DNA of 44,018 nucleotides, from sequence record NC_047806.1; one strand, written 5' to 3'. The notes under the pieces were generated by a model. It was not told where the DNA came from, did not search any database, and saw only the letters and a list, made by a program, of their open reading frames with translations. This document shows, piece after piece, positions 1-44,018 of this stretch (positions are counted from its first letter, which is position 1; the number at the start of each line of letters is the position of its first letter). A program made the position numbers and the translations under genes. This DNA is from Escherichia phage vB_EcoP_B.

Positions 1-1128
1 TAACGCATCTCGCTGGATTTCTACAGCAGTAACACGTTCGGCATCACGGCGTGTCATCGTCTCCATCATGAATACGACACCGATACGGCGAGTGTACACC
101 TCTAGAACCGCACTAATAGGTGTGAGGTCTGCATACTTACCTAACTGTACAATATGGATGTCTTCTTCTACACCAGTAACAACCTCACCAGTGCCAGAGT
201 TAACAAAGTGGTCAACATCAGTCTGAGCACCCGGACGAATCAAGTACTTAATATCTGCCATCAGTGCAGCACCACGGGCAACTGCTTCAGACAGGAATTG
301 GATAACGAATAAATCACCGGAGTAATCCTCTGCTAAAGGACGACCCCAATCCTCACCATAGCTTCGCTTCCAAGTTAGCGGGATAAATGGTAGCTTTTCT
401 GATTTGATTTTACTTACCTTACCAACAGGGATATCATCAGCAGATTGCTTGAGTTCCCAAAAACCCTCACCAAGATACTTAGCATGTGTGTACAGCTTAA
501 TGCTGTCATCTTCCTTGCATTTCTTACCTTTCAAGCCCACCTCTACCACAGCACGGGTAGCGGGGTCAAATGTACGCAAGGACTTTTCTTGCAGTAAGAT
601 AATGTCTAACAGGTCGCCATTGGTATCACGGTTAACTACGTAGTGATGCATTGGTATTGCACTGATTGCACCTTTGCTCGGCTTGTATAGCATACAGCTG
701 CCAGCAACAATAAGATGCTTGAATGCTTCTACTACAGCAGGCCGGAATTGACGTTGCTCTAACTCTTTCATTGCCCGTGTTTCCACTTGAGCAAAGATAG
801 TAGCTAGCTCTGTCTTCTTCAGGCCACGCTGATTAAGAATCTTCTCACCTTGTGCAGTTAGGTCTACACGGAAGAAGGAGCGCTGTGCAGGGAATAGCAC
901 TTGCGCTAGCTTGTTGGCTAGGTGGTTAGTTGCCTGAGCACCTACACCTTGCCATCCGTTCTGCGAAGTCTCGTTATCACCTTTGTCATTCATCAGATAG
1001 GGCAAGGTTAATTTGGAGTAATGCTTCGCCCTATCAAGGAAAGAGCTACGTTTAGTGGAGAACTTCTCCCATAGCTTAGGTATCTTAGACCGCTTACCTC
1101 CATACTCCAAATCTGTGCTCTGTTTCAT
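1..1128 (-). CDS. portal (head-tail connector) protein, N-terminal 376 codons; partial, continues at the window end
   Basis: ATG at 1126-1128 with AAGGTG SD; frame open to position 1 (absent from ORF track because no stop in window); translation MKQSTDLEYGGKRSKIPKLWEK...ERVTAVEIQRDAL resembles T7 gp8 (from memory). Confidence 0.75.
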   Translation of the reverse strand, partial: MKQSTDLEYGGKRSKIPKLWEKFSTKRSSFLDRAKHYSKLTLPYLMNDKGDNETSQNGWQGVGAQATNHLANKLAQVLFPAQRSFFRVDLTAQGEKILNQRGLKKTELATIFAQVETRAMKELEQRQFRPAVVEAFKHLIVAGSCMLYKPSKGAISAIPMHHYVVNRDTNGDLLDIILLQEKSLRTFDPATRAVVEVGLKGKKCKEDDSIKLYTHAKYLGEGFWELKQSADDIPVGKVSKIKSEKLPFIPLTWKRSYGEDWGRPLAEDYSGDLFVIQFLSEAVARGAALMADIKYLIRPGAQTDVDHFVNSGTGEVVTGVEEDIHIVQLGKYADLTPISAVLEVYTRRIGVVFMMETMTRRDAERVTAVEIQRDAL

Positions 1129-1129
1129 A

Positions 1130-1339
1130 TTACACCTTCAAGCTAGAAGCTACCGGACGGACAAGCCCGCGCTTACCTTTTGCAGATGCAGTCGCATCAT
1201 CACCACCTGCACCAATCTGTATATCTTCAGCTTCAGTCTCAGGCTTACGCTCAAGCTGCTGAGCAGGAACCTTGGCTTCAATACGCGGTGCATCTTGAGC
1301 AAGACCGACAGCCTTAAATGCTTTCTTTACAATACCCAT
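1130..1339 (-). CDS. small hypothetical protein (69 aa), possibly gp6.7-like virion protein
   Basis: ORF track; ATG with strong SD CTAAGGAG; sits immediately upstream of portal; composition resembles T7 gp6.7 (weak). Confidence 0.5.
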   Translation of the reverse strand: MGIVKKAFKAVGLAQDAPRIEAKVPAQQLERKPETEAEDIQIGAGGDDATASAKGKRGLVRPVASSLKV

Positions 1340-1348
1340 GTGATCTCC

Positions 1349-1810
1349 TTAGAACTTCAGGTTATACACAGTGCCAAACTGTTCAAAGCCAAGTCGCTTA
1401 TACATACGTCCGACACGTTCTTCATTAATACCAGAAGCGATAGACAGGCGAACCTCGGAACACCCACTATCGTTAGCCCATTGCTTCAAGGCTTTGATGA
1501 GGCGCATACCGAGCAGTGTCCCTCGCTTCTCTGGTACAATATAAAAGAGAATGTCAGATGCAACTCTTACAGGTGTCCAAGGGGCTAACTCGTGATAGCC
1601 AGCCCACAGAAAACCTACAATCTGCCCTTCATCTACAGCAACCCATAGGAATAAATCTTCTCTACTAAGAGATGCACAAAGGTTATGTGCGCTTTGTTCT
1701 GCATTCCATGAGGCTGAGTGGTGGGCTACAATCTTGACTTCTTCTTCCACATATTTATTCCCAAGGTTTATAATCTCAGGAATATCTAGGAATGAAGCTG
1801 GACGTATCAT
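1349..1810 (-). CDS. GNAT-family N-acetyltransferase (153 aa)
   Basis: ORF track; GNAT-like pattern (WVAVDEGQIVGF ... VPEKRGTLLGMRLIKAL ... YKRLGFE); ATG 1808-1810. Confidence 0.6.
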   Translation of the reverse strand: MIRPASFLDIPEIINLGNKYVEEEVKIVAHHSASWNAEQSAHNLCASLSREDLFLWVAVDEGQIVGFLWAGYHELAPWTPVRVASDILFYIVPEKRGTLLGMRLIKALKQWANDSGCSEVRLSIASGINEERVGRMYKRLGFEQFGTVYNLKF

Positions 1811-1989
1811 TGGACCACCAGTTGTGCTCTAACACAATCCATAATGTAACGCTTCACTTCATCTACGATTAATTCTTCGTGAGTCTTAGTCACCTTCGGA
1901 GAAGAAGGCTTGAGAATCATCTCAAGCATCTCCATACCCTCAAATGAAATCGTCGGTTTCTTCTTCGTCTGTACCATAGAGTTCTTCAA
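1807..1989 (-). CDS. hypothetical protein (about 56-60 aa)
   Basis: ORF track; listed start is TTG, first ATG at 1975-1977 with weak SD; stop overlaps GNAT start. Confidence 0.3.
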   Translation of the reverse strand: MKNSMVQTKKKPTISFEGMEMLEMILKPSSPKVTKTHEELIVDEVKRYIMDCVRAQLVVQ

Positions 1990-2155
1990 CCTTCTCTTGG
2001 ATAGCTTCTACAGAAAGACCAAGCTCTTCTGCATCAGCTAGTAAGGTATATGGCACTTCCATGCCACAGGATAAAGTTTCAAAGATAGCTTCTGCTACCT
2101 CAACTGCACGAGTTGCCTTCATGCTATCAAAAGAAATCTGGTTCATCTTTGTCAT
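1940..2155 (-). CDS. hypothetical acidic protein (71 aa)
   Basis: ORF track; ATG 2153-2155; acidic C-terminus EEETDDFI. Confidence 0.4.
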   Translation of the reverse strand: MTKMNQISFDSMKATRAVEVAEAIFETLSCGMEVPYTLLADAEELGLSVEAIQEKVEELYGTDEEETDDFI

Positions 2156-3074
2156 GTCTTAATTCTCCAGCTTTGGGCAGACGAATGTTGCCCTTGCTTG
2201 AATCCTGAAGACCTTTTACTTCAAAGATTTTACCAATGACATTCAATCGTCCACCGTGTTTAATATCGTGGAACATCTGTTCTGCATCTGCATGAGTCCA
2301 CCCTTTACCTAACATAGCTTTGATTGTCTTGCCTCCTTTCCATTTGAAAATGAGGTTAGCTACCTTACCTTTGTACTTACCTTTGCCTTCTTCAAAGCCA
2401 ATACAAGTAAGGTCATAAGTTACCTTACGGACTTCTTTAGTCTGACGATAACCTTTGTGGCCTGCTTCATAATCACAGTCCAGTTTAAACACAGCACCCT
2501 CTCGGCCTGCGTCTATTTGCTCTTGCGCAAACGCTTCAACTTCTCGCTCATTATGGCAAGGAGTAATAGGAAGGATAGCGTTGTACCCGCTAAGATGAGC
2601 GCCGATGCGACGATGTAAAGCATCGTAACGTTTGAGATAAGAAACATCAGTGAATCCATCATGGAATGCCTTAATAGTTAACATATCGAAGAAGTCAATA
2701 TACAGGTTGTCTTTAATCTGCTGGCCTATGAAATCAAGTGGCTCTGTGCGATTAGGGTTAACTACTCCAGAAAGTGCTTCAAGGTAGACATCAACAGCCA
2801 TAGATTGCAACTCACCGAGATAAATGCCAGTAGGGAAAGCTGAATAAGATTCTTCCAAGGTTTCCGTGTTAGCCAGTTTCTTTCCAGTGCGTCCAAAGAC
2901 ACCAACGACACCATCGTTGCGAACAACCACAGCACTAAATATCCCATCTCGTTTTACCTGTGCATAACATGGAAAAGTTAATTTCTTCTCAGGTACTTCA
3001 CCGCGATGTTTCACCAGCATGAATGGGTGATTGCGGTGGTCTTCTGGAAGACCTAGGAATTGGAAGATATTCAT
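2127..3074 (-). CDS. ATP-dependent DNA ligase (315 aa)
   Basis: ORF track; nucleotidyltransferase motif I KRDG; strong SD GAAGGAGGTG; size/content like T7-group ligase. Confidence 0.75.
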   Translation of the reverse strand: MNIFQFLGLPEDHRNHPFMLVKHRGEVPEKKLTFPCYAQVKRDGIFSAVVVRNDGVVGVFGRTGKKLANTETLEESYSAFPTGIYLGELQSMAVDVYLEALSGVVNPNRTEPLDFIGQQIKDNLYIDFFDMLTIKAFHDGFTDVSYLKRYDALHRRIGAHLSGYNAILPITPCHNEREVEAFAQEQIDAGREGAVFKLDCDYEAGHKGYRQTKEVRKVTYDLTCIGFEEGKGKYKGKVANLIFKWKGGKTIKAMLGKGWTHADAEQMFHDIKHGGRLNVIGKIFEVKGLQDSSKGNIRLPKAGELRHDKDEPDFF

Positions 3075-3244
3075 TTCACCTCCTTCATCACACCTTTAAC
3101 TATTGCCTCTTTAAAGTATGCTAAGTCAGAACCATAGGCACTTAGGAACCACATTGCACCTTCATCATTGGAGGTCAATACAAAACCAAGAGGGCTTACT
3201 CTATATAAGTTACCGAAGTACCCTCTATATAGTTTACCTTCCAT
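3071..3244 (-). CDS. hypothetical protein (57 aa from ATG; track shows TTG-extended 63 aa)
   Basis: ORF track 3071..3262; first two starts lack SD, ATG at 3242-3244 has GAGGA SD. Confidence 0.4.
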   Translation of the reverse strand: MEGKLYRGYFGNLYRVSPLGFVLTSNDEGAMWFLSAYGSDLAYFKEAIVKGVMKEVK

Positions 3245-3245
3245 A

Positions 3246-3716
3246 TTAAATATCCTCATCAATACATTCGTGACGATGCTTCTGGAATAGCTCTTTGTAG
3301 TAGTCTGCTTTCTTCAGATCTTCTTCCGTGTTGAATTTCTTCCCTGCACGCAGACGATACTTCAAAGCATTACCCATGCAATATCCAGCAAATTGCTTCT
3401 CGGTCATACTACGAGCAATGATAGTGATTGCCTCTACCCCATCGAAGAACTCGTAGTGCTTAGGCTTAGTAACCATATTGTTGTCCAACGTGCTAGGATC
3501 TTCACCTTGCAATGAGTCAACAACCTTGAAGTAAGGTGCATACCATTCGCGCTTCTCAACACCTTCTAACATGATAGAGTTATAATTAGGTTCTGCACGG
3601 GATACTTTGAATACCCCATCTGGTTTCTTGTCTAGGCTTTCACACAGTTTATTCCAGATGGCATCTCGGTAAGCTGCACGGCGTACGACGTATTCGCCAA
3701 TATAAATCTTTGACAT
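3246..3716 (-). CDS. hypothetical protein (156 aa), possibly DUF3310-like
   Basis: ORF track 3246..3731 trimmed to ATG 3714-3716 with GGAGGA SD; KPKHY...GNALKYRLRAGKK pattern (family assignment from memory, weak). Confidence 0.5.
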   Translation of the reverse strand: MSKIYIGEYVVRRAAYRDAIWNKLCESLDKKPDGVFKVSRAEPNYNSIMLEGVEKREWYAPYFKVVDSLQGEDPSTLDNNMVTKPKHYEFFDGVEAITIIARSMTEKQFAGYCMGNALKYRLRAGKKFNTEEDLKKADYYKELFQKHRHECIDEDI

Positions 3717-3769
3717 AATTAATTCCTCCATTCACTATACAATCAAGGGCAAGCTAATACCTACCCTTT

Positions 3770-3790
3770 GTTCTATAGTGTCAACTAAAT
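3770..3790 (-). promoter_or_regulatory. phage RNAP promoter (SP6-type)
   Basis: minus-strand ATTTAGTTGACACTATAGAAC; upstream of 3246..3716. Confidence 0.65.
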
Positions 3791-4792
3791 CTTACCAATC
3801 CAGCGATTGTCATTATTGGTCTGCATCGGGACAATGTGCGGCACACCCTCCAGAATAACCACACAACCTAATGCTGGCTTGTATTTGGACTCACGACCAT
3901 AGGCAAATGCACGAGATGACTCATCAATCAAACAGCCTCCCTGCACAGCCCAATACTGTTCATGGGTGTTACGTGCATACTCCACCGACATCTTCCCATG
4001 CAAGTGACCACACACTAAGTTCATGCGCTCATGTGCTGCATCTGCTAGGACAGCGCCAGCAGGTTGATGCTTGAACGCCACCTGCTCACCATTAGGTAGC
4101 TCAAGTACATGCGTATGCTGCCAGTCCCACTGGTCGCCACCTCCCTGCGGGAAGAAGACTTCACGGTATGTGCGCAGGTATTGCACAGGGATGCCATGAG
4201 CACTGGCCTTACGGAAATGTAAGGAGCCATGATTAGAGTGGCAGATGCGCATTACAGGGAACATCTTATGTAATTTACGCATGAAGATACGAGCCTTCTC
4301 TAACTCCATACCAGCCGAATCCAGATTAGGATCTGACGTATGGAATGAAAGTGCGTGCTTGTCCGCCTCATCACCAAGATGAACTACAGTGTCTGGACGG
4401 TAACGTGCTGCCACCGCTGCCAGAAACTCTAATGTATCTGGATGCTCATAAGGTGCATGGGTGTCAGGTATTACCAGTACACTTCGATGAGGCGAGTCAG
4501 GCAATGGTACAATAGCCAAATCCTCGTAGCGGTCAGGAGTCCTGAGCTTACGTTCTTCTTTGATAGCACGGTTCGCAATAGCCAAGGTTTCATACGCCTC
4601 GCCATTCTTCTTCCGCTTTTCAAATTGTTTGGCCCAATACTTTGCAAGCTGCCTTGTAACTGTAGTCCCGTGTGTGTTATCTGAGAGAATAGACGCCATC
4701 AGGCGATAGTTGATAGTGCCATCATCCCGCTTTGCACTTTCAACTGCTTCTTCTACCTCCTTATTAGTAAACAAGTTTCTAATCTTACCCAT
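3785..4792 (-). CDS. calcineurin-like metallophosphoesterase (about 335 aa)
   Basis: ORF track 3785..4804 (TTG start) trimmed to first ATG; motifs IPDTH, HLGDEADKH, CHSNHG, CGHLHG in canonical order. Confidence 0.7.
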   Translation of the reverse strand: MGKIRNLFTNKEVEEAVESAKRDDGTINYRLMASILSDNTHGTTVTRQLAKYWAKQFEKRKKNGEAYETLAIANRAIKEERKLRTPDRYEDLAIVPLPDSPHRSVLVIPDTHAPYEHPDTLEFLAAVAARYRPDTVVHLGDEADKHALSFHTSDPNLDSAGMELEKARIFMRKLHKMFPVMRICHSNHGSLHFRKASAHGIPVQYLRTYREVFFPQGGGDQWDWQHTHVLELPNGEQVAFKHQPAGAVLADAAHERMNLVCGHLHGKMSVEYARNTHEQYWAVQGGCLIDESSRAFAYGRESKYKPALGCVVILEGVPHIVPMQTNNDNRWIGKI

Positions 4793-4846
4793 TATTCTTT
4801 CCAAACCCTCCCGCTTACAATATCACTAATGGTAGCAGGTGAGACA

Positions 4847-5221
4847 TTATAGCTTAGCTAGTCGTAACCTCTCACCTTTCTTATTAGCAACATATGTTGC
4901 CCTGATAGCACGTACAACATCCCAAGTTAGTTTAGCACGATTATTATTTTCTCCTGCAAAGCTAGCACGTCTGCCTCGATCTATCATATCTTGTATGTTG
5001 TCCTGCTGTGTACCAGATATTAAGTGTGCAGGGTTTATACACCTTGCATTATCACAAGTGTGTCTAATCACTACATCCTTTATATCCTCTATAGAAAGGC
5101 CGTGGTGCTCTGCATAGACCACGCGATGAAGTAATTGTAACCTCTTACTAGGTTTATGCCACGACCTGTAGTAACCTAATTGATTTAAGCATTTATAATG
5201 CCCGTGGTCTATACAGTCCAT
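4847..5221 (-). CDS. HNH endonuclease (124 aa), possible homing endonuclease
   Basis: ORF track 4847..5353 trimmed to ATG 5219-5221 with AAAGGAG SD one nt after upstream stop; HNH core HHGLSIEDIKDVVIRHTCDNARCINPAHL. Confidence 0.65.
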   Translation of the reverse strand: MDCIDHGHYKCLNQLGYYRSWHKPSKRLQLLHRVVYAEHHGLSIEDIKDVVIRHTCDNARCINPAHLISGTQQDNIQDMIDRGRRASFAGENNNRAKLTWDVVRAIRATYVANKKGERLRLAKL

Positions 5222-5222
5222 A

Positions 5223-5624
5223 TCATACTCCTTTCTTTCTTGCATAAGCAAGGCGTGCCTTACGGTTCTTAGCCTCGCGCTTCTCTGCCTCCGTTTGATG
5301 TTTGTGATATAACTTATCTGTCTGAGGCGTACTATGTAACTTCCAGTATTCATACAGTCGTTCTAACCATTGAAGCTGGAAGTAACGGTTATTACCTGCC
5401 TTGCCATAACCAGAGATAACACCCTTAATCTTCCCTTCCGCACCATTGCAGCCTCGGCATACAACAGCGCGGCAGAATCCTGTCTCATGGTCATGGTCAA
5501 GTACACGGTTTACAGGTGTGACAGCTTTGAGACTGCCGCCACACAGAGGGCATTTCCAGCCTTGCTTATCCAGCAATTCCTTCTTATAAGCTGCCACCTC
5601 CGATGCTTTTAATTTGCTAACCAT
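5223..5624 (-). CDS. endonuclease VII-like Holliday-junction resolvase (133 aa)
   Basis: ORF track; CPLCGG ... DHDHETGFCRAVVCRGCNGAEG resembles T4 endo VII zinc/HNH region. Confidence 0.65.
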   Translation of the reverse strand: MVSKLKASEVAAYKKELLDKQGWKCPLCGGSLKAVTPVNRVLDHDHETGFCRAVVCRGCNGAEGKIKGVISGYGKAGNNRYFQLQWLERLYEYWKLHSTPQTDKLYHKHQTEAEKREAKNRKARLAYARKKGV

Positions 5625-6637
5625 TCCGCATCATCTCCCCACAAGATTGGGTTCTTATCGGCTCGCCATATATCACCTTTGAATCTAGCCATGTGAGCTA
5701 GGCGACCACATTCAAGCATCAGGTCAAAGGCTTTGCCGATACGATAACCACCTCGGTAATTCTTAATCTTAACTTGTCCATGCCCGAACTTAGCCTTGTA
5801 AGCACCCAGCACTGCCATGTACAACTCTTTCTCTGTCTTACAATCTTTGAGAAGATCATAGGCATATTTAGCACCACGACCTGGTATGCCAGCATAGTTA
5901 TCAATATCATCACCGATAATCATCTGTGCATAGTGGAACATGAGGCCAGCACCTTTTAGATCTTTGACTTGCCCATTAGCCTTACGGCGTAGCTCAAGCC
6001 AGCCCATAGGCTCTACCCACTTCTTCTCTTGACCCGGCTGTAGATGCCAACCGGGAACAATCATCAAATCCTTATCCAAGGAAACGATGCAAGTATCAGA
6101 GAATGATTTATGCTCTGGACTACCGATAGGGAACTCGTTACCTGTATCTTGCTGGAAGCGGCGGTGGCTGTCCCATTGTGCGATACTCATGAGGTCGTCT
6201 GCTTCCTCTCCATCTGCCAAGATTGCACCGTGAACCTCTAAGAGATGCTCTCGCAATTCATAGAAGAATGGAGGCTTCTCGGTCTTACGTTGACCTTTAT
6301 AAGGCTTGGTGAATGCTAGGCGGACACGGAAGTTAGCTTCTGATTTCGTCATGAATAACTTAGCTGCATCACATTCTGCTGCATACACCCAAGAGTTAAG
6401 CAAGGAGTTCACACGGTCACACGCTTGCTTACACTCAGGCGTATCTTTGATTGATGGGACTTGTCCTGACTTAACACGAGTTGTGGCTCGTACATAAGTC
6501 ATGTCGCTGATTGTATACGCGACGATGTAAGGCAACATATCGGCATCTATTAAAGCGATTCGATTACCTTCAGTCGGCCACAGGATGAGATTATTGTCTT
6601 CCGATACTGTAGCTCCGAAGTCGAAGTTTGGTCGCAT
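5609..6637 (-). CDS. 5'-3' exonuclease (gp6-like), about 342 aa
   Basis: ORF track 5609..6646 (GTG start) trimmed to ATG with AAGGAG SD; LIDADMLPY and DKDL/GIPG blocks like T7 gene 6 exonuclease. Confidence 0.75.
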   Translation of the reverse strand: MRPNFDFGATVSEDNNLILWPTEGNRIALIDADMLPYIVAYTISDMTYVRATTRVKSGQVPSIKDTPECKQACDRVNSLLNSWVYAAECDAAKLFMTKSEANFRVRLAFTKPYKGQRKTEKPPFFYELREHLLEVHGAILADGEEADDLMSIAQWDSHRRFQQDTGNEFPIGSPEHKSFSDTCIVSLDKDLMIVPGWHLQPGQEKKWVEPMGWLELRRKANGQVKDLKGAGLMFHYAQMIIGDDIDNYAGIPGRGAKYAYDLLKDCKTEKELYMAVLGAYKAKFGHGQVKIKNYRGGYRIGKAFDLMLECGRLAHMARFKGDIWRADKNPILWGDDAEWLAN

Positions 6638-6822
6638 GTAGGCCACTCCTTCAAGAAGGAGGACACCGCATCATGGAGGTTCTGTCTTAACCAATAGTCA
6701 TCCCATTGTCTCACCTCCACTAGCTTCTCACCAGTTTTGTAATCATAGGCAACCCCAATATACTGTCTGGTGATTGCATTGTAGCTAATGTCCAGTTCAA
6801 TTCGAGATTCAATAGTCGGCAT
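6550..6822 (-). CDS. hypothetical protein (90 aa)
   Basis: ORF track; ATG 6820-6822 with GGAG SD; 3' end overlaps exonuclease start by about 90 nt. Confidence 0.35.
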   Translation of the reverse strand: MPTIESRIELDISYNAITRQYIGVAYDYKTGEKLVEVRQWDDYWLRQNLHDAVSSFLKEWPTCDQTSTSELQYRKTIISSCGRLKVIESL

Positions 6823-6939
6823 AATTCATTCTCCAATAACTATTACGCAAAAGACCCTGCCTACACTAAGGCAGACAGGGCATTAGATGAGGTGAGCGTG
6901 ATAGTCAACTAGGACTAACAGAGGCTACACCTGCTATTA

Positions 6940-7311
6940 TCAAAACTCTTCCTCTTCGCTAACCGGAGCTTCCGGTGCAGACACTTCTACTGCCGGAGCT
7001 TCAGCTTCTTCAGCAGCTTTGACTTCTTTCACTGGTTTACCAGCAGCAATCCAATCCAGATATTCAGCTACGATGTTAGCCTTACCGATCTGGGCTTTGT
7101 CAGCCTGCTCAGGGAAGCAAGCACGAGCGAACTCCAGACCAGCAGCGAAGTTACCCATGCTGTCAATCTTAGCCTGAGCTTCTTCACGGGTATCGTAAGC
7201 CTTAGTACCAGCTACCAGTTGATCAGCTTCATCGACGATAATGAAAGACTCAACGGATACCAGAGCAGCACCTTTAACAACACGGTTTACGATAGTTTCA
7301 ATCTTGAACAT
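6940..7311 (-). CDS. hypothetical protein with acidic C-terminal tail ending in Phe (123 aa)
   Basis: ORF track; AAGGAG SD; C-terminus ...PEAPVSEEEEF; directly downstream of phage promoter at 7364-7384. Confidence 0.55.
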   Translation of the reverse strand: MFKIETIVNRVVKGAALVSVESFIIVDEADQLVAGTKAYDTREEAQAKIDSMGNFAAGLEFARACFPEQADKAQIGKANIVAEYLDWIAAGKPVKEVKAAEEAEAPAVEVSAPEAPVSEEEEF

Positions 7312-7363
7312 ATTAAATTCTCCTTTTGTTGGTTATGGCATTATCGCCGATTAAAATTCTTCT

Positions 7364-7384
7364 CTTCTATAGTGTCCAGTAAAT
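7364..7384 (-). promoter_or_regulatory. phage RNAP promoter
   Basis: ATTTACTGGACACTATAGAAG. Confidence 0.7.
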
Positions 7385-7399
7385 ACCGGACACCGATTT

Positions 7400-7415
7400 G
7401 TCTCACACGTGAGAC
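7400..7415 (-). other. GTCTCAC..GTGAGAC palindromic hairpin element
   Basis: gtctcacacgtgagac; between gene end 7417 and promoter 7364-7384. Confidence 0.5.
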
Positions 7416-7416
7416 T

Positions 7417-7635
7417 TTATAAAACTGTGTTCACCTGAGCAATGTCATGCGCCGGAAGCGATACGCCGTGGCGTTTCCCCGTAGCTGGGTCGCTGTAGTT
7501 CACCACGTGCTGTCCGTCGCGCCAGATGTAGTGCAGGTCGGCATATGTGTCCCCTTCAGAGAAGGAGTGAAAAGTGTTGCCGCCAAGAGTTGTAATTCCT
7601 TTCTTGCAGTGCAGGGTTACGATTTGTACTTTCAT
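7417..7635 (-). CDS. hypothetical protein (72 aa)
   Basis: ORF track; ATG with TTAAGGAG SD. Confidence 0.5.
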   Translation of the reverse strand: MKVQIVTLHCKKGITTLGGNTFHSFSEGDTYADLHYIWRDGQHVVNYSDPATGKRHGVSLPAHDIAQVNTVL

Positions 7636-7644
7636 CCTTTCTCC

Positions 7645-8451
7645 TTAATATTCCGCGTCCTCATCCATCTCCGGTGCAGGAGTATCTTCTGCTTCAGGTA
7701 CTTCCTGTGGAACAGACTCACCAGTATCCAGAGATTTACGATTAGCTGGGGTAGCATCTTCCTCGTCTTTCTTCTTAGCCTTCTTCCATTCAGGGTCTTC
7801 TTCACGAGCAGCTTTGATAATAGCTTCTACGTGAGAGCCAGCAACAGACAGGTTCTTACCACGAGGTGTCTCGTTCAGGAAGTATTGACGTACCAAGTTA
7901 GCTGGGATGTCATCAAGGATTTCTTTGGTCAGCTTGTCGAAGGTGATATGACCTGTCATAGACAGACCTTCCTCTTCTACCTGAGCCAGTACAAGCTTCT
8001 TCAACTTATCAGGCATACCGCCAAAGCCTTTCCAGTTAACATACTTGAAAGTACCATCATCATTCTTGTCGCCAGAGCCAACCATAGTTGCAGTCAGACA
8101 TTCACCGATAAAATCATCGAAGCCACCCAGCAACTCTTTAGGGTCAACTGCATTCAGGAACTTAGTCAGTGTTGCCTTATCACCAGACTTCAGAGGCACA
8201 GCCATCCATTGTTCCATGCGAGAATCATCTTCATTCTTATCGTCGTCACCCATCAGGATAATCTTAACAAGAACAAAGTTTGCTGGCTTCTTAACTTCAG
8301 TGGTATTACCTTTCTTAAAGATATCTTGGAAGGAACCAACATGAATGATGCCAGAGATTACTGCTTCATGATCACCAACTTCAGGGTTCTTAAATACTTT
8401 ACCTTCAGCTTTAGTAACCTGAGCACCAAAATCAAAATCACCACGTGCCAT
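7645..8451 (-). CDS. single-stranded DNA-binding protein (gp2.5-like), 268 aa
   Basis: ORF track; long acidic C-terminal tail ending ...EMDEDAEY (acidic tail with terminal aromatic, as in T7 gp2.5); promoter at 8510-8530 upstream. Confidence 0.65.
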   Translation of the reverse strand: MARGDFDFGAQVTKAEGKVFKNPEVGDHEAVISGIIHVGSFQDIFKKGNTTEVKKPANFVLVKIILMGDDDKNEDDSRMEQWMAVPLKSGDKATLTKFLNAVDPKELLGGFDDFIGECLTATMVGSGDKNDDGTFKYVNWKGFGGMPDKLKKLVLAQVEEEGLSMTGHITFDKLTKEILDDIPANLVRQYFLNETPRGKNLSVAGSHVEAIIKAAREEDPEWKKAKKKDEEDATPANRKSLDTGESVPQEVPEAEDTPAPEMDEDAEY

Positions 8452-8509
8452 TTATTTAGTCTCCTATTGTTACACTACACAATCATAGGCAGAACTAAGC
8501 CGACCTATT

Positions 8510-8530
8510 GTTCTATAGTGTCCAGTAATT
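8510..8530 (-). promoter_or_regulatory. phage RNAP promoter (upstream of SSB)
   Basis: AATTACTGGACACTATAGAAC. Confidence 0.65.
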
Positions 8531-8828
8531 ACTTATGAACTACCTTAATACGTGCAATAGTATCGAGAGGGTAGACATAACTAACACATTCACCATCTTC
8601 AACCTCTTGTACATTTACACTAGCCATAGTGTCACAAAGTGAAAGGCTCAATTGATGACAAGTTTCACCTTGAGTAAACTCTGGACCACGATAGGCATCT
8701 GCTTGTTCCACAGTAGTGATTGCTGTATCGTCTTCTTTAGCCAGACGAGTGTGACCTGCAACTTTACGCTGCTCTAGATCACGAAAGATGATACCTACAT
8801 GTTTAGCTTGAATCACTTCTTCCATCAT
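8529..8828 (-). CDS. hypothetical protein (99 aa)
   Basis: ORF track; AAGGAG SD. Confidence 0.45.
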   Translation of the reverse strand: MMEEVIQAKHVGIIFRDLEQRKVAGHTRLAKEDDTAITTVEQADAYRGPEFTQGETCHQLSLSLCDTMASVNVQEVEDGECVSYVYPLDTIARIKVVHK

Positions 8829-8834
8829 AACTCC

Positions 8835-9212
8835 TTATTTAGTCAAGTTGTCCAGTTCTATTTCCAGCATAACAATCTCTTTCTTCAGGCTGTCAGATGC
8901 AGCTTGATTTACAAGAGCAATTGATGCCTTGTTCTCTTCAAATTCAGCTTTCAGGCTGTCACGCTCTTGCTGGTGACGTGCCAGCATATCTTCTACCTCT
9001 TTGACTTGACGTGCATTTAGTTCATCACGAGATGCATAGTAGCGGTTATGACAGTCAATCATTTGAGAACTACGATGTTCTTCAACTTTAACTTGCTCTG
9101 CCTGTACTGCTTCGATGCGAGCCTCAATAGCTTTGATAGCCTTGGACTTGAACTTATTAGCAAGACCACGAAAGTATTGAGCCACGAATACCAGAGTAGT
9201 TACCATAGACAT
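8835..9212 (-). CDS. hypothetical protein with N-terminal hydrophobic segment and coiled-coil-like remainder (125 aa)
   Basis: ORF track; ATAGGAG SD; promoter at 9278-9299 upstream. Confidence 0.5.
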   Translation of the reverse strand: MSMVTTLVFVAQYFRGLANKFKSKAIKAIEARIEAVQAEQVKVEEHRSSQMIDCHNRYYASRDELNARQVKEVEDMLARHQQERDSLKAEFEENKASIALVNQAASDSLKKEIVMLEIELDNLTK

Positions 9213-9277
9213 ATTTATATCTCCTATATTTATTTAATTACCTATACTACCTTATAAACCTAGATTACCTAGGCTTT

Positions 9278-9299
9278 CCTTCTATAGTGTCCAGTAAAT
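9278..9299 (-). promoter_or_regulatory. phage RNAP promoter
   Basis: ATTTACTGGACACTATAGAAGG. Confidence 0.7.
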
Positions 9300-9581
9300 C
9301 ATGTTAGACTAAATAAGTAGGAATAAGTTATTCATAAAGGCCACTCGTAAGTGACCTTGAGTATAACTCAGTCGTAGTTACCATCACAATCTGGGTCAAT
9401 GCCAGAGAAAGCCCAGAATACTACCATAAATAATATGACTCCAAGAATAATAAAAGATGCCTGCATCAATCGTAACCCTCCTCTTCATCAGGTATATCTA
9501 ATCGCATACTTCCATAGCAAGCAAGCATAAGGAATATAAGAAAGAAGGTGGAGAATAGGCAAACAATATCAAACCTGTCCA

Positions 9582-12128
9582 TCAGTGTGTTTCCTTCCAA
9601 CTTGCACCAATCTTATACTCACCTGCCATCGGACAACGCATCTTCAGGTACTGACCTGCCCAAGTCATTGCATCGGCAATGATATGCCCTGCACGGTGAT
9701 AACGACGCTGGCAATGAAGTACACCAGCATCAGCATCAACACTAACGAGATTTGCAGCAGACCACATACGTCCTTCAGAATCCACATGAACACGTTTCTC
9801 CTCTGCATCGAACACTGCTTTCACAGCAGCCTTCTCTGTTTCGAACCCTTCTAAGGTGAAAGGCAAGTCGTAGTTGAGATACAAGACCTCATCTTCAGGG
9901 ACTTCCATCTGGATTTCATCGTGCACGTTAGCTATACCGCAAGGGTTTCCCATGCTATCTAAGGCCACACCTTCCTTGCGCATCACTGCAAACGCTCTGA
10001 CCAATGCGTATTTCATACACAGAGAACCAGTCATCTGGAGTAGTACGTTAAGCATAGTGTGCTCTTTAAGTTCACCACCAGACATACGGATGCGACCCCA
10101 ATGACCATCAGGTGCTTGTAGGTAGCCAAACTTGTTACCTTGTGCGATAACATTCTCACGAAGACGTGCAAGAGATGGTAGTTCAACCTCAAATCTTGCC
10201 ACAACTTCCTCCATTTCTTCCTCAGTAACACCACATACTGCTGCAAGGTTAGCTATACCAGACCCATATAGGAAGGCATATATAAATGTCTTCGCCATGT
10301 CACGCTTAGGAAGACCAGCCTTCATTTGATTATGGGTGTGAATGTCACCATGCAGTACAATATCTTGATATTCAGGGTCATTCATGAAGTGAGACAGTAC
10401 ACGTAGTTCAAGACCAGCACCATCACAACCAAGGATTAGCTTACCTTTACCGGCTATGAATAAATCACGTAAAGGATACAAACCACGGGCAGGAATATTA
10501 ACCACGTTACGATGACGCATACGGAACGTAGAAGTTCCAATACTAATAGCAATAGCTGGCACACGCCATTCTCCGTCATCCTTGTCTGACGTAGGCCAGC
10601 ATCCGTACCTTTCGTAGTATTGCTGCGCATTGATTCCTAACTCCTTGTTAAATGCTACAGGTACAAGGCCGCGACACTTTCGTATACCAGCTTGCGAAGG
10701 CCACACCCCCTTCTGGTCGAAGGCTTCAACGTCACCACGGTTGAGGATCTGACCACGACGGGATACGAGTATGTACCATGCAGCGATACCCAAGCACCAA
10801 TCAGGGACTGTTTTACCTTCACGTGCGGCTCTCTCTTGCCATAAAGTAAGGGACTTTTCATTTATCTTCCCACTCCAAGGCTTGGGTAATACGCCATGCT
10901 CATCGAGATGCGCTTGCTCGGTATCGTTAAATTCAACACCTTTCCATCCATAATCATAGAGCACTTGCTTAACTGTATCCCTGTTACCCAAGGGAATCTC
11001 TTCGAAAGTAACAGGCGAGTAAGCGCCAATCCACTTGATGCTTGGCGTGTCATTACGGTTTCCTCTAAGGTGAGGAAAGTCTTTCTTGACGCTAGCCGAC
11101 CAATCACCAGACTTAGTAGTGACACTCCATACTGTCTTGCGATCTCCTCGTCTCTCTGCGTGAAGAAAGTGAGAGGGGTCAAGGACAGTAGGTATATTGT
11201 TGCTAGCTCCATACTCATTTGCGCGTTGGCATACTTCATTCTTTTCTTCCGGTTTAAAAGGTTTAGACTTGATACGCATAGGCATGTGCGGACGGAACGC
11301 TGCGACTGTCTCATCAATCTTAGCGTCCAATTCCTCGCATCGTGCTAATGCTTTATCTATATCCAGACGGAATCCACGCTCGGCCTGACGGCTCATCTCC
11401 AGCGCCACAATGGACTCCATGTGGAAGGCTGTCTCAATACCTAGGCCAGTGCGTTTATTCACGCCACGGCGTTTGTGCTCCGTCCATTCTCCGTTAAATA
11501 GCCAGAGGAATAGGTCACGGCCTATCGCCACGTCCTCGCGTACACGATGTACCATGTGGTCAGTTAGTTTAGACCAATCCTCGTTCTCCGGCTTATAACG
11601 GCCTATACGAATGCCGTGCGCCTCAATTGAGTGAGGGGCTACGTTACCCATGCCTTTGGCGTATGCTTGCGGAGGGAGGCGTCTATCGGGGTTTAACAGG
11701 CGACTCATGACCAGCGTATCCATGACGCGTACCGGACACAGGTCAGCGCGGAGTCTGCCCTTGCCGCGTCTCTCGGTATAGTTAAAGCCTTTCCAGATAT
11801 CAGGGAATGCTTTCTCAAATAGAAGGCCGTCGTACCCTAGGAAGTTCTGTGAGACGATGGCTTCGCAGTGCTTAAGGAAGTTAACACCGTCAACCAATGT
11901 TCCATCTTGATGGCCTTCCCATTCTTTTAGGCGTTCTCTTGCTTCAGGGTCACGCATCTCGTATGGGTCAAAGAAGAGGAACTCCTCTGTAGTAAGCAAA
12001 TCCATGCAGCAAATGATGTGCACATCTTCGCGGTGGCCATATCGGATAGCATCCAGCAGGCCTTTAGCCTCAGAATCCATCACTAAGATGCGGCCTTCTG
12101 CTTCCTTCTTCCAATCAATTGATTTCAT
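9582..12128 (-). CDS. DNA polymerase (family A, T7 gp5-like), 848 aa
   Basis: ORF track 9582..12161 trimmed to ATG 12126-12128 with GGAG SD; motifs GCDGAGLELRVLSHF, KTFIYAFLYGSG, VHDEIQMEV match T7 DNA polymerase motifs A/B/C. Confidence 0.85.
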   Translation of the reverse strand: MKSIDWKKEAEGRILVMDSEAKGLLDAIRYGHREDVHIICCMDLLTTEEFLFFDPYEMRDPEARERLKEWEGHQDGTLVDGVNFLKHCEAIVSQNFLGYDGLLFEKAFPDIWKGFNYTERRGKGRLRADLCPVRVMDTLVMSRLLNPDRRLPPQAYAKGMGNVAPHSIEAHGIRIGRYKPENEDWSKLTDHMVHRVREDVAIGRDLFLWLFNGEWTEHKRRGVNKRTGLGIETAFHMESIVALEMSRQAERGFRLDIDKALARCEELDAKIDETVAAFRPHMPMRIKSKPFKPEEKNEVCQRANEYGASNNIPTVLDPSHFLHAERRGDRKTVWSVTTKSGDWSASVKKDFPHLRGNRNDTPSIKWIGAYSPVTFEEIPLGNRDTVKQVLYDYGWKGVEFNDTEQAHLDEHGVLPKPWSGKINEKSLTLWQERAAREGKTVPDWCLGIAAWYILVSRRGQILNRGDVEAFDQKGVWPSQAGIRKCRGLVPVAFNKELGINAQQYYERYGCWPTSDKDDGEWRVPAIAISIGTSTFRMRHRNVVNIPARGLYPLRDLFIAGKGKLILGCDGAGLELRVLSHFMNDPEYQDIVLHGDIHTHNQMKAGLPKRDMAKTFIYAFLYGSGIANLAAVCGVTEEEMEEVVARFEVELPSLARLRENVIAQGNKFGYLQAPDGHWGRIRMSGGELKEHTMLNVLLQMTGSLCMKYALVRAFAVMRKEGVALDSMGNPCGIANVHDEIQMEVPEDEVLYLNYDLPFTLEGFETEKAAVKAVFDAEEKRVHVDSEGRMWSAANLVSVDADAGVLHCQRRYHRAGHIIADAMTWAGQYLKMRCPMAGEYKIGASWKETH

Positions 12129-12334
12129 AGATTGCTCCAAAGTATTTAACCCTATAACCAAGTCCTAATAAAGAATTAGGTGTTAGATGAGGATAGTTAT
12201 ATGCTAATTCATTGTGGTACTTATCAAACAAAGCAGCCTCTTTCTTAGACCTGCAATGCCCACACTTACCATCAATACGACTGCGATAACCTTTACCGCA
12301 AGAGCAAACCTTACTGACTTTAATAGCTTTCATA
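12115..12334 (-). CDS. small zinc-ribbon-like protein (about 72 aa)
   Basis: ORF track 12115..12360; better SD before internal ATG 12332-12334; CSCGKGY...CGHC cysteine pairs. Confidence 0.4.
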
Positions 12335-12456
12335 CATTGCCTCTGTTTCGTAGTAGTCATCTGAACGTTCAGGTTTTGAGTTCATTGAATCTTGGAAATC
12401 CCAATCAGAATCATAATCACGTGGCATAATGCACCTCCAATCAATATGATGAAAGG

Positions 12457-12474
12457 CTGTCTCACGTGTGAGAC
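12457..12474 (-). other. GTCTCAC..GTGAGAC palindromic hairpin element
   Basis: tgtctcacgtgtgagaca; intergenic. Confidence 0.5.
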
Positions 12475-12504
12475 AACCCTTTACTTATCGACTGCGTGTT
12501 ACAG

Positions 12505-12693
12505 TTAATTTCTGGCCCATGTATTTGCCTTGGTGTGGCTCCAAGTTGCCTCTTTGATAACTTGCTCGCGCGTCAGGCTATTCTTCTTTGCTTCAGCCAT
12601 AGTTAACTGTGCAAACAGGAAGGCTTGGTTAGTAATTTGTGCTTGCAGGTCTTCGTGACCATCAAACATCTTAAGACTGTGTTTATTTTGCAT
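12505..12693 (-). CDS. hypothetical protein (62 aa)
   Basis: ORF track; ATG start, weak SD. Confidence 0.35.
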   Translation of the reverse strand: MQNKHSLKMFDGHEDLQAQITNQAFLFAQLTMAEAKKNSLTREQVIKEATWSHTKANTWARN

Positions 12694-12901
12694 GTTTCAC
12701 CATAAAGCTGCCGATTACATTAAACTCCTCACGGAACTCTTTTTCAGTCCAATGACCGAAAAGTTCCATCTGAAAACTTGCACTAAGACTGGCACCTATT
12801 AATGCAAACCCCTTTGAAGTACCATATGTCTTGACACCATCTGGTGCTACAACTGCATAGCATTTATGAGGTCCACGCATATAAATTAATACCTTAGTCA
12901 T
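12683..12901 (-). CDS. hypothetical protein (72 aa)
   Basis: ORF track; strong SD CTAAGGAG. Confidence 0.5.
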   Translation of the reverse strand: MTKVLIYMRGPHKCYAVVAPDGVKTYGTSKGFALIGASLSASFQMELFGHWTEKEFREEFNVIGSFMVKHAK

Positions 12902-12911
12902 GATTAACTCC

Positions 12912-13595
12912 TTAGATATTCACGTAGGTTTCTTCAGTAACGATAGGTAGGTACAGTAATTCTTCACCATTTAAGATGTGAAGACCCTTCAACCCTTGCT
13001 TACGAATAATACCTTCTATAGTGTCGGCGAAATGATTATTAGCTACACGCCGTGGTGTGCCATGCTCTGTGATTGCATGGTCAACATCCAAGATTCGCAC
13101 AGGCACATTTGGGTGCATCATAGCTTCACCAATTTTCACCATAGCTTGCCCTGTGGATTTACCCAATGCACGAGTATTGAACTGTGTAACACCTAATGCA
13201 GTGCCACATTGCTTAATCATTTCACTTTGAGTCTTACCAGTGATTACATTGCGACGCTCTTTCTTGAGTGTGGTTTTCTTTTCTGCCATGTACTCTGCTA
13301 GTGTTTGAGGACCAGCACCATAATAAAGAGGAGCTAGGAAATTCTTAAGCATCTGGCGAGCACATTTATCGCAAACCTCATCATGTATGCACTTACATTG
13401 ATTGTTTATCTCTACAATCTTTTCAAGATATTTATGTGCTGTTTTCTTGTGGTAAGAAGCCTTAATACCATCCTCATATTCTACATGATACATGTTCTCA
13501 CTTATACGATCCACTACACCACGGCAACGATAACGACGTGAGGCTTCATTGATGTTACGAACATAATCACCTGCATTCAATACTAATTTATACAT
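12912..13595 (-). CDS. hypothetical protein (227 aa) with Cys cluster
   Basis: ORF track 12912..13670 trimmed to ATG 13593-13595 with GGAG SD (the track's N-terminal extension covers an intergenic hairpin); CKCIHDEVCDKC cluster. Confidence 0.5.
   Translation of the reverse strand: MYKLVLNAGDYVRNINEASRRYRCRGVVDRISENMYHVEYEDGIKASYHKKTAHKYLEKIVEINNQCKCIHDEVCDKCARQMLKNFLAPLYYGAGPQTLAEYMAEKKTTLKKERRNVITGKTQSEMIKQCGTALGVTQFNTRALGKSTGQAMVKIGEAMMHPNVPVRILDVDHAITEHGTPRRVANNHFADTIEGIIRKQGLKGLHILNGEELLYLPIVTEETYVNI
13013..13033 (-). promoter_or_regulatory. phage RNAP promoter-like sequence inside coding region (divergent -17..-8)
   Basis: ATTTCGCCGACACTATAGAAG. Confidence 0.4.
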
Positions 13596-13635
13596 AATCA
13601 ATCTCCAGTTATTTAATATATACTTAATAAGAGCC

Positions 13636-13653
13636 TGTCTCACATATGAGACA
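13636..13653 (-). other. GTCTCAC..GTGAGAC palindromic hairpin element
   Basis: tgtctcacatatgagaca; between helicase stop and next gene. Confidence 0.5.
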
Positions 13654-13673
13654 AGCCCCGATAAATACACTAA

Positions 13674-15662
13674 TCAGAACTCACTTTCTTCATCGAAGTT
13701 AGTCTCTTCTATAGTGTCTGGTAAATCAGGTACTTCTTGTTGCCTTGCTTCACCTGTATCAAATGACTTAGTACGAGCTTGTGGTTCCATTAAACGTCCG
13801 GTTTGAATGTCACCCTTGAGCATGACCTTGGTTCCAGTGTAGATACCTTGGTCGCGGTCTTTGACACATGAGATGTACGTGGTAGTCCTTTCATCAAGCG
13901 TTTCAGCTCTTGTATTACGCTCAATCCCCAAGGCGTAAGATGCCCAGAATCCGATAGCGCCTGAGCCTCGGAAGTCAGAAAGGATAACTTCGCCACCTTC
14001 TTCGTGTTGGGTACGGTTTGCCGGAGGACGTGTAAGGTGAGAGACAAGGAAAATCGTAACCGCATGTCGATCTTTGATAGTACCAATTCGTTTGACGCAT
14101 TCATCAAGTGCACCAACCTTCCCACCAAAAGCACGCTCATCTAATTTAATCCCCGTTAAGTTATCAATGATGATATTAGAAATGCCCATAGCCTCAAACT
14201 CTAGGCAAGTTTGCTCTACCTTCTCCATAGAATAGTCACCCTCTAGGTCAGCTACAAACAGCTTCCCTGTATCAGCTACATAATCAATGGCGGCATTAGC
14301 CTCTTCCTCAGTATAGTCGAACACCTCACGGTATCCGTCTTCTTTCGGGTCATTGGTTGGCGGTAACTCAATGCGCTTATCAATCCACTTACCGATAAAA
14401 GCACGGGACACCTTGACCATCGGGTCTTCTGTAGAAATGATGCCTACAGATTCACCATGTTCTTCAATAAGATGTTTAACCACTTCGCGGAGGAACTCAG
14501 TCTTACCTACACCAGAGCCTGCACCTACAATGATAAGCTGGTTCTTACGAATACCTAGCGTTACCTTGTTCAGCTTAGGCCAAGGCCATGATAGCCCTTG
14601 CTCTGGACGTGCAGCCTTGAGCTTATCCCTTTGAGATGCGATAGATTTAATATGGCTACCAAAGACTTCATCAGATGACTTGGCATTAAACCAAGCATCA
14701 ACAAACTCTTTAGCCTTGCCAGCCATCAATGCCTTGTTAGCATCTTTGCAACCAGAAGGGTATTCAAGGATATAGGATTTGCCAGGAAACAGGCGAGCCG
14801 CTTGCTGATTCTGCTTCTGCCCTACCTCATCTCCATCAAAACCCCATATAATCTTCTTAAATTGGGCGATGTGTTCACGGTTCTGTACTATCTCTTCAAG
14901 GCAAGACTCACCTTTATTGACAGACCATACATGGTAAGGCTGGCCTTCCCACTTAGTACCCTTGGCAGAATCAAGGAGCATTTGCTGTGCTGCTAGTGCA
15001 TCCAGTTCGCCGCCGACAATGAGCAAGTGATCCTTTCGTCTTCCCTTGTCTAACACGTGAGACAAAGTATTCATCCCGAAAAGATCTTGCATACCAAAGA
15101 GTTTACCTAAATGACCAAACTTAAAGTCTTTAGGTAATGTGCGACACTTAGCGCCTACTAGTTCACCTTTCTCGAAGCGTGGATAGTAATGCCGTGAGAC
15201 TCTACCCTCTTCATCGTGTCCGACACGTACATCATACAATGCGCAAATGTCGCCGCGAATGTGTCGGGAAACAAGATTCTTACGCTTAAGCGTGAGGAAC
15301 CATTCAACATCAAGTTTCCACTCTGCTTCTTGGTCTGCCCTTTCTTGCTCATTCATGACCTCCCATCGGTCTTTCATACGCATGCCACCAAGTGCGATGG
15401 CGCGTAACTTAGGGTCGCTTATCTTCCCTTCCTTCTCCATCTCTTTGAATTGAGAAGGTGTATATTTGATATTGCCAGTAATAGGCAACTCGGTGATCTC
15501 GATGCCACCATCTGGCTTATGATAGTAAGGCTTGCCGTTATCGTGGAAATGACCACGGTTACAATAGCCAGCACCATCATCAAATATCATGAGATGATTG
15601 CCGGATTTATCGTGTCCATTCTTCTGGCAGGCAGGGCACGGGATGTTATTAATAATAGCCAT
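13674..15662 (-). CDS. bifunctional DNA primase/helicase (gp4-like), 662 aa
   Basis: ORF track; N-terminal zinc ribbon CPACQ...CNRGH, Walker A GAGSGVGKT, acidic C-terminus ending ...FDEESEF; AAGGTG SD. Confidence 0.85.
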   Translation of the reverse strand: MAIINNIPCPACQKNGHDKSGNHLMIFDDGAGYCNRGHFHDNGKPYYHKPDGGIEITELPITGNIKYTPSQFKEMEKEGKISDPKLRAIALGGMRMKDRWEVMNEQERADQEAEWKLDVEWFLTLKRKNLVSRHIRGDICALYDVRVGHDEEGRVSRHYYPRFEKGELVGAKCRTLPKDFKFGHLGKLFGMQDLFGMNTLSHVLDKGRRKDHLLIVGGELDALAAQQMLLDSAKGTKWEGQPYHVWSVNKGESCLEEIVQNREHIAQFKKIIWGFDGDEVGQKQNQQAARLFPGKSYILEYPSGCKDANKALMAGKAKEFVDAWFNAKSSDEVFGSHIKSIASQRDKLKAARPEQGLSWPWPKLNKVTLGIRKNQLIIVGAGSGVGKTEFLREVVKHLIEEHGESVGIISTEDPMVKVSRAFIGKWIDKRIELPPTNDPKEDGYREVFDYTEEEANAAIDYVADTGKLFVADLEGDYSMEKVEQTCLEFEAMGISNIIIDNLTGIKLDERAFGGKVGALDECVKRIGTIKDRHAVTIFLVSHLTRPPANRTQHEEGGEVILSDFRGSGAIGFWASYALGIERNTRAETLDERTTTYISCVKDRDQGIYTGTKVMLKGDIQTGRLMEPQARTKSFDTGEARQQEVPDLPDTIEETNFDEESEF
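13706..13726 (-). promoter_or_regulatory. phage RNAP promoter inside 3' end of helicase gene
   Basis: ATTTACCAGACACTATAGAAG. Confidence 0.6.
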
Positions 15663-15880
15663 TAGTTCACCTTAATAGTTCTGGGTTGGTAAGAGTCAGC
15701 TTTTCTACGCTTAGAGATAAACTTCTTTGCATCCCTTTCGGTGCAGAAGATAGCCTCTGTATCAGTATAGCCAATAGGCATCATACACGTGACCCATATT
15801 AAGCCTAATACTTTACGTTGCACTATGTAGCACTCTTGCCCGTGACTATTTAAACAGGTCTTGATTCTGTATTTAGCCAT
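15662..15880 (-). CDS. hypothetical protein (72 aa)
   Basis: ORF track; ATG 15878-15880; stop overlaps helicase start (TAATG). Confidence 0.45.
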   Translation of the reverse strand: MAKYRIKTCLNSHGQECYIVQRKVLGLIWVTCMMPIGYTDTEAIFCTERDAKKFISKRRKADSYQPRTIKVN

Positions 15881-15883
15881 AAC

Positions 15884-16012
15884 TTAGAACCCCCACGCAG
15901 CGCGTTTAGATGCACGGTCACGGACAGGTTTATTCAGCTTCTTGCCTTTCTTCTGCCCTTCTTCCATGTCAAAACGGTTAGCTTTACGGGTCATCTTCTC
16001 AAAGTTACGCAT
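15884..16012 (-). CDS. gp1.1-like small basic protein (42 aa); not in ORF track (<60 aa)
   Basis: ATG 16010-16012 with GGAG SD just downstream of promoter 16038-16060; translation MRNFEKMTRKANRFDMEEGQKKGKKLNKPVRDRASKRAAWGF resembles T7 gp1.1 (MRNFEKMT..., from memory). Confidence 0.5.
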   Translation of the reverse strand: MRNFEKMTRKANRFDMEEGQKKGKKLNKPVRDRASKRAAWGF

Positions 16013-16037
16013 GGTTAAATCTCCAAAGTGAGTTAAT

Positions 16038-16060
16038 CTTATCTATACTGTCCGGTAAAT
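16038..16060 (-). promoter_or_regulatory. phage RNAP promoter variant (upstream of gp1.1-like ORF)
   Basis: ATTTACCGGACAGTATAGATAAG (C-to-G change in core). Confidence 0.5.
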
Positions 16061-16065
16061 ACGAA

Positions 16066-16081
16066 GTCTCACATGTGAGAC
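16066..16081 (-). other. GTCTCAC..GTGAGAC palindromic hairpin element
   Basis: perfect 16-bp palindrome gtctcacatgtgagac, 5 nt upstream of promoter 16038-16060. Confidence 0.55.
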
Positions 16082-16084
16082 AAC

Positions 16085-16223
16085 CTAGGTCTGCCCTTCC
16101 TCTAAGTGGTAATAAGAGGAAGGAAGAAGGTAATAGGTATTCCTAGATAACCTATATAACCTTTAATACCTATTACTTCCTTTATATCCTTTATCTTCCC
16201 TTTCTTTCCCGTCTCCGACGGCT
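16085..16223. other. AT-rich repeat-containing spacer between tandem phage promoters; candidate primary replication origin
   Basis: non-coding, AT-rich, repeated AGGAAG/TATTACC/AGGTTAT motifs; flanked by promoters 16224-16244 and 16038-16060 (T7 origin sits in the analogous place). Confidence 0.35.
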
Positions 16224-16244
16224 ATCCTATAGTGTCCGGTAAAT
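16224..16244 (-). promoter_or_regulatory. phage RNAP promoter (first after RNAP gene)
   Basis: ATTTACCGGACACTATAGGAT. Confidence 0.6.
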
Positions 16245-16247
16245 AAA

Positions 16248-16263
16248 GTCTCACATGTGAGAC
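16248..16263 (-). other. GTCTCAC..GTGAGAC palindromic hairpin element
   Basis: perfect 16-bp palindrome, 3 nt upstream of promoter 16224-16244. Confidence 0.55.
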
Positions 16264-16298
16264 ACGTTTTATGTTAATGAAATGTTACAGGTAGTAGG

Positions 16299-16327
16299 TA
16301 AAAGAAAGCCACTCCCGAAGGAATGGC
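16299..16327 (-). terminator. intrinsic terminator after RNAP gene (early terminator candidate)
   Basis: RNA GCCAUUCC-UUCG-GGAGUGGC (8-bp stem, UUCG loop) followed by CUUUCUUUU. Confidence 0.55.
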
Positions 16328-16336
16328 CTATTAATA

Positions 16337-18964
16337 TTATGCGAAACAATAGTCTGAAACTAAGATTTCGTTAAGGTCAAACTCCCCTTGCTCTGGTACT
16401 TGGATTCCGGTGTCTACTAACCAACGCTCTTCGTGCACATCTAGCAGGTTTTGCAGGGCATTATGGTTTTGATACATCTTAACCATTTCTTCCCTTAAGC
16501 TATCCCGCAGGTCTGCGGTACGTCCTGCATGAGTACCGAAAGAATCATGGATGACTGCAATGGATGTAATACCTTTATCCACTAGGTCACATACAGTCAG
16601 AATCAGGTGGCTAGCATCGTGACCATGGACGAAGTTAGGAGCAGCCGCACCCATCATTGCCGTTTCATCAACTACATCTGTTTCAATCTGGAGACTCATC
16701 TTGATTTCACCCATCAAGCAAGTGGATACGCGGAGCATATCTGTAGCCATTATCTTTTGTTGCAAGATGAAGCCAGTTGGTAAGGGATATTCTAAGCCTT
16801 CGTTTCTTTTAGCTGCGAAACGTGCAAGCTGACGAATCATTTTCATTGCCACTATAGGAGCTTTAACCACTTCCGAGATAGAAGGCCAGATTAAAGCTGT
16901 CATATAGTTATAAGCTGCGCTAGGTGTCAGGCTGTCTTTACGGTCATTATCAAAAGGGTGTACAGGATTGGCGGTACGCCCTTCCGCAATAGCCCGTTGG
17001 GCCTCTTTTTCTTCTAAATCAACGATATAATCAATCACTGACTCACGGCAGGTTAGACGTGTGCTGCCATAAGGTAGTGTCATTACGGGCTTTTTGGTCA
17101 GGCCGCGAGTGATTCCTATCATATCCCACGCACTAGCCATACTACGCAGTTCCGCACCTGTTAAAGTCACGCTGCCAGAAGTGAAGGTTTCCGCATCCTC
17201 TGCATTCATGTATGCATAATTCTTCTGAATTACTACCTGCGCAACGGCACCATAAATATCTTGAGGAGAGTCAGAGGGCTTAAGGTTTACTGCTTTCGCA
17301 CCTACTGCATCGCGTAGCATAGCACTGTAGTGCTGGATACCAGAACAACTACCATCTTGATGGACTGGGAGGTGCGTCATGAATTGGTCTTGCGTGCCTT
17401 CATCCAGTGCATCCAGATAACGCGCATATTCAAAGCACCATGCAAGGAAGCCGTAAGGGGAGTCGGCATTTACCCATTGAGTGAAGGTCAGCGGATCCGC
17501 TGCAATGTCGCGGCACATGTCTTGAAATTCACCATCCAGCACGTTAGCGGTGCGCACGTCAAAAGTTTTCTTATCCCAACCCCAGTTATTAGCCCCGTTC
17601 ACCAAAAACCACTTAAGCGCCTCAGCGCTATCAAGACGCTGCCCTTCGGTAAAACGGAGCAATGCCTTGCCTAAGTCGTTTGATTGCGGAGAGAGCGTGC
17701 TAGATTGCGCGTAGACGCGGCTGCGGCTGTCCAGAGCATACACGAAGTATATTGCGTCAAATTGGCTGTATTTACGGGCCTGCCCTACCATGCGGACGGT
17801 CGCCGCCGATTTGCTGCCGCGCTTAGTCTCAGCGGTATACAGCTTGGTGCATTCACCTTTCCAGTTGATGAAGGCTTGCCATTGTTCCGGTGTTAACATT
17901 TCTTTCAGTTCACGTCCTCGCAGGTGCTGGAACTCTAACGGCACCGGATTAGCTGGCTTGTTCTCACGGTCGATGAGTGGTTTAAAGGAAGGTACACCAT
18001 AGCCGAGGTCTAGACGTATAACGTCCTCCACAACCTGTAAAACCTCTTTATTAACCTGCCACTTAGTTGCCTGCAAAGCGTTAACAGCCTTATAAACGGC
18101 TGGCATTTGCTTTTTGGTCAGCTTGCGGACGTGCTCACGATTGCCTTTTACCAGACGAATACGGCTTGCTACTTTCTCAGTATGAAACCCACCGTTAAAA
18201 GGTGATACCCAAGGGCGGGGAGGTATAACGCAAGGTGCATAGGCAGGGCTGAGCTGCGCTACATGTTCCTTAAATGCAGTTATCCACTCTCCAACATGTT
18301 CACTGGTCTGTAAATAGTAAACACCATGCTTTCCGCCGTTAGTGCGCAAGGTACGAAGGAAGACAGGTTGACCATTGAAGAATACACTATTCTCCAATAT
18401 TTCGAGCAAGGTCATACCGATTTGCAGCAAGGTGTCTTTAGGCCATGCCTCCCAACGGGAGAAATCCGCGTCACGGTCAGCAACAGATTTCTCAGCTACT
18501 ACCGCTACGTTGTGCGCATGACGATAAGATTTAGTCTTGCTAGCCTTAAGCGACTTCTTCACTTTCTCAAAGTACTTAGCTGCGTGACCTTCCAGCTTGC
18601 TAAAACGTACTTGGTCTTCGATGCGGTCCGCTACATTCATAGCGATGGCTTGTAAGGTAACGTCTGTATTCAGCATGTCCATAACGATTTTCATGGTGAT
18701 ATATGCTGCTACTTCGTTTTCTACGCAGTTAATGAAAGCTAATGCACGCGGTGCGCGGCCTCTTTTACCTTCGTACTCTTCCTTATAAGCCTGAATACCT
18801 TCCGCCATAGGTGCGATTAGTTCGGACAATAAGCGGCGATTCCATGCCGTGTCTGATTCATTACCGGATGCAATCTGGCGTTGTTGGTCCGCTTCAAAGC
18901 GACGGATACCGCCGTTAAACATTTCTTCTTCAAGTTGAAGTTGAATAGCGTGTAGGTCTTGCAT
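16337..18964 (-). CDS. single-subunit DNA-directed RNA polymerase (T7/SP6-like), 875 aa
   Basis: ORF track; [18 protein letters not shown] and C-terminal ...DYCFA match T7 RNAP catalytic and foot motifs; length close to SP6-group RNAP; AGGAG SD. Confidence 0.9.
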
Positions 18965-19027
18965 CTTGTTTACTCCTAGTGAAAGAAACCTTAATAGGTG
19001 ACACCTAAGAAGATGCCACCGATAAGG

Positions 19028-19912
19028 TTACTTAGTCAACTCTTCTACTGCCTCAGAGATTAAGGGCCATGCTTCATGGCCTTCACCGTAGCCTAGCTTA
19101 ACCAGTTCGCGGCGTGCCTTGTTAACTGCTGTTTTCTTCGTTGCCTCCTCAGCGCTTAAACCTAAGCGAGCATAGAAGCAGGAAGATTTGAATTGCGGCA
19201 GCATAGGCGCGGCTGCCTTCTTGCTTTCGCGTGCGCTACTTAAGGAGGCGATGCGGTCATTGGCTGCCTGTAATTGCTCAGTCAGTGCTTTAATTTGTGC
19301 CAGCAGACCAGCAATAGCGGCATTCTCAGTATTAGCCGTGTTATCCAGCGGCGCGGCCTTCGGTGCCTCCGGCTTGCTTTCCTCTCCCCATGGTGCTGAT
19401 TCGTCGGCCTCCTGCTCGCTCGCGGGTGGCACTACCTGCGGCGCTTGCATTTCCTGTGATTCTGCGGCCTCAGTCGCGTTCTCCTGCGGTTTTACTGTCT
19501 CAGCCTTAGATTGTACCGTTTCGGCCTTTATCTCTTTCTTAGGCTCAATCAAGGCGTTTACGGAGTTAGTGTCCAGCTTGCCATCTGCGGCGAGTTCTGC
19601 GGCCTTCTCCATGATTATATTTTCATCAGCGAAAGGAACAAGCGCCAGCATTACACGCATAGCCACACCTTTAAAGCGTTCGTCTCCTTTAAAGACACGG
19701 GCTACACTCATCAGCTTGTAGCATTGTGCCTTCTTGATGCCGAACTCTGATTCTACATAAGCTAAAAAGTCTTTTTGACCTTCGAAATCACCGCGTAATT
19801 CATTCAGACAAGCGCCAACTTTGATGTAAGAAGTGCCGATATTGTCTAAGTGCTGCTTGATTTCAGCGGTTGCAGCTTCACGAACAGACAGGAGGATGTT
19901 TTCAGTAGTCAT
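19028..19912 (-). CDS. early protein of unknown function (about 294 aa) with acidic low-complexity linker
   Basis: ORF track 19028..19921 (GTG start) trimmed to ATG with AAGGTG SD. Confidence 0.55.
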   Translation of the reverse strand: MTTENILLSVREAATAEIKQHLDNIGTSYIKVGACLNELRGDFEGQKDFLAYVESEFGIKKAQCYKLMSVARVFKGDERFKGVAMRVMLALVPFADENIIMEKAAELAADGKLDTNSVNALIEPKKEIKAETVQSKAETVKPQENATEAAESQEMQAPQVVPPASEQEADESAPWGEESKPEAPKAAPLDNTANTENAAIAGLLAQIKALTEQLQAANDRIASLSSARESKKAAAPMLPQFKSSCFYARLGLSAEEATKKTAVNKARRELVKLGYGEGHEAWPLISEAVEELTK

Positions 19913-19976
19913 AATAGTCACCTTATATAGTGGTAAGTAAATATCACATAGCCCACACAGGCAGGCTATAGGCTAG

Positions 19977-20204
19977 TTACTTGATGTAATGCCACGTCTC
20001 TATAAATGCATCCTTACTTAATACGCACTCCATGCCTCCCGGTGTAACATATTCTACTAAGCCACCTCTCACACGAAGGTAATTACCGCCTTCCTTTCTT
20101 AGTTTGCGTTTAGCTTTATCGAATAAAAACTCACGGTAAAGGTGATAGGAGCACCAGCTTAAGCCAATAAGAGCAAATGCCATAATGATGCTATCTAAAT
20201 CCAT
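19977..20204 (-). CDS. early small membrane protein (75 aa)
   Basis: ORF track; N-terminal hydrophobic helix IIMAFALIGLSW; AGGAG SD. Confidence 0.5.
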   Translation of the reverse strand: MDLDSIIMAFALIGLSWCSYHLYREFLFDKAKRKLRKEGGNYLRVRGGLVEYVTPGGMECVLSKDAFIETWHYIK

Positions 20205-20269
20205 AGTCTTAACTCCTAGTAAGTGAAAGTTTAATCAGGCGCTACCGTAGCAACGCCTTGTTAAGCCTT

Positions 20270-20290
20270 CTCTTATAGTGTCAGCTAAAT
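20270..20290 (-). promoter_or_regulatory. phage RNAP promoter-like sequence in early region
   Basis: ATTTAGCTGACACTATAAGAG (SP6-like TGACAC, TATAAG instead of TATAGAAG). Confidence 0.4.
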
Positions 20291-20398
20291 AGTTTGTATG
20301 TAGTACCTAGCACTTCCTCACGAATCTGCGCAAATCGTAAGGAACATTTCAGGGTTACACCGTCTGAGAAGATGAAGTTATATTGCCTTTCCATCTTA

Positions 20399-20728
20399 TT
20401 ATTCCTCTTCTCCGCCTTCATACCAAACTACATCGCTGTCATTTGGTACATCATTATAAAGAGCTTCATAGATGCGAGCTTGTAGAATCTTGGTTACATC
20501 CTTCGTATCAGGAATCAAACCAGCATCTTCAAAATCAACATCAATGCCATCAGCAGCCATCACAGTAAAAATCTCACTGTAATAAACTGGCACCATGCTA
20601 TCTACAACCTCATGCAGTGCATCAGAGTAATCATCATCTTCACGAATCTCATCGTACTTGATGCGCTCGTTGAATGCTTCAACAGTTGCAGCCAGAAGGT
20701 TGTAGTAAGCGTTAGCGTTGCGTTCCAT
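20399..20728 (-). CDS. ocr: Ocr-like antirestriction DNA-mimic protein (gp0.3-like), 109 aa
   Basis: ORF track; block ERIKYDEIREDDDYSDALHEVVDSMVPVYYSEIFTVMAADGIDVDFEDAGLIPDTKDVTKILQARIYEAL closely parallels T7 Ocr as remembered; highly acidic. Confidence 0.7.
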   Translation of the reverse strand: MERNANAYYNLLAATVEAFNERIKYDEIREDDDYSDALHEVVDSMVPVYYSEIFTVMAADGIDVDFEDAGLIPDTKDVTKILQARIYEALYNDVPNDSDVVWYEGGEEE

Positions 20729-20818
20729 GATTTAATCCTCATTAGTTAGGTTACATTATAGGACACTCAAAGAATACCCTAGGTTTAACCTATCCAGACT
20801 AAGAAGCGACTACCCATA

Positions 20819-20864
20819 TTGTTAAAGAGCGTGGCTTGTGCCTTGATAGGCTGGCTAGTGCCAG
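20819..20864 (-). promoter_or_regulatory. early-mRNA processing-site candidate (hairpin + GCTCTTTAACAAT)
   Basis: exact 13-mer shared by three early intergenic sites, each next to an inverted repeat. Confidence 0.4.
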
Positions 20865-20872
20865 CAACTATT

Positions 20873-21037
20873 TTATAAGATACTATTCACAAGTTTATCT
20901 ATTTTAGCATTAATTGCAACCACTTTACTATAAAGTTTATCGTGTTTGCTCTTATCTGTGTTAGCTTGCCAAGCGGCATAAGCAACAGCAAGTTTCTCTT
21001 GCAATGCATCATAGCGTTTACGTTGTGCGTTAGTCAT
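20873..21037 (-). CDS. early small protein (54 aa); not in ORF track
   Basis: ATG 21035-21037 with AAGGTG SD; translation MTNAQRKRYDALQEKLAVAYAAWQ... Confidence 0.4.
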   Translation of the reverse strand: MTNAQRKRYDALQEKLAVAYAAWQANTDKSKHDKLYSKVVAINAKIDKLVNSIL

Positions 21038-21082
21038 GATAGTTCACCTTTGTTAGTAAGCCTATCAAGACACAAACCAGAT

Positions 21083-21119
21083 TGTTAAAGAGCGGGATGT
21101 TTAAAGACGTCGCCGTCTT
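21083..21119 (-). promoter_or_regulatory. early-mRNA processing-site candidate (hairpin + GCTCTTTAACAAT)
   Basis: palindrome AAGACGTCGCCGTCTT adjacent to the 13-mer. Confidence 0.4.
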
Positions 21120-21126
21120 GATGCTT

Positions 21127-21155
21127 AATGTAGCCTTGTATGCCGTGGTTGTCAA
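21127..21155 (-). promoter_or_regulatory. candidate host sigma70 early promoter
   Basis: minus strand TTGACA - 17 nt - TACATT, same architecture as 21822-21850. Confidence 0.45.
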
Positions 21156-21163
21156 TAGTTAAT

Positions 21164-21388
21164 TTAGAGATTTGTCGTGATTACTTCATCGTAATCATAA
21201 TCTTCACTGCCTAGATACTCAGTAATGACTTGGTTGTCATACTCAGATACTAAGGTAACTCGGTGATATTCAGTGTCGTAATCTATCAAATAGTGATACA
21301 CATCAACACCTACGCCAGCTTGCATCATATCATCATGGAAGCGGATAGCTTCACTAGCTGATTCGAAGAAAACCTCATGCTGATACAT
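21164..21388 (-). CDS. early very acidic small protein (74 aa)
   Basis: ORF track; 17 Asp/Glu vs 2 Arg/Lys; strong SD AAGGAGG. Confidence 0.5.
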   Translation of the reverse strand: MYQHEVFFESASEAIRFHDDMMQAGVGVDVYHYLIDYDTEYHRVTLVSEYDNQVITEYLGSEDYDYDEVITTNL

Positions 21389-21530
21389 CCTCTTTAACCT
21401 CCTTTAATGTAGAACGTGCATATCTGTTAGCATCGCCGTAAGCGTTAGGCGTGTATTGCGAGGTTTCATGGCCAGCAAACCACGCATCGACTAAGAGTTG
21501 CTTTAGTTGGTCTTCAGTCAACTGAATCAT
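21375..21530 (-). CDS. early small protein (51 aa); not in ORF track
   Basis: ATG 21528-21530 with AAGGAG SD; overlaps both neighbours. Confidence 0.35.
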   Translation of the reverse strand: MIQLTEDQLKQLLVDAWFAGHETSQYTPNAYGDANRYARSTLKEVKEDVSA

Positions 21531-21699
21531 TACTTAACTCCTTCATCAAGTCACGTTTCTTGTTAACTGTATCGGTCCAACTTTCGTTCAGGAAGCGGTG
21601 ATACAGTGCCAACTCGTCATCTGTAAGTAATTCGTTGTTACGAATCATGTAGCATAACAGAGTGAAGAGAACGGACAGTTCACGGTTATTTAATGTCAT
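21514..21699 (-). CDS. first early protein (about 61 aa)
   Basis: ORF track 21514..21741 trimmed to ATG 21697-21699 with GAGGTG SD. Confidence 0.45.
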   Translation of the reverse strand: MTLNNRELSVLFTLLCYMIRNNELLTDDELALYHRFLNESWTDTVNKKRDLMKELSNDSVD

Positions 21700-21758
21700 A
21701 GTTAACACCTCATTCAATAAGTAATTAACCACGGCATACATAGGTTACACTAAGCAAA

Positions 21759-21808
21759 TTGTTAAAGAGCAAGGCAACATAAGTCACCTACCGTTTGGCT
21801 ATGTTGCC
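21759..21808 (-). promoter_or_regulatory. early-mRNA processing-site candidate (hairpin + GCTCTTTAACAAT)
   Basis: inverted repeat GGCAACAT/ATGTTGCC adjacent to the 13-mer. Confidence 0.4.
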
Positions 21809-21821
21809 TCCCGATGGCTGT

Positions 21822-21850
21822 AATGTACTACTAGCTTTTGCCTGTGTCAA
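21822..21850 (-). promoter_or_regulatory. candidate host sigma70 early promoter
   Basis: minus strand TTGACA - 17 nt - TACATT, upstream of first early gene. Confidence 0.5.
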
Positions 21851-21915
21851 CACTAAGTTTCACTAAGATAGACTATTTATGTGATACATGTCACAACTAC
21901 TAAGACAAACCTAGG

Positions 21916-22085
21916 TTGTCTAACGTGTGAGACTAAGGAAAAAAAAAAAAAAAAAAAAGCAATAGATACAGAGCTAGGATAGGCTAGATTGGCTAGGTAT
22001 TCCAAACGTGAAGGGGAGAAAAAGGAAAAAAAAAAAAAAAAAAAAGCAATAGATACAGAGCTAGGATAGGCTAGATTGGCTAGGT
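21916..22085. repeat. tandem direct repeat (two about 87-bp units) each containing an A20 tract; probable genome-terminus / terminal-repeat junction
   Basis: 62-bp exact repeat GG-A20-GCAATAGATACAGAGCTAGGATAGGCTAGATTGGCTAGGT at 21937-21998 and 22024-22085; lies between last late gene and first early gene. Confidence 0.7.
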
Positions 22086-22185
22086 TTCTGGTGTTCCTCC
22101 TACTGCATCTTATCACTATTACCTACTCTCAGCGGTCTACCGACCGCGACCTAATTGCATCTTATAGCTTTAGCTATGCAATCAC

Positions 22186-22320
22186 TAAGGTCTGGCACTA
22201 AGACTAACTAAGGTACACTACTAAGTTGATACTAAGCTAAGCACTAAGGCTTTAACTAAGGCAACCCACTAAGGCTAACCTAAGCCATCCATCAAGGAAT
22301 AACCTAAGGTACACGTGAGC
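22186..22320. repeat. dense array of CTAAG-containing short repeats (11 copies in 135 bp)
   Basis: cactaagg, cactaaga, aactaagg, ... ; further copies scattered 21845-23060. Confidence 0.7.
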
Positions 22321-22847
22321 GAGTGAACGGAGCGCAAGCGGAGTGAGGAGCAGTGAGTGAAGCGTAGCGAAACGAACAGATAGCCCACACCCTCATGCCC
22401 TGTCAAACGCTCAGGAATGGCCCTAAAACGGCCTGTGTAAGCCCTAAGCGGTTGCACTAAGGCAATCACCTTGTCCAATACTAAGGCGCGCCCTAGCGCT
22501 TCCTAGGTGTTCTCCTTGTGCAGCCACTAAGAGCAGACCTCGGCAAGCTCTAGGCCACCCGTCGAGCTTCCTGCGGCAGCAGGTTGAAGACGGACCAGCC
22601 CAGCCCAATTCCCAAGCCAACCGCAGCGCGGCCCCATATGGGGGAAATCCGGCGAGGGCGAGGGCGAGAGAGCTGACACACGCCTATATCAAAATTTTGA
22701 CTTTGGTTACTTTGTGACCACCTTTGGTCTGCCCTTTTGGTTACACTAAGATTATTCCTGCTAAGTACAGGTACACCAGCAGTGGGCCATAGATACATGC
22801 TGTGCATAAGAGGGCTAACAGTAGGTCTTTCATGTTACCTCATTTGA

Positions 22848-23003
22848 TTACACTAAGTCGAATCCATTGGGTTGCTTCAGGTAAGCCTGTACAGTTCCAC
22901 CAAGAACCTTCTGGCTAGCCAGTGCAGACTCTTCAGTGTCATGTATCTTCCTGAGTACCTTACGTTTGAATGGGCCGACTCCATAAGTATGAATCCAAAT
23001 CAT
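22848..23003 (-). CDS. small ORF (51 aa) downstream of tailspike; tentative
   Basis: ATG 23001-23003 with strong SD AAAGGAGG; stop lies in a TTACACTAAG repeat. Confidence 0.3.
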   Translation of the reverse strand: MIWIHTYGVGPFKRKVLRKIHDTEESALASQKVLGGTVQAYLKQPNGFDLV

Positions 23004-23196
23004 CAAACCTCCTTTGGGTTGCACTAAGGGCCAACCTAAGCCAGCCCTTGTGCAGACTAAGTGTTACTGCTTCGCAGACGATGCAGAGGCCTTACTCAAT
23101 ACTCTACGTTGAACATCCTTGGCAATGGCATATGCCTGCTTAGGGTCACGTCCTGATTGAATAAGCTCTTCTGTGTTCTGGAGTACAGCAGCTTGC

Positions 23197-25632
23197 TTAA
23201 CTGGTTTTATTAGTGGCATACATCTCCTCTAACTTGTCTAAACGATAACGAGTATAAGCAGCCTCCAAGATTAAGATTTCACTATATCTAACACCAAACT
23301 GACCTTCTTCGAAGGAGACAATGCCGAAGTCGATTGCATCTAACCCTTCGGATGCAAAAGCAGCTACAATGTCTTGTGCCAATACACCAAAGTGAGTGTG
23401 ATGCACACCACTAGACATCTCTCCAATCAACTTGTACTGCTTGAAGGCAACCTTGCCCCATGCCTTTAGTACACCCTCATCAATACCTTGTGATCCATAC
23501 TTATGAGTGGCATCAGACGTAATAATAGGGTCACTTGTAAGATGGATAGTAGTGAATCTATTACGAGGGCCGCCAGCAGGATACACGTTATCATTGTATG
23601 GCATGATAGCCCCGCTTTGGAACAAGTGCTCATTGGCATTATATACTGCGCGTCTAGAAGTACTAGAACCTGCTCCATGTAAGGTAATTTGCGCACCGGT
23701 ATCTGCTGCTGTACCCTCTCCACCAGAGATGATGACACGTTGGGCAGTTGGGTTATCCGTTGGTATAGTCTTACCAATGAACCCATATTCACCTTCCATC
23801 AGCATCTCTGAGCGAATATTAGCACTTGTACTTGCCTTCAGGGTAAGGTGTTCGACAGTCATATCTGCGGCAACTACCTCTCCTGATAAGTGAAGTGGAG
23901 CAGGAATAGTACGAATACCATCAGTACCCATGAAGGTAGGTATAGCCTGACCCGGAGTTGCACCATATGTAAACTTACGAGATACACGATTGTCATTTGC
24001 AATCTGCATCTTATAGCAGTATATATCAGTGGGGTGTCCATGACCTTTAAATGGGTCTTTATCTTTGTTGTCACCATAAGTCATTGGGTTGAAATGGTTT
24101 TCTCCACCAAAGATATAGTAAATGTAGCTGTCTTTAACTACTACCGAACCTACACCTACACTAGAGTTCACAATGTCACCCTGATAGATTTGGTCTGTGA
24201 TGTTAACCCATTCAATGTCATCTGCATTCCACTTGTTTACATTCAATCGTGCATAGAAGGTACGAGGATAAGATGCCTTGTAACGATCATCGGGTGCACC
24301 TGCTTCCCATTCATTTTCTGCACGTTCTGAACCAAACATAATAAGGTCATCTCCTACTTTAGCAAAAGGTAAGGTAGTATGATGAACATTATGTGGAAAT
24401 CTTAGTGACTCCCAAGTTTGACCTATATCTCTACTACGATGCAGAGAGCTTCCTAGTCGATCGCCACGAGTACCACGAGTGATAAGGTACAATACACCGT
24501 CATAGTACTTGATGCATGGCTCTGCCGCATCTGGTTCATACTCAGATGGTATCTGACGACGAACATAATTAGATGGGCTATTGAAAGCATCAGGGAAGTA
24601 GAAAAGCCCAACTTCTCGTGGAGCTACATCACCTTGATGATAGCCCATAACAAAGCCATTGTTATCAATAGTAGCAAAGCTATGCACCTCTGTGACACGA
24701 GTGATTAGACCAAGATCTGTCTTACGCCAAGGAGATTTATGGAAAGAAGTACCCATGTGCCAACTCTTTCCAGCGTTATTCAAATCTGAAGTCTGCTGGT
24801 TAGGTGTAAGAACCGTGAAGTTGTCCTTATCTATTACTGTTGCAACCTTCATATCACCAGATACACCTGTTACCGCAGAGTTAGAGAAGTTAACAAAATC
24901 ACCAACGAAGAGTCCGTGATCAGGTACATGGATTGTTGCATATCTCTGATTTGCAGCCTTAGTGATACCACCAGTAAGATGCAGACTACGAGACATAGGG
25001 CGATCCCACAATGCACAATTGGTTAGTGCGTTCTTGGCTAAAGTACGTGTTTCAATCATGGCAAACAGACGGTTGCGACATACACCCATACTCATACAAT
25101 GATAGTTCACTGTAGGGTAATCTGGATGCAGATCAGTTAACCACTCTGGAGTAGACCATGTTTGACCATCGTCACCAGACTTAACCCATGATACATGCAG
25201 ACGACTAACACCATGACGGTCGCTACCCATGTAAGGTGCATATATCACGTTCTCATATACAAACGCTTTGTCTTGAGGCCAAGCATTGTAATAAGGGTTA
25301 TCCGTGATTTTATAGAGTTCACCATTGATAAAACCTTTACTCACATAGTAAAGAGGTTGACCTGCTAAACGTTCCCATACGAAGCGGGTGTTATAGAATC
25401 GCTCCATATCAGGTAAAGATGATACTTTGTAAGTAGCACCAGCACCGTCAATTCTCTTACCTGAAGCCATCGCTGCATTTACTGCATCTTGGTCGTTTGT
25501 CTTACCATCACCTTTGGCTCCAAAATCTTTAAGCGATACAACCTCGGTGAGCTTGTCATCCAAGTTACGCCAGATTGCACCTGCTATTTTACTCTTGAAT
25601 TTAACTAATGAAGAACCTAGTCTTTGAATCAT
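23197..25632 (-). CDS. tailspike with endosialidase (endo-N-acetylneuraminidase) catalytic domain, 811 aa
   Basis: ORF track; two sialidase Asp-boxes SGDDGQTW and SRDIGQTW; C-terminal chaperone-like segment; AAAGGAGG SD; last structural gene before genome end as in K1E/K1-5-type phages (from memory). Confidence 0.8.
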   Translation of the reverse strand: MIQRLGSSLVKFKSKIAGAIWRNLDDKLTEVVSLKDFGAKGDGKTNDQDAVNAAMASGKRIDGAGATYKVSSLPDMERFYNTRFVWERLAGQPLYYVSKGFINGELYKITDNPYYNAWPQDKAFVYENVIYAPYMGSDRHGVSRLHVSWVKSGDDGQTWSTPEWLTDLHPDYPTVNYHCMSMGVCRNRLFAMIETRTLAKNALTNCALWDRPMSRSLHLTGGITKAANQRYATIHVPDHGLFVGDFVNFSNSAVTGVSGDMKVATVIDKDNFTVLTPNQQTSDLNNAGKSWHMGTSFHKSPWRKTDLGLITRVTEVHSFATIDNNGFVMGYHQGDVAPREVGLFYFPDAFNSPSNYVRRQIPSEYEPDAAEPCIKYYDGVLYLITRGTRGDRLGSSLHRSRDIGQTWESLRFPHNVHHTTLPFAKVGDDLIMFGSERAENEWEAGAPDDRYKASYPRTFYARLNVNKWNADDIEWVNITDQIYQGDIVNSSVGVGSVVVKDSYIYYIFGGENHFNPMTYGDNKDKDPFKGHGHPTDIYCYKMQIANDNRVSRKFTYGATPGQAIPTFMGTDGIRTIPAPLHLSGEVVAADMTVEHLTLKASTSANIRSEMLMEGEYGFIGKTIPTDNPTAQRVIISGGEGTAADTGAQITLHGAGSSTSRRAVYNANEHLFQSGAIMPYNDNVYPAGGPRNRFTTIHLTSDPIITSDATHKYGSQGIDEGVLKAWGKVAFKQYKLIGEMSSGVHHTHFGVLAQDIVAAFASEGLDAIDFGIVSFEEGQFGVRYSEILILEAAYTRYRLDKLEEMYATNKTS

Positions 25633-25699
25633 GTAACCTCCTTTTCTGAAAGGCTACCATCATGATAACCTTTAAGAAAAGTTGCGCGAAAAGCAGTGC

Positions 25700-26035
25700 T
25701 TACGCACTGACAATGTGTTTACCTAGAATGTAAACATCTACATCTATGTCTATTTCAACTTGTGCTGTATGGAATACATGTACTTCTAATCTAGTATCTG
25801 ACACTTTAGTAATCCAAGCTGTACAAAGTGTAGGTGTACTTAATGATACAAGTGATGCCCACGAAGAATCTAAATCTCCTGTTGCAGGTACTTCTATCTC
25901 AATTTTAGTATCTTCACTTGGAACTACACCTTCAAATGTAACACGCCTTTTAGATAGTAAATTATCCAATAATGTAGCTAGTACAGTATCTCTATGTAGT
26001 AAGCCAGTTGTCTTGGGTTTAGTTAACTTAGCCAT
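25700..26035 (-). CDS. short ORF upstream of tailspike (111 aa); possible remnant or adaptor of a second tail protein
   Basis: ORF track 25700..26095 trimmed to ATG 26033-26035 with AGGAG SD; phage promoter 26117-26137 directly upstream. Confidence 0.5.
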   Translation of the reverse strand: MAKLTKPKTTGLLHRDTVLATLLDNLLSKRRVTFEGVVPSEDTKIEIEVPATGDLDSSWASLVSLSTPTLCTAWITKVSDTRLEVHVFHTAQVEIDIDVDVYILGKHIVSA

Positions 26036-26116
26036 ATACTCTCCTATTACTTCCCAACCCTCCCTATGAAGATTGGCTAGTAATAGGCCGCTCAAAAGAA
26101 CGGCACTATCTTATCT

Positions 26117-26137
26117 CTTCTATAGTGTCCAGTAAAT
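26117..26137 (-). promoter_or_regulatory. phage RNAP promoter (upstream of tailspike operon)
   Basis: ATTTACTGGACACTATAGAAG. Confidence 0.7.
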
Positions 26138-26166
26138 CGTAAGACACTGATACATAAAACTATGTA

Positions 26167-26364
26167 TTAATTATACCCGCGTTCTAGCGAGAGAATGTAC
26201 ATACCTAATTTTGTAGCGTCAGGCTTACTGAAGCAGACTTTATCGTCCACCTCGTAGACTGCCGTAAGCGTCGGCTTCAGAGGCTTCACCTTTGGATTCT
26301 CTGGTAACGCCGTCTGACACCCTGAAGTGATCAGCGAACCAATCAGCAGGATTGTCGCTAGCAT
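26167..26364 (-). CDS. outer-membrane lipoprotein, o-spanin (Rz1-like), 65 aa
   Basis: ORF track 26167..26427 trimmed to ATG 26362-26364 with GTGAGG SD; signal peptide plus lipobox LITSGC, Pro-rich mature part. Confidence 0.55.
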   Translation of the reverse strand: MLATILLIGSLITSGCQTALPENPKVKPLKPTLTAVYEVDDKVCFSKPDATKLGMYILSLERGYN

Positions 26365-26711
26365 GATTCGCCTCACTTTGTGCCTCCTTCTCTTCCTTCT
26401 TCTTCTTAGCGGCAAGCAGCAGGCCAATAAGACCTGCTACCACCTCTAGCACCTTATTCACAGGTGATTACTTGGCATACCACGTCAGTGACGGAACCTT
26501 CAGTACCTTCACCTAGGTCTACGCCAAGACCTACAGAAACAAGAGCAATCACCAGTGCAACCAGTGCACCTACCACTTTCTTAGACTTAAACAGCTTTTT
26601 CATTACATCTCCCTTTCCATTGAGCTAATAAGTCCGAGTAGTTCTTCCAGTCATCATAGTTGCCACCCTCGGCAGCTTGAGCAACCATGCGCTCGCACCA
26701 TTCAATACATC

Positions 26712-27056
26712 TTACCATCGTGCACATCCCTCTCTTACATCAATGTGGGTGAAATTAGGATAAGACCCAATGCCATATTTATTGGGGTAGCGTGCTGTTA
26801 GATAGGACCATACACGGTAAGGTGTAATACCTTGTACCTTAATGTCAGCAGCCTTACCAGTAAGATGCATGGAGTTCTTAGCACCTCCCACATTAGCATT
26901 GTGCTTAGCACAGCGGTGTCCAGAAGTAATAACTACAGGAGCACCAAAGTGCTCACGTACATCTGTGACTACCTGTAGTAACTCAGCATCTACTGTGGAT
27001 GTACCGCACCCACAACGGCAAGCGAACTCACGGCGCTTGAAGTGTTTGTTAAGCAT
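26712..27056 (-). CDS. endolysin, peptidase M15-type (115 aa)
   Basis: ORF track 26712..27125 trimmed to ATG 27054-27056 with GAGG SD; zinc-peptidase signature SMHLTGKAADI (SxHxxGxAxD) and downstream FTHID. Confidence 0.7.
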   Translation of the reverse strand: MLNKHFKRREFACRCGCGTSTVDAELLQVVTDVREHFGAPVVITSGHRCAKHNANVGGAKNSMHLTGKAADIKVQGITPYRVWSYLTARYPNKYGIGSYPNFTHIDVREGCARW

Positions 27057-27076
27057 TATTGACCTCGTCTTTACAA

Positions 27077-27364
27077 TTAAGCCGCAGGTGTTACAGGGTC
27101 CGACTCCATAGTAGTTGCATCCCACTTGTCGGTGGGTTCACTCCCACGTGCAATAGCGATGTACAAGGATTGGTCTGTTTTCTCTACAGCAACCATGGCA
27201 CCTTTCTGTTTACCAGAGAGGTGTTTAATGTTGATAGGATGATCTTTCTTCTTAAGGTCTGCTTCAGCAACAATAGGCAAAGGGATTGCCGTTGCAGTGG
27301 TTTGTACAGTTTTTACTCGAAAAGCCTGACCAGTAACAGTACCTGCGGTTCCATATTTAGACAT
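27077..27364 (-). CDS. small protein, paralog B (95 aa)
   Basis: ORF track; strong SD AAGAGGAG; shares SGKQKGAMV...IAIA...TPA with neighbour. Confidence 0.5.
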   Translation of the reverse strand: MSKYGTAGTVTGQAFRVKTVQTTATAIPLPIVAEADLKKKDHPINIKHLSGKQKGAMVAVEKTDQSLYIAIARGSEPTDKWDATTMESDPVTPAA

Positions 27365-27376
27365 GTAACTCTCCTC

Positions 27377-27655
27377 TTAAGCTGGGGTAATAGTAGTGAC
27401 CGCTTTATTAGCTGTCAACCAATTGGAATCTTCTTTGCCATCAACTGCGATAGCAATAACCAGGTTATCATGTGTATCAAGACACACCATGGCCCCTTTC
27501 TGCTTACCTGATTTGGTGGCATCATTAATAACATCACCTTTCTTCTCAACAGTGTCCTCGTAAACTACAGGAAGCATCAGGGCTTCACTAACAGGTTGTA
27601 TCTGCTTACGAGCAGACTTACCTGTAAGGGGTTGTGTACTATAACTATTAGACAT
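27377..27655 (-). CDS. small protein, paralog A (about 92 aa)
   Basis: ORF track 27377..27715 trimmed to ATG 27653-27655 with AGGAGAG SD. Confidence 0.5.
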   Translation of the reverse strand: MSNSYSTQPLTGKSARKQIQPVSEALMLPVVYEDTVEKKGDVINDATKSGKQKGAMVCLDTHDNLVIAIAVDGKEDSNWLTANKAVTTITPA

Positions 27656-27788
27656 TCTCTCTCCTATTATGTAAGTATAGTAAGGAAGTAAGGAATAGGG
27701 TGTACAGGAGTACACCCATACTAAGGAATACCTATATAACCTAGGTTAACCTATATTATCCTTGTTATTCTCTTATTATCTGGGCCTT

Positions 27789-27810
27789 CCTTCTATAGTG
27801 TCCGGTAATT
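27789..27810 (-). promoter_or_regulatory. phage RNAP promoter (overlaps terminase stop)
   Basis: AATTACCGGACACTATAGAAGG. Confidence 0.65.
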
Positions 27811-29707
27811 AATAAGTCCTTGAAATCCTTGCAGAAAGTGTATTTCTGCTTGCCGATTTACTCCTGTAATTCTGACCGTATACTCTTTGCTGCATAGCCA
27901 CGGAAGTGTTGGTTACTCTTCGCTCAGTGCCATAATCTCCATAGAGCATTGCCCTACGGAGGTGAGGTGTGTTCATAGCATGGATGTAATCGCGCATCTC
28001 CTGCGCTCTGAGGCGATTAATCCGTGTAACCTCGTCATAGTCTATCTGAGAAGTTAATTGCCGTATAGCGCCATACAGAGCGTCTAAGCGGTCATCGTGT
28101 CGTAGGCTGTTCTTCTCAATCGTGATGTTCGACATTTGATTGAAAAGGCTGTATGACATGCGTAGTTCAAGCGGATAGTGCTGTACCGACTCAAAATCAG
28201 ACTTGACCATCTCTGCGTTGAAGATGAGCCTGTGGGCCGCCATTAGTGGCTCTAGTGTTTCAATGATACGCAACTCTTTCTGTCCGGTGGCGTAATCTTC
28301 CTCCAGAGTCACAGGCCACTCTCGTTCAAAGTATGGCTTTATAACGGCCTCAAACGCGCCATGACCAAAGTTCTTTTCAATGAATACCTCTTTAACACCT
28401 GCCTGCTTTGCGGCCTGCACAATGCGATTCAGGGACGATTCGCGGTATCCTCCCGGAACACCAAAGCACTGATACACATAAATGAATGTGCCGTGCAGGA
28501 AGACGATAGACACACCCGTTTCATCCCCGTTCTTACCGCCACCTGCGGGGTCAATATACATAATCTTTCGGGTAACAGCACCCCACTCATAAGGTCGGGC
28601 CACAGGGCGATACATAAAGTCTGTAGGCTTATTGCCATACTTCGGTGCATCGCCAATGATGTTAATAGAGTCGTTGCTCCATGTAGGCATCACAGGGACT
28701 TCCTCTGTACCGAATGAAGTGAAGATGAGGTTGTTCAGGCGTAGTGGATAGCGGTCAGCATCCATCATGCGAGTGTTAAGCATAAACTGAAGCTGGAACT
28801 TAGCCGCACCCTGCGAGATTTCCTTCTCGATCAGCACATCATCATCATACATTTCAGGTGCACAAGGTGCACCACTATTGCCATCCAAGCCATACCCTGA
28901 GCGAAGTGCTGGGTTGTCCTTCATATCCTGCACAATCATAGGTGCAAGGAAGTCACCATAGCATTGCTCCTGCTCCACTGAGGGATAACGTGCAGTCCAG
29001 ATACGAACAGAGTAACCACGAGCAGGTAGGTTATTGTAGATAGAGTTTACGTTCTGAGGAGTACCAAGGTAGATAATATCACCAAACTGGTTAATAGATT
29101 CAAACTCCTTGGTCAGTTCCTCAAGCAAGGCACGTCCTGCCGCTGTACGAGCATTCTGCATTGACTCAACGTCATCTGCTAGGATGATATCTGCACGCGC
29201 ACCCTGCATACCTGCTTCGATTGAGTAACAAGACACAGAAGGCGACTTGTCACTGCCACGTAGGGTGTAATGAATCTCAAATGCCTTAACTGAGGCACGG
29301 TCCCCTGCGTAGATGTCCGGTAGCATAAACTCAAGAAAGTCTAGGCCACGGAAGATTTTAACTACCCAACCTGCGATTTCCTCTGCTCGCTTGGCGTTTT
29401 GGGATACTACCATGATACGCTTATGGGGTTCATGGATGATACGGAAAACAGTATAGATTGCTGATAGTGTAGTTTTAGCGATACCACGGGGCGCTTCGAT
29501 GAGGCGATATTTATGTCCATAGAATAGAAACTTTAAAATATCGGCCTGCATACGAATCAGATGAGGGTTGCCTGCAATCAAGTTATGGATAACTGTATCT
29601 GCAAAGAGAAGCAAACCTTCCGCCGTATACTGAAAAGTCTGCTGTAACTCCTGTAGCATCTCCCATCTGGCAAGAGCCTCCGCTTGTGATTCTCTTGCCT
29701 TAGCCAT
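27809..29707 (-). CDS. terminase large subunit (gp19-like), about 632 aa
   Basis: ORF track 27809..29710 (TTG) trimmed to ATG with CTAAGGAGG SD; Walker A-like PRGIAKTT; size and position. Confidence 0.8.
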   Translation of the reverse strand: MAKARESQAEALARWEMLQELQQTFQYTAEGLLLFADTVIHNLIAGNPHLIRMQADILKFLFYGHKYRLIEAPRGIAKTTLSAIYTVFRIIHEPHKRIMVVSQNAKRAEEIAGWVVKIFRGLDFLEFMLPDIYAGDRASVKAFEIHYTLRGSDKSPSVSCYSIEAGMQGARADIILADDVESMQNARTAAGRALLEELTKEFESINQFGDIIYLGTPQNVNSIYNNLPARGYSVRIWTARYPSVEQEQCYGDFLAPMIVQDMKDNPALRSGYGLDGNSGAPCAPEMYDDDVLIEKEISQGAAKFQLQFMLNTRMMDADRYPLRLNNLIFTSFGTEEVPVMPTWSNDSINIIGDAPKYGNKPTDFMYRPVARPYEWGAVTRKIMYIDPAGGGKNGDETGVSIVFLHGTFIYVYQCFGVPGGYRESSLNRIVQAAKQAGVKEVFIEKNFGHGAFEAVIKPYFEREWPVTLEEDYATGQKELRIIETLEPLMAAHRLIFNAEMVKSDFESVQHYPLELRMSYSLFNQMSNITIEKNSLRHDDRLDALYGAIRQLTSQIDYDEVTRINRLRAQEMRDYIHAMNTPHLRRAMLYGDYGTERRVTNTSVAMQQRVYGQNYRSKSASRNTLSARISRTY

Positions 29708-30006
29708 CAATCCTCCTTAGTGAATTGGATGATCTTGCCACTTGATGCCTCTCGGATAGCCTTGAGGCGCTTAGATAGCTTGGACTCCTCCTGCTGTGCA
29801 GCGGGTGTAGCGGTAATACCATTATCAAGAACCCACTTACACATAGCTCCAATGTCTTTACCAGAGACTAAATGCAGTGCTGCATCTGGGTCTTCTTCTA
29901 TAGTGTCCAGTATTGCCTGTGCTTTCTTATTAAAGATTTTGGTAATAGCACCATGTAGAATGCCAACCTCGTCTTCCGTAGCTGCATGTTTATTGTGTAC
30001 GCTCAT
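29707..30006 (-). CDS. terminase small subunit (gp18-like), about 99 aa
   Basis: ORF track 29707..30051 trimmed to ATG 30004-30006 with GGAGGAGG SD; position between holin and large terminase. Confidence 0.55.
   Translation of the reverse strand: MSVHNKHAATEDEVGILHGAITKIFNKKAQAILDTIEEDPDAALHLVSGKDIGAMCKWVLDNGITATPAAQQEESKLSKRLKAIREASSGKIIQFTKED
29895..29915 (-). promoter_or_regulatory. phage RNAP promoter-like sequence inside small terminase gene
   Basis: CAATACTGGACACTATAGAAG (5' end diverged). Confidence 0.45.
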
Positions 30007-30184
30007 GGCTCCTCCTCCATAGTTTAATCTTGGTATAAAACCAGTCTCCAATTTGCAACACGGTATAAATGAATGTTGCTATTAACACCCAATTATCCCA
30101 ACTGATACCGAGGAAGTACCCACCTGATACTAATGCAGGTGGCGCCAGCTTCACACCACTATCTACCAGTTCGGAGTTAATCAT
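29990..30184 (-). CDS. holin (T7 gp17.5-like class II), 64 aa
   Basis: ORF track; strong SD AAGGAGGTG; hydrophobic core IATFIYTVLQIG parallels T7 holin ...AIAYTVVQIG... (from memory). Confidence 0.6.
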   Translation of the reverse strand: MINSELVDSGVKLAPPALVSGGYFLGISWDNWVLIATFIYTVLQIGDWFYTKIKLWRRSHERTQ

Positions 30185-30193
30185 TGCACCTCC

Positions 30194-31156
30194 TTACACT
30201 AGTTGTAACTTCATACTTACGACACACTCAGGCAATGGCTCACTGAAAGTGATAGTAGAGCCTACGATTTCATAAGTATTATTAGGTTGATACAGTCCAT
30301 CCAAATATACATCAAGACGTTGGAAAGCCGTTACAATGTCGATAGATTGTGTACCTTCACTCACTGCTTGTGTAAAGAGGATAGTATCCGCACTTGTAGG
30401 TGGGGTTAAGCGACTACCGATAAGCACATAAACTTCATCTCCAGCCTGTAATGGCTCGGACAGGGTTATAACATCATACCCCACTGATACTGCACCTGCT
30501 AGCTCATGCTGGAATACACCGTTTATAAACACCATAGCATCATCAAATGAGTAAGGTGGTCGAATGATTTGCTCTCCACCGGAGGCGACCATATACCAAG
30601 GAATAGTGCGATGAGATACACCAGACACCATTCCTCTCTTAATACCAGCAATCTCTATATCTTGTGCAGAGTTCCAATCAGTATGCTTCTTGTCGATAGC
30701 ATCTAGCTGTGATTTATTTACTGCATCTTTTGGATTCTCACCATCAGCTAGGTCAGTAATCTTATTGCCGCCCCAGCTTACATTCTGCTTAATGAAGTAC
30801 CCTTCTGGATAAAACCCATCAAGTAACTCCTGTGTAATCTCCAGTATATGAATGAAAGAACCATTTAAAGACTTCATATCCAAGGTAACACCACGGTCAA
30901 ACTCAGCGTATGGATATTCTTTTTGTACTTCCCTTCGAATACGGAACTTCAAACCTGCAACGGGTGCTACATCAAAAGTGATTTGATGCGTACCAGTTAA
31001 TTGCCAGCCAGATGTAATCTCAATCCAAGTGTTACCTTGAAGAGATTCCACTATCACATCTGAGGCACGAAGATAGCCTTTATCCCTGCCAGCAAAGCTA
31101 AAGGGATAGGTTACTTGCGTACCGTTGGCTATATGTTCTGTGAAAGTATAACTCAT
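30194..31156 (-). CDS. tail-fibre-like adaptor protein, about 320 aa
   Basis: ORF track 30194..31159 (TTG) trimmed to ATG with GGAGGA SD; N-terminus resembles tail-attachment domain of T7 gp17; no receptor-binding-sized C-terminus. Confidence 0.6.
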   Translation of the reverse strand: MSYTFTEHIANGTQVTYPFSFAGRDKGYLRASDVIVESLQGNTWIEITSGWQLTGTHQITFDVAPVAGLKFRIRREVQKEYPYAEFDRGVTLDMKSLNGSFIHILEITQELLDGFYPEGYFIKQNVSWGGNKITDLADGENPKDAVNKSQLDAIDKKHTDWNSAQDIEIAGIKRGMVSGVSHRTIPWYMVASGGEQIIRPPYSFDDAMVFINGVFQHELAGAVSVGYDVITLSEPLQAGDEVYVLIGSRLTPPTSADTILFTQAVSEGTQSIDIVTAFQRLDVYLDGLYQPNNTYEIVGSTITFSEPLPECVVSMKLQLV

Positions 31157-34100
31157 CAATCCTCCAGTTCATCTAAGCCATAACGCAATGCGTTCTGGAT
31201 TCCTATTACATTAGTTAGAGGCACTAAGCGTAAAGCCCTACGTGCCACATCTACACCTTCTGTATCACCCTCTGCATATTTAGTTATAGAATCTGCTAAA
31301 CGATATGCATCTTGACCAACACCTACTAGTGGTATTTGGTCTATCAAACCCTTAGTCTGAAAGCCAGCCTCATAACGGGATTGTACTAACTCAGAAGGTA
31401 GAACACCTAGGCCACCCAAGAAATCTCCACCTAGACTAAATACAGCAGTTGTACTCATCATACCCATTGCACCAAAGGCCAACCCTTTAGGCGATAACTT
31501 CTCTTCCAAATATTCATCTTGGTCTTCTCGCCCAATAGAGTTCACATAGGCTTTTGCCGCATACACTATTGAACCCAAAGCAAACCCGTAAGCTGTCTTC
31601 TTAGCAAGACCAATTTTATCGTGGCGAATCCCTCGACCAAATTGCTTCTCACCAGATACAAGAGAGAATGACTTAAGCTGTGCAAATGTCTTACCTAGTG
31701 CTTTGTTCATCCAGATACCTTCATCACCAATGAAGTTACGTTGGATAATTAGACCTGACTTACGACGAATAGCATTAGCTAAAGTTTCACCCATGGCATA
31801 AGGCATTGTATCAAAGCCAAGCAAGCCAGAACCTTTAGAGTTAGCATCATAGTGCTTCTGTAGGTTAGTCATGAACTCCTGAGTAAGACCAAGTTCCTCC
31901 AGTTTCTTCTGAGGAATAATCTTCTTGCCTTCAAGGTGGTCAATGAAAGACAAAGCTATTTGCCTATTGGTCATTCGCTCCAGAGAACCCTGTGCCATGC
32001 GGAAGAGTGATAGGTTGGTTTGAGCACGACGTATTGAGTTCATGGATTGGTCAAAGTGAGCCATCATCCCTCTTACTGTGGTTACATCACCAAACTCATC
32101 TGGACGTGCACCCTTGGTTGTTAGCCAGTTATCCTCACCAATGTAACCTACCATCCTCTCTACTTCTGCCAAGTTCTTATCTCGGAAGAAGCCATCACCG
32201 CTCCGCAAAGCCTTAGATGTAAAGCGGAATTGCTTACCTAAAGCTATAGTGGTTGCAGCAATACCAAACTCACCCATGAAGTTAGCAAGTTCACCTAGCT
32301 GTGCGAAGCCCATCTGACCTAAGCGAAGTACACCTGTAATGTCACGACCACGACGCAGCATTTTAGTAGATAAAGCCTGTGGGTCTGCATCGATAGATTT
32401 ACCCATAATTAAGCGAAGCCCTTCTCGCATCTGACGGATTTCTTCATCAATAGCCAGACCCGCTGCTTCATCTTTCTCTTTCAATTTAAGTCGCTTCTTT
32501 AACTCTTCAATCTTCTCTTGTGCCTTCTTGTAATCAGGCTCTGATTGACGAATCTTAGCAGACTCCGCTTCAAATTGTGCGTGTGCTTTTGTATCTTTAG
32601 CTGCATTTCGTGCATTTCGCTCTACAAGGTCAATTGCATTAAGTGCAGCCTGATAGGTAGAGAAACCTTGACGAGCCAAGGCAGCACCACCTGCCGCTTC
32701 CTTCATGTAGTTATCTGTTAACTCTTCCACGTTAGTATTCATAAAGTCACGCATACGAATGCCATTGTACTCTTGAGTAACATCTAAGCCTAAACTCATC
32801 TTAGCTCGGTTAGAGATATTATCTCTGGTTTCTTTATTATCAAGAGCTTCTACCATCTTTTCAATTTCTTCATCACTGAAGCCTGCCTTGCGCATTATTG
32901 CTTCATACTCTGCTTTAGTCTGACCAGACATAGCCTTTTCGAAACTCATACGTCCTGTCAGAGTGGCATCCACAACACGGTTTACTTGTGCACGTGCAAT
33001 CTCATCAGCCACTTCCTTTGGAACCTTACGAGAACCATTCTGGTATGCACGAGAGAATAGCTCAATGATGTCCTCCTTATCGTGCATACTAAATTGACGA
33101 CGAGCCTTCATACTGTCAAAAATATCAGGCATGTACTTATCATCTGCTTTAACCTTTTCAAACCCAGCTTCACCAGAGCGCTTCCGTAAAGCTAAGGCTT
33201 CTCGATACATAGCTTGCTGCCCCCCTGCTGCCATACGGATAGACTTAGGCGTAGACTCATCCATACCGATGCGTACAGCTTCCCATACCTTCTCATTATA
33301 TTGCTGCACATAGTGAGAGTTAGTATGACCTGCAACCGGATTGATATTATTCTCTTTGAGCCATAAATCGAACCCATCATTGAAACGGTTCATATCAGCA
33401 GATTTCAGACGATTCAAGTTAGTATTCTGCATGAGACTAGCCGATGCCTTCTGTGCACCTAAGCCTTGCGGGGACTCAAACAGGCGAGCACCAAGACCAC
33501 GTACACTTGCATCCTGAGAGGAGTGCACGACAGTACCAAGGGCAGACATAGTTCCGGCCCAGCGGCGAGGTGTCATATCAATTGCATTACCTTCCCGCTG
33601 TAGGGTTTTCAGCAAATCTTCACCTTTGCTAGAGATATCGAATGCACCCTCAGTGAGTACCTCTTCACCCTTAACACGCATCGCACCGATACTGTCATCA
33701 GCAACAGCACGCACATAGCGGTCCCCTGCGTCTGCACTGCGCACAATGCTTGCCGCTCTGTCATCCCCTTGCTCACTGAGCTTAGTGGCCCTACCACGCG
33801 CTACAGCGCCGATAACGCCACCCATCGCCATGCCCGAGCCTAGTGCCACCATAATGTCATCTAAATCACGAGTCATGTCACCTTGGACCAATACGGACTC
33901 AATAGCGGCATTACTCACGCCAGCGGCGATAGCACCACGCACAGCACGGCCTACAAGCCCAACTTTAGCTGCACCACCGGTTGGAATAGAGGCAACCCAG
34001 CCAACAGGGTCGAGCACAGCAGCACCAATCGTTGCCACAGAGCCAACCCAGCCAGCCTGCGCAATACGTTTATTACGCTCAAGGTCTTCATCAGCATTCT

Positions 34101-34464
34101 GAATACGGAAGTTCAATTCATCCTCAGAACGAACACCCTCAATGATTGTCTGCATCATATCCGTGCCGTATTTGAAGCGAAGAGCTTCACGTTGCTCCGG
34201 TTGGATTTCAAAGTCAGGTTGAGGTGTGAAATCAGCAGTGGCACGGTCATACCATCGCTTACCTCCAAATGCCAACCATTCATTCTGGAAGGCAGCACCT
34301 ACAGCACCTAAGATGTCCGCATCAGCTTTGGCTTCAAGAACTTGCTCTTGTAACTCATTACGCTGGCGTATCGTAGGAGCCGATACCGGAGCCGCCTCAA
34401 TAGAAAACGGCTCAGGAGTAGACTGGACATATCCAGCCCAATTAGTCTTAATATCTTGTTCCAT
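31156..34464 (-). CDS. internal virion (ejection) protein, large (1102 aa)
   Basis: ORF track; GGAGGA SD; size and position after two other internal proteins as for T7 gp16. Confidence 0.7.
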   Translation of the reverse strand: MEQDIKTNWAGYVQSTPEPFSIEAAPVSAPTIRQRNELQEQVLEAKADADILGAVGAAFQNEWLAFGGKRWYDRATADFTPQPDFEIQPEQREALRFKYGTDMMQTIIEGVRSEDELNFRIQNADEDLERNKRIAQAGWVGSVATIGAAVLDPVGWVASIPTGGAAKVGLVGRAVRGAIAAGVSNAAIESVLVQGDMTRDLDDIMVALGSGMAMGGVIGAVARGRATKLSEQGDDRAASIVRSADAGDRYVRAVADDSIGAMRVKGEEVLTEGAFDISSKGEDLLKTLQREGNAIDMTPRRWAGTMSALGTVVHSSQDASVRGLGARLFESPQGLGAQKASASLMQNTNLNRLKSADMNRFNDGFDLWLKENNINPVAGHTNSHYVQQYNEKVWEAVRIGMDESTPKSIRMAAGGQQAMYREALALRKRSGEAGFEKVKADDKYMPDIFDSMKARRQFSMHDKEDIIELFSRAYQNGSRKVPKEVADEIARAQVNRVVDATLTGRMSFEKAMSGQTKAEYEAIMRKAGFSDEEIEKMVEALDNKETRDNISNRAKMSLGLDVTQEYNGIRMRDFMNTNVEELTDNYMKEAAGGAALARQGFSTYQAALNAIDLVERNARNAAKDTKAHAQFEAESAKIRQSEPDYKKAQEKIEELKKRLKLKEKDEAAGLAIDEEIRQMREGLRLIMGKSIDADPQALSTKMLRRGRDITGVLRLGQMGFAQLGELANFMGEFGIAATTIALGKQFRFTSKALRSGDGFFRDKNLAEVERMVGYIGEDNWLTTKGARPDEFGDVTTVRGMMAHFDQSMNSIRRAQTNLSLFRMAQGSLERMTNRQIALSFIDHLEGKKIIPQKKLEELGLTQEFMTNLQKHYDANSKGSGLLGFDTMPYAMGETLANAIRRKSGLIIQRNFIGDEGIWMNKALGKTFAQLKSFSLVSGEKQFGRGIRHDKIGLAKKTAYGFALGSIVYAAKAYVNSIGREDQDEYLEEKLSPKGLAFGAMGMMSTTAVFSLGGDFLGGLGVLPSELVQSRYEAGFQTKGLIDQIPLVGVGQDAYRLADSITKYAEGDTEGVDVARRALRLVPLTNVIGIQNALRYGLDELED

Positions 34465-34494
34465 AGTTCCTCCATAGTGCCTATCATAAAGACC

Positions 34495-34512
34495 TGTCTC
34501 ACATGTGAGACA
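34495..34512 (-). other. GTCTCAC..GTGAGAC palindromic hairpin element
   Basis: perfect 18-bp palindrome tgtctcacatgtgagaca between internal virion protein genes. Confidence 0.55.
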
Positions 34513-34528
34513 AGCCTTGAGTTAGGTA

Positions 34529-37477
34529 CTACAATTTAACTTTACCTACCTTAGAATCTTTAGCTAACTTGGTAGGTGCAGCATCATAAACCTGATACCA
34601 ACCATCCGCGCCAATACGTTTATGAGTCCATGCCGAGACAGAACCTGCTGGCATAGGGCCACCAAATCTAACCCACATGGAGCCATCTTCACGAGTCTCC
34701 ACTTCGGTAATCTTAGGCACACCACCAGCAGATGCCATATTGTAAGCCTCAGCACGTCGCTTCAGTAAGCCAGAAACACGTTTACCTTCACTAGATGCAG
34801 TACCCAGCATTTCGATAAAGCCTTCCGTAAGTTTACCAGCTTTGAATGCAGCAAGAGCACGCGGTGAGTTCTGGATTCCACCTTTACCTAAATTGTAGGT
34901 TAAATCCATCAAGCCACGTTGCTGTGCAGGATGCATCTGGTCAAACGGAATCTTCCAGTCACGAGTAGGAGGCACATGCTTCTTAGCATCTTGCTCCATA
35001 AGAGCGCGAGCCTTACTCTCTGTAAGCTGAGACATAGACCCTCGATAGGGAACTAGTTCATCGCCAATCTTAATATACCCGTTTCGCTTCTCTTCTTCCG
35101 TTAAGAAATGACCGTAACCGATAGACTCACCGTGAGCGTCTTTATATGGAGTAAAGGTTCCAGTTGCCTTATTAAAGCCAACTTTATCTTTATTCTCATC
35201 CATAGCTAGCTTGTCATAGAATTGTTGCATATTACCTCGATAGTTAATCTCGAAGTTAGAAGGCAGATTCTCACCAGAAGCAAAAGCAGAAGACATGAGG
35301 AAGTTAGCTAGTCCAAATTTACCAATATCTTTGGCAGTTGGCTTAGCTGGCATTGGTTCTTGTGCACCGATACCTGTACGATAGGGATGAACATACTCGC
35401 CTTTGTCTCGTTCTTCTACTTTCTTCTGATAGGCAGAATCCAGTAGTGAAGTGGTATCCAAAGAAGTTACAGGGATTACTCCAGAAAGAGGGCGACCTGC
35501 TGCACCAGCACGAATCACAAAAGTTCCTTTCTGTTCATTGTAATCAATGTACACATCATCCTTAGTTTCCCACTCTTGAAGCTCCTTCTTCAATTCTGGC
35601 ATCTGTGTTTCTACATACCTACCAAGCGCCAGAGGGACATCGGTAGGGTTTACACCTTTCCCAACTGACATAAGCATATCAGATGCAGAAGTGTAATCAC
35701 CTTTAATGAAATAGCCACCTGAAGTCTTTGCATCCTCTGATTGAGTGTAGCGTTTATTGCCCCAAGTAATTAAAGCCTTCTTGATAGAATCCATGTTACG
35801 CATACCGCTAGACCACAGCATATTGGCCTTAGCTCGTAACTCTTCTTCCGCAATAGCTTTACCTAAGTCTGACACTTCGGTTTTACCATCAAACCAGCCA
35901 GCACCAGATACCTCATCCAGTGCATCTCCAATAGCTGAGTTGAACTTCTTGTTTTCCTTCTCAGTACGAGAGAATTTATGCTGTGCTTCACGCGCAAACC
36001 TTGCAGCCTGCAAAGGTGTCTCTCCCATTTGTAGTGCAGTATTGTAGTTATCCATGTAGCCATTCACCGTGTCACCAAAGACACCTCGGCTCTCTTCTGG
36101 CAACTGTTCCCACAACTGACGAATAGTCATCAACTCCTGTGGTTCGCCCTTGGCAAAGTGCTCAGGAGATAGCATAGATTCCATGGCTTTGATACGAGAC
36201 TCAAAGGTATCATCCACTAAGCCTTTGGAGTTCATGAATTGCAGGCGCTGCACTTCCACTGCACCACGAATAGCTTCAGCCTCTTGACTGTAAGGGTCCA
36301 AGCCACGTTGTTTGATTTGCTGGTCTGCATAAAGTTGGCTATCCTGTTTGATAACATCAATGTAAGCCTTCTTCTCTTTATCAGTCTTACCTTGGAAGCC
36401 AGTCAGGCGGTCGGAGTAAAGCTCACGTCGCATATCCTGCATTGCACCTAGCTCTGCATTCTGCTTAGCCCGTTGGCGCATCAGTGCCTCTAGCTCTGGA
36501 TTAGAGAAGACAGAGTTACCTGTCAGATTATTAATGTGCTGTGCTCGTTCCAATAATTCTTTATCAGTTAAATCGCCTGCAAGGTATGATTCTTTAACTT
36601 CGAAAGACATACGAGTTACATCAGCTACATTATTCCTAGCCCAAACTGCATTACCACTAGTGATGGCTGTGATAAGCTGTGGATTCTTAGCATAAACAGA
36701 AACGCCCTTATCGTCCTTCACATACTTCAGGGCTTCAGCCATGCTAACATCCCCACCTTGTGCAAGTGAAATTGCCCGCTGGACTAACTTCTTGTACATC
36801 TGTTCAGGTAGTAATCCTTGAGTCAGACCTTCGCGGATTCGTTCCTGTAAAGCATAGCCAGAGGCCTCAGGGTCAATATTAGAATCCCAAGTAGAAGCCA
36901 CTCGCCCGTCAAAGGTATCCTCACGGTCTGCTTGTTCACGGTCAAGTTTATGCTTGGTTCGTGTAGCCCAAATCTGAGGCTGCTGTTCTTGGAAGACATT
37001 AGTGACCATACGCATAGTATCTTTGTCACCTTGCAACTCAGGGTATTGCTGGAACAGCTTATTCTGCATCTCATTACGAGAGTCAACCATAAGTTGTGTC
37101 CACTCGTCATCCGTCCCTTGGAAACGAGTAGCCATGTTTTTCATTCGTGCTGCTTCATCATTAGCTAGCAGTTGAGCTTTGACAAGCATGTTAGCACGAG
37201 CGCCACCACGAGTTGCATCCTCAGAAGGCATTAATCCGTTATATGCCCGTTCCATTTGAACAACCTTATCTTCCTCAATCTTCTGATTAAGGATACCAGT
37301 GGTAACATCAGCCACGCTGCTTGCTGCACGAATAAGGTCTTCGATAAACCCACTACCGGAGGTAGAAGCCACGCCAGCCTCCACACCTCCCACTTGTTGA
37401 GGTGCAAAGGTCATGACATTAGGAGAAGTGGCCTGCACTTGTGGCAGACCTTGTACTGCTTGTCGCTCAATTGCCAT
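34529..37477 (-). CDS. internal virion protein with C-terminal lysozyme-like domain (982 aa)
   Basis: ORF track; ATG overlaps upstream stop (TAATG); residues around YKDAHGESIGYGH...DLTYNLG resemble T4-lysozyme-type fold. Confidence 0.7.
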   Translation of the reverse strand: MAIERQAVQGLPQVQATSPNVMTFAPQQVGGVEAGVASTSGSGFIEDLIRAASSVADVTTGILNQKIEEDKVVQMERAYNGLMPSEDATRGGARANMLVKAQLLANDEAARMKNMATRFQGTDDEWTQLMVDSRNEMQNKLFQQYPELQGDKDTMRMVTNVFQEQQPQIWATRTKHKLDREQADREDTFDGRVASTWDSNIDPEASGYALQERIREGLTQGLLPEQMYKKLVQRAISLAQGGDVSMAEALKYVKDDKGVSVYAKNPQLITAITSGNAVWARNNVADVTRMSFEVKESYLAGDLTDKELLERAQHINNLTGNSVFSNPELEALMRQRAKQNAELGAMQDMRRELYSDRLTGFQGKTDKEKKAYIDVIKQDSQLYADQQIKQRGLDPYSQEAEAIRGAVEVQRLQFMNSKGLVDDTFESRIKAMESMLSPEHFAKGEPQELMTIRQLWEQLPEESRGVFGDTVNGYMDNYNTALQMGETPLQAARFAREAQHKFSRTEKENKKFNSAIGDALDEVSGAGWFDGKTEVSDLGKAIAEEELRAKANMLWSSGMRNMDSIKKALITWGNKRYTQSEDAKTSGGYFIKGDYTSASDMLMSVGKGVNPTDVPLALGRYVETQMPELKKELQEWETKDDVYIDYNEQKGTFVIRAGAAGRPLSGVIPVTSLDTTSLLDSAYQKKVEERDKGEYVHPYRTGIGAQEPMPAKPTAKDIGKFGLANFLMSSAFASGENLPSNFEINYRGNMQQFYDKLAMDENKDKVGFNKATGTFTPYKDAHGESIGYGHFLTEEEKRNGYIKIGDELVPYRGSMSQLTESKARALMEQDAKKHVPPTRDWKIPFDQMHPAQQRGLMDLTYNLGKGGIQNSPRALAAFKAGKLTEGFIEMLGTASSEGKRVSGLLKRRAEAYNMASAGGVPKITEVETREDGSMWVRFGGPMPAGSVSAWTHKRIGADGWYQVYDAAPTKLAKDSKVGKVKL

Positions 37478-38199
37478 TAAATACCTCTTGTTCCAGATGA
37501 ATATGTGCGAGAATCAGTTAAGGCTTTACCCAATGCCTTGCCAGACTTACTACCAGTTACATAGGCAGATGCCAGACTTGGAATACCTTTAACCAAGGTA
37601 TTCATAGCAGAAGGCTTCTTAAACTCACGCATCTGCATCTGACCACCACGTTGGATAGACTTAAGCTGGTTGGTGAAATTAATCTTCTGATTCTCATAGT
37701 TATCAATGATAGTACTCTGGTTTCTGCCGCCATCTGCTGCTAAGTCATTAAGCATAGAGGACACAGAATTACCACCAGTACCAGTAGCCCCAGCAAGTAA
37801 TGCAACCTGTGCTCGCTGCTGTAGCAGTGAAGCCTGATTACTGATTGCATCTGCATGATATTGTTTAGCAGCAGAACGTTCTGCGTCTGCCACTGTCTTG
37901 TACGCCTCTTGTGTAGCAATAAGCTGCTGCCGCCATTGCTCTTCTTGTGCTTTCTTCATCGCCTTGGCTTCATCACTTCCACCAAAGAGATCACCAATCA
38001 AGCCTAACCCTTGAAGGCCAGCACCAAGAAGGCCAGCATTAGAGAAACCAGCAGTGGAGCCACTTAGGAATCCACCTAGTGAACCTAGCAAACCTCCGCC
38101 ACCTGCGGCAGCACCTCCAGCAGCGGCTGCTGCACCGCTGCCTGCAAACATACTACCAATAGAAGACATACCAGACATAACGGCTGAACCTATAGCCAT
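37477..38199 (-). CDS. internal virion protein, Gly/Ala-rich (about 240 aa)
   Basis: ORF track 37477..38238 trimmed to ATG 38197-38199 with AGGAGG SD overlapping tail-tube B stop. Confidence 0.6.
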   Translation of the reverse strand: MAIGSAVMSGMSSIGSMFAGSGAAAAAGGAAAGGGGLLGSLGGFLSGSTAGFSNAGLLGAGLQGLGLIGDLFGGSDEAKAMKKAQEEQWRQQLIATQEAYKTVADAERSAAKQYHADAISNQASLLQQRAQVALLAGATGTGGNSVSSMLNDLAADGGRNQSTIIDNYENQKINFTNQLKSIQRGGQMQMREFKKPSAMNTLVKGIPSLASAYVTGSKSGKALGKALTDSRTYSSGTRGI

Positions 38200-40601
38200 T
38201 AGACCCTCCTTTTGGTTGGATTGTAGCTCCCTTCCCACTCAATATCGCGGAGCTGGAATGTGTGAGGTGATTCTACAATAATACGATAAACAGCATCCGT
38301 ACTCTTAGCTCTCAGTGGGAATCTGAAGACACCTTCTCTTGGTTCAACATAACCTACTGTATTGTTGAGAGCACCACCTATACGGTTTGACGCTAGCACC
38401 CTGCGTACTTTACCACTCTTCACATTCTTAACCTCCACGGAGAAATCAGGATACATATCAAGATTAAGGTGAACCAACCCCACAACAGGTACATCAATAT
38501 AGGATACACGGTCTTGCCTATCTCTGATAACTACAGGTGTTGGTTCAAACTCTTGAGGGTAAATCTGACCAACAATAACCTTCGCTTTTACGTGGCTATC
38601 ATCATGCATATCAAAGGTTGTAGACAAGGTGTTATCACCGGGATTATATTTGAATAGGAAAGAACCACCAATATATGAATCCCACCCGTCTATTAAGATG
38701 CAATCCAAAAGCTCTGGGTTAGTAGGAGTCCAAGGAAGCGGTTCAGACACCCATTCATCTTCTGCTTTAAAATGCTTGAAGACTAACTCTGCTTGCCTAT
38801 CCATCCTAATGCGGTCATTCAAACCATAGGTTAATGCATCACCCATGTCCATCTTCTCCAGATATACGCCATCCCCTCGCTCAAGGAGTAGGTAAAGTAA
38901 TTCACCAGAATAAAATAGACCTCGCACCTTTGTACCTACAGGCCACTTCCATACATGCCATGCTGATTGTACACGGTCTGTTCCTTGCCATAACCAATCA
39001 TAGCAGTAGATTATGTTACGGTACTTATCGGTAGTGACAAGTAACCTGTTGACATTGGTGCTTGCTGCCATGTTGGTAATGTTACCTTCGATGAGTTTAT
39101 TCACATGACTTGTGATTGCTTGTGCCTTCTTAGTGTCACTATAAGAGTCTGTATAGAACTCTCGTACACCAGAGTAATAACCATCATTAGTGGCAAACAT
39201 TACCGATTCACCAGTTACTACTGGCTTCACTTTATTGTTCACTTCAAATGTTGTAACAGGCTTAAGCAATGCATTTGACTTCTCTAAAGGCTTATCGCCT
39301 GGCAGTATGAATTGTGACTTATCAGAGAACAATACGGTAGCTCCATCTAAGGTCACTGCATGTTTTAGCTGGTAAACTTCACTCGCATCTGAGAAAATAT
39401 CAAATGGGTCAGTTGCCAATGCAGAGATAACCGTATAACGAAAGAAATCGAAGAAATATGATGTACGAGAAGCAATAACCGCTTCACCTGCTGTAAAGCA
39501 TAGGCGGTTCTGCACCATGAACATTCCACCTATTGTCTGGGGTACTTCCTCATCAATAAAAGAGGGCATAGGGTTAGTCAAGTCATCCCCTACTTTACGG
39601 TCTTCCCAATCCCCTTGTCTTATCTTGAATTGAGCTATGCCGTCAATGATACCTGTACGTTCAATAATGTAAGGCATTGTGCCTTTATCAAACCCAAGTA
39701 ATACATCAGCAGCTATTGTTTCTTTCCAAGACACAAGGTTTCCCTCTTTAGGCTCAGCTTGCAGCCAGTAACGAGACTCAGGTTTGCTGCCAGTAGGCCA
39801 CACTTGTACTTTATAACCAGCAGGCGCACGAGAAGGGAGTAGGTCAGTAGAGCTAACTTTATTCTTGATAGCCACTAAGTCCTTACCTTTTGCACCATCG
39901 GTAGTTGTTACTGTGAAACTTTTACCATCGCGTCTCTCTATAAATATGCTCGTACCATCTCTTTGTATTTCATAGTCATTCACACCACTCCATTGCTGCA
40001 ACTTGGAGTACAATTCAGAAGTGATACGTTCCGTTCGTATTTGTTCAACATGTTCTGCACTTCCCCCATCTGGTGTTTTAAAACTAGCAGCTGTAGTTCC
40101 ATTAATTATGATAGAATAAGATGTACCGTATTGACCATATGCACAAAACACAATGGCTTTATCTCCAACTTTAGGTGACTTCCTATTACTAACTTTAACC
40201 ACTTTCCTACGGTTAAGCATAAAAGTAACATCAGCTATAGTCATGAATTGCACATCTTCCCTAGGGTTAACAACTTCAGAAAGGTAGGTCATAGGTGCAT
40301 CTTGAGAGGTGACATTGCACTTGCGTCCATGCTTATCAAATATCTCTGGCACTTGCCCCTTCTTTAAGGTGAAGAAATACTCTTCATCCCCCTCACCCCT
40401 GCGATAATGGTGCGTTGCCATATTATCTGTACCTTCATCCAAGAGCTTAGCAATGTGAGTTGTACCCATGCGGGATTGAGTCCCATTCACTACATCAGGG
40501 ACCATGTTCACCATAGTCGTACATTGGCCATCAAGACGTACCGCTGGTGGTTGCTGGCTAATCCCTTGGATTTGCCTCCCTAATGAACCTTGTACTTCCA
40601 T
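38199..40601 (-). CDS. tail tubular protein B (gp12-like), about 800 aa
   Basis: ORF track 38199..40631 (TTG) trimmed to ATG with GGGAGGA SD; size like T7 gp12 (794 aa); position. Confidence 0.7.
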   Translation of the reverse strand: MEVQGSLGRQIQGISQQPPAVRLDGQCTTMVNMVPDVVNGTQSRMGTTHIAKLLDEGTDNMATHHYRRGEGDEEYFFTLKKGQVPEIFDKHGRKCNVTSQDAPMTYLSEVVNPREDVQFMTIADVTFMLNRRKVVKVSNRKSPKVGDKAIVFCAYGQYGTSYSIIINGTTAASFKTPDGGSAEHVEQIRTERITSELYSKLQQWSGVNDYEIQRDGTSIFIERRDGKSFTVTTTDGAKGKDLVAIKNKVSSTDLLPSRAPAGYKVQVWPTGSKPESRYWLQAEPKEGNLVSWKETIAADVLLGFDKGTMPYIIERTGIIDGIAQFKIRQGDWEDRKVGDDLTNPMPSFIDEEVPQTIGGMFMVQNRLCFTAGEAVIASRTSYFFDFFRYTVISALATDPFDIFSDASEVYQLKHAVTLDGATVLFSDKSQFILPGDKPLEKSNALLKPVTTFEVNNKVKPVVTGESVMFATNDGYYSGVREFYTDSYSDTKKAQAITSHVNKLIEGNITNMAASTNVNRLLVTTDKYRNIIYCYDWLWQGTDRVQSAWHVWKWPVGTKVRGLFYSGELLYLLLERGDGVYLEKMDMGDALTYGLNDRIRMDRQAELVFKHFKAEDEWVSEPLPWTPTNPELLDCILIDGWDSYIGGSFLFKYNPGDNTLSTTFDMHDDSHVKAKVIVGQIYPQEFEPTPVVIRDRQDRVSYIDVPVVGLVHLNLDMYPDFSVEVKNVKSGKVRRVLASNRIGGALNNTVGYVEPREGVFRFPLRAKSTDAVYRIIVESPHTFQLRDIEWEGSYNPTKRRV

Positions 40602-41338
40602 TAACGATCCTCCCACGGACGAAGTGCCCAACTGTCATATGGTGAATGAGAGTAAGCAGGTACATTCTGAGAACCACCTGCCATAATACCGAACTGACGC
40701 TGCGTAGGATTATGCACAAGCATATTCAATCGCTTTTGTGACATTTGTTCTGATTGCACATCCATTAGAAGCTGAGTGGCAATCTGCTGTGCAGTGGCTA
40801 GCTTAGTCTGATCTGCATCCTTAGACACAATAAACTCTACAGCAGCTTGATAGGCAATAGCCTGCATTACACTAGTAGGTAGATGCTCATATGGAAGTAA
40901 GGTAAGTAAGGTAAGACGAATCATACCATTAGCATTCACATGCTTACGCATATCAAAGGTATGACTCCATGTAGAGTAGAGCTTACCTGCTCGCATAGTC
41001 ATGGGTACTTTCTTCTCACCCAAAGCATAACACTGCAATACTGCTAGGCAGTTGTTAGGTAGATTGACTTCACCATTGGTATCAGGTGCAATCTGCCAGT
41101 TTGGTTCACGATTGAACCACCAGCCACCTCCTTTGTTGTACTGGAATCGCTGGGATACGATGTCGATCATCTTGCTTGCATCTTCTGCGTCCAAGTCACC
41201 TGAGTCGAGAGAATCCACACCCTCACGACCAATAGCTCGCATACACAAGTTTACCGCTTCCAGCTTACTATCAATAATCTGGAAGGCCACATCTTCCATC
41301 ATATGACCTACTTTACTGGTTTGTCTAATTACAGGCAT
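40601..41338 (-). CDS. tail tubular protein A (gp11-like), about 245 aa
   Basis: ORF track 40601..41389 trimmed to ATG 41336-41338 with AGGAGGG SD; the track's extra 17 codons are the terminator hairpin/T-run; GGGWWFN resembles T7 gp11 GWTFN. Confidence 0.65.
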   Translation of the reverse strand: MPVIRQTSKVGHMMEDVAFQIIDSKLEAVNLCMRAIGREGVDSLDSGDLDAEDASKMIDIVSQRFQYNKGGGWWFNREPNWQIAPDTNGEVNLPNNCLAVLQCYALGEKKVPMTMRAGKLYSTWSHTFDMRKHVNANGMIRLTLLTLLPYEHLPTSVMQAIAYQAAVEFIVSKDADQTKLATAQQIATQLLMDVQSEQMSQKRLNMLVHNPTQRQFGIMAGGSQNVPAYSHSPYDSWALRPWEDR

Positions 41339-41349
41339 GAACCCTCCTA

Positions 41350-41386
41350 ACAAAAAAAGAACCCTACCTACGCAAGGTAGATAGGG
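41350..41386 (-). terminator. intrinsic terminator after capsid gene (T-phi analog)
   Basis: 10-bp stem CCCUAUCUAC/GUAGGUAGGG with 5-nt loop followed by UUCUUUUUUUG; overlaps leader/SD of tail tube A. Confidence 0.6.
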
Positions 41387-41394
41387 CATAGGTA

Positions 41395-42600
41395 TTACTC
41401 AGCAGGTTTCATTGCAGTCGGCTTAATGTCATTAGCCATCACTGCACGAACAGCAGCAACCAAATCTTCAGCAGGCAAGCTAGCAGCGGCAGCAGCACCT
41501 GCCGGGGCAGCATTCTTGACGTATACAGCTTTACGCTGTGCACGGTTCAGAACCTGAGTGTGCTGTGCTCCACCAGTACCCTCAGCCTCCCCAGTAGATG
41601 TGCTACGCTTAGTTGTCACAACAGACACTGCTTCCCATCGATCAGGGATTGCACCTTCAGACATGAAAGTATCAATGTAGTAGGTCTTCTCTTTCTTCTC
41701 ATAGAAGATATCACCGGTTACATCAATAGAACGACCCACAAGCAGAGCGTCAGATGTGAACAGTACAGCGATAGCACCATTCATCTCTGCGGTCGGGTCA
41801 TAACGATAACCGTTGTCTTCATTGGACAGCAGGTGATGTTTCTGACCCTGAGAGAATTTAGGGAAGCGGTTAGACGGGATAACAGGACAGTTGTAAGAAG
41901 ACAGAACAAAACCATGAATGGTTGCACCGGACTGGCTGATGGTGTAGCTCTTGTCAACGATACGGTCTGCATCACGCAGTACGTTGAAGTAGCGCCACGG
42001 CATCAGGATAGCTACATCAGAGATGTCTACTTCCTGCTCAAGCTGCTGCTCCAGAGCAAACTCTACAGCCGCCATTACATACTGCGGGTTAACCAGTGCT
42101 TCGCTTTCATTGACCTCCACGTTGACAGAGAAGCCATGACCTTTCACACGAGGGTTAGTACGCTTAGCCTGAGTGTTAGCAATACCACCCAGCAGCATCT
42201 GCTGAATCAGCATTTCATCTTCCATCTTCTTAAGCTGCTTAGCTTGGTTGGTAGCCAGCTTAGGTTTCAGGCTGTCAATATCACCCTGTACATCATGCAG
42301 GTGTGCAACGGTGTTACGAGCAATAACAGTGGCATCAATTACCAGCTGGTTTTTATCGGCCTGAGTAGAGGTTGCAGCCGGAGACTGACCCGGTGCCAGA
42401 ACCTGCAACTCTGTTTCACCCAAGTATTTGTTGCTTACCGTGTTAGTACCAGTAACAGTCTGAACATCGAAGTAGGACATGATGTTCTCACCTTTCAGGT
42501 ACTGCTCATTTACCTTACCATTGAATTTCTCAATGAGCAGGCTGTCTACCTCACCGGAAGCGGAGACTGCAACGTTGGTCAGAGTGTTCGGTGTAGACAT
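41395..42600 (-). CDS. major capsid protein (401 aa)
   Basis: ORF track; strongest SD in window AAGGAGG; promoter 42651-42671 upstream; terminator immediately downstream; size typical of SP6-group capsid. Confidence 0.8.
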   Translation of the reverse strand: MSTPNTLTNVAVSASGEVDSLLIEKFNGKVNEQYLKGENIMSYFDVQTVTGTNTVSNKYLGETELQVLAPGQSPAATSTQADKNQLVIDATVIARNTVAHLHDVQGDIDSLKPKLATNQAKQLKKMEDEMLIQQMLLGGIANTQAKRTNPRVKGHGFSVNVEVNESEALVNPQYVMAAVEFALEQQLEQEVDISDVAILMPWRYFNVLRDADRIVDKSYTISQSGATIHGFVLSSYNCPVIPSNRFPKFSQGQKHHLLSNEDNGYRYDPTAEMNGAIAVLFTSDALLVGRSIDVTGDIFYEKKEKTYYIDTFMSEGAIPDRWEAVSVVTTKRSTSTGEAEGTGGAQHTQVLNRAQRKAVYVKNAAPAGAAAAASLPAEDLVAAVRAVMANDIKPTAMKPAE

Positions 42601-42650
42601 TAATAAACCTCCTTATAAATCAAATTGATAATTTAGGGAGACATTTCTCC

Positions 42651-42671
42651 CTTCTATAGTGTCCAGTAAAT
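42651..42671 (-). promoter_or_regulatory. phage RNAP promoter (capsid promoter)
   Basis: ATTTACTGGACACTATAGAAG between scaffold and capsid genes. Confidence 0.75.
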
Positions 42672-42676
42672 ACTGA

Positions 42677-43597
42677 TTAAAGTCCGCGAGCCATACCAGC
42701 GCGGCGGCGAGCATCCAGTCTAGCCTGATACTCAGCAGCAGCTTTCTTGTCTGTGCCGAAGCGAGAGCTAAGGGTCATCATCTCACGCAGGTACTGCTCA
42801 CGCGAGAGTGGGCCGTTGTCTTCTGATGCGGCAGCAGGTGCAGATGGTTCAATCAGGCTTGGCTTGTCATCACCTTGTGCAGCCTTACGGCGGCTCTCCA
42901 GTTCACGCACAGCGTATTGCTGAAGGTACTGGTTGCCAGACCCCATCACCGCATTGAATGCCATTAGTTCGTCATCAGACAGCGCTTCAAGTGCCCACGC
43001 CTCAAGACGGGACCACCCTTCTTCACCACCAATTTCCTTAGAAACATCAGAGAAGCGTTGGGTATTAGCTGCTTCCAACTCTTTAGCTGCGTTGGCTTCT
43101 TTTAGGAAGAAGGCTTCATTTTGAGCCTTAAGGCCTGACAGGTAAGCATCTACCGCAAACTTGCCAAAAGCATCATACAGTTTCTGCTTGGTTGCATCAG
43201 ACAGCTCAAACTTGCCATCTTTGGCATAGAGTTCCTTGGCAACCTGCTTAGCATCAATACCTTTCTCTTTAAGGCTATCAGTAACATCCTGTGGTATATC
43301 TACTGTTACTTCATAGTCTCCGAAGAAGTATTGCACTTCCTCAGTGTCGGTCGTGGTATCATCTGGCTTAGATTCACCATTCTCTCCGTCATTGTCTCTC
43401 GCTTCTGAAGGTTGTCCAGAAGTTTCTCCTCTGGTGTCTTCAGCAGATTGTGTACTAGCATTGTCATCTTGTACATTAGTTCTAGTATCAGCATGAACAT
43501 CATTAGTAGTAGCATCAGTTGATACCTCCTTGGTTTCTACCGGATTGTCTTCAGCAATAGGATGAGTGGTTGACGGTTCAGTAAATGAGAAAGACAT
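42677..43597 (-). CDS. scaffolding protein (gp9-like), 306 aa
   Basis: ORF track; acidic helical protein between portal and capsid; AAGGAGG SD. Confidence 0.65.
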   Translation of the reverse strand: MSFSFTEPSTTHPIAEDNPVETKEVSTDATTNDVHADTRTNVQDDNASTQSAEDTRGETSGQPSEARDNDGENGESKPDDTTTDTEEVQYFFGDYEVTVDIPQDVTDSLKEKGIDAKQVAKELYAKDGKFELSDATKQKLYDAFGKFAVDAYLSGLKAQNEAFFLKEANAAKELEAANTQRFSDVSKEIGGEEGWSRLEAWALEALSDDELMAFNAVMGSGNQYLQQYAVRELESRRKAAQGDDKPSLIEPSAPAAASEDNGPLSREQYLREMMTLSSRFGTDKKAAAEYQARLDARRRAGMARGL

Positions 43598-44018
43598 TAC
43601 GCCTCCTTAAGTTCTTGTTGAATTACACCCGGAATGGCCTTAGCCACACCCTCTTCAAGCATCTGTGCTTGCTGTGCTTGCATCTGCGCTTCCTGTTCTT
43701 GCTCCATCTCTTCAGTCGATTTAAGGAATGGCAGTTCAGCAGAGATTTGACCACGTACCCAATCCATGTAATCAGGCCACTTCACAGCAGCTAGGACAGG
43801 CTCAGGCCATTGCAAAGGCAGTGACATGTACTGAGCGAAGTTTGCCAGCTTATCCAGTTCAGCCATGCGCCCTAATGCTTCAATGCCTGTGATAATCACA
43901 GGGTCAACTAGGTCACTAGTGAATGAATCACCTGCCTCCAGCAGACCCCACATCGCTACTGGCGATTGCATAGTAGTAGCAAAGAGGGAATATACACCGC
44001 CCATGTTCTGCTCAATCT
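43597..44018 (-). CDS. portal protein, C-terminal about 140 codons; partial, 5' part is at the window start
   Basis: ORF track 43597..44004; frame open to window end; GGVYS...TGIEALGRMAELDKL resembles T7 gp8 C-terminal region. Confidence 0.75.
   Translation of the reverse strand, partial: IEQNMGGVYSLFATTMQSPVAMWGLLEAGDSFTSDLVDPVIITGIEALGRMAELDKLANFAQYMSLPLQWPEPVLAAVKWPDYMDWVRGQISAELPFLKSTEEMEQEQEAQMQAQQAQMLEEGVAKAIPGVIQQELKEA

Follow-up and report, generated by a model that had tools for sequence, protein, structure and literature searches.

The genome of Escherichia phage vB_EcoP_B carries a lattice of short, co-oriented repeats before, inside and after its terminal repeat (TR). By analogy with T7 and T3, we consider it about an even chance (probability roughly 0.5) that this lattice is the SP6-group counterpart of their SRL/SRR arrays and serves as a multi-site platform for concatemer processing or packaging. 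Read in genome order within the stretch of DNA analysed (NC_047806.1, 44,018 nucleotides, hereafter the window), the module comprises short repeats, a probable cleavage/recognition block, the TR, the heptamer ATCTGTT, a dense repeat array and early promoters. T7-type phages have short exact terminal repeats that are made anew at each packaging event, and recognition of their concatemer junctions is understood in part. Short-repeat arrays, SRL and SRR, were reportedly described beside the 160-bp terminal repeat of T7 by Dunn and Studier in 1983, and we know of no role, concatemer processing included, that has been established for them since the early 1980s. A literature search whose scope excluded Dobbins 2004, Scholl 2004 and Chung & Hinkle 1990 returned no description of such arrays in the SP6 group. 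This kind of feature has been known since T7 was sequenced, and for the window alone it is an ordinary and expected family feature; the lattice, its selective conservation, its variants and the ATCTGTT boundary provide useful detail rather than a new category.

Organisation of the terminal region

A 3-kb query around the cluster of CTAAG motifs showed 84–96% identity to K1E, K1-5, mutPK1A2 and many other Vectrevirus genomes, and on this DNA identity the window is assigned to the K1E/K1-5-like Vectrevirus (SP6 group, Molineuxvirinae). These matches, together with the presence of every long ORF on the minus strand, indicate that the window holds an entire phage genome in reverse-complemented and circularly permuted form. 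BLAST comparison with the annotated 286-bp 'redundant repeat' of mutPK1A2 and with both ends of K1E placed the TR at 22381–22668 (minus strand; right boundary uncertain by ~4 bp), where it is present as a single copy because the assembly was circularly collapsed. The genome left end is window position 22668, designated g1 (g being bases counted from the left end), and is read downwards on the minus strand, while the right end is the sequence above 22668, containing the endosialidase tailspike gene (23197–25632) and then small ORFs. The CTAAG cluster consequently straddles the collapsed TR copy, in agreement with a first-pass annotation of the sequence that had described the repeats as flanking the terminus. 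Exact TR lengths in relatives are 234 bp (K1-5), 174 bp (SP6), 262 bp (phD2B) and 283 bp (RoP3a). The host genome fits a T7-supergroup phage: its terminal repeats are short and exact, and it encodes a single-subunit RNA polymerase of its own (an 875-aa ORF, accompanied by 12 phage promoters of the ATTTACTGGACACTATAGAAG type).

Enrichment of the motif was pronounced and confined to one strand. The plus strand of 21845–23060 holds 25 copies of CTAAG and the minus strand none; a 26th copy lies at 21750, so that all 26 share one orientation. The first-pass annotation had claimed at least 21 copies in about 1.2 kb against roughly 1 by chance, an estimate borne out by the 25 copies counted and the approximately 1–3 expected: the plus-strand density in the rest of the genome is 1.1 per 1216 bp, first-order Markov models predict 1.35–3.15 per 1216 bp, and dinucleotide shuffles of the cluster region (n = 2000) gave 3.2 ± 1.7 with a maximum of 9. 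The cluster exceeds all 2000 shuffles and every other stretch of the genome, the densest other 1216-bp stretches holding at most 4 plus-strand and 6 minus-strand copies. Strand-specific k-mer enrichment of the terminal zone relative to the rest of the genome ranked CTTAG, CTTAGT and CTTAGTG highest after poly-T runs, with 12 coding-strand CTTAGTG observed in the terminal zone against 0.3 expected. The base following CTTAG is T in 20 of the 26 copies and the next base is G in 13. The k-mer ranking identifies the repeat unit on the coding strand as (C)CTTAGTG.

The 26 copies are distributed as 6 before the TR, 4 within it, 11 in the array that follows it and 5 further on, all reading as CTTAG on the minus (coding) strand. 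The pre-TR, right-end and SRR-like set (22746–23061) is sparser than the post-TR array and its distance from the genome end varies; it consists of an intergenic triplet (plus-strand CTAAG starts at 23057, 23036 and 23024; g-392, g-371 and g-359) and three single copies (22853, 22761 and 22746; g-188, g-96 and g-81). A palindrome lies near the start of the TR, and the four in-TR copies are found in its right half at 22444–22531 (g138–221; plus-strand starts 22444, 22457, 22481 and 22527). ATCTGTT occupies the right boundary of the TR on the minus strand (22375–22381; g288–294) and is separated from the main array by a 66-bp spacer (22309–22374), which, as read from the sequence, is C/T-rich on the coding strand and contains CTCACT-type repeats. 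The SRL-like main array on the same strand comprises 11 CTTAG(TG) units in 124 bp (22185–22308; g361–484), mostly at 10–13-bp spacing, matching the 11 copies previously assigned to 22186–22320.

Beyond the array, four copies at 21853–21937 (g732–812) are located in the zone of two minus-strand early promoters of the sigma-70 type (21894 to 21865 and 21850 to 21822) and are conserved in K1E and mutPK1A2. In the upstream promoter the -10 hexamer (TATCTT) is overlapped by one of these copies, and another lies directly against the -35 hexamer (TTGACA) of the downstream promoter, which shares the sequence TTACAGCCATCG(A/G)GAGG with T7 promoter A1. The final copy, CTTAGTGTAACC (21750–21754; g915), is positioned on the minus strand 55 nt upstream of the first gene, whose ATG is at 21699 (g970). 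The stretch between the main array and the early promoters also contains an 87-bp tandem duplication (21929–22085) with two exact A20 runs (T20 on the coding strand), a duplication present in no other phage record; the poly-T insertions near the array are apparently recent.

Two small minus-strand ORFs of the pre-TR region end on the motif. The first (22848–23003; 51 aa from its ATG) belongs to phrog_3955 (E 9e-24), a family of unknown function that recurs among phage proteins, while the second, a hydrophobic 30-aa ORF (22741–22833), had no family match in PHROG and is doubtful as a true gene. The annotation had proposed that the motif itself supplies their stop codons. Both ORFs do finish at a repeat and share the ending Leu-Val-stop, but this ending is encoded as CTTAGTG+TAA, so that the stop is the TAA beside the heptamer and not CTAAG. 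Only 2 of 26 copies are involved, and the overlap with ORF ends looks incidental.

Two other identities for the repeats were considered and rejected. A structured RNA or tRNA was ruled out, as Rfam covariance models returned no match at E ≤ 1 across 21500–23400. The repeats slightly resemble CACTATAG cores of phage promoters, but the 12 promoters of this genome are ATTTACTGGACACTATAGAAG (21-bp consensus), none is in the terminal zone and, where the promoters differ among SP6, PM116 and the window, the repeats do not follow suit.

Conservation of the junction and variation of the motif

Fourteen junctions anchored on the genome end were compared: those of the window, K1-5, SP6, RoP3a, CC2, CrRp3, PST_H2, a Proteus phage, Klebsiella VR702, P433.1, three IMG/VR contigs and Lelliottia phD2B. 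When viral_contigs was scanned with the conserved block, 3 of the 10 loci recovered were usable. The most conserved non-coding block of the region (22632–22717, minus strand) consists of TCACAAAGTAACCAAAGTCAAAATTTTGATATAGGCGTGTGTCAGCTCT, which spans 49 bp and reaches the genome end, then the left end itself, where the TR opens with CTCGCCCTCGCCCTCGCCGG, and then the palindrome CCCCATATGGGG at 22632–22643 (g26–37). This block is near-identical across the 14 Molineuxvirinae junctions and accounts for every match of the query that persists in Proteus, Klebsiella and Lelliottia phages; it is the likely cleavage and recognition site. T7 carries CCCCCATAGGGGG at nt 27–39.

Between positions -750 and +1300, 13 of the 14 junctions contain 17–27 copies of CTTAG on the coding strand versus 1–4 on the other, and all 13 of these CTTAG-type junctions, the window included, have a dense post-TR array. 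The layout extends across phages of Escherichia, Salmonella, Citrobacter, Raoultella, Klebsiella and Proteus. K1-5 and SP6, in which CTTAGTG is again the top enriched heptamer, have a matching layout, as do Raoultella phage P3a and Proteus phage PM116. The first-pass annotation had proposed a comparison with SP6, K1E and K1-5; the layout is common to K1-5 and SP6, and the promoter-zone copies are retained in K1E. The pre-TR triplet, with its spacing of 21–22 and 12–13 bp, recurs in K1-5, SP6, RoP3a, VR702, PTGBLG5 and IMG_L015, and the in-TR interval of the other CTTAG-type genomes holds 1–4 copies.

Homologues of the main array with 7–11 copies were found in 12 other genomes. When the 13 arrays were aligned, identity to the window was 91% in core columns versus 64% in spacers (Mann-Whitney p = 3e-12), a difference to be read with the tendency of alignment programs to line up cores in mind. 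Of the array spacings no longer than 16 bp, 88 of 92 are 10–13 bp (median 12, mean 11.65 bp), and longer spacings cluster at 21–24 and 33–35 bp, approximately two and three times the period, indicating that the lattice is retained even where a copy has decayed. This pattern of sequence conservation indicates that the cores are under selection on a fixed lattice.

Lelliottia phage phD2B has no CTTAG array; CATGATG repeats occupy the array slot after its 262-bp TR. In three Klebsiella Molineuxvirinae the slot is filled by CATAGTG, which in K13PH07C1S has 9 of its 11 genome copies within -400 to +700 of the end, on a single strand. The occurrence of these heptamers in the same slot defines a motif family C[TA]TAGTG with the further variant CATGATG. 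The cleavage-side block is almost invariant across CTTAGTG, CATAGTG and CATGATG phages, and such a combination of varying motif and fixed block is the pattern that would be expected of sites co-evolving with their reader; it also argues against a conserved host factor as that reader. The Klebsiella relatives additionally possess five perfect, co-oriented DnaA boxes inside the TR, beside the CATAGTG array.

ATCTGTT was found at the TR boundary in 14 of 14 aligned Molineuxvirinae junctions; T7 (nt 161) and T3 (nt 232) have it there too. The three Klebsiella phages outside this set lack the exact heptamer in the stretches read, K13PH07C1S having ATCTGTC at the corresponding place. For T7 RNA polymerase this sequence is the class II (CJ/PTH-type) pause and termination signal, and its occurrence at the concatemer junction of T7 has been described (bioRxiv 10.1101/2021.01.11.426313; PMC11617373). 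As with that signal, the non-template strand of the window junction carries the exact ATCTGTT and then a T-rich stretch, but here the signal neighbours the repeats and is distinct from them, and pausing of a K1E-type polymerase at this position is putative. Since ATCTGTT and the arrays occur together in Molineuxvirinae, T7 and T3, the whole junction module is common to the T7 supergroup.

Comparison with T7, T3 and other packaging sites

The presence of heptamer arrays beside the T7 terminal repeat, invoked by the first-pass annotation, was verified in the T7 sequence, in which CCTAAAG occurs 13 times against 0.29 expected, all 13 copies in the terminal zones being on the coding strand. They are situated inside the TR (18, 42, 61), after it (176–333, mostly at 13-bp spacing) and before the right TR, and ATCTGTT has its single genome occurrence immediately after the 160-bp TR. 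T7 and the window therefore share arrays of a 7-bp core that keep to one orientation and occur before, within and after the TR, a regular lattice, similar enrichment (13 versus 0.29 in T7, 12 versus 0.30 in the window), a post-TR array preceded by ATCTGTT at the TR boundary and early host-type promoters downstream.

They differ in the coding-strand core, which is CCTAAAG in T7 and CTTAGTG in the window, with 4 of 7 ungapped matches in either orientation, and the likeness of CTAAG to CTAAAG involves opposite strands only, since the genes of the window are on its minus strand. The analogy with SRL/SRR drawn in the annotation thus holds, more strongly than the annotation could show, for layout, orientation, lattice and ATCTGTT boundary, and does not extend with confidence to the proposed relatedness of the heptamers; the difference between cores makes the relationship one of architecture rather than membership by sequence, and the repeats of the two phages are not demonstrably homologous from their sequences. 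Further differences are found in the period (13 bp in T7, ~11.7 bp in the window), the location of the in-TR copies (left part of the TR in T7, right half in the window) and the gap between ATCTGTT and the array (8 versus 66 bp). Phage promoters also stand close to the ends of T7 (phiOL and phiOR) but not to those of the window, and the cleavage-side conserved block of the window is unrelated in sequence.

The closest layout is that of the T3 concatemer junction, where the TR is 231 bp, ATCTGTT begins at 232 and C[CT]TAAAG occurs in the right half of the TR (130–182), directly after it at 12–13-bp spacing (246–289) and four times before the right TR. As in the window, the in-TR copies are in the right half, ATCTGTT marks the boundary and an array follows. 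T3 differs in its core, in a shorter post-TR array of 4 copies and in the presence of phiOL and phiOR.

More distant parallels are provided by the R sites of lambda cosB with cosQ and by the SPP1 pacL and pacR boxes, which lie around a sequence-specific cut and function in starting and ending packaging. The window shares with these terminase sites the arrangement of short repeated sites flanking a sequence-specific cut. In lambda and SPP1, however, the sites number 2–4, are longer and have demonstrated small-terminase binding, whereas the window has ~26 very short cores for which binding is putative.

Possible function of the lattice and its significance

Many weak, co-oriented and evenly spaced cores around a site-specific cut fit a multivalent platform, and the lattice may act as a low-information binding surface for an oligomeric protein on replicative concatemers. 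The most obvious candidate reader would be the small terminase gp39, together with the large terminase gp40. T7 is packaged right end first, which by analogy places the pre-TR copies on the initiation side and the post-TR array where the motor would meet it before the terminal cut. The pre-TR copies could thus help packaging to begin from the right end of one genome and the post-TR array, in a cosQ-like position, could help the arriving motor and nuclease to stop and cut at the left end, while polymerase pausing at ATCTGTT may mark the TR boundary for TR duplication. Junction recognition in T7 involves the small terminase gp18, which recognises pacB, and gp19, which cuts at pacC (PMC9860248). 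The wide variation among relatives in the distance of the pre-TR copies from the cut site implies that exact geometry is not required on that side. Counting against a packaging platform, the five copies among or overlapping the early promoters hint at a second or different role.

A more specific proposal, which we advance tentatively, is that the lattice is a specificity code read by a phage protein (the small terminase or a partner) and has drifted step by step inside a single subfamily, from CTTAGTG to CATAGTG to CATGATG, while the cleavage block and ATCTGTT stayed fixed. Small terminase identity is 70% in phD2B, which has another motif, versus 73–79% in SP6 and PM116, and two substitutions (EDQVG and AVT) are shared by two other-motif lineages, among what are two or three independent lineages. 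With the protein slightly more diverged and differing at few N-terminal positions, no clear covariation with motif type emerges. A presence/absence screen of the 64 window ORFs for those kept in CTTAGTG phages and missing in phD2B yielded no credible DNA binder; it returned an Ocr-like protein, a 37–46-aa early peptide, a gp19-like protein and a lipoprotein/spanin-like ORF.

The promoter-zone copies would also fit a different explanation, that the repeats are an early-infection element on the first ~1 kb to enter the cell, bound by a host or virion-delivered protein that shields the leading end or tunes or shuts off the adjacent host-polymerase promoters. The location of the main array between the genome end and these promoters agrees with such a role, as do the five copies of the promoter zone, with their contacts to TATCTT and to the TTGACA of the A1-like promoter, and the conservation of promoter-zone copies in K1E and mutPK1A2. 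We nevertheless consider it rather unlikely, as six copies are at the right end, which enters last, and four are inside the TR, the arrays of T7 and T3 are likewise on both sides of the TR, and a conserved enterobacterial host factor would leave the motif switch in Lelliottia and Klebsiella phages unexplained.

A role in replication, with the repeats acting as iteron-like, primase or initiator sites at a terminal origin or as aids to TR annealing into concatemers, could draw on the DnaA boxes adjoining the CATAGTG array in the Klebsiella relatives and on the secondary origins of T7 near phiOL and phiOR at its ends. It seems very unlikely for the window, which has no DnaA box, no phage promoter in the 2 kb next to either end to prime a T7-type origin and, apart from the apparently recent poly-T insertions, no AT-rich unwinding element beside the array; its 12-bp lattice of 7-bp cores also differs from classical iterons of 17–22 bp.

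We give similarly little credence to the idea that there is no sequence-specific reader and that the repeats are products of slippage or duplication, either unselected or kept for a bulk DNA property such as bendability or the supply of stop codons in several frames. Close relatives do differ in copy number (7 to 11), with point changes making or removing copies, and the motif contains TAG (in CTTAG) and TAA (in CTAAG) and coincides with two small ORF ends. Across genera, however, the cores are much better conserved than the spacers, strict orientation and lattice are maintained, the arrays persist in lineages ~20–30% diverged in their proteins, and just 2 of 26 copies touch an ORF end. A chance cluster or an assembly artefact at the circularisation point, which the odd duplication with its two A20 runs in the same region might have suggested, is already refuted by counts that exclude chance and by the presence of the arrays in genomes that were sequenced independently, among them the linear, end-defined K1-5, SP6 and RoP3a.

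The junction architecture has a bearing on the use of these phages as well as on their biology. K1E, K1-5 and SP6 serve in therapy and as engineering chassis, rebooting having been demonstrated for SP6 (PMC9860248), and it is important to know which parts of the junction have to be retained when genomes are rebooted, transducing particles designed and genome ends correctly annotated. For the family, the findings indicate that the SP6/K1E group has a T7-type junction architecture with a different core, and the one- or two-base core variants of sister lineages are natural material for swap and deletion work. If the specificity code is real, the pre-TR array would serve packaging initiation and the post-TR array termination, and swaps of array and reader among K1E, Klebsiella and Lelliottia types would make the function of SRL/SRR directly testable.

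Coding content and early leader beside the terminal region

On the minus strand, which is the coding strand, an endosialidase tailspike of 811 aa (23197-25632) marks vB_EcoP_B as a K1-capsule-specific phage, and it is followed on the same strand by two small conserved ORFs assigned to phrog_2423 (23064-23219) and phrog_3955 (22848-23003). The early side carries a minus-strand sigma-70-type promoter (TTGACA-17-TACATT, 21822-21850), whose -10/start region, TTACAGCCATCGGGAGG, is a near match to that of the T7 early promoter A1 (TTACAGCCATCGAGAGG). An early peptide of 37-46 aa (MERQYNFIFSDGVTLKCSLRFAQIREEVLGTTYKLFS), also encoded on the minus strand (window 20281-20421; genome coordinates 2248-2388), is well conserved, with 74-97% identity in K1-5, SP6, the Proteus phage PM116 and the Raoultella phage RoP3a; tblastn returned no match to it in the Lelliottia phage phD2B.

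The window also contains an 87-bp tandem duplication (21929-22085), in which each copy has a run of exactly 20 A residues, read as T20 on the coding strand. The same spot holds just TTT or TCTT in K1E and mutPK1A2, and the duplication is absent from all 77 of the 77 matching phage records. It could have arisen naturally, through recent expansion within the early leader, or be an artefact of assembly or library preparation.

Terminal elements of Klebsiella and Lelliottia relatives

The terminal repeat of the Klebsiella phage K13PH07C1S contains five perfect DnaA boxes (TGTGGATAA) in a single orientation, located at positions +62 to +213 relative to the genome end and accounting for 5 of the 6 copies in that genome. 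DnaA boxes are likewise present in the terminal repeats of two further Klebsiella relatives. The window has no counterpart of this cluster. These boxes may serve to recruit or titrate host DnaA at the phage ends. In phD2B, the array following the repeat (178-650) consists of CATGATG, which replaces CTTAGTG and occurs nine times in the terminal zones, and the same region has a second repeat, ACACTAG(G). Both the probable cleavage block and ATCTGTT are the same in phD2B.

Conserved left end and the terminal-repeat boundary

A nearly invariant block of ~85 bp on the minus strand (22632-22717) spans the left end of the genome and includes an inverted repeat (TGGTCACAAAGTAACCA), CTCGCC repeats and a palindrome (CCCCATATGGGG). 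It is the sole non-coding sequence that can still be aligned with the Proteus, Klebsiella and Lelliottia phages, and T7 has CCCCCATAGGGGG at an equal distance from its own end. ATCTGTT (22375-22381, minus strand), the class II pause signal for RNA polymerases of the T7 type, lies at the point where the terminal repeat is bounded on its right. Between this signal and the main CTTAGTG array, the coding strand is rich in C and T and contains CTCACT-type repeats (22309-22374, minus strand). ATCTGTT is similarly placed at the repeat boundary in 13 further Molineuxvirinae junctions, as well as in T7 (nt 161) and T3 (nt 232), and this shared position of the motif suggests that polymerase pausing sets the repeat boundary throughout the supergroup.

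Follow-up and report, generated by a model that had tools for sequence, protein, structure and literature searches.

A tandem repeat with two A20 runs at the centre of the Escherichia phage vB_EcoP_B record very probably stems from the joining of overlapping contig ends

The genome record of Escherichia phage vB_EcoP_B (NC_047806.1), the full 44,018 nt of which form the window analyzed here, contains a tandem repeat in which each of the two copies carries a run of 20 adenines, and the question raised by this locus is whether such a repeat belongs to the ends of the phage genome, is a real duplication within it, or was produced when the record was assembled. Each copy consists of GG, A20, and GCAATAGATACAGAGCTAGGATAGGCTAGATTGGCTAGGT. 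The two 62-nt copies are exact, their starts are 87 bp apart, and a 25-nt spacer, ATTCCAAACGTGAAGGGGAGAAAAA, lies between them. When the comparison is begun at AAGG, the identity is 64/64 nt, and it is 97% over 70 nt. The hexamer AACGTG is found upstream of both copies (21921-21926 and 22005-22010), and CTAGGT occurs as a direct repeat at 21911, 21993, and 22080, i.e., on the flanks of the units and between them. Apart from the two A20 runs, no homopolymer in the 44,018-bp record reaches 8 nt, the next longest being A7, and with 1.3e-7 A20 runs expected from the base composition of the record (45% G+C), chance is excluded as their source. The region is non-coding and is bordered by the late end of the genome (endosialidase/gene 48) on one side and by the first early gene on the other. 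A preliminary description made from the sequence alone had drawn attention to the two GG-A20 copies 87 bp apart, to the AACGTG-containing segments preceding them, to how unusual a 20-nt homopolymer present twice is, and to the location between the last late gene and the first early gene, and each of these observations was borne out. The elements of the repeat are as follows.

21937 to 21998, plus strand: repeat copy 1, made of GG, A20, and a 40-nt conserved leader segment, Q; an exact repeat that adjoins genuine upstream sequence

21939 to 21958, plus strand: A20 run of copy 1; A3 or A4 in every relative

21999 to 22023, plus strand: orphan spacer or filler ATTCCAAACGTGAAGGGGAGAAAAA, 25 nt, with the record centre (22009/22010) inside it

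22024 to 22085, plus strand: repeat copy 2, made of GG, A20, and Q; an exact repeat that adjoins genuine downstream sequence

22026 to 22045, plus strand: A20 run of copy 2; A3 or A4 in every relative

The boundary between copy 1 and the spacer reads GGCTAGGT/ATTCC, and that between the spacer and copy 2 reads AAAAA/GG-A(n). The sequence that follows Q on the downstream side, referred to here as segment R, is TTCTGGTG.

To judge from sequence comparison, the record is an assembly, circularly permuted and in reverse orientation, of a K1E-like Vectrevirus (SP6-like, Autographiviridae). All of its long ORFs are on the minus strand, its RNA polymerase gene (16337-18964) shares 99.2% identity with the one in Escherichia phage K1E, and the record as a whole is about 98% identical to those of vB_EcoP_C, D, and R, which have the same unusual orientation, and about 96% identical to K1E. 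The records originate from Baig et al. 2017 (PMC5582158), where Table S1 gives the accession of phage B as KY295891. The terminase homing endonuclease is absent from B, in agreement with Table S2 of the same paper (PMC5582158).

The preliminary description had taken the repeat to be the direct terminal repeat (DTR) or a concatemer junction at the genome terminus, so that the virion DNA would end here, and the repeat does lie in the large non-coding stretch that separates late from early genes, as the termini of T7/SP6-like phages do. However, the determined ends of K1E lead to a different place. Positions 1-288 of K1E, which are identical at both K1E ends, align to 22381-22669 of the record on the minus strand, placing the physical left end at 22669, where the minus strand starts with TCTCGCCCTCGCC / TCTCGCCCTCGCCCTCGCCGG. 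The same end sequence, TCTCGCCCTCGCC, also opens the "redundant repeat" of phage mutPK1A2, and the DTRs reported in the source paper are 250-289 bp long and 92-96% identical to that of K1E (PMC5582158). Just upstream of 22669 lies the unique sequence that in K1E precedes the right-hand repeat, which means that the two terminal repeats were merged into a single copy during assembly. For phage B, a size of 44,307 bp was published (PMC5582158), which is 44018 + 289, and the records of C, D, and R are likewise equal to their published sizes minus 288-289 bp.

22381 to 22669, minus strand: true direct terminal repeat, 289 bp, as a single collapsed copy; placed by alignment to both K1E ends and by 44018 + 289 = 44307

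Measured from the left end, the A20 repeat lies 585-733 bp into the genome, and 296 bp separate it from the inner boundary of the DTR. The leader in which it sits is non-coding, with an array of CTTAGT motifs on one side and two sigma-70-like early promoter candidates on the other. By homology to K1E, it is found neither at the physical ends of the virion DNA nor at both ends of the genome, and it is not conserved as a repeat in relatives, being single in 87 records and in 25 sequences read directly. The identification of the repeat with the terminus does not survive this comparison, and the chance that the virion DNA ends here is vanishingly small.

The leader also contains the following features.

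21850 to 21822, minus strand: sigma-70-like early promoter candidate, TTGACA-17-TACATT, from a consensus scan; conserved in relatives

21894 to 21865, minus strand: sigma-70-like early promoter candidate, GTGACA-18-TATCTT, from a consensus scan; conserved in relatives

21914 to 21934, plus strand: imperfect copy of a genome-wide palindromic motif (GGTTGTCTCACATGTGAGACT family) in the native leader, which is conserved as far as SP6

The promoter candidates (21822..21894) are downstream of the repeat in the direction of the genes, and the count of such sites is not above shuffle expectation. The first early gene after them is a homologue of gp2, which starts at 21699 on the minus strand; B is without the gp1 and gp1.5 genes of K1E (21700-21830 in B versus 700-1060 in K1E), and the roughly 95 bp from promoter to gene differ in sequence from K1E and include a hairpin with a 10-bp stem at 21772-21809. 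Against an expectation of 0, the record contains 8 copies of the palindromic motif GTCTCACATGTGAGAC, which has GGTT/ACT flanks (7396, 12455/12458, 13636, 16065, 16247, 21914, and 34495). The sites at 16065 and 16247 are just upstream of K1E-type phage promoters (ATTTACCGGACACTATAG...), and that at 21914 abuts the A-run in the opposite orientation; the motif may serve in termination, as a processing hairpin, or as a binding site for a protein. The hexamer ACTAAG, which reads CTTAGT on the gene strand, is found 18 times in the 1.16-kb stretch of leader and DTR at 21740-22900 and 35 times genome-wide, always in the same orientation. The CTTAGT array is conserved in K1E, mutPK1A2, and SP6, and is reminiscent of the short repeat arrays near the ends of T7. 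Just inside the DTR boundary, at 22318-22361, B has about two copies of a 14-nt unit (GGAGCAGTGAGTGA-like), which is expanded to about 4-5 tandem copies in phage K (19180-19240); vB_EcoP_C and mutPK1A2 have lost part of this region.

The comparison with relatives covered roughly 110 sequences, comprising 87 matching phage records and 25 sequences that were read directly, among them K1E, vB_EcoP_C, mutPK1A2, SP6, ACG-C91, AAPEc6, Phi100-A, CC1, PSK8, and T205P4 as well as a dozen ENA, Logan, and NCBI contigs. The segment is single, with A3 or A4, in all of them. In those read directly, it reads ...GTTGTCTAACGTGTGAGACTAAGG-A3/4-GCAATAGATACAG...GGCTAGGTTTCTGGTG, in one copy, and is very strongly conserved. 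Every one of the 87 matching phage records spans the region once, in 119-137 bp, compared with 222-241 bp in the B record. The 87-bp insertion and the change from A3 to A20 in both copies are thus private to B. Exact-protein look-ups with the endosialidase, two start variants of the first early gene, and a 51-aa early protein brought up no contig of phage B; the 74-aa and 51-aa proteins retrieved other phages, all with A3 or A4. No run of at least 9 A followed by the start of Q was found in IMG/VR. The "GATTGG" variant of Q carried by B was found elsewhere only in the record of phage K and is absent from JGI metagenome contigs.

According to the source paper, SPAdes contigs were "circularised" by joining their beginning and end through a short string of Ns, after which the reads were re-mapped and the Ns replaced or removed (PMC5582158). 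The centre of the B record, 22009/22010, falls inside the 25-nt spacer, so that the repeat sits exactly where the contig ends met. The wrap of the record at 44018/1, half a genome away from the join, cuts through the middle of the portal (head-tail connector) gene with the loss of 1 nt, as would be expected for a half-rotation. When the record is circularised, the portal ORF of B is read in pieces of 399 and 154 aa, versus 516 aa in relatives.

44018, no strand: record wrap point; the record lacks a base (C) that is present in C, D, R, K, and K1E, and the portal gene is frameshifted on circularisation

Four sister records each have a record-specific defect at this same procedural position, their own centre. 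In R (KY295899), a 26-nt deletion at 22470/22471, the exact centre, splits the gp6 homologue into two annotated CDS, R_31 and R_32, and in K (KY295897) a chimeric join is found at the exact centre, 18887/18888. C (KY295892) has a 9-nt duplication, GAACCCTAC, at 22472-22489 and has lost 10 nt at the record start (ttNNNN..., with NNNN at positions 3-6); this loss shifts the expected join from 22490 to 22480/22481, which is exactly between the two 9-mers. In D (KY295893), 100 extra nucleotides occupy 22296-22395, of which 66 nt are a duplication and 34 nt an inverted filler, with an N still left among them, and the record is missing 140 nt at the wrap/record start, where the capsid gene is truncated; this loss puts the expected join at about 22395/22396, the exact end of the insertion. 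Across the whole genome, C, D, and R are pairwise 99.5-99.995% identical, and indels of more than 2 nt are confined to the centre defects and the wrap losses. The record centre is demonstrably a place where this pipeline introduced errors, and duplication of overlapping ends is among the forms that these errors take.

The 87-bp tandem repeat in B is, in all likelihood, a pair of overlapping contig ends glued together in the middle of the record, and neither a terminal repeat nor a biological duplication. That the repeat could also reflect an assembly join had been offered as a fallback in the preliminary description, and it is this suggestion that is strongly supported, with the spacer lying on the record centre and with defects at the centres of all the sister records. 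We infer the exact mechanics of the join from the observations above. The two halves of a single SPAdes contig would have been swapped, so that the old ends met mid-record. The contig end, ...P-GG-A20-Q, possibly with a short erroneous tip, would have supplied the copy 1 side, and the contig start, (possibly an erroneous tip)-GG-A20-Q-R..., would have supplied the copy 2 side. If the overlap was then kept untrimmed, the product would read P-(GG A20 Q)-spacer-(GG A20 Q)-R, in which 62-64 nt are written twice, and the 25-nt spacer would represent error-laden contig tips and/or the misaligned-read consensus that replaced the "string of Ns". The real phage would accordingly be predicted to have one copy of the segment, about 600 bp in from its left end, with the terminal repeat and its CTTAGT array on one side and the early promoters used by the host polymerase on the other.

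The spacer itself has no match in the viral contigs of IMG/VR and none in phage GenBank records or complete E. coli genomes, and it has no second site in the record when up to 3 mismatches are allowed. As a result, it does not appear to have come from another phage, from the host, or from a different part of the genome. It is loosely like the true upstream sequence, sharing AACGTG and GAGA..AAGG with an excess of changes toward the homopolymer base, and it may be conjectured that this likeness fits degraded base-calling past a long homopolymer or a misaligned-read consensus over Ns. When the spacer was aligned globally to the corresponding 26 nt of the other unit, the score was no better than that of shuffled spacers (p=0.27), and the idea that the spacer is a corrupted copy of the true upstream sequence was for this reason not relied on. 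Copies that are identical at 64/64 positions, including a mutable A20 run, beside a 25-mer without a match form the pattern of a concatenation and are unlike the divergence that follows a natural duplication.

Nevertheless, the central position alone does not discriminate between a join and a real repeat, as a real 64-nt repeat would also break the assembly, and an honest filling of the Ns would give the same layout. The 87-bp duplication could then be real in B, having arisen by slipped-strand mispairing or unequal crossover between the CTAGGT repeats, with the Ns filled by the true spacer. Short direct repeats of the kind expected from slippage are indeed present at the unit boundaries, where CTAGGT flanks and separates the units, a genuine repeat would account for the contig ending at this point, and the Ns were, per the published procedure, replaced by read-supported bases (PMC5582158). 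Yet none of the roughly 110 relatives has such a duplication, in a segment whose conservation extends to SP6, and 2x250 reads should resolve an 87-bp repeat without a break in the assembly. Full-length copies with roughly uniform divergence are also not what is found, as perfect identity through the A20 run stands against a spacer that is statistically unrelated to its counterpart. Finally, with four of four sister joins demonstrably faulty at this same step of the procedure, an error-free join in B is unlikely a priori. We consider a real duplication improbable. Some points do count against a join of contig ends or are left unexplained by it: the overlap of 62-64 nt (87 nt when the garbled tips are counted) is no standard SPAdes k-mer size, and the A20 run has no explanation in the join if the phage truly has A3 or A4.

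The status of the A-run is a separate matter from that of the duplication. The A20 run is inside the part common to both contig ends and so comes from the read-derived sequence of the assembler, which leaves at most one run in the phage. What we infer, with slightly better than even confidence, is that phage B has one real long A/T homopolymer at this position, of uncertain length, which broke the assembly graph. The contrary case, to which we give somewhat less than an even chance, is that the A20 run is an artefact as well, and that B has A3 or A4 with the run having arisen during assembly or editing, e.g., from an erroneous contig tip or a hand-filled gap. Several observations agree with an artefact: the run is A3 or A4 in every relative, both runs fall in a join zone that is demonstrably corrupted, a "short string of Ns" was indeed put in by the authors (PMC5582158), a length of exactly 20 is suspiciously round, and no other homopolymer in the genome exceeds 7 nt. 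However, each run is located inside its copy, with native sequence on both sides (GG and GCAATAG), and not at the junction of the contig ends into which the Ns went, the sister joins show no conversion of N to A, and the assembler would need reads that contain A20.

Phage K also bears on this point. K is 99-100% identical to B over 22047-22630 and was assembled independently, and its contig begins at the equivalent of B 22047, 1 nt after the G that follows the A-run. A break 1 nt from the A-run site of B suggests a real read-level obstacle in both libraries, as the coincidence is otherwise hard to explain. The contig of C likewise broke beside a homopolymer, in this case a genuine A13. Homopolymers also expand naturally in this clade, as seen after the capsid gene at 41352-41358 (a terminator-like T-run on the gene strand), where the run is A5 in K1E and K, A7 in B, A11 in R, and A13 in C and D. 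At the A20 site itself, close relatives show no variation in length beyond A3 and A4. As a tentative extension of a real homopolymer, which we hold to be possible but rather doubtful, B, and probably K as well, may carry, in an otherwise invariant early leader, a single dA:dT tract of about 20 nt that is fragile or slippage-prone, that stalls sequencing and assembly, and that is within 1 nt of one breakpoint of the early-region loss and left-end inversion in the K record. If true, this would point to a hotspot of rearrangement associated with a homopolymer, located just upstream of the promoters for the host polymerase in an SP6-like phage. In gene orientation, the A-run, if real, precedes the -35 element of the first promoter-like site by roughly 45-65 bp. 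This distance is too great for a classical UP element, so that the A-run, if real, is most likely neutral.

A number of other origins and roles for the A20 run were considered and set aside. These include a retrotransposition-like insertion (poly-A with a target duplication), a diversity-generating retroelement, and poly-dA products of a defence reverse transcriptase, as well as oligo-dT or adapter remnants and the conversion of an N20 joiner to A20. The exotic origins were rejected because the run occupies the native A3/A4 position with native flanks, because the phage is without a reverse transcriptase, and because the sister joins are without N-to-A changes. A role for the T20 of the gene strand as an intrinsic terminator was also dropped, no G+C-rich hairpin having been found to precede the T20 in the scan.

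The record of phage K (KY295897) differs from the others in further ways. It is without the whole early region (the equivalent of B 15856-22046), RNA polymerase included, a loss of 6.2 kb with one of its breakpoints 1 nt away from where B has the A-run. It carries the left-end segment (B 22047-22630) in inverted form between gene 48 and the helicase region (K 18827-19513), and its central join includes a 61-nt foldback piece. The missing polymerase of K was interpreted biologically in the source paper (PMC5582158). It seems unlikely that an SP6-like phage could be viable if it had no polymerase and carried its terminal repeat in inverted form, and the loss of the early region together with the inversion is therefore probably a misassembly or the result of a discarded contig.

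Taken as a whole, the tandem repeat with its two A20 runs is very probably no real feature of the phage, and its value is mainly one of curation. KY295891 would contain an 87-bp false duplication in addition to the missing wrap base that frameshifts the portal gene on circularisation, and KY295892, KY295893, KY295897, and KY295899 have comparable join defects, with a gene split in R and the RNA polymerase region absent in K. Terminus prediction, repeat mining, pangenomes, and model training would all inherit the errors of these five GenBank records. A single A-run, if real, would be a modest curiosity, namely an unusually long homopolymer in a conserved phage leader.

Among known systems, the closest likeness is to naively circularised contigs from de Bruijn graphs, which have the same sequence at both ends and in which an untrimmed join yields a tandem duplication at that join. 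The duplication in B has this form, it is missing in relatives, and the sibling assemblies have join defects, as is the case with such contigs; it differs from them in that the overlap is not a clean k-mer length, a 25-nt junk spacer separates the copies, and an A20 run lies inside the overlap. The DTRs of SP6/K1E-like phages (Vectrevirus/Zindervirus; 288 bp in K1E) resemble the repeat in B in that they, too, are direct repeats located in non-coding DNA where the late genes give way to the early genes of a T7-supergroup phage. In contrast to these DTRs, the A20 repeat of B is arranged in tandem, not at opposite ends of the genome, and is single-copy in all relatives. Lastly, the A20 run, if real, would be a slippage-expanded intergenic A/T homopolymer comparable to slippage-prone tracts such as the post-capsid terminator T-run of the same clade. 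Unlike that tract, the A20 site has no intermediate lengths among relatives, and the jump to 20 is far above the documented variation.

Follow-up and report, generated by a model that had tools for sequence, protein, structure and literature searches.

Purine-rich, palindromic and hexameric elements probably mark the two edges of the terminal repeat in a K1E-type coliphage genome

Our analysis indicates that a purine-rich block, a 12-bp palindrome and a hexamer triplet in the genome of Escherichia phage vB_EcoP_B (NC_047806.1) very probably mark both edges of the terminal repeat of a K1E/SP6-type podophage, i.e., a packaging and cleavage junction of the T7 type. The arrangement itself is already known, as both edges are homologous to the deposited termini of K1E, K1-5, and SP6 and are built like the T7/T3 junction. 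The hexamers and the palindrome lie inside the direct terminal repeat (DTR) and make up the extreme left end of the mature DNA; they recur at its right end. Hereafter, "the window" denotes the whole stretch of DNA that was analyzed (44,018 nucleotides). The first-pass annotation had assigned these elements to a right-end region, which was imprecise: they are located in or beside a collapsed terminal repeat, i.e., at the concatemer junction of a circularly permuted assembly.

The closest relatives of the window are the K1E-group coliphages (Vectrevirus, Molineuxvirinae), with 85-92% identity over the region. The window is a complete K1E-like genome that was assembled as a circle, reverse-complemented, and opened within the portal gene: its last 250 and first 250 bases adjoin within the portal gene of the relatives, and its long ORFs are all on the minus strand. 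Such unit-genome circles, opened at an arbitrary base, are common for terminal-repeat phages (PMC5557969; PMC10438801). The DTR markers occur only once in the window, which corresponds to one collapsed copy of the repeat. Since the assembler circularized the genome, the repeat is present as a single copy and the stretch is equivalent to a concatemer junction. A full-length genome with the second repeat copy, which the deposited sequence lacks, would be ~44,307 bp long, and for annotators the genome start belongs on the minus strand at 22669. The coordinates of all relevant features are collected in Table 1.

Table 1. Features of the junction and of the genes and promoter considered with it (window coordinates; genome nt are counted from the left end of the DTR)
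Feature	Coordinates	Strand	Evidence or remark
CTTAG(T/G) array, left-unique side, 11 CTTAG, spacing ~5-24 nt (mostly 10-13)	22185..22309	-	analogous to the T7 SRL CCTAAAG array
Purine block, complement of the first 60 unique nt after the left DTR; top strand pyrimidine-rich and A-poor	22321..22380	-	starts TCTGTT
ATCTGTT, candidate class II (concatemer-junction type) pause/termination signal; its A is the last DTR base	22375..22381	-	exact in 16/17 contiguous junctions
DTR, one collapsed copy, 289 bp	22381..22669	-	TCTCGCC...GTGGGCTA on the minus strand; alignment to K1E, K1-5, and SP6
C-run/ATAT/G-run box CCCCCATATGGGG, genome nt 26-38, holding the 12-bp palindrome	22632..22644	-	27 junctions
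(CTCGCC)3, i.e., (GGCGAG)3 of the plus strand, genome nt 2-19 (T, then CTCGCC x3), just inside the left-end cut	22651..22668	-	TRF
Right-unique block upstream of the left-end cut, CACAAAGTAACCAAAGTCAAAATTTTGATATAGGCGTGTGTCAGCTC	22670..22719	-	identity 0.88-0.95 versus 16 other junctions, the top of the ~1 kb region
Scattered CTTAGT, right-unique side, SRR-like	22746..23062	-	six copies
K1 endosialidase, 811 aa	23197..25632 (ORF)	-	
Phage-type promoter nearest upstream of the DTR, TACTGGACACTATAG	26120..26134	-	transcripts would cross the tailspike gene towards the junction
Large terminase subunit, T7 gp19 type, presumed nuclease and motor	27809..29710	-	PF22530 5.5e-35; phrog_17672 3.7e-240
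Small terminase subunit, T7 gp18 family, presumed trans-acting recognizer	29707..30051	-	PF11123 5e-16; phrog_891 1.7e-25
Single-subunit phage RNA polymerase, expected to pause at ATCTGTT	16337..18964	-	PF00940 7e-89; PF14700 1e-31

The edges of the repeat were placed through the deposited relatives. The K1E record (AM084415) includes both copies of the repeat; its positions 1-419 match the window from 22669 to 22250 co-linearly with 91% identity, and its right end, GGGCTA (...GTGGGCTA), is homologous to window position 22381. In addition, several independent records without one repeat copy stop exactly before 22669 or at 22381. The physical ends of the DNA of our phage would accordingly be those predicted from homology to K1E (85-91% identity in the region), with the left cut fixed to ~2 nt, as the records of K1E, K1-5, and SP6 do not begin at the same step of a TCTCTC run. 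Assignment to the T7-type DTRs is based on this homology to the termini of relatives, on the T7-type terminase subunits, and on the short-repeat arrays that flank the repeat.

A comparison of prefix and suffix in the deposited genomes gave repeat lengths of 288 bp for K1E, 234 bp for K1-5, 174 bp for SP6, and 160 bp for T7, compared with 289 bp in the window; for SP6 and T7, these match the published lengths. Across the relatives, the length varies from 162 to 292 bp with both edges fixed, and a DTR of 179 bp has been determined experimentally in the relative UAB_Phi78 (PMC4837284). The lengths differ because the central part of the repeat is variable. The DTR is also richer in GC (60.6%) than the genome as a whole (45.0%). 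On the minus strand, the order of elements at the left edge is the right-unique block (22719 to 22670), the left-end cut, T-(CTCGCC)3, GGATTT, and CCCCCATATGGGG, followed by the variable center; at the inner edge, TTGACAGGG and GTGGGCTA precede the boundary, and TCTGTTCGTTT and a pyrimidine-rich stretch follow it, before the CTTAG array begins.

Conservation was assessed in 27 distinct junctions from at least six genera, comprising phages of E. coli, Salmonella, Klebsiella, Proteus, Lelliottia, and Pectobacterium as well as uncultured viral contigs. These came from an IMG/VR scan with a junction 20-mer (7 loci), from the RNA polymerase gene (a further 16 loci), and from 8 GenBank records. The whole repeat is contiguous in 17 of the 27, and these 17 were aligned to the window for identity. 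Identity reached 0.82-0.95 from 22719 to 22640 (i.e., -50 to +30 around the left cut), compared with 0.54-0.73 in the adjoining small gene; it fell to 0.16-0.32, with large indels, in the center of the repeat (22619 to 22520), rose to 0.73-0.79 at the inner boundary (22399 to 22360), and was 0.30-0.41 over the rest of the purine block (22359 to 22320). Conservation in related genomes, which the first-pass annotation had named as a check on its elements, is seen for the hexamers, the palindrome box, and the first ~20 nt of the purine block, but not for the remainder of that block.

The right-unique block is kept in SP6, K1-5, and K1E as well as in Klebsiella, Proteus, Lelliottia, and Pectobacterium phages. 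We also observed a second perfect 12-bp palindrome, TCAAAATTTTGA, at 22689-22700, which the first reading of the sequence had not listed. It is located 20 nt upstream of the left-end cut, within the block of 0.95 identity, and is present in SP6, K1-5, K1E, and Klebsiella, Proteus, and Lelliottia phages. As a candidate recognition element, it may be considered at least equal to the listed palindrome, CCCCATATGGGG.

At the inner boundary, the sequence ATCTGTT spans the last base of the repeat, and the sole exception among the 17 contiguous junctions is POP72, which has ATCTGTC. Its placement is equal, within 1 nt, in T7, T3, K11, SP6, K1-5, and K1E, and the K11 record annotates the site as "concatemeric junction". 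ATCTGTT is the strictly conserved core of class II signals, which need A, C, or T before it (10.64898/2026.02.12.705533; 10.1101/2021.01.11.426313), and the T7 concatemer junction is the only natural class II example (10.1101/2021.01.11.426313; 10.64898/2026.02.12.705533; PMC11617373). In the window, the coding strand reads CT-ATCTGTT from 22383 to 22375, so that the core is preceded by T, in line with this rule. Since the genome-wide frequency of the 7-mer equals chance (7 copies versus 7.5 expected, only two of them on the coding strand), it is the conserved placement of ATCTGTT that argues for a function. No U-run follows the core, as the downstream CGTTTCGC (CGTTTCG) is without a run of at least four T residues; as at the T7 concatemer junction (ACAGTCTCC), this predicts pausing rather than efficient termination (PMC11617373), judging from the sequence.

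The purine block begins at this putative pause site. It had been described as almost pure purine, which overstates its composition: 46 of its 60 nucleotides (76.7%) are purines (A21, G25, C9, T5). Nevertheless, it belongs to one of just four clusters of 60-mers with at least 75% purine, against a strand average of 46.7%. Repeated GAGTGA and GAGCGA units had also been reported; the former occurs three times (at 22321, 22341, and 22355), whereas the latter occurs once, from 22317, just outside the range of the block. In the relatives, the homologous 60 nt are 60-78% pyrimidine on the opposite strand, with conservation confined to the first ~20 nt (0.73, then 0.30-0.41).

We regard it as an even call whether the purine block past its first ~20 nt is a neutral spacer with no specific signal, whose bias is a by-product, e.g., of A being avoided on the top strand from the pause site up to the CTTAG array. 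The low identity over 22359-22320 agrees with this, as length and sequence vary there while the 60-78% pyrimidine content stays; however, a bias that persists across genera suggests some constraint. Moreover, inspection by eye found a loose YCACTCAC motif 20-55 nt past the repeat in most E. coli and Salmonella members, which could be a right-end processing element. The most likely role of the purine block past the first ~20 nt is that of a spacer with a biased composition, located downstream of the pause site.

At the left edge, the three tandem GGCGAG hexamers (GGCGAGGGCGAGGGCGAG) are present exactly as first described. They are the sole exact threefold hexamer tandem in the window, and none of 200 Markov-1 simulations produced one. 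Three CTCGSC units (CTCGCC or CTCGGC) occur in fixed register in most of the 27 junctions, with degenerate versions in Proteus PM93, Klebsiella F5M1D, and one further junction (L025). In SP6, two of the three hexamers are CTCGGC, compared with CTCGCC in the window, and the triplet was not found in the ends of T7 or T3.

The palindrome CCCCATATGGGG is likewise exact, at 22632-22643 (genome nt 27-38). Taken alone, it is within chance, as the window holds 15 perfect 12-bp palindromes versus 10.6 expected; its significance derives from position and conservation and not from palindromicity. More specifically, every one of the 27 junctions has a C-run beginning at nt 26-28. Most of them carry ATA as the loop, with ATAT restricted to the K1E lineage and TAT, GTA, and ACA found once each, and the G-run usually reads GGG and then TG (its length is 2-3 nt in most relatives; GG in F5M1D). 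K1-5 and SP6 carry CCCCATAGGG, whereas only the K1E lineage has the perfect palindrome (CATATG, with the ATAT loop). An equivalent box of a C-run and ATAG is present in T7 (CCCCCATAGGGGG, nt 26), T3 (CCCCCCCCATAGCCCC, nt 26), and K1F (CCCCATAGGCCC, nt 27), and gh-1 and phiKMV have, by eye, a related CCCCCGTAG box (CCCCCGTAGG) at an equal distance from the end.

A perfect palindrome of 12 bp raises the idea that single-stranded or supercoiled DNA folds here into a hairpin or cruciform, which would either mark the end to be cleaved or prime repeat synthesis. The equal distance of T7 CCCCCATAGGGGG from its end and the joint occurrence of C-run and G-run in most relatives would fit such a structure, but we consider it improbable. 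Across the 27 junctions, the possible stem is 2-4 bp, and the G-run is down to one or two G in T3 (CCCCCCCCATAGCCCC) and K1F (CCCCATAGGCCC); since T3 and K1F are without the full G-run, the dyad is not the conserved property. The invariant part is the sequence C-run plus ATAG, and no compensatory changes were observed. Structure prediction, which had been suggested along with the palindrome, also speaks against a fold: neither strand of the terminal 50 or 121 nt, nor the ends of T7 and SP6, folded better than dinucleotide shuffles (z of +0.2 to +0.5). The palindrome is best read as a K1E-lineage variant of a C-run plus ATAG box ~26 nt from the end, with the putative role of a duplex recognition motif rather than of a hairpin. 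A separate observation concerns Klebsiella phage vB_Kpn_K22PH164C1, in which a homopolymer of 14 G residues follows the C-run/ATA box ~30-50 nt past the left cut (CCCCATAGGGGGGGGGGGGGGC); either the G-run has truly expanded in this phage or the homopolymer is a sequencing error.

We tentatively propose, as a possibility that falls somewhat short of probable, that the ~90-bp duplex block from -50 to +38 is the complete packaging-recognition site of the Molineuxvirinae, with the CTCGSC hexamers as an array for an oligomeric small terminase and the C-run plus RTAG box ~26 nt from the cut as an ancient, family-wide cut-positioning element, possibly the sole cis element common to all Autographiviridae terminases. 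This box was found in T7, T3, K1F, gh-1, phiKMV, SP6, and K1E. That it occupies this position, ~26 nt from the left terminus, across three subfamilies of the Autographiviridae offers a testable handle on terminase recognition, and its distance provides a fast way of locating termini in unoriented assemblies.

The junction is embedded in short repeats. Besides the two flanking groups (Table 1), three further CTTAGT copies are located inside the DTR (22456-22531). Genome-wide, CTTAGT occurs 56 times versus 28.9 expected; the minus strand of 21749-23061 holds 20 of these copies (26 for CTTAG), and the density of CTAAG in 21742-23063 is 22 times that of the rest of the genome. Phage-type promoters with the core TAC(T/C)GGACACTATAG gave 12 minus-strand matches versus 1.6 expected (at 3773, 7367, 8513, 9282, 13016, 13709, 16227, 20273, 26120, 27793, 29898, and 42654), none of which lies between the tailspike gene and the terminal repeat.

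Several other elements were noted around these repeats and promoters. Outside the junction features, the best sigma-70-like early promoter (TTGACA-17-TACATT) is located on the minus strand from 21850 to 21822, ~820 nt from the left end, and K1E, SP6, and IMG/VR relatives share its sequence (plus strand, CCTGTGTCAAC). Window positions 21929-22085 hold an 87-bp tandem duplication, each copy with an A20 tract (21939-21958 and 22026-22045; T20 on the coding strand), and the copies are joined by an orphan 27-nt segment, CCTTTTTCTCCCCTTCACGTTTGGAAT, that has no match elsewhere in the window or in the phage collection. Among the best 25 of 87 matching records, all 25 have ~157 bp for the 261-bp stretch of the window, and none has the 87-bp duplication or a long homopolymer (K1E has TTT, compared with T20 in the window). 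The A20 duplication may have arisen as an artifact of the assembly or the library, or it may be a genuine hypervariable insertion located between the CTTAG array and the early promoter. Finally, a 12-bp palindrome, CTCACATGTGAG, occurs three times (16068, 16250, and 34498). By coordinates, the first two copies, 182 nt apart, flank the phage promoter at 16227-16241, and the third separates two large late ORFs; this palindrome could have a regulatory function or be associated with a terminator.

Replication-associated signals had been offered as an alternative to packaging signals for the same stretch, with the purine/pyrimidine asymmetry and the repeats as elements of an origin or a priming site. 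The strand-asymmetric composition and the dense short repeats nearby would be compatible with this, and terminal repeats are required for concatemer formation in replication (PMC3896407). That general tie via concatemer formation is the extent of the connection, and nothing in our data supports an origin, which we judge very improbable. Within 22321-22668, we found no AT-rich unwinding element, no module of a promoter plus AT-rich sequence, no promoter-like sites, and no host promoters or terminators; the DTR is GC-rich, and the conserved parts coincide with the two cut sites and not with the asymmetric block. The mapped origins of T7 are at phage promoters (phi1.1A/B, phiOL, and phiOR) and not in the repeat.

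It is extremely improbable that the motifs are coding and that the minus-strand ORFs 22550-22807 (85 aa, the positional homolog of K1E "gp48"), 22275-22478, and 22444-22620 are real genes: although the homologous stretch in relatives bears annotations for gp48 (in K1E) and several "hypothetical proteins", and an ORF running into the repeat would stay intact at the right genome end, the junction-crossing ORF ranges from 15 to 112 aa among the 27 relatives, with differing stops and mostly below 45 aa, the DTR center contains large indels, conservation peaks at the cut site and not along a reading frame, and the ORFs have no Pfam or PHROG match, whereas the neighboring small genes 22848-23024 and 23064-23219 match PHROGs. 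These ORFs are probably spurious calls across the packaging junction, and the initial description of the region as non-coding is borne out, with no ORF conserved across the junction.

By analogy with T7 and T3, the junction could operate as follows. The small and large terminase subunits would recognize, in concatemers, the ~80-bp conserved duplex block across the left boundary, i.e., the upstream block, the hexamer triplet, and the C-run/ATAG box at a fixed distance of ~26 nt, and a terminase cut there would make the left end. The phage RNA polymerase, moving rightwards through the repeat, would pause at ATCTGTT on the inner boundary, and this pause may help to recruit the terminase and to set the right-end cut after GGGCTA. 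In the T7 pausing model, T7 lysozyme is a further component. The repeat would then be duplicated by fill-in or strand-displacement synthesis, leaving a copy at both ends of the virion DNA; DTRs are described as arising by extension at staggered nicks (PMC5557969). In T7, Pac has two parts: gp18 binds PacB, and gp19 cuts PacC (PMC9860248). The proposal that the listed elements are packaging (pac) signals can be retained for the hexamers and the palindrome, which are at nt 2-38 in the most conserved non-coding block, beside the left-end cut. It does not extend to most of the purine block, which is poorly conserved, and with fixed-site cutting of the T7 type, the term "pac" would apply only in the loose PacB/PacC sense. 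The cis requirements for packaging in T7 and T3 have been mapped genetically (Chung & Hinkle; Fujisawa); in the literature we reached, no packaging genetics was found for the SP6/K1E group.

Of the known systems, the headful pac sites of P22, P1, and SPP1 resemble the junction in providing a terminase recognition sequence in concatemers, where packaging begins. However, headful phages have circularly permuted DNA with variable ends, whereas the relatives of the window have exact repeats with fixed ends (see also PMC4837284) and the terminase is of the T7 type. We rejected a headful pac site on these two grounds.

The likeness to T7 and T3 is extensive. It includes a short, exact DTR, a genome that begins with TCTC, the C-run plus ATAG box 26 nt from the left end, and ATCTGTT, preceded by T, across the inner repeat boundary, and the phage likewise encodes a gp18/gp19 terminase of the T7 type and a single-subunit RNA polymerase. 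As in T7 and T3, arrays of short repeats flank the DTR, with CCTAAAG in T7 and CTTAG(T/G) in the window. Outside the shared boxes, however, T7 and T3 have no alignable similarity to the window, and they lack the hexamer triplet. In addition, the T7 phiOR promoter is a few hundred bp upstream of its repeat, whereas the nearest consensus promoter in the window is ~3.5 kb upstream (26134).

The likeness is closest to K1E (AM084415), K1-5 (NC_008152), and SP6 (NC_004831) of the Molineuxvirinae, in which both repeat edges are homologous to the window base for base. All three share with it the left edge TCTC(TC)GSCCTCGSCCTCGCCGG..TCCCCATA(T)GGG and the right edge TTGACAG.GTGTG.GGG.GTGGGCTA, followed across the boundary by TCTGTTC. 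As in the window, the upstream block CAAAATTTTGATRTAGGCGTGTGTCAGC precedes the repeat and CTTAG arrays follow it.

Follow-up and report, generated by a model that had tools for sequence, protein, structure and literature searches.

Two small open reading frames that end in a terminal short repeat occupy a variable slot at the right end of a Vectrevirus genome

Layout of the right genome end

Downstream of the tailspike gene of Escherichia phage vB_EcoP_B (NC_047806.1) lie two small open reading frames (ORFs) of 51 and 30 residues, each of which terminates inside a copy of the same short repeat. The window, by which we mean the whole stretch of 44,018 nucleotides that was analysed, has its megablast matches for positions 21800-23300 in Vectrevirus (Molineuxvirinae), namely K1E, K1-5, mutPK1A2, vB_EcoP_C and vB_EcoP_K, and on such comparison it is a reverse-complemented, circularly joined podophage genome of this K1E/K1-5/SP6-like group, with all genes on the minus strand. 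Since the tailspike gene lies on the minus strand, the coding strand of the phage is the minus strand of the window. When the genome termini of K1E, mutPK1A2 and K1-5 were mapped onto it, the left terminus (TCTCGCCCTCGCC...) fell at 22669 and the right terminus (...GTGTGGGCTA) at 22381, delimiting a terminal repeat of 289 bp, in agreement with the 286-bp 'redundant repeat' annotated in mutPK1A2. Taken together, the mapping and this annotation indicate that the window has been joined circularly around a single collapsed copy of the repeat. Both small ORFs lie just upstream of its right-end copy. The features of the region, in the direction of transcription, are the following:

25632..23197, minus strand: endosialidase tailspike gene, 811 residues, from the ORF listing
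23064..23219, minus strand: gp48-like small gene, 51 residues, the first of three small ORFs after the tailspike gene, whose 3' end it overlaps
23026..23061, minus strand: first repeat unit, CTTAGTCTGCAC followed by a 10-bp stem-loop (23049..23026), from the sequence and RNAalifold
23004..23028, minus strand: junction 1, CTTAGTGCAACCC with the SD AAAGGAGG and TTTG, directly 5' of the 51-residue ORF
22848..23003, minus strand: cassette A, the 51-residue gene (MIWIHTYGVGPF...GFDLV), from phrog_3955, tblastn, alleles and AlphaFold2
22834..22857, minus strand: junction 2, CTTAGTGTAA with TCAAA, the SD TGAGGT and AAC, directly 5' of the 30-residue ORF
22741..22833, minus strand: cassette B, the 30-residue hydrophobic ORF (MKDLLLALLCTACIYGPLLVYLYLAGIILV), the last ORF before the terminal repeat
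22736..22750, minus strand: third extended motif copy, CTTAGTGTAACCAAA, comprising the last two codons and the stop of the 30-residue ORF (repeat family D4)
22670..22722, minus strand: conserved right anchor, GGTGGTCACAAAGTAACCAAAGTCAAAATTTTGATATAGGCGTGTGTCAGC, separating the slot from the terminal repeat, from alignments of about 25 relatives
22381..22669, minus strand: terminal repeat, single collapsed copy of 289 bp, from the mapped termini of K1E, mutPK1A2 and K1-5
22184..22310, minus strand: dense left-end array of eight exact CTTAGT copies and CTTAGG variants, just inside the terminal repeat

Both ORFs are present where a preliminary description of this DNA had put them, the 51-residue ORF running from an ATG at 23003 to a stop at 22848-22850 and the 30-residue ORF from an ATG at 22833 to a stop at 22741-22743, both on the minus strand. 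An ORF listing extends the former to a GTG at 23024 (58 residues), and all homologues start at MIWIHTYG. The strong SD that had been attributed to it is likewise there, as AAAGGAGG at 23015-23008 with a spacer of 4 nt to the ATG, and the 30-residue ORF is preceded by TGAGGT (22842-22837). A further small ORF at 23219..23064 separates the tailspike gene from these two; it matches phrog_2423 (E 6.7e-22), and its counterparts are annotated '48' in K1-5 and gp51 in SP6. An 85-residue ORF at 22550..22807 on the minus strand and its counterpart, annotated gp48 in K1E (AM084415), were judged spurious, because the frame extends into the terminal repeat and does not stay open in mutPK1A2.

The nearest upstream phage-type promoter is found at 26134 on the minus strand, no terminator-like site was found on the coding strand between it and the two ORFs within the scanned region, and both mini-genes are probably co-transcribed with the tailspike gene from this promoter at about 26134. 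The scan for sigma-70 promoters and intrinsic terminators stayed at chance level, and the only sigma-70 promoter-like sites on the coding strand lie in the early region near 21850. The short repeat itself was considered as a promoter for the phage RNA polymerase and rejected in this role: SP6-type promoters are TACYGGACACTATAG sites elsewhere, of which the one at 26134 is the nearest.

The 51-residue protein

Judging from profile and homology searches, the 51-residue ORF is a genuine gene and belongs to a widespread phage family, phrog_3955, with residues 1-47 aligning to profile positions 1-47 of 48 (E 9.3e-24). With tblastn, it matches 830 phage records with 35-65% identity at the protein level; the phages come from unrelated groups and include T1-like Drexlerviridae, Gordonclarkvirinae, rV5-like phages, Vequintavirinae and others, and in relatives of the window the gene is already annotated as a hypothetical protein (p62 in mutPK1A2, C_8 in vB_EcoP_C, K_19 in vB_EcoP_K and gp57 in VEc3). 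Ten distinct alleles of it were collected from SP6-like phages; 35 of the 52 third codon positions vary among them, with few amino-acid changes. The conservation of the frame in relatives, by which the preliminary description had proposed to judge it, is thus apparent both from the membership in phrog_3955 and from the ten alleles.

AlphaFold2 returns a confident model of the protein with a beta-beta-alpha-beta-beta fold (mean pLDDT 88.8); it is predicted to be a soluble mini-domain. Pfam contains no match to any of the three small ORFs, the searches of the PDB with the 51-residue protein, by sequence and by fold, gave nothing below E = 1, and the fold search of BFVD gave uncharacterised phage proteins only, the models of related small phage domains superposing with it at TM 0.7-0.86. 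The N-terminal domains of other phrog_3955 proteins (Klebsiella phage KLPN1 gp16, NBD2 gp22 and KBNP1711 ECBP3_0040) are 45-51% identical to the ORF. In KLPN1 gp16, the domain lies ahead of a MazZ-type dATP/dGTP pyrophosphohydrolase (PF04447), and other phages also have longer proteins. While the domain is elsewhere an N-terminal module with further sequence behind it, the 51-residue version consists of the domain by itself and terminates within the repeat.

The 3' 26 nt of some alleles of this gene (CCACAAGGTTTCGACTTAGTGTAACC) are a candidate captured copy of the terminal-repeat unit (GGACAAGGTGATTGCCTTAGTGCAACC). QPxxF is conserved at the protein level in KLPN1 gp16 and AlphaFold2 places a strand there, which favours a protein origin of the sequence up to about Phe48.

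A variable slot in related phages

About 25 relatives were aligned using the conserved CAAAATTTTGATRTAGGCGTGTGT as anchor, and across them the stretch from the gp48-like gene to the terminal repeat is a hypervariable mosaic. In L013 and L020 the slot contains no cassette, and CTTAGTGTAWTMCAAGGWGG is joined directly to TCACAAAGTAACC; the slot holds the 51-residue gene alone in vB_EcoP_C, VEc3, L014 and L019, this gene and a second cassette in the window, L017, L030, L031, mutPK1A2, L018, L021 and L025, and other cassettes alone in K1-5 (gp49), SP6 (gp52) and K1E (a 35-residue ORF). Overall, there are at least eight unrelated cassette types, and the cassettes in second position fall into at least seven families that are unrelated in sequence. 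Most ORFs in this second position are strongly hydrophobic over a stretch of 15 residues; homology among their peptides was considered and rejected, except within the B and D families.

The boundaries of the variable segments are sharp. On the left, the breakpoints fall exactly at the ATG, behind the conserved junction CTTAGTGTAAYCAAAGGAGGTAAC, and on the right they fall at another copy of CTTAGT or at the right anchor, which contributes the TAA at which K1-5 gp49, the 35-residue ORF in K1E and a 32-residue ORF in L018 stop. Junction 1, together with its SD and an ATG, also precedes cassette A or K1-5 gp49 in relatives, and junction 2, in which CTTAGTGTAA constitutes the last two codons and the stop of cassette A, also precedes unrelated ORFs in mutPK1A2, L018, L021, L025 and SP6. 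The contents of the slot are combined in several ways: cassette B is found behind two different alleles of cassette A, and one allele of A is followed by B, C, G or H. Compared with vB_EcoP_C, the window carries an insertion of 107 bp flanked by the direct repeat CTTAGTGTAAYCAAA, a pattern in which gain and loss are indistinguishable. A copy of the motif at the 3' end is absent from K1-5 gp49, the 35-residue ORF of K1E and the cassette of L018, and SP6 gp52 has a stop of its own. The two ORFs of the window are placed in the manner of the SP6-like slot, between the gp48-like gene and CAAAATTTTGATRTAGGCGTGTGT and behind a CTTAGTG...AAAGGAGG junction, and as far as these alignments tell, the slot is an ordinary, neatly organised variable slot for accessory genes at the right genome end.

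The short repeat and the stop codons inside it

As the preliminary description had stated, both ORFs end in ...TTA GTG TAA inside CTTAGTGTAA (TTACACTAAG on the plus strand), at 22848-22857 and 22741-22750, and this end motif does belong to a family of short repeats that clusters around the terminal repeat. The exact 10-mer TTACACTAAG occurs three times in the 44-kb window (21745, 22741 and 22848), where about 0.08 copies are expected for a random 10-mer on both strands; if one mismatch is allowed, there are 10 sites against 3.7 expected, six of them within 21745-23028. The core of the motif, ACTAAG on the plus strand and CTTAGT on the coding strand, has 35 copies in the genome, and 20 of these lie in 21700-23100, all in one orientation, with zero copies of the oppositely oriented core in that interval. 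Eight make up the left-end array (22273..22189, 10-13 nt apart), three are inside the terminal repeat, four occupy the stretch from the gp48-like gene to the terminal repeat, and the remaining clustered copies are situated further into the left-end region. In the first repeat unit, the 3' arm of the stem-loop at 23049..23026 reaches into the following CTTAGTG copy; with RNAalifold, all 10 stem pairs are retained across 10 relatives, two of them with compensatory changes.

Taken by itself, the coincidence of stop codon and repeat says little. Since CTTAGTGTAA contains stops in two of the three frames (TAA and TAG), an ORF running into the motif will usually end there, and the coincidence in a single genome is therefore weak evidence; that two ORFs should both use the TAA of the motif is about a 1-in-9 coincidence on its own. 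The alleles of cassette A add to this. Their last 11 nt (AC TTA GTG TAA) are invariant in all ten, whereas 13 of the 14 other conserved codons of four- to sixfold degeneracy vary synonymously, which indicates that the motif is kept constant by something besides the protein. This could be a function of the sequence itself, as DNA or as RNA, or homogenisation of the motif as a recombination joint.

The first of these possibilities corresponds to the reading of the preliminary description, in which coding and repeat function overlap: the CTTAGTGTAA copies would be working members of the terminal-repeat family, to which the genes accommodate themselves, and might for example bind terminase or a concatemer-processing factor. 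Such binding sites are what the SRL and SRR repeats of T7 are supposed to be, although we know of no established function even for these, and a search of the literature on SP6-group end repeats and T7 SRL/SRR, covering work other than the original SP6 and K1-5 genome papers, gave nothing relevant. The clustering of the family around the terminal repeat in one orientation, the invariance of the last 11 nt of the 51-residue gene amid abundant synonymous change, and the fact that this protein ends at the motif in Vectrevirus while its homologues elsewhere continue are all compatible with a dual constraint of this kind. However, the number of right-end copies varies with cassette content. It ranges from two to five among the relatives, with two copies in the cassette-free L013 and L020 and also in K1-5 and SP6, and four in the window, each 51-residue cassette and each 30-residue cassette of the E. 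coli type adding one at its own 3' end; the copies at cassette ends are therefore dispensable for this type of phage. Nor is a stop inside the motif obligatory, since two database homologues of the 51-residue protein (P0001 and P0004) read through an altered motif, and in the 30-residue ORF of L030 the stop within the motif is TAG instead of TAA at the same codon, with CTTAGTGTAG at the place of CTTAGTGTAACCAAA. Both the copy numbers that follow the cassettes and the read-through homologues argue against an indispensable DNA function of the cassette-end copies, and we consider it unlikely that the two functions truly overlap. What stands of the earlier claim is the overlap in sequence, together with the invariant 11 nt; for its functional part, the copy counts fit a role as cassette joints better.

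A predicted membrane peptide of 30 residues

The peptide encoded by cassette B consists of MKD and 27 mostly apolar residues (GRAVY 1.93), and is predicted to be a membrane peptide that spans the bilayer once as a single helix. A lipoprotein signal was considered and rejected, neither Cys having, by eye, a lipobox before it. An ORF in the same slot of the Klebsiella phage FBKp16 is 69% identical to it at the protein level, and pattern searches of IMG/VR and metagenome contigs add L017, L030 and L031, of the E. coli type, and L032, of the Klebsiella type. The family has six known members among the SP6-like phages of E. coli and Klebsiella, of which four are nearly identical, and in all six phages no other ORF separates it from the terminal repeat. 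The copy in vB_EcoP_K is cut off by an assembly join.

One could also suppose that only the 51-residue ORF is a gene and that the 30-residue ORF is a chance frame in a non-coding spacer which is conserved as DNA. A frame of 30 codons is open by chance about a quarter of the time, and the region is full of conserved non-coding elements; in addition, the ORF has few homologues and no match in Pfam or PHROGs, and it carries no annotation in FBKp16 and vB_EcoP_K, the two GenBank relatives that have it. The comparison of its copies nevertheless speaks against this. The frame is open and without indels in every complete copy, across 74% nucleotide identity, and each has a correctly spaced SD and ATG. 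Between the window and FBKp16, there are 13, 3 and 16 differences at codon positions 1, 2 and 3, so that second positions account for 3 of 32, and all four nucleotide differences within the core CTACIYGP are at third positions. The two Klebsiella-type copies, in FBKp16 and L032, repeat the pattern with 2, 0 and 5 differences, five of the seven differing codons being synonymous and the other two conservative replacements. Furthermore, the DNA similarity to FBKp16 begins at the SD and ATG and fades past the core, which shows that the region is not a general conserved spacer, and further tiny hydrophobic ORFs that are conserved, SP6 gp52 for instance, are found in this slot. A chance frame thus appears quite improbable, and from the coding-type substitution pattern and the conservation of the frame in six SP6-like phages, a check that had been proposed for this ORF too, we conclude that it is very probably a real gene. 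While the 51-residue gene was already on record as a hypothetical protein, the 30-residue family is new.

By analogy with gp19.5 of T7, the peptide could act late in infection at the inner membrane, where a modulation of lysis timing would be its most plausible task, an assignment that we put forward with considerable doubt. The other tiny hydrophobic ORFs of the slot may, on the same analogy, also act at the inner membrane late in infection.

A proposed explanation for the slot and its joints

The explanation that we favour, and regard as probable, is a cassette slot: two genuine mini-genes would reside in a hypervariable slot, the motif would be the junction between cassettes, and the stop inside the repeat would be a by-product of this architecture. 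That the extended motif instead serves mainly as RNA punctuation, for coupling of termination and reinitiation or as a site of RNA processing or stability, with its likeness to the end repeats secondary, is very improbable: an identity at several cassette boundaries that spans everything from CTTAGTG to the ATG, the SD included (CTTAGTGTAAYCAAAGGAGGTAACATG), and a conserved hairpin with covariation that abuts one motif copy would suit it, but the same core is dense in the untranslated terminal repeat and the left-end array, Rfam has no match in 21600-23400, the folding of 22670-23070 (401 nt) is in no way unusual (z = 0.0), and no hairpin is predicted at the two ORF-end copies.

In the cassette-slot model, each cassette would begin right behind the conserved junction CTTAGTG(Y)AA(Y)C-AAAGGAGG-TAAC-ATG and would end in the next copy of the junction or in the conserved right anchor. 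The CTTAGTGTAA part supplies the upstream gene with its last two codons (Leu-Val) and its stop, and the bases that follow supply the next gene with its ribosome-binding site. The motif, a member of the one-orientation short-repeat family found around the terminal repeat, would with its added ribosome-binding site be used as a cassette joint, and the shared Leu-Val-stop ending would simply follow from how the cassettes are built. Through the repeated junctions, acting as short homologies, recombination between co-infecting SP6-like phages may add, remove and swap cassettes, a role of the junctions that the mosaic patterns among relatives suggest.

One could go further and speculate that the terminal short repeats double as portable joints, and that the right end is a recombinase-free, integron-like array in which tiny membrane peptides that tune lysis or exclusion are traded; we consider this extension possible, with the balance tilted against it. 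If it were true, a mini-gene would travel as the unit SD-ATG...ORF...CTTAGTGTAA, in which the 3' repeat ends translation and at the same time recreates the landing site and the ribosome-binding context for the next cassette.

These results add a conserved and previously unannotated 30-residue peptide, predicted to lie in the membrane, to the gene set of the K1E/SP6-like phages, a group applied in phage therapy against K1 E. coli and Klebsiella. They also show that in the last segment ahead of the right terminal repeat tiny, mostly hydrophobic genes replace one another, which by position are analogues of T7 gene 19.5. The possible role of the terminal short repeats as cassette joints, drawn from the mosaic structure of the slot, is the only part with real potential for novelty: if the end repeats are recombination joints, they would offer a simple rule for finding mini-genes and a natural landing pad for engineered payloads, and if they are not, the slot would be a case of ordinary phage mosaicism.

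Comparison with T7 and other known systems

The preliminary description had assigned the two ORFs to the position of T7 gene 19.5. In terms of location this agrees with what is found here, both being the last ORFs before the right terminal repeat: gene 19.5 (39389-39538) is the final ORF of T7 ahead of the SRR repeats and its terminal repeat, and the 30-residue ORF stops 72 nt before the start of the terminal repeat at 22669, on the same strand as the late genes. The agreement does not extend to sequence, since BLASTP against T7 gp19.5 produced no alignment at E <= 100 for either ORF, and a permissive search produced only a 17-residue match with E 1.5. In kind, the likeness is confined to one of the two. 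T7 gp19.5 is a predicted short membrane-spanning protein (PMC2680503), and so is the 30-residue peptide (best 15-residue hydropathy 2.21, against 2.07 for gp19.5), whereas the 51-residue protein, with 0.59, is predicted to be soluble. gp19.5 has been implicated in lysis timing, and its role is unsettled (PMC2680503, PMC8365609).

The short repeats have a likeness in T7 as well, where SRL and SRR are also short repeats in one orientation, adjoining and inside the terminal repeat (CCTAAAG/CCTAAGG). We take the family in the window to be the positional counterpart of SRL/SRR and the left-end array to be the analogue of SRL. The core differs, being CCTAAAG in T7 and CTTAGT(G) on the coding strand here, and the T7 repeats start about 80 nt past the stop of gene 19.5 and do not delimit genes.

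Closer to the window, gp51 and gp52 of SP6 and gp48 and gp49 of K1-5, all of which are listed with function unknown (PMC4837284), occupy the same slot with the same junction sequences as the ORFs of the window. SP6 gp51 and K1-5 gp48 are homologous to the gp48-like ORF, and SP6 gp52 (25 residues) and K1-5 gp49 (42 residues) are tiny hydrophobic ORFs at the position of the 30-residue ORF, to which they are unrelated in sequence. Both phages are without the 51-residue gene, and neither of their last ORFs stops in CTTAGTGTAA: the stop of K1-5 gp49 is in the right anchor, and SP6 gp52 has a TAA of its own.

Finally, the arrangement can be set beside known devices for the shuffling of genes. For an integron in the usual sense, which would call for a dedicated recombinase and structured attachment sites, no additional ORF was found in or beside the slot, and no imperfect inverted repeats resembling attachment sites were found at the cassette ends. 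The PeSL elements of T4-type phages and the boundary sequences of lambdoid phages are conserved intergenic linkers that mediate the modular shuffling of phage genomes. Unlike a PeSL, which combines a promoter with a stem-loop, the joint in the window is an SD-containing sequence of 25-27 nt that includes the terminal short repeat, and unlike both kinds of linker, the slot adjoins the genome end, with recombination being what we infer here from sequence. What it has in common with them is that short conserved intergenic sequences with expression signals flank the small variable genes of a hyperplastic region, and that unrelated genes swap between identical joints.

Reading frames and secondary structure beside the tailspike gene

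The sole functional association found for the family of the 51-aa protein comes from domain fusions: in Klebsiella phage KLPN1, gp16 (L036) joins the 51-aa domain to a pyrophosphohydrolase domain of the MazZ type, specific for dATP/dGTP (PF04447, E 6.7e-33), and the same fusion is seen in a protein of Vibrio phage Vc1, identified as a BFVD match. As for the hydrophobic 30-aa ORF, its first 17 codons are identical in the closest relative, vB_EcoP_K (L005/L029, KY295897, 37,775 bp), after which that record runs on, in inverted orientation, into sequence from the terminal repeat's inner end. It also falls about 6 kb short in length, and the join within the ORF probably arose through misassembly at the terminal repeat. 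Two further features lie in this region:

22550-22807, minus strand: 85-aa ORF, overlapping the 30-aa ORF in a different frame and extending into the terminal repeat
23026-23049, minus strand: conserved 10-bp stem-loop, AAGGGCTGGC-TTAG-GTTGGCCCTT, just downstream of the gp48-like gene

The 85-aa ORF has a counterpart in K1E (AM084415, L008) at 1569-1784, annotated as 'gp48'. Since mutPK1A2 does not preserve this frame as open, we regard the annotation as probably spurious. The stem-loop carries compensatory changes at two pairs across the 10 relatives compared, and is kept in two sequences (L014 and L025) despite the loss of the neighbouring CTTAGTG copy. It could serve in the processing or stability of RNA, or form a DNA hairpin.

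Repeats and presence/absence variation at the left end

The end-associated CTTAGT motif recurs between the terminal repeat and the early genes, where the following features were found:

21754..21740 (within 21514-21754), minus strand: fourth extended motif copy, CTTAGTGTAACCTAT, preceding the first early genes
21929-22085: pair of direct repeats of 70 nt each, 87 nt apart, with 97% identity
22184-22310, minus strand: dense CTTAGT/CTTAGG array in a single orientation, copies spaced 10-13 nt
22376-22382, minus strand: ATCTGTT heptamer lying across the terminal repeat's inner boundary (GGGCT-ATCTGTT-CG)

At the position of the fourth copy, a 75-aa gene (MKVQVKAYNMPVDE...) is present in K1E, vB_EcoP_C and UTI89UKE2 but absent from the window, which amounts to a cassette-like presence/absence polymorphism at the left end, beside the same motif. 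The array sits immediately inside the left terminal repeat and, with a spacing of approximately one helical turn, looks like a multi-site protein-binding array. Between it and the early promoters are placed the direct repeats, each containing one 20-nt homopolymer (A20 on the plus strand, T20 on the coding strand); a CTTAGT copy directly adjoins the repeat copy at 21929. Long homopolymers beside the motif also occur in relatives, as T33 after CTTAGTG in one sequence (L021) and as a lysine run in a database homologue of the 51-aa protein that reads through the motif (P0004).

By sequence search, ATCTGTT was found once here. In T7, the identical heptamer directly follows the terminal repeat, where it constitutes a class II RNA-polymerase pause/termination signal and is implicated in concatemer processing.

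Follow-up and report, generated by a model that had tools for sequence, protein, structure and literature searches.

Biochemical characterisation of the endosialidase tailspikes of K1 coliphages dates from the 1980s, and structural characterisation from 2005. The capsule type K1 is a marker of avian-pathogenic E. coli and of strains that cause neonatal meningitis and sepsis. In phage K1F, the spike gp17 (endoNF) has the catalytic residues H350, R549, E581, R596 and R647, a sialic-acid binding site in its beta-barrel, and three binding sites for polysialic acid (polySia) in all (PMC12632334). In phage K1E, an adaptor carries both gp47 and a truncated, inactive gp46, and the phage infects K1 strains only; phage K1-5, whose lyase is intact, infects K5 strains as well as K1 strains (PMC6966330). 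According to PMC5715158, the laboratory derivative PK1A2 has an endosialidase that, owing to two substitutions, still binds polysialic acid but no longer cleaves it. Phages vB_EcoP_K, C, D and R are members of the therapeutic collection of Smith and Huggins, a set of nine K1-specific phages (PMC5582158).

The window, which is the whole stretch of 44,018 nucleotides analysed here (record NC_047806.1, Escherichia phage vB_EcoP_B), contains a homologue of gene 47 of K1E and K1-5 (Table 1). Comparisons at the sequence level indicate that its product is very probably an endo-alpha-2,8-sialidase tailspike and the sole enzymatic receptor-binding protein of a K1E-like (Vectrevirus) podophage. The protein is already known, and so is the kind of phage that encodes it. 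A preliminary description had placed an 811-aa tail protein at 23197-25632; exactly this ORF is present, on the minus strand, which that description left unstated. It starts with an ATG at 25632, with a ribosome-binding site (AAGGAGGT) a few bases ahead.

Table 1. Features of the endosialidase locus and of associated genes in the window (aa, residues of the endosialidase unless a gene is named; nt, nucleotides of the endosialidase gene)
Feature	Position	Strand	Remarks
Endosialidase (endo-N-acetylneuraminidase) tailspike gene, homologue of K1E/K1-5 gene 47	23197..25632	-	Intact ORF, 811 aa
N-terminal segment, aa 1-38	25519..25632	-	100% identical to K1E and K1-5 gp47; outside the endoNF crystal construct
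End_N_terminal, N-terminal extension of the catalytic part, aa 39-102	25327..25518	-	PF12218, E=2.3e-35
Six-bladed beta-propeller catalytic domain, aa 103-545	23998..25326	-	PF12217 End_beta_propel, E=5.7e-222
Beta-barrel (lectin-like) inserted in the propeller, aa 214-296	24745..24993	-	PF12195, E=1.7e-46
Trimeric beta-helix stalk (End_tail_spike), aa 546-705	23518..23997	-	PF12219, E=4e-85
C-terminal intramolecular chaperone, aa 706-811	23200..23517	-	PF13884 Peptidase_S74 ('Chaperone of endosialidase'), aa 706-763, and 3GW6 alignment
Divergent block versus K1E, nt ~1680-2400	23233..23953	-	Spans the greater part of the stalk and almost the whole chaperone; PK1A-type allele
gp48-like ORF, 51 aa	23064..23219	-	Shares 23 nt with the 3' end of the endosialidase gene; 90% identical to K1-5 gp48; phrog_2423
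Gene 46 remnant, 111 aa, second tailspike slot	25700..26035	-	97.3% identical to K1E gp46; phrog_15083, unknown function
SP6/K1E-type phage RNA polymerase promoter, CGATTTACTGGACACTATAGAAGAGA	26114..26139	-	Upstream of genes 46 and 47; one of the 11
gp37 adaptor (tail fibre-like), 320 aa, links tailspike to tail	30194..31156	-	99.4% identical to K1E gp37; phrog_2710, tail fiber protein

The domain structure of the protein follows the endosialidase plan from end to end. Five Pfam endosialidase domains occur in canonical order (End_N_terminal, End_beta_propel, End_beta_barrel, End_tail_spike and Peptidase_S74), and the End_beta_propel model is matched from its first to its last position (1-367 of 367). 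A search of the PDB returned the endoNF structures 1V0E, 3GVJ/K/L and 3JU4 at E=0, covering aa 38-705, together with the phi92 endosialidase 4HIZ (E=1.7e-225) and the endoNF stalk-plus-chaperone construct 3GW6 (E=1.5e-58). The earlier identification as an endosialidase is borne out by similarity to endosialidases throughout, from the E=0 matches to endoNF (1V0E/3GVL) to all of the Pfam domains. The chaperone-like segment proposed for the C-terminus is likewise recovered, by Peptidase_S74 at aa 706-763 (E=2.4e-8) and by the 3GW6 match.

Two Asp-boxes, SGDDGQTW and SRDIGQTW, were named in the preliminary description. Both are present inside the beta-propeller, at aa 152-159 (window 25156-25179) and aa 400-407 (window 24412-24435), respectively. 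Both match the strict pattern S-x-D-x-G-x-T-W, which occurs nowhere else in the window when all six frames are translated. An origin of these motifs by chance was considered and rejected: approximately 0.0004 Asp-boxes are expected per protein (analytic estimate from the composition of the endosialidase itself), and only 8 of 5000 shuffled endosialidase sequences (0.0016) contained even one. The shuffle frequency and the analytic expectation lie about fourfold apart, and both are tiny.

Among the described spikes, K1F gp17 has solved structures, and its catalytic architecture, catalytic residues and Ser/Lys pair are the same as here. The alignment to endoNF stops exactly at T705, the counterpart of endoNF T910 and the end of mature endoNF. 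The following residue, S706, aligns with endoNF S911, which is Ala in the non-cleavable 3GW6 mutant, and K711 aligns with K916. We take Ser706 and Lys711 to be the Ser/Lys self-cleavage pair of the MEROPS S74 family. The chaperone is predicted to be released by self-cleavage at Ser706, which would leave a mature protein ending at T705. The stalk is predicted to carry a further polySia binding site. The residues that we assume to form the stalk binding site of endoNF, R837, S848 and Q853, correspond on the alignment to R632, A643 and Q648, and the stalk has a 5-aa insertion relative to endoNF. The chaperone is much more divergent, with approximately 43% identity to K1F over the last 261 aa in tblastn. 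Moreover, endoNF bears a long T7 gp17-like N-terminal domain for direct attachment to the tail, whereas the protein described here has a 38-aa N-terminus and a separate gp37 adaptor. These first 38 residues probably dock the spike on that adaptor, a role ascribed to the short N-terminus by Leiman 2007, as summarised in PMC6966330.

The closest deposited relatives of the gene are phage endosialidase genes. DNA identity over the gene is 99.8% to vB_EcoP_K, 99.3% to vB_EcoP_C, D and R, 97.9% to PK1A, 97.8% to mutPK1A2, 90.5% to K1E gp47 and 89.9% to K1-5 gp47, and near-identical endosialidase genes (99.3-99.8%) had already been deposited. The recorded host of vB_EcoP_K, C, D and R is E. coli O18ac:K1:H7 ColV+. 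The vB_EcoP_K endosialidase (KY295897, AQN31909) likewise has 811 aa and the same flanking genes, 46 and 48; three residues differ, with T311, R389 and E639 here in place of P, C and G in phage K. Outside the endosialidase, the genome is nearer to vB_EcoP_C, D and R (approximately 98%) than to the shortened vB_EcoP_K record. The gp47 proteins of K1E (endoNE) and K1-5 have equal length, occupy the same place as the last large gene and belong to the same gp37 adaptor system. Their aa 1-102 are 100% identical to the gene product described here, and the propeller is 98-99% identical.

This kinship extends over the genome. Each half of the window can be aligned to K1E, vB_EcoP_C and vB_EcoP_R over 93-99% of its length, with identities of 96-98%; for K1E, 93-97% of each half is aligned at 96-97% identity, and identity reaches 98% for vB_EcoP_C and R. 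By these alignments, the phage is a Vectrevirus (K1E-like, SP6-related Autographiviridae/Molineuxvirinae). All genes of the window lie on the minus strand. Both ends of the K1E genome map to window positions 22381-22669, which amount to one collapsed copy of the 289-bp terminal repeat. The two ends of the window meet within the portal gene, and the sequence therefore represents a complete genome that is permuted and reverse-complemented.

Transcriptional signals are of the same type. A motif scan identified 11 SP6/K1E-type promoters on the coding strand, approximating (A/T)TTTAC(T/C)GGACACTATAGAAG, with cores ..GACACTATAGAAG and ..TTTACTGGACACTATAGAAG... One of them precedes genes 46 and 47, and the scan detected no promoter of this type between these two genes. 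An 875-aa ORF at 16337-18964 lies where the matched genomes are annotated 'RNA polymerase'. Scans for sigma-70 promoters and intrinsic terminators around the endosialidase gene returned sites no commoner than in shuffled sequence, and they are uninformative because transcription here is by the phage polymerase.

Whether the virion carries a second active depolymerase depends on the other occupant of the adaptor. The gp37 homologue of K1E is annotated as 'endosialidase adaptor protein', and an adaptor of this type can hold two spikes (PMC6966330). Together with the K1-5 gene order, which is the same as here, and a K1-5 gp47 gene with 89.9% DNA identity, this would fit a phage of dual specificity like K1-5, whose K5 lyase or other second enzyme would widen the host range beyond K1. 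However, gene 46, directly upstream of the endosialidase gene, is a 111-aa ORF with 97% identity to K1E gp46, which is truncated. This remnant lacks an enzymatic domain, and its resemblance to the K5 lyase of K1-5 (632 aa) is confined to the first 45 N-terminal residues, at 40% identity. A full-length K5 lyase (632 aa) was looked for in the gene 46 position and is absent. PHROGs scans of all other large ORFs of the window yielded no second tailspike; they gave ligase, phosphoesterase, exonuclease, internal virion proteins, tail tube, terminase and endolysin. Dual specificity is consequently very unlikely.

The presence of a gp46 remnant in place of a K5 lyase indicates a K1E-type phage, specific for K1 alone, as opposed to the K1-5 type (K1 plus K5). 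In this respect, the earlier assignment to a K1E/K1-5-like group, made from the endosialidase together with SP6-type promoters and gene order, can be narrowed: the 11 promoters and the 96-98% genome match to the K1E group agree with it, but the K1-5 type does not apply, as gene 46 is a 111-aa remnant. With only an inactive gp46 in the second slot and no other tailspike, adsorption should depend on the K1 capsule alone. The sequence, together with the hosts on record for near-identical phages, hence predicts a K1-only host range. Possession of a K1 capsule is no guarantee that a given strain will be productively infected (PMC12632334). The practical value of the result lies in annotation, in that a host range strictly dependent on the K1 capsule, and exclusive of K5, can be predicted from the gene, with relevance for phage therapy and for the use of the endosialidase as a polysialic-acid reagent.

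Several residues bear on whether the spike cleaves its ligand. Alignment maps the five endoNF catalytic residues H350, R549, E581, R596 and R647 to H140, R339, E371, R386 and R437, all conserved (5/5). The records of PK1A and mutPK1A2 (MG004687) differ at H417Y, N489D and R614G. Of these changes, H417Y and N489D were looked for in the endosialidase and are absent, the wild-type H417 and N489 being present. Position 614 carries G, as in mutPK1A2 (the PK1A record has R614) and as in active endoNF, where the equivalent residue is G819. Because G also occurs in the active enzyme, this position is best regarded as a harmless polymorphism and not as inactivating. N489 corresponds to endoNF N699, a loss-of-function position in the K1F mutational scan (PMC12632334). 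With H417 and N489 in the active state, and N489 at that loss-of-function position, the enzyme is predicted to be catalytically competent. A spike that binds polysialic acid and is catalytically dead, like that of the laboratory mutant PK1A2, might be suspected from the PK1A-type allele, from the place of mutPK1A2 among the closest relatives (97.8%) and from the shared G614; it is highly improbable given wild-type H417 and N489, intact endoNF catalytic residues throughout and the occurrence of G614 in active endoNF.

Depolymerisation of alpha-2,8 polysialic acid is the probable activity, as the catalytic domain is 98-99% identical to that of the characterised endoNE and endoNF. A sialidase-fold spike with another substrate (alpha-2,9 or mixed-linkage K92 polysialic acid), or an exo-sialidase, has a negligible probability: Asp-boxes by themselves do occur in many exo-sialidases and unrelated beta-propellers, and Pfam BNR_2 gives a weak, sub-threshold match, but propeller and barrel show 98-99% identity to K1E endoNE, aa 103-500 are nearly identical to endoNF, including every substrate-contacting catalytic residue, and phages isolated on K1 strains carry near-identical genes.

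A course of events for the endo-alpha-2,8-sialidase can be proposed from the solved homologue endoNF and from cryo-EM of K1E (PMC12632334, PMC6966330), to which the present analysis contributes the gp46 remnant and the lack of another tailspike. The 811-aa precursor would trimerise with the aid of its C-terminal chaperone domain, which would then cut itself off at Ser706 through the Ser706/Lys711 pair to give a mature spike of 705 aa. Six such trimers per virion would dock by their short N-termini on the gp37 adaptor at the tail. The sites in the beta-barrel and stalk would bind polysialic acid while the propeller site (H140, R339, E371, R386 and R437) cleaves it, and the phage would reach the outer membrane by processive tunnelling through the K1 capsule. 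Since the second adaptor slot would be filled by the inactive 111-aa gp46 remnant, adsorption would take place on the K1 capsule only.

Within this conserved framework, the 3' end of the gene is mosaic. DNA identity to the K1E gene is 97-100% up to nt ~1680 and drops to 58-78% over nt 1681-2400. At the protein level, identity to K1E is 98.6% in the propeller, 71.9% in the stalk and 71.7% in the chaperone. The stalk/chaperone identity of approximately 72% to K1E/K1-5 gp47 marks a recombinant block at nt ~1680-2400. When the last 261 aa were compared by tblastn, endosialidase-bearing phages fell into two discrete classes, a PK1A type (at least 95% identical, 15 records) and a K1E/K1-5 type (60-80%, 20 records). 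The PK1A endosialidase, endoNA (EF507428), has the same allele over its full length, including stalk and chaperone, with 17 amino acid differences. The PK1A-type stalk/chaperone allele is not new, as it is in the databases through PK1A.

With the stalk and chaperone at approximately 72% identity to K1E, and the last 261 aa at approximately 43% to K1F, there may be differences of degree in processivity and in folding. In the deep mutational scan of K1F, the stalk is called a 'tuning knob', both for processivity and for discriminating between K1 strains (PMC12632334), and exchange of this allele might accordingly have functional consequences. We tentatively suggest that Vectrevirus K1 phages maintain two discrete stalk-plus-chaperone alleles on an almost invariant catalytic head, and that their swap could be an adaptive module exchange altering processivity or the range of K1 strains infected efficiently (by O-antigen or O-acetylation status), a proposal that is possible but doubtful at present. 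If it is correct, the swap might be one reason why the Smith and Huggins phages differ in therapeutic performance. The two-allele structure constitutes a small, testable point on modular tailspike evolution.

Identity to K1E returns to 97% in the last 36 nt of the gene, where the small gp48-like ORF starts. This ORF is also annotated in vB_EcoP_K and mutPK1A2.

The window (1-44018) is the whole phage genome in circularly permuted and reverse-complemented form. The portal gene, corresponding to gp29 of the Vectrevirus phage K1E, spans the junction of the window ends at about K1E position 23083-23086. Both ends of the K1E genome map to a single copy of a 289-bp terminal repeat, which begins with TCTCGCCCTCGCCCTCGCC on the minus strand. 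The same strand carries 11 phage promoters, which share the core GACACTATAG(A/G)A and occur between window positions 3767 and 42673. Their consensus, ATTTACTGGACACTATAGAAG, departs at positions -12 to -9 from that of SP6, ATTTAGGTGACACTATAGAAG.

Features of the phage genome in window coordinates
Feature	Coordinates	Strand	Remarks
gp48-like conserved ORF	23064-23219	-	51 aa; phrog_2423
Large terminase gene, intact	27809-29710	-	633 aa
Peptidase M15-like endolysin	26712-27125	-	phrog_894; terminase on one side, gene 46 on the other
70-nt element, two direct copies	21929-21998 and 22016-22085		97% identical, 87 nt apart
Terminal repeat	22381-22669		Single copy
Promoter 5' ends	42673, 29917, 27812, 26139, 16246, 13728, 13035, 9301, 8532, 7386, 3792	-	

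The boundary of the divergent module encoding the stalk and chaperone of the endosialidase appears to coincide with a gene junction. The gp48-like ORF overlaps the final 23 nt of the endosialidase gene, and 97% identity to K1E resumes where this overlap starts. Such a recovery of identity suggests that the recombination boundary respects the downstream gp48-like gene. Within the stalk, position 614 (window 23791-23793) varies between related records. Endosialidases in the PK1A (EF507428) and mutPK1A2 (MG004687) records, the latter from a PK1A derivative with a non-cleaving enzyme, differ by H417Y, N489D, and R614G. Because G614 is common to the window, mutPK1A2, and the solved K1F endosialidase endoNF, R614 of the PK1A record looks like an outlier. 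The literature (PMC5715158), however, counts two substitutions in the PK1A2 endosialidase, not three.

Gene content also distinguishes the window from K1E. In K1E, the putative homing endonuclease gene gp40.5 interrupts the large terminase gene, yielding gp40A and gp40B, whereas the terminase gene of the window is uninterrupted. This difference accounts for part of the disparity in size between the two. The endolysin ORF, as listed from a GTG start, encodes 137 aa, compared with 114 aa for K1E gp43; therefore, translation probably begins at an internal ATG.

Early genes provide another point of comparison. The vB_EcoP_K record (KY295897) comprises 37,775 bp, and within its positions 6800-9710 the replicative helicase gene is located about 1 kb past the genome-end region. 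Hence, the bulk of the early genes appears to be absent from this record, among them the RNA polymerase region that the window contains. Either a genuine deletion or faulty assembly could explain the gap.

The two copies of the 70-nt element sit in the non-coding region that separates the terminal repeat from the first early genes of the window. Each contains a 20-nt homopolymer run, read as A on the plus strand and T on the coding strand, and homopolymers of this length carry a risk of assembly error.

Follow-up and report, generated by a model that had tools for sequence, protein, structure and literature searches.

An unbroken K1E-type lysis cassette with a probable spanin-type pair formed by the overlapping genes ORF73 and gp45

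The spanin genes Rz and Rz1 of phage lambda are nested out of frame, with Rz1 wholly embedded in the +1 frame of Rz, and their products disrupt the outer membrane. The Rz protein has a 20-residue transmembrane domain (TMD; dGapp -2.5) and a coiled-coil periplasmic domain of ~130 residues, and touches Rz1 via its C-terminus; Rz1 is a small lipoprotein that is rich in Pro and has one further periplasmic Cys. In the overlapped spanins of the P2 LysB/LysC type (Summer 2007, Kongari 2018) the gene of the inner partner lies upstream; the lipoprotein gene begins within it, in the +1 frame, and ends beyond its stop codon, and the pair is found at the distal end of the cassette. T7 has a complete gp18.5/18.7 spanin pair besides gp19.5, a protein in which mutations make up for the loss of the holin or the endolysin (PMC2680503, PMC8365609).

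The window analysed here is the whole 44,018-nt sequence of Escherichia phage vB_EcoP_B (NC_047806.1). By its sequence, its source is a K1E-like Vectrevirus: it shares 98.9-99.6% nucleotide identity, the gene order and the gp44 and gp45 proteins with K1E and vB_EcoP_C/K. Lying on the minus strand, the region forms the right-end lysis cassette and is of the ordinary K1E type. Five genes, gp43, a 43-aa ORF, gp44, ORF73 and gp45, follow each other in tight overlap and are probably coupled translationally. Their transcription would start from the phage promoter at 27806 (ACCGGACACTATAGAAG, 27790..27806, minus strand), which matches the K1E/SP6-type promoter core and lies upstream of genes 41-45. 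The next phage promoter (ACTGGACACTATAGAAG, 26117..26133, minus strand), an exact match to the core, marks where the unit transcribed with genes 41-45 ends on its downstream side. The search for phage promoters gave 8 matches to this core against a chance expectation of 0, and a scan of the cassette for sigma-70 promoters and terminators gave a number of sites not above chance. The explanation of the whole that we regard as probable, with a fair margin for error, is an unbroken K1E-like cassette in which ORF73 and gp45 form a spanin-type pair, gp44 is a gp19.5-like accessory protein and gp38 is the holin. As in the overlapped spanins, the gene of the proposed inner partner lies upstream of a +1-frame lipoprotein gene at the distal end of the cassette. 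No homolog of gp18.5/18.7 was found between the terminase genes of the window, where T7 has its pair; the spanin function is placed after gp44 instead.

The first-pass annotation had described the membrane-protein gene of this region as interrupted. As it stated, an ATG with a strong Shine-Dalgarno (SD) sequence (GGAAAGGGAG) is present, at 26601-26603, and the A5 run comes next, at 26596-26600. Direct translation showed that the ATG at 26603 opens 49 codons on the minus strand without interruption (MKKLFKSKKVVGALVALV…VVCQVITCE), in place of the 31-codon Cys-rich frame reported before. The TM helix (MKKLFKSKKVVGALVALVIALVSVGLGVDLGEGTEGSVTDVVCQVITCE), which had been assigned to a frame without an ATG, sits in frame 0 of this ATG. 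The peptide reported for the shorter frame, MKKLFKSKESGRCTGCTGDCSCFC, is the exact product of a -1 slip after codon 8, at AAG/AAA. The error arose in a manual translation and lies neither in the DNA nor at the A5 run. The frame (26454..26603, minus strand) encodes gp44, a protein of 49 aa with a single TMD that matches phrog_4712 (E=3e-27). It is annotated in K1E, K1-5 and SP6, its start and frame structure are common to the relatives, an outcome that by the first-pass annotation's own standard counts against an interruption, and its exact protein sequence is on record from 66 contigs. The gp44 gene is intact and is neither frameshifted, recoded nor a pseudogene. The idea of an interruption at the A5 run, whether by a sequencing error, by decay to a pseudogene or by programmed frameshifting, has the existence of the run in its favour and retains practically no probability against the 49 open codons, the identical records and a pN/pS of 0.31 in the gp44 frame; direct translation together with the reproduced -1 slip rules it out. 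The cassette is near-identical to those of published K1E-like phages, and the suspected interruption was a false alarm.

Upstream of gp44, K1E gp43 (26712..27056, minus strand) is a predicted endolysin of 114 aa with a Peptidase_M15_3 domain (PF08291, E=5.5e-33). It matches phrog_894 ('endolysin') and is annotated as the endolysin in NC_007637 and NC_047807; a signal or SAR sequence is absent from it. The window carries an M15 peptidase beside gp44, whereas the endolysin of T7 is the gp3.5 amidase. Four distant relatives of this endolysin (L023-L026) were dropped as comparators: the M15 endolysin moves as a module, and so their genomic contexts are unrelated. Between gp43 and gp44 lies ORF X (26587..26718, minus strand; MVRCIEWCERMV…), which encodes a soluble protein of 43 aa of unknown function matching phrog_1312 (E=6.7e-18) and shares 7 nt with the endolysin gene and 17 nt with gp44. 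The annotations of vB_EcoP_C and SP6 (gene 55) list it as a hypothetical protein, and homologs occur in phages of Proteus, Klebsiella, Aeromonas, Ralstonia and Pantoea. The predicted canonical holin of the lysis system, gp38, is located outside 26167-26711. This 64-aa protein (29990..30184, minus strand) belongs by its match to PF10746 (E=5.5e-27; 93.7 bits, curated cutoff 25.4) to the T7 family of gp17.5-type holins. It is matched by T7 gp17.5 itself (tblastn, E=1.5e-6), is annotated 'holin' as K1E gene 38 and occupies the syntenic slot in the order tail fiber-holin-TerS-TerL.

Comparison of gp44 with T7 proteins points to gp19.5 as its counterpart. Both are 49 aa long with one TMD, are encoded after TerL and end in …VVC..(I/L)TC. 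(C-x4-C). BLASTP aligned the two with E=7e-4, and the PHROG cross-hit has E=0.032; hhalign gave E=2.4e-4 but a probability of 43%. The best match of T7 gp19.5 in the whole window is gp44, a reciprocal best hit with E=0.018. The two proteins belong to different PHROG families (phrog_4712 for gp44 and phrog_2193 for gp19.5), and Pfam DUF5465 (PF17553) matches T7 gp19.5 (E=6.5e-11), not gp44. The homology is moderately supported, with marginal statistics. As the gp19.5 counterpart, gp44 would be an accessory holin-like protein of lysis timing, neither an i-spanin nor the main holin. The identification of gp38 as a T7-family holin weakens a reading of gp44 as the sole holin.

The existing labels for gp44 differ: RefSeq names it 'holin', and Kongari 2018 and SP6 record AY288927.2 have 'i-spanin'. 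The layout of gp44 comprises a basic N-terminus (+5), a 19-residue apolar TMD and an acidic tail (-5 in the C-terminal flank) that ends in C-x4-C. The TMD has a dGapp of -1.6 and an N-in/C-out orientation, as expected of an i-spanin. Kongari 2018 lists gp44/gp45 as SIS/SOS for K1E, K1-5 and SP6, so that gp44 would be a very short 'separated' i-spanin paired with gp45, leaving ORF73 another role, and the SP6 record gives the gp44 homolog the same function. The robust TMD and the conserved periplasmic C-x4-C suit this assignment, as does the conserved periplasmic Cys of gp45, given that disulfides matter in the lambda spanins. However, only 21 residues of gp44 would be periplasmic, against 50 in gp45, and the pair was flagged 'Too small?/Too short' by the Kongari authors themselves. 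Lipoproteins of the gp45 family also occur without gp44 in Vibrio phi 2, PVP-XSN and loci L065-L069, and never without ORF73, so that gp44 fails as an i-spanin in both its periplasmic reach and its co-occurrence with the o-spanin. Furthermore, the i-spanin listed for UAB_Phi78 is a different protein with the geometry of ORF73, and gp19.5, the likely T7 homolog, coexists with the complete gp18.5/18.7 pair. An i-spanin role for gp44 thus seems decidedly unlikely.

Downstream of gp44, the first-pass annotation correctly recorded a GTG-initiated frame of 73 codons without an SD at 26240-26461 and called it the only i-spanin-like frame. This frame is ORF73 (26240..26461, minus strand), an overlapping gene of 73 aa, to which the peptide EAQSEANHASDNPADWFADHFR also belongs. 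Its GTG lies within the last codons of gp44, giving an 8-nt overlap (GTGAATAA). In all 26 distinct relatives compared, which are phages of E. coli, Salmonella, Klebsiella and Proteus, the frame is open and the GTG start invariant. The final Cys codon of gp44 is TGT in all the relatives compared, so the GTG of ORF73 is preserved. The supposed 77-nt intergenic gap (26377-26453) has no indels, and those elsewhere are multiples of 3. Diversity in the gap is.249,.086 and.383 at codon positions 1, 2 and 3 (permutation p=2e-5), and pN/pS is 0.39 in the ORF73 frame, while the two alternative frames give 3.2 and 1.25. The ORF73 frame also dominates over the signal peptide of gp45 (pN/pS 0.37 vs 0.97). 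The full-length protein matches phrog_9219, a family of unknown function (E=1.8e-35), and homologs were found in 49 clusters plus 65 representative clusters. Annotated homologs with an ATG start abut the gp44 stop (TAATG/TGATG) in PP99, JSF38, Reminis, Nufs112 and VL73. ORF73 is a genuine gene whose residues ~1-48 are under purifying selection. The frame singled out earlier is thus both conserved and selected, and it is the best candidate for the i-spanin.

A frame that is untranslated and kept by the SD and translation-initiation region of gp45, or by RNA structure, would agree with the GTG without an SD, with the AGGAGG of gp45 inside ORF73 and with the missing annotation in K1E, K1-5 and most RefSeq relatives. 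It is very improbable in view of the three-nucleotide periodicity and low pN/pS across the gap, which continue over the lipoprotein signal peptide, and of the conservation of the protein down to 27-47% identity with several ATG starts in at least 65 clusters. Since its start has no SD, ORF73 would be made through termination-reinitiation coupled to gp44. The gene is not annotated in K1E, K1-5 and vB_EcoP_C, and SP6 has it as gene 48 with the label 'o-spanin'.

The lipoprotein gene gp45 (26167..26376, minus strand) overlaps ORF73 by 137 nt in the +1 frame relative to it. Its lipobox LITSG/C and the end of its ORF at 26167 are as first described. The most likely start is the GTG at 26376 (MRRIMLAT…), 6 nt downstream of AGGAGG, with the ATG at 26364 as the alternative; this start agrees with the annotation of K1E gp45, and K1-5 and SP6 have an ATG there. 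From this GTG the protein has 69 aa (MRRIMLATILLIGSLITSG/CQT…). Its signal consists of a basic n-region, a hydrophobic core and the lipobox ITSGC, followed by Gln and no Asp at +2, which indicates sorting to the outer membrane. The mature part has 50 aa with 6 Pro and ends in the conserved C-terminus KPDATKLGMYILSLERGYN, and pN/pS is 0.15 in the part outside the ORF73 overlap. The protein matches phrog_8971 'Rz-like spanin' (E=9e-40), carries the UniRef name 'O-spanin' and belongs to the o-spanin family of K1-5, K1E, SP6 and UAB_Phi78 in the supplement of Kongari 2018. By family and signal features gp45 is an o-spanin-type protein, as the earlier reading of the lipoprotein had it. In its small size, its richness in Pro and its one extra periplasmic Cys it resembles the lipoprotein Rz1 of lambda. 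However, gp45 merely overlaps ORF73, while Rz1 is wholly embedded in Rz. A search of the literature on K1E, K1-5 and SP6 found no experimental work on gp44, gp45 or ORF73; the study of LPST153 deals with a T7-like phage and has no bearing on them.

The ORF73-family gene and the lipoprotein are strictly associated. A gp45-family lipoprotein is present at every fetched locus with an ORF73-family gene, across four cassette types; the lipoproteins were screened by regex, and four missed loci (LEHGYN/LESGYN variants and an IQGC lipobox) were confirmed by hand. Of the 38 distinct pairs, 37 have a lipoprotein gene that overlaps the ORF73-family gene and is read in the +1 frame. The pair is kept where the endolysin is swapped between M15, transglycosylase, amidase and GH108-like types, and where an unrelated membrane protein of 76-80 aa or a 2-TMD holin replaces gp44. 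The 69-aa 'overlapped' i-spanin that Kongari 2018 lists for UAB_Phi78 would be an ORF73 homolog by its length, its +1-frame o-spanin and its 110-nt overlap, an identification made by geometry rather than by a sequence match. The homolog in Nufs112 was annotated 'Rz-like' by the Nufs112 authors. Because of the constant co-occurrence and the out-of-frame overlap with a gp45-type lipoprotein, ORF73 is probably the i-spanin-like inner partner of gp45. The two would form a spanin-type pair for outer-membrane disruption with the overlapped Rz/Rz1 architecture, in which the inner partner may act through its conserved DP.DWF..HF motif. The spanin complement had been called incomplete or atypical; it is atypically small, as Kongari et al. 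also flagged, and it is not incomplete.

ORF73 is coupled to the membrane protein upstream just as invariably as to gp45, so linkage alone cannot separate a spanin partner from a holin partner. ORF73 could be a cytoplasmic or peripheral partner of that membrane protein, held by an amphipathic helix and acting as an antiholin-like protein, a holin cofactor or a timing regulator. Its coupling extends to upstream membrane proteins of any family, through GTGAATAA, TAATG, TGATG and ATGA junctions, and such a place would suit a protein that has an amphipathic helix followed by a K/R cluster and lacks a signal peptide and a solid TMD. Vibrio phi 2 and PVP-XSN also have ORF73 adjoining a membrane protein, with the lipoprotein 550-780 nt off, beyond a gene on the reverse strand. 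However, the upstream partner switches family while the ORF73 motif stays. ORF73 is accompanied by gp45 in 100% of cases and overlaps it out of frame (+1), which is the hallmark arrangement of Rz/Rz1. The four-gene cassettes L066-L069 contain an endolysin, a 2-TMD holin, an ORF73-like gene and a lipoprotein, and a role beside the holin would leave the gp45-family o-spanin there without an inner partner. A holin-partner role of ORF73 is accordingly doubtful, if conceivable.

As the probable inner partner of gp45, ORF73 differs from the known i-spanins in several respects. The family is very small (58-83 aa) compared with the overlapped spanins, mostly has no canonical N-terminal TMD, and shows little predicted coiled coil beyond one helix and an unconstrained C-terminal tail; ORF73 has neither the TMD nor the long coiled-coil domain of lambda Rz. 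Its order is an amphipathic Leu-rich N-terminal helix, a KKKK/EE-rich helix, the conserved DNPADWFADHFRV motif and the tail. The AF2 model, of low confidence (mean pLDDT 61), places helices at 3-33 and 38-45 and shows disorder elsewhere. The C-terminal ~25 residues are disordered and unconstrained (pN/pS 1.17), whereas it is with its C-terminus that lambda Rz touches Rz1. The domain is highly charged, and the ~52+50 residues of ORF73 and gp45 lie near the bottom of the range that Kongari 2018 gives. Searches against Rz-like PHROGs, Pfam, NCBIfam, PDB and annotated i-spanin families gave no meaningful match, phrog_9219 being the only family matched.

The N-terminal helix of ORF73 appears amphipathic, with no convincing TMD. 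Among 53 family members, none has an uncharged run of 17 residues (median 9), and positions 2-19 contain a median of 3 charged residues. The hydrophobic moment of the helix is 0.42, compared with 0.04-0.14 for accepted TMDs. The family has dGapp values of +1.7 to +18 on a crude scale that uses the Hessa, Kyte-Doolittle and Eisenberg values. The ORF73 of the window has an apolar stretch of 12-15 residues with a dG15 of +0.2 and a dG19 of +7.6 on the same crude scale, compared with +4.7 for T7 gp18.5. T7 gp18.5 and lambda S105 score +4 to +5 on it, and thus only relative comparisons were used. A signal peptide was not found in ORF73, and under the positive-inside rule the K/R cluster C-terminal of the helix would keep the conserved domain on the cytoplasmic side. 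However, the 48 periplasmic residues that Kongari 2018 gives for the UAB_Phi78 i-spanin imply a predicted TMD.

One possibility, which we consider unlikely, is that the ORF73 family (phrog_9219) is a distinct kind of inner spanin partner, small and TMD-less, cytoplasmic or peripheral, that reaches the periplasm only via the holin lesion, like a soluble endolysin. There it would bind the gp45-type lipoprotein by its DP.DWF..HF motif, and the amphipathic helix would attack or bridge the membranes. If so, spanin action would depend directly on holin triggering, and the reference catalogue would have mis-assigned the spanins called 'too small' in SP6/K1E-like phages and perhaps also those of the VP4/ICP3 vibriophages. 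An amphipathic ORF73 without a TMD, if confirmed, would also widen the definition of the i-spanin.

Reference resources conflict on gp44 (holin vs i-spanin), on SP6 gene 48 ('o-spanin') and on ORF73 (unannotated in K1E/K1-5). The comparison gives one consistent assignment, with gp38 as the predicted holin, gp43 as the endolysin, gp44 as a gp19.5-like accessory and ORF73/gp45 as the putative spanin pair, and links gp44 to T7 gp19.5. Phages of the K1E/K1-5/SP6 type serve as therapeutic and engineering chassis, so it is of practical value to know which small ORFs serve lysis. Apart from the cassette, the window differs from K1E in the large-terminase gene, which is uninterrupted here, whereas that of K1E is split by a homing endonuclease.

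The lysis cassette lies on the minus strand between two phage promoter cores (27790-27806 and 26117-26133), where gp41 and gp42 (named by K1E gene numbering) are followed by gp43, X, gp44, ORF73 and gp45. Gp43 (26712-27056) is an endolysin without a signal sequence that matches Peptidase_M15_3 (Pfam E=5.5e-33). X (26587-26718) encodes a soluble protein of 43 residues (phrog_1312), gp44 (26454-26603) has 49 residues with a single transmembrane domain (TMD; phrog_4712), ORF73 (26240-26461) is an unannotated 73-residue frame with a GTG start (phrog_9219), and gp45 (26167-26376) is a lipoprotein (phrog_8971). Consecutive genes from gp43 to gp45 overlap by 7, 17, 8 and 137 nt. Nucleotide comparisons of 26100-27130 showed identities of 99.6% to Escherichia phages vB_EcoP_C, D and R, 99.5% to vB_EcoP_K and 98.9% to K1E (Vectrevirus, Molineuxvirinae), in which the 49-residue ORF is annotated as gp44 and the lipoprotein as gp45; the exact gp45 sequence is also present on a contig of the vB_EcoP_B/K group. 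The finding is ordinary: the cassette is almost identical to that of an already published phage group. The most plausible start of gp45 is the GTG at 26376, which is located 6 nt past AGGAGG, results in a basic n-region (MRRIM…) and agrees with the K1E annotation; its counterpart is ATG in K1-5 and SP6. X, which overlaps both the endolysin gene and gp44, carries a C-x-x-W-C motif and has conserved homologs in phages ranging from those of E. coli to those of Ralstonia and Pantoea. Since X is kept even across swaps of the endolysin type, it may be an unrecognised component of the lysis cassette.

Gp44 is intact. The first-pass annotation correctly located the lipoprotein, a strong SD (GGAAAGGGAG) before the ATG (26603-26601) and the A5 run directly after it (AAAAAG), and proposed that the membrane-protein frame is interrupted at this run, leaving a 31-codon Cys-rich frame from the ATG and a transmembrane helix in the +1 frame without an ATG. 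Translation from the ATG gives 49 open codons (MKKLFKSKKVVGALVALVIALVSVGLGVDLGEGTEGSVTDVVCQVITCE) up to the stop at 26454-26456, and the transmembrane helix therefore sits in the frame of the ATG itself. The peptide reported for the short frame (MKKLFKSKESGRCTGCTGDCSCFC) arises only if a single base just past codon 8 is read a second time (…TCT AAG | G AA AGT…), which regenerates it exactly. The apparent interruption is a slip of manual translation that is absent from the DNA and is not located at the A5 run. The start region and the frame are common to the related phages, an outcome that the first-pass annotation had itself specified as counting against its reading, and the exact gp44 protein is recorded on 66 contigs.

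The GTG-started frame at 26240-26461, also pointed out in the first-pass annotation, is a real gene under selection. In 26 distinct homologs of the region, taken from phages of E. coli, Salmonella, Klebsiella and Proteus, the ORF73 frame is open and its GTG start invariant throughout. The GTG is embedded in the TGT-GAA/GCA codons of gp44, with the Cys codon being TGT in 26/26. The 77-nt gap that separates the gp44 stop from the gp45 start (26377-26453) has no indels across the 26 regions, and indels elsewhere are multiples of three. Diversity within the gap at positions 1/2/3 of the ORF73 codons is 0.249/0.086/0.383 (permutation p=2e-5). The pN/pS values of the ORF73, gp45 and gp44 frames are 0.39, 1.25 and 3.22 in the gap; 0.37, 0.97 and 0.89 in the first half of the overlap (gp45 signal peptide, ORF73 motif); 1.17, 0.41 and 1.41 in its second half (gp45 mature N-terminus, ORF73 tail); 4.89, 0.15 and 1.17 in the gp45-only region; and 1.34, 2.00 and 0.31 in the gp44-only region. 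Purifying selection thus acts on ORF73 residues ~1-48 but not on the final ~25. ORF73 matches phrog_9219, a family of unknown function, end to end (E=1.8e-35), and has 49 unnamed clusters in a collection of 5.8 billion proteins; an exhaustive profile search recovered 65 clusters at 50% identity. Across genera, 13 residues do not vary (A9, L11, L14, L15, Q28, A31, D36, P38, A39, W41, H45, F46 and V48). The AlphaFold2 model (mean pLDDT 61) places helices at residues 3-33 and 38-45, followed by a tail predicted to be disordered.

The order of X, a 49-residue gp44-like gene, a ~70-residue ORF73-like gene and an overlapped lipoprotein gene is kept despite a lytic transglycosylase as the endolysin in Pectobacterium PP99, Vibrio JSF38, Ralstonia Reminis, Edwardsiella WAG25P1, Aeromonas Aer_P220, Pantoea Nufs112 and Erwinia VL73. 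In most of these seven phages the ORF73 homolog starts with ATG (junction TAATG, TGATG or ATGA), and in several it is annotated as a gene; the authors of Nufs112 annotated the homologous pair as Rz-like and Rz1-like. Vibrio phi 2, PVP-XSN and an environmental contig (L065) lack gp44; they have an amidase and, where gp44 would be, an unrelated membrane protein of 76-79 residues (phrog_9685), but retain a member of the ORF73 family (phrog_9219, E=8e-23) and a lipoprotein of the gp45 family (…YILDLERGYK). Four further loci without gp44 (L066-L069) have a four-gene cassette of a GH108-like endolysin, a two-TMD holin, an ORF73-like gene and an overlapped lipoprotein gene. Phage records number 161 for the gp45 family, which ranges widest, 95 for gp44 and 102 for ORF73. 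A gp45-family lipoprotein accompanies every ORF73-family gene in all the loci retrieved, and in 37 of the 38 distinct pairs the two genes overlap, the lipoprotein being read in the +1 frame, the same position and architecture as in Rz/Rz1-type spanin pairs. The distant relatives settle the ORF73 start codon and support its predicted partnership with gp45.

A type II N-terminal TMD, the defining feature of an i-spanin, is doubtful across the ORF73 family. All lineages of the gp44 family carry an apolar TMD of 19 residues (crude dGapp -0.6 to -2.1). Among 53 ORF73-family members, no uncharged run reaches 17 residues (median 9), a median of three charged residues occupies positions 2-19, and dGapp ranges from +1.7 to +18 on the crude scale, on which T7 gp18.5 scores +4.7. 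The ORF73 helix has a hydrophobic moment of 0.42; the values for the gp44, lambda Rz and T7 gp18.5 TMDs are 0.04-0.14. A K/R cluster immediately follows the helix, which is clearly amphipathic in the Proteus and PP99 types (LLRILAGLIDLLKSY; ALLEVLAILLRAIERK). The apolar stretch of 12-15 residues in the ORF73 described here (VLEVVAGLIGLLLAA) could still insert into the membrane, and the UAB_Phi78 entry in the table of Kongari et al. 2018 (PMC6139136) implies that a TMD was predicted for the protein listed there. Because ORF73 is always coupled to an upstream membrane protein, a holin-associated role is possible as an alternative to a spanin-type one.

The holin of T7 type is encoded elsewhere. 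A 64-residue ORF at 29990-30184, K1E gene 38, is matched by T7 gp17.5 (E=1.5e-6) and by the T7 holin family PF10746 (93.7 bits, cutoff 25.4), and occupies the T7-syntenic slot of tail fiber, holin, TerS and TerL. No homologs of T7 gp18.5/18.7 were found in the window. Like gp44, T7 gp19.5 (MFRLLLNLLRHRVTYRFLVVLCAALGYASLTGDLSSLESVVCSILTCSD) has 49 residues, follows TerL and has one TMD and a C-x4-C ending. The two match with BLASTP E=7e-4 and hhalign E=2.4e-4 (probability 43%), gp19.5 cross-hits the PHROG of gp44 co-linearly (E=0.032), and gp44 is its best match in the window (E=0.018); a Pfam DUF5465 search did not detect gp44. The support for homology is consistent but modest. T7 gp19.5 acquires the substitutions A24D and E38G upon holin deletion or endolysin disruption and was proposed as a secondary holin (PMC2680503, PMC8365609). 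T7 has a complete separate spanin pair alongside gp19.5, which, if gp44 is homologous, argues against gp44 as an i-spanin. The best-supported model combines gp38 as a T7-family holin, gp43 as an M15 endolysin, gp44 as a putative accessory membrane protein resembling gp19.5, and ORF73/gp45 as what would be a small, overlapped and atypical spanin-type pair; the roles proposed for ORF73 and gp44 are based on architecture, co-occurrence and remote similarity.

Existing annotations conflict. Gp44 is a holin in RefSeq and PHROGs, and Kongari et al. 2018 (PMC6139136) entered gp44 of K1E, K1-5 and SP6 as a "separated i-spanin", flagging this protein, with its 18-21 periplasmic residues, as "Too small?" and the pair as "Too short". 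The same study lists an "overlapped" i-spanin of 69 residues for UAB_Phi78, which was equated with the ORF73 homolog by its length, 110-nt overlap and +1-frame o-spanin rather than by a direct sequence match. In SP6 (AY288927.2; positions 1829-2026 and 1842-2102 of the locus), the gp44 homolog is labelled "i-spanin" and gene 48 "o-spanin"; the translation of gene 48 is the ORF73 homolog (VAGLLGLLLAYKKK…DDPADWFADHFRV…), not the lipoprotein, whose frame (MKQIWLAMTLLIGSLTISGC…) is left unannotated. The 47-residue "separated i-spanin" (~21 periplasmic residues) tabulated by Kongari et al. for the VP4/ICP3/VP3 vibriophage group may be the same mis-assignment, with a gp44-like protein taken as the i-spanin and an ORF73-like gene hidden. 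The value of the finding lies in curation and in the question of a possibly TMD-less inner spanin partner.

Elsewhere in the genome, the large-terminase gene (27809-29710, minus strand) is a single uninterrupted 633-residue ORF, whereas a homing-endonuclease gene (40.5) divides its K1E and vB_EcoP_C counterparts into 40A and 40B. Directly after the DNA polymerase gene, in the region of the hypothetical proteins gp13.5/gp14 of K1E, two adjacent minus-strand ORFs (9368-9469 and 9466-9600; 33 and 44 residues) each have a single strong TMD and a C-terminus that is acidic (…D..YD). The promoter core of the K1E/SP6-type phage RNA polymerase, ACTGGACACTATAGAAG, occurs in eight copies with 0-2 mismatches (0 expected by chance), all on the minus strand at 7364, 8510, 9279, 13706, 26117, 27790, 29895 and 42651; the copy at 29895-29911 falls inside the coding sequence of the small terminase, a short distance downstream from the holin gene. 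With its 44,018 bp, the window has the appearance of a full genome that, compared with K1E, is circularly permuted and in reverse-complement orientation. Its tail-spike gene occupies 23197-25632, compared with a position near the right end in K1E, and the early genes lie below ~22 kb. A spurious ORF at 21877-22116 (minus strand) contains a duplicated segment (…LANLAYPSSVSIAFFFFFF… twice), and thus reflects directly repeated DNA along with a tract rich in T/A homopolymers, possibly in a genome-end or terminal-repeat region.

Follow-up and report, generated by a model that had tools for sequence, protein, structure and literature searches.

The closest described relatives of the enzyme considered here are the endolysins of the SP6-like phages K1E (gp43, named 'endolysin' in RefSeq), SP6 (gp46) and K1-5, which share with it their length, a position after the large terminase gene (TerL) and two paralogous genes, and a downstream neighborhood of gp44 and spanin genes. 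In PMC4837284, which credits Oliveira 2013, the three proteins are assigned to the peptidase_M15_3 family, an assignment that this 2016 paper describes as made 'without biochemical evidence', and PMC4411677 ties SP6 gp46 to 1LBU-like proteins. The 'separated position' and 'conserved position' of the holin, endolysin, Rz and Rz1 genes in SP6-like phages have been noted as well (PMC4640515). The literature thus already covers both the assignment to M15 and the separate gene locations, which are standard for the SP6-like group. Biochemical data come from LysPM1 of Proteus phage Homer (116 aa, Peptidase_M15_3; reported in 2026), which lyses permeabilized cells, is inactivated by EDTA and regains activity with Zn2+, has a Zn triad of H63/D70/H104 with 1LBU as the best structural match, and was lytic for none of the tested species other than Proteus (PMC13461873). 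The structure 1LBU itself is the Zn D-Ala-D-Ala carboxypeptidase of Streptomyces albus G, the type enzyme of MEROPS subfamily M15A, a secreted bacterial protein of 213 aa with an extra N-terminal domain. Phages of Gram-negative bacteria also have small Zn peptidase endolysins with a single domain in EndoT5 of phage T5 and the other M15C L-alanyl-D-glutamate peptidases (PMC13461873), but these members of the M15 family fall into another, VanY-like subfamily, M15C, and EndoT5 is activated by Ca.

Beyond the SP6-like phages, the lysis genes of T7 lie at three places, with gene 3.5 in the class II region, gene 17.5 before the small terminase gene (terS) and genes 18.5/18.7 between terS and TerL. 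The T7 endolysin, gp3.5, is a cytoplasmic, holin-dependent Amidase_2 protein that also serves as a regulator of RNA polymerase. The SP6-like layout has the holin gene between the adaptor gene and terS and an endolysin-spanin cassette between TerL and the tailspike gene, so that, compared with T7, it actually brings the endolysin and the spanins together.

The window analyzed here is the complete genome of Escherichia phage vB_EcoP_B (NC_047806.1; 44,018 nt), presented circularly permuted and as the reverse complement, with the cut falling in the head-tail adaptor gene and every gene carried on the minus strand. Judging by nucleotide identity, the phage is a K1E-like Vectrevirus (Autographiviridae, Molineuxvirinae, SP6-like). 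In megablast searches with the endolysin region and the first 25 kb of the genome as queries, positions 25600–30300 were 99.4% identical to vB_EcoP_K, 98.6% to vB_EcoP_C, D and R and 97.8% to K1E, while the rest of the genome was 96–98% identical to published relatives. The gene at 26712–27056 is very probably the canonical, holin-dependent endolysin of this K1E-like Vectrevirus, a single-domain M15A zinc metallopeptidase of the Peptidase_M15_3 family (Table 1).

Table 1. Features of the vB_EcoP_B genome discussed in the text, from high to low coordinates.
Feature	Coordinates	Strand	Product length (aa)	Family matches and remarks
Internal virion protein (orthologue of K1E gp35)	34529–37477	-	982	Phage_lysozyme (PF00959)
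Adaptor	30194–31159	-		Phage_T7_tail N-terminal domain
Predicted holin, T7 gp17.5 family (orthologue of K1E gp38)	29990–30184	-	64	PF10746; PHROG 920
Small terminase, terS	29707–30006	-	99	DNA_Packaging_2, E=3e-16
Large terminase, TerL	27809–29710	-	633	Terminase-T7_RNaseH-like, E=5.5e-35
Promoter-like site (phage RNA polymerase)	27793–27807	-		TACCGGACACTATAG; directly 3' of TerL, 5' of gp41
gp41 homologue	27377–27655	-	92 (from ATG 27655)	Paralogue of gp42
gp42 homologue	27077–27364	-	95	Paralogue of gp41
Endolysin (orthologue of K1E gp43, SP6 gp46)	26712–27056	-	114	PF08291; PHROG 894
gp43.5, soluble 43-aa ORF	26587–26718	-	43	PHROG 1312 (unknown function), E=1.8e-18; C-x-x-W-C motif
gp44, membrane protein	26454–26603	-	49	PHROG 4712 'holin', E=3.2e-27
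73-aa ORF (homologue of SP6 gp48)	26240–26461	-	73	PHROG 9219 (unknown function), E=1.8e-35; GTG start
o-spanin (orthologue of K1E gp45)	26167–26376	-	69 (from GTG)	PHROG 8971 'Rz-like spanin', E=1.9e-39
Promoter-like site	26120–26134	-		TACTGGACACTATAG; 3' of the o-spanin gene, 5' of gp46 and tailspike; distal limit of the cassette

The endolysin gene starts with an ATG at 27056, has GAGGT six bases 5' of it and ends with a stop codon at 26712–26714, giving a product one residue shorter than the 115 aa of the initial annotation. The amino acid sequence is the same as that of K1E gp43, the start codon being ATG here and GTG in K1E, and is 75% identical to SP6 gp46. The product matches PHROG 894 'endolysin' (E=3e-45), and a profile search places it in a peptidoglycan peptidase family, Pfam Peptidase_M15_3 (PF08291), across the whole profile (1–108/108) with an E-value of 5.5e-33 and a score of 113.8 bits, far above the family cut-off of 23.2 bits. 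Two related families were matched below their cut-offs, Pfam Peptidase_M15_4 (E=0.046) and, distantly and far below the cut-off, the NCBIfam model of the L,D-endopeptidase MepK (E=2.3e-8). The initial annotation had proposed an M15 peptidase on the strength of an SxHxxGxAxD signature, and both the signature (S62-M-H64-L-T-G67-K-A69-A-D71) and the family are borne out, with the M15A residues aligning to those of 1LBU. Recent horizontal import of the gene was considered and rejected, the GC content being an unremarkable 0.461 compared to 0.450 for the genome.

Based on the alignment to 1LBU, residues R138, H154, D161 and H197 of the Streptomyces enzyme correspond to R48, H64, D71 and H104 of the endolysin, of which the last three are predicted to be Zn ligands and R48 the residue facing the substrate carboxylate. 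The single endolysin sequence matched 1LBU with an E-value of 2.3e-4, and a profile built from nine homologues did so with an E-value of 3.3e-9, in an alignment that covers the Arg, the H-x6-D and the final His. These four residues and D106 are invariant among the nine homologues, which range down to 35% identity. The two enzymes differ at the general base, with H195 of 1LBU replaced by F102 in the phage endolysin, and in a cluster of co-varying cysteines (C13/C15/C17/C49; CxCxC...C), which is missing from the aligned, cysteine-free part of 1LBU. To judge by their sequence pattern, the four cysteines could form a second, structural Zn site, a proposal without mention in PMC13461873, a paper on such enzymes. 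An AlphaFold2 model computed from the single sequence was poor, with a mean pLDDT of 67.8 and values <50 in the N-terminal Cys region, and a Foldseek search of the PDB with this model returned no match at E≤0.001. M15A members include D,D-carboxypeptidases such as D-Ala-D-Ala carboxypeptidase, and the sequence of the endolysin leaves room for more than one bond specificity.

Homologues of the endolysin are present in 724 phage records, and those listed are mostly annotated as endolysin or peptidase M15. The protein of Proteus phage PM116 is 77% identical to the vB_EcoP_B endolysin and provides the connection to LysPM1. R47, H63, D70, Y98, F102, H104 and D106 of LysPM1 correspond in seven out of seven cases to the PM116 positions minus one and, because this numbering and the length agree, we infer that LysPM1 is an orthologue of the PM116-type endolysin and that it is about 77% identical to the vB_EcoP_B protein. 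The two enzymes, from phages of different host genera, both consist of a single domain, are about 115 aa long and share the SxHxxGxAxD signature, the Zn triad, the Arg, a Tyr, a Phe-x-His and an Asp. By analogy with LysPM1, the vB_EcoP_B endolysin would be expected to possess muralytic activity.

The N-terminus of the endolysin (MLNKHFKRRE) is charged, hydropathy peaks at 0.85 over 19 residues, and no signal peptide, SAR domain or transmembrane segment was found with a 19-residue hydropathy window. As it is without a hydrophobic segment, the enzyme is predicted to be cytoplasmic and dependent on a holin. In the proposed course of lysis, the endolysin would be made late, fold and, having no export signal, build up in the cytoplasm until a holin permeabilizes the inner membrane and lets it reach the murein. 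The holin would be gp38, possibly together with or replaced by the adjacent 49-aa gp44. With Zn bound by H64, D71 and H104 and R48 contacting the substrate carboxylate, the enzyme would use a Zn-activated water to cut a peptide bond of the murein stem or of a cross-link. A spanin system, consisting of the o-spanin with gp44 and/or the product of the 73-aa ORF, would then disrupt the outer membrane.

The predicted holin at 29990–30184 matches Pfam Phage_holin_2_2 (PF10746; E=5.5e-27) and PHROG 920 'holin', agrees with K1E gp38 at 61 of 64 residues and, in a tblastn comparison of the gp38-type holin, is 34% identical to T7 gp17.5 (E=9e-7). It has a single clear hydrophobic segment (residues 32–46), its charged C-terminus reads KIKLWRRSHERTQ, and it is most simply read from its sequence as a holin of the T7 family. 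The gene overlaps terS by 17 nt. The gene order laid out in the initial annotation is upheld throughout: the holin gene lies between the adaptor gene, which has the Phage_T7_tail N-terminal domain, and terS, with its DNA_Packaging_2 domain; the distance to the endolysin gene, estimated there at about 3 kb, measures 2933 nt; and terS, TerL and two paralogous ORFs, the homologues of gp41 and gp42, occupy the interval. The paralogues are 37% identical to each other (BLASTP, E=1e-13). PHROG 2725 aligns with the gp42 homologue over positions 4–100 of 238 only, and profile and PDB sequence searches with this protein returned no Pfam, NCBIfam or PDB match. RefSeq names gp41 and gp42 'acetyl-CoA acetyltransferase', a name that is rejected here because nothing significant was found in Pfam or NCBIfam for either protein or in the PDB for gp42.

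The initial annotation had also described the lysis genes as dispersed, which stands for the remote T7-type holin but overlooks the cassette with gp44 and the o-spanin gene that adjoins the endolysin gene. Because RefSeq and PHROGs label gp44 a 'holin', one candidate for this role may even adjoin the endolysin, about 100–110 nt past its stop codon. Dispersion is, moreover, the norm for the family, since T7 too scatters its lysis genes. T7 and vB_EcoP_B share the holin family and its slot between the tail-fibre/adaptor gene and terS, as well as an endolysin of the cytoplasmic, holin-dependent kind, whereas the endolysin is an amidase of the class II region in T7 and an M15A peptidase of the late region after TerL here, and the spanin genes, located between terS and TerL in T7, adjoin the endolysin gene in vB_EcoP_B. 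Of the lysis genes, only that for the holin is found where T7 has it; a gp3.5 amidase is lacking, and the spanin genes have shifted to a place beside the endolysin. A tblastn search of the whole genome with T7 gp18.5/18.7 yielded noise only, and at the sequence level the vB_EcoP_B spanins are not homologous to those of T7.

The initial annotation had noticed no amidase-like ORF in the replication module, and every search made for one agrees. T7 gp3.5 compared by tblastn against all six frames of the genome gave noise only, the best match being 26 aa long on the non-coding strand (E=0.045). Among 37 early/replication-module ORFs scanned with Pfam, 15 families were matched but not Amidase_2; the endolysin itself has no Amidase_2 match in Pfam, and no amidase is listed in the K1E annotation. 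These results support the view that the M15 peptidase does the work of an endolysin that in T7 falls to the gp3.5 amidase. The finding is thus correct but ordinary, as the enzyme type and the separation of the holin have been published for K1E and SP6-like phages.

Four genes follow 3' of the endolysin gene, in the order gp43.5, gp44, 73-aa ORF and o-spanin, with gp44 and the o-spanin gene located within 550 nt. The ATG of gp43.5 overlaps the endolysin stop codon (ATGGTAA), and each of the 13 genomes compared has a homologue of gp43.5, as does Ralstonia phage Reminis. The membrane protein gp44 has a basic N-terminus, a strong transmembrane segment at residues 10–28 (19-residue hydropathy, 2.76) and an acidic tail of 21 aa with two conserved Cys, and its stop codon overlaps the GTG start of the 73-aa ORF. 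The N-terminal helix of its product is short and hydrophobic, and the protein also carries a cluster of lysines and a charged tail, with 55 hydrophilic residues. The o-spanin gene, with a GTG start preceded by AGGAGG, begins within the 73-aa ORF in the +1 frame and encodes a precursor in which MRRIMLATILLIGSLITSG precedes the lipoprotein cysteine, the lipoprotein signal ending in LITSG directly before that C, with a mature protein of 50 aa that is proline-rich (5 Pro). Searches of Pfam and NCBIfam with gp43.5, gp44, the 73-aa ORF, the o-spanin, gp41 and gp42 found nothing significant.

The small membrane proteins beside the endolysin are inconsistently annotated across sources. RefSeq and PHROGs call gp44 a 'holin', while Kongari 2018, in its supplementary tables, and the record of phage LL11 list it as an i-spanin. 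Those tables also list the o-spanin and give the pair a 'separated' architecture, with a curator note on gp44, 'Too small?', and with its position behind the endolysin as the curators' sole argument for the pairing. The topology predicted for gp44 suits an i-spanin (N-in/C-out), but with only about 21 periplasmic residues. A tblastn search of a phage collection found gp44 and the 73-aa ORF confined to SP6-like phages, a distribution that does not separate a holin from a spanin role. The 73-aa ORF is considered in neither Kongari 2018 nor the LL11 record; it is annotated in SP6 (gp48), PM116 and BigMira, and is missing from the K1E-type RefSeq records, that of K1E included, and from the published spanin census (Kongari 2018).

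The 73-aa ORF is open with a GTG start in all 13 genomes. Outside its overlaps with gp44 and the o-spanin gene, over 87 nt, its frame has a pN/pS of 0.37, compared to 1.18 and 3.11 in the other frames (13 genomes, summed against vB_EcoP_B). Of 29 sites at each codon position, 18, 10 and 25 vary, and no other frame is free of stops throughout the 13 genomes. The pN/pS values, the codon-position pattern and the sole stop-free frame mark the ORF as a genuine gene evolving under purifying selection, and it lies in the position of a classical overlapped Rz/Rz1 pair.

These properties bear on a different reading of the locus, in which the lysis genes are functionally not dispersed at all: gp44 would be the holin, a co-holin or an antiholin, the 73-aa gene and the o-spanin gene would encode an Rz/Rz1-type pair and gp38 would be auxiliary or redundant. 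The 73-aa gene is under purifying selection, the o-spanin gene begins inside it in the +1 frame as in classical overlapped Rz/Rz1 pairs, and the N-terminus of its product, with a 19-residue hydropathy of 1.46, is no less hydrophobic than that of the T7 i-spanin gp18.5 (1.35). The name given to gp44 in RefSeq and PHROG 4712, its very strong single transmembrane segment close behind the endolysin stop and a periplasmic portion of only about 20 residues, to which the curators' size query refers, are consistent with a holin-like role, and the block from gp43.5 to the o-spanin gene stays intact even where the type of endolysin has been swapped, as in Reminis. Against this, the lysine cluster right after the helix of the 73-aa protein favors an N-out/C-in topology, the wrong orientation for an i-spanin, and the hydrophobic stretch is just 12–15 residues long with a D or R inside it in the Proteus phages. 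The two conserved Cys in the periplasmic tail of gp44 resemble those of disulfide-linked spanins, spanin specialists list gp44 as an i-spanin (Kongari 2018 and LL11), and conservation of the T7-type holin in its separate slot is strict. A functionally compact set of lysis genes is, on balance, possible but doubtful, and it is likewise rather unlikely that the SP6-like cassette has been mis-annotated, with the 73-aa gene as the i-spanin and gp44 as a second holin or antiholin. If true, SP6-like phages would carry a full, adjacent holin-endolysin-spanin cassette in addition to an inherited T7-type holin.

The placement of the M15A endolysin as a holin-dependent lysis enzyme is consistent with how its gene is embedded and conserved. 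A pattern search with TAGGNNACACTATAG, allowing up to two mismatches, gave 13 promoter-like matches compared to 1.6 expected by chance, and the consecutive sites at 27807–27793 and 26134–26120 place gp41, gp42, the endolysin gene and the four cassette genes between them. Conservation of the five cassette proteins extends over 13 genomes, from Vectrevirus, Zindervirus (SP6 and BP12B), Klebsiella phages and Proteus Acadevirus. Reminis keeps the block of 43-aa ORF, gp44, 73-aa ORF and o-spanin gene with a transglycosylase in the endolysin slot that has a signal-like N-terminus, and KBNP1315 has a SAR endolysin there (PMC4640515). Both cases suggest that the endolysin is an exchangeable module within a conserved cassette, and the occupation of the slot by unrelated muralytic enzymes suggests that selection there is for any cell-wall hydrolase.

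A Phage_lysozyme domain is found at the C-terminus of the internal virion protein (residues 776–910; E=3.1e-10); it represents the other muralytic activity encoded in the genome and presumably acts at entry. That this domain serves both entry and lysis, with the M15 peptidase not being the lysis enzyme, would fit the statement, made by Heineman et al. 2009 with reference to the 2004 genome papers (PMC2680503), that SP6 has one muralytic gene for two functions, but is very improbable given that the endolysin gene heads a cassette holding spanin genes, that its slot is filled by unrelated muralytic enzymes in relatives, that the homologue LysPM1 lyses permeabilized cells (PMC13461873), that its many homologues carry mostly endolysin or peptidase M15 annotations and that the one-gene view is older than the identification of the M15 domain, for which PMC4837284 credits Oliveira 2013.

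As the protein is already in RefSeq, its family and gene positions are in the literature and a probable orthologue has been characterized biochemically, the practical value of the locus lies in confirming that vB_EcoP_B, a K1-specific phage, has a compact M15A endolysin without export signal, a type of enzyme of some enzybiotic interest. Annotation practice differs between genomes at the overlapping pair, with the o-spanin gene annotated in some and the SP6 gp48-type ORF in others. The terminase genes upstream differ from those of K1E in one respect: in K1E, TerL is split as 40A, 40.5 and 40B, of which 40.5 is a homing endonuclease, whereas TerL of vB_EcoP_B is uninterrupted.

The cassette of Ralstonia phage Reminis retains the layout found in the window, including a shared block of the 43-aa ORF, gp44 (named after its K1E homologue), the 73-aa ORF and the o-spanin gene, but differs in endolysin type, with the endolysin slot holding a 184-aa transglycosylase that has a signal peptide-like N-terminus. 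Because Reminis keeps this layout with a transglycosylase in the endolysin slot, the comparison shows that the endolysin has been replaced modularly inside an otherwise conserved block. The 43-aa ORF, whose ATG overlaps the stop codon of the endolysin gene in the window (ATGGTAA), is still present in Reminis despite this exchange.

Within the block, the 73-aa ORF is kept in 13/13 SP6-like genomes, and in the part overlapping no other gene it has a pN/pS of 0.37, compared to 1.18 and 3.11 for the two alternative frames, which shows that this part is under purifying selection. The +1 frame within the ORF contains the start of the o-spanin gene, and annotation is split among the genome records, with the 73-aa ORF frame called in some and the o-spanin frame in others; the RefSeq annotations of K1E and vB_EcoP_K lack the 73-aa ORF. 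Public labels also conflict for gp44, which is a 'holin' according to RefSeq and PHROG 4712 and an i-spanin according to Kongari 2018 and the phage LL11 record, though the curators of the former study regarded it as apparently too small. Two cysteines in its short C-terminal tail are common to E. coli, Proteus and Ralstonia phages.

Coordinates of the features in the window and in Reminis (L022)
Feature	Position	Strand	Details
73-aa ORF, SP6 gp48 homologue	26240-26461	-	GTG start
gp44	26454-26603	-	49 aa
43-aa ORF	26587-26718	-	soluble, conserved, C-x-x-W-C motif
Endolysin Cys cluster (C13, C15, C17, C49; also H47, H52)	26712-27056 (endolysin)	-	F-A-C-R-C-G-C-G ... H-R-C-x-x-H
gp42 and gp41, paralogous ORFs	27077-27364 and 27377-27655	-	92-95 aa
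Large terminase gene	27809-29710	-	intact, 633 aa
Promoter-like sites (12 on minus strand)	e.g., 27793-27807, 26120-26134, 29898-29912, 42654-42668	-
Reminis cassette	L022 1108-2213		layout as in window

The M15_3 endolysin of the window carries a Cys cluster that is common to most of nine aligned M15_3 endolysins, with C13 invariant, while a Faecalibacterium phage homologue lacks C15, C49 and H52. The cluster suggests a second, structural metal site; it is not mentioned in the description of LysPM1, the M15_3 endolysin of Proteus phage Homer (PMC13461873).

RefSeq names both gp41 and gp42 'acetyl-CoA acetyltransferase' via PHROG 2725, a profile of 238 positions of which they match only the first ~100, and neither has a match in Pfam, NCBIfam or PDB. 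This name is apparently an annotation error that has been propagated. The large terminase gene of the window is uninterrupted, whereas in K1E, as in several close relatives, the homing-endonuclease gene 40.5 divides it into 40A and 40B.

Allowing ≤2 mismatches, the phage promoter pattern TAGGNNACACTATAG has 13 matches in the window (1.6 expected by chance), most with the core TAC(C/T)GGACACTATAG, and these sites are predicted to mark phage-RNA-polymerase promoters. One site lies within terS and another immediately 3' of TerL. With both ends (positions 1 and 44018) inside the head-tail adaptor gene, the window represents the complete genome in circularly permuted form. Internally, at a junction near 22670-23200, the early region adjoins what is the tailspike end on the K1E map.
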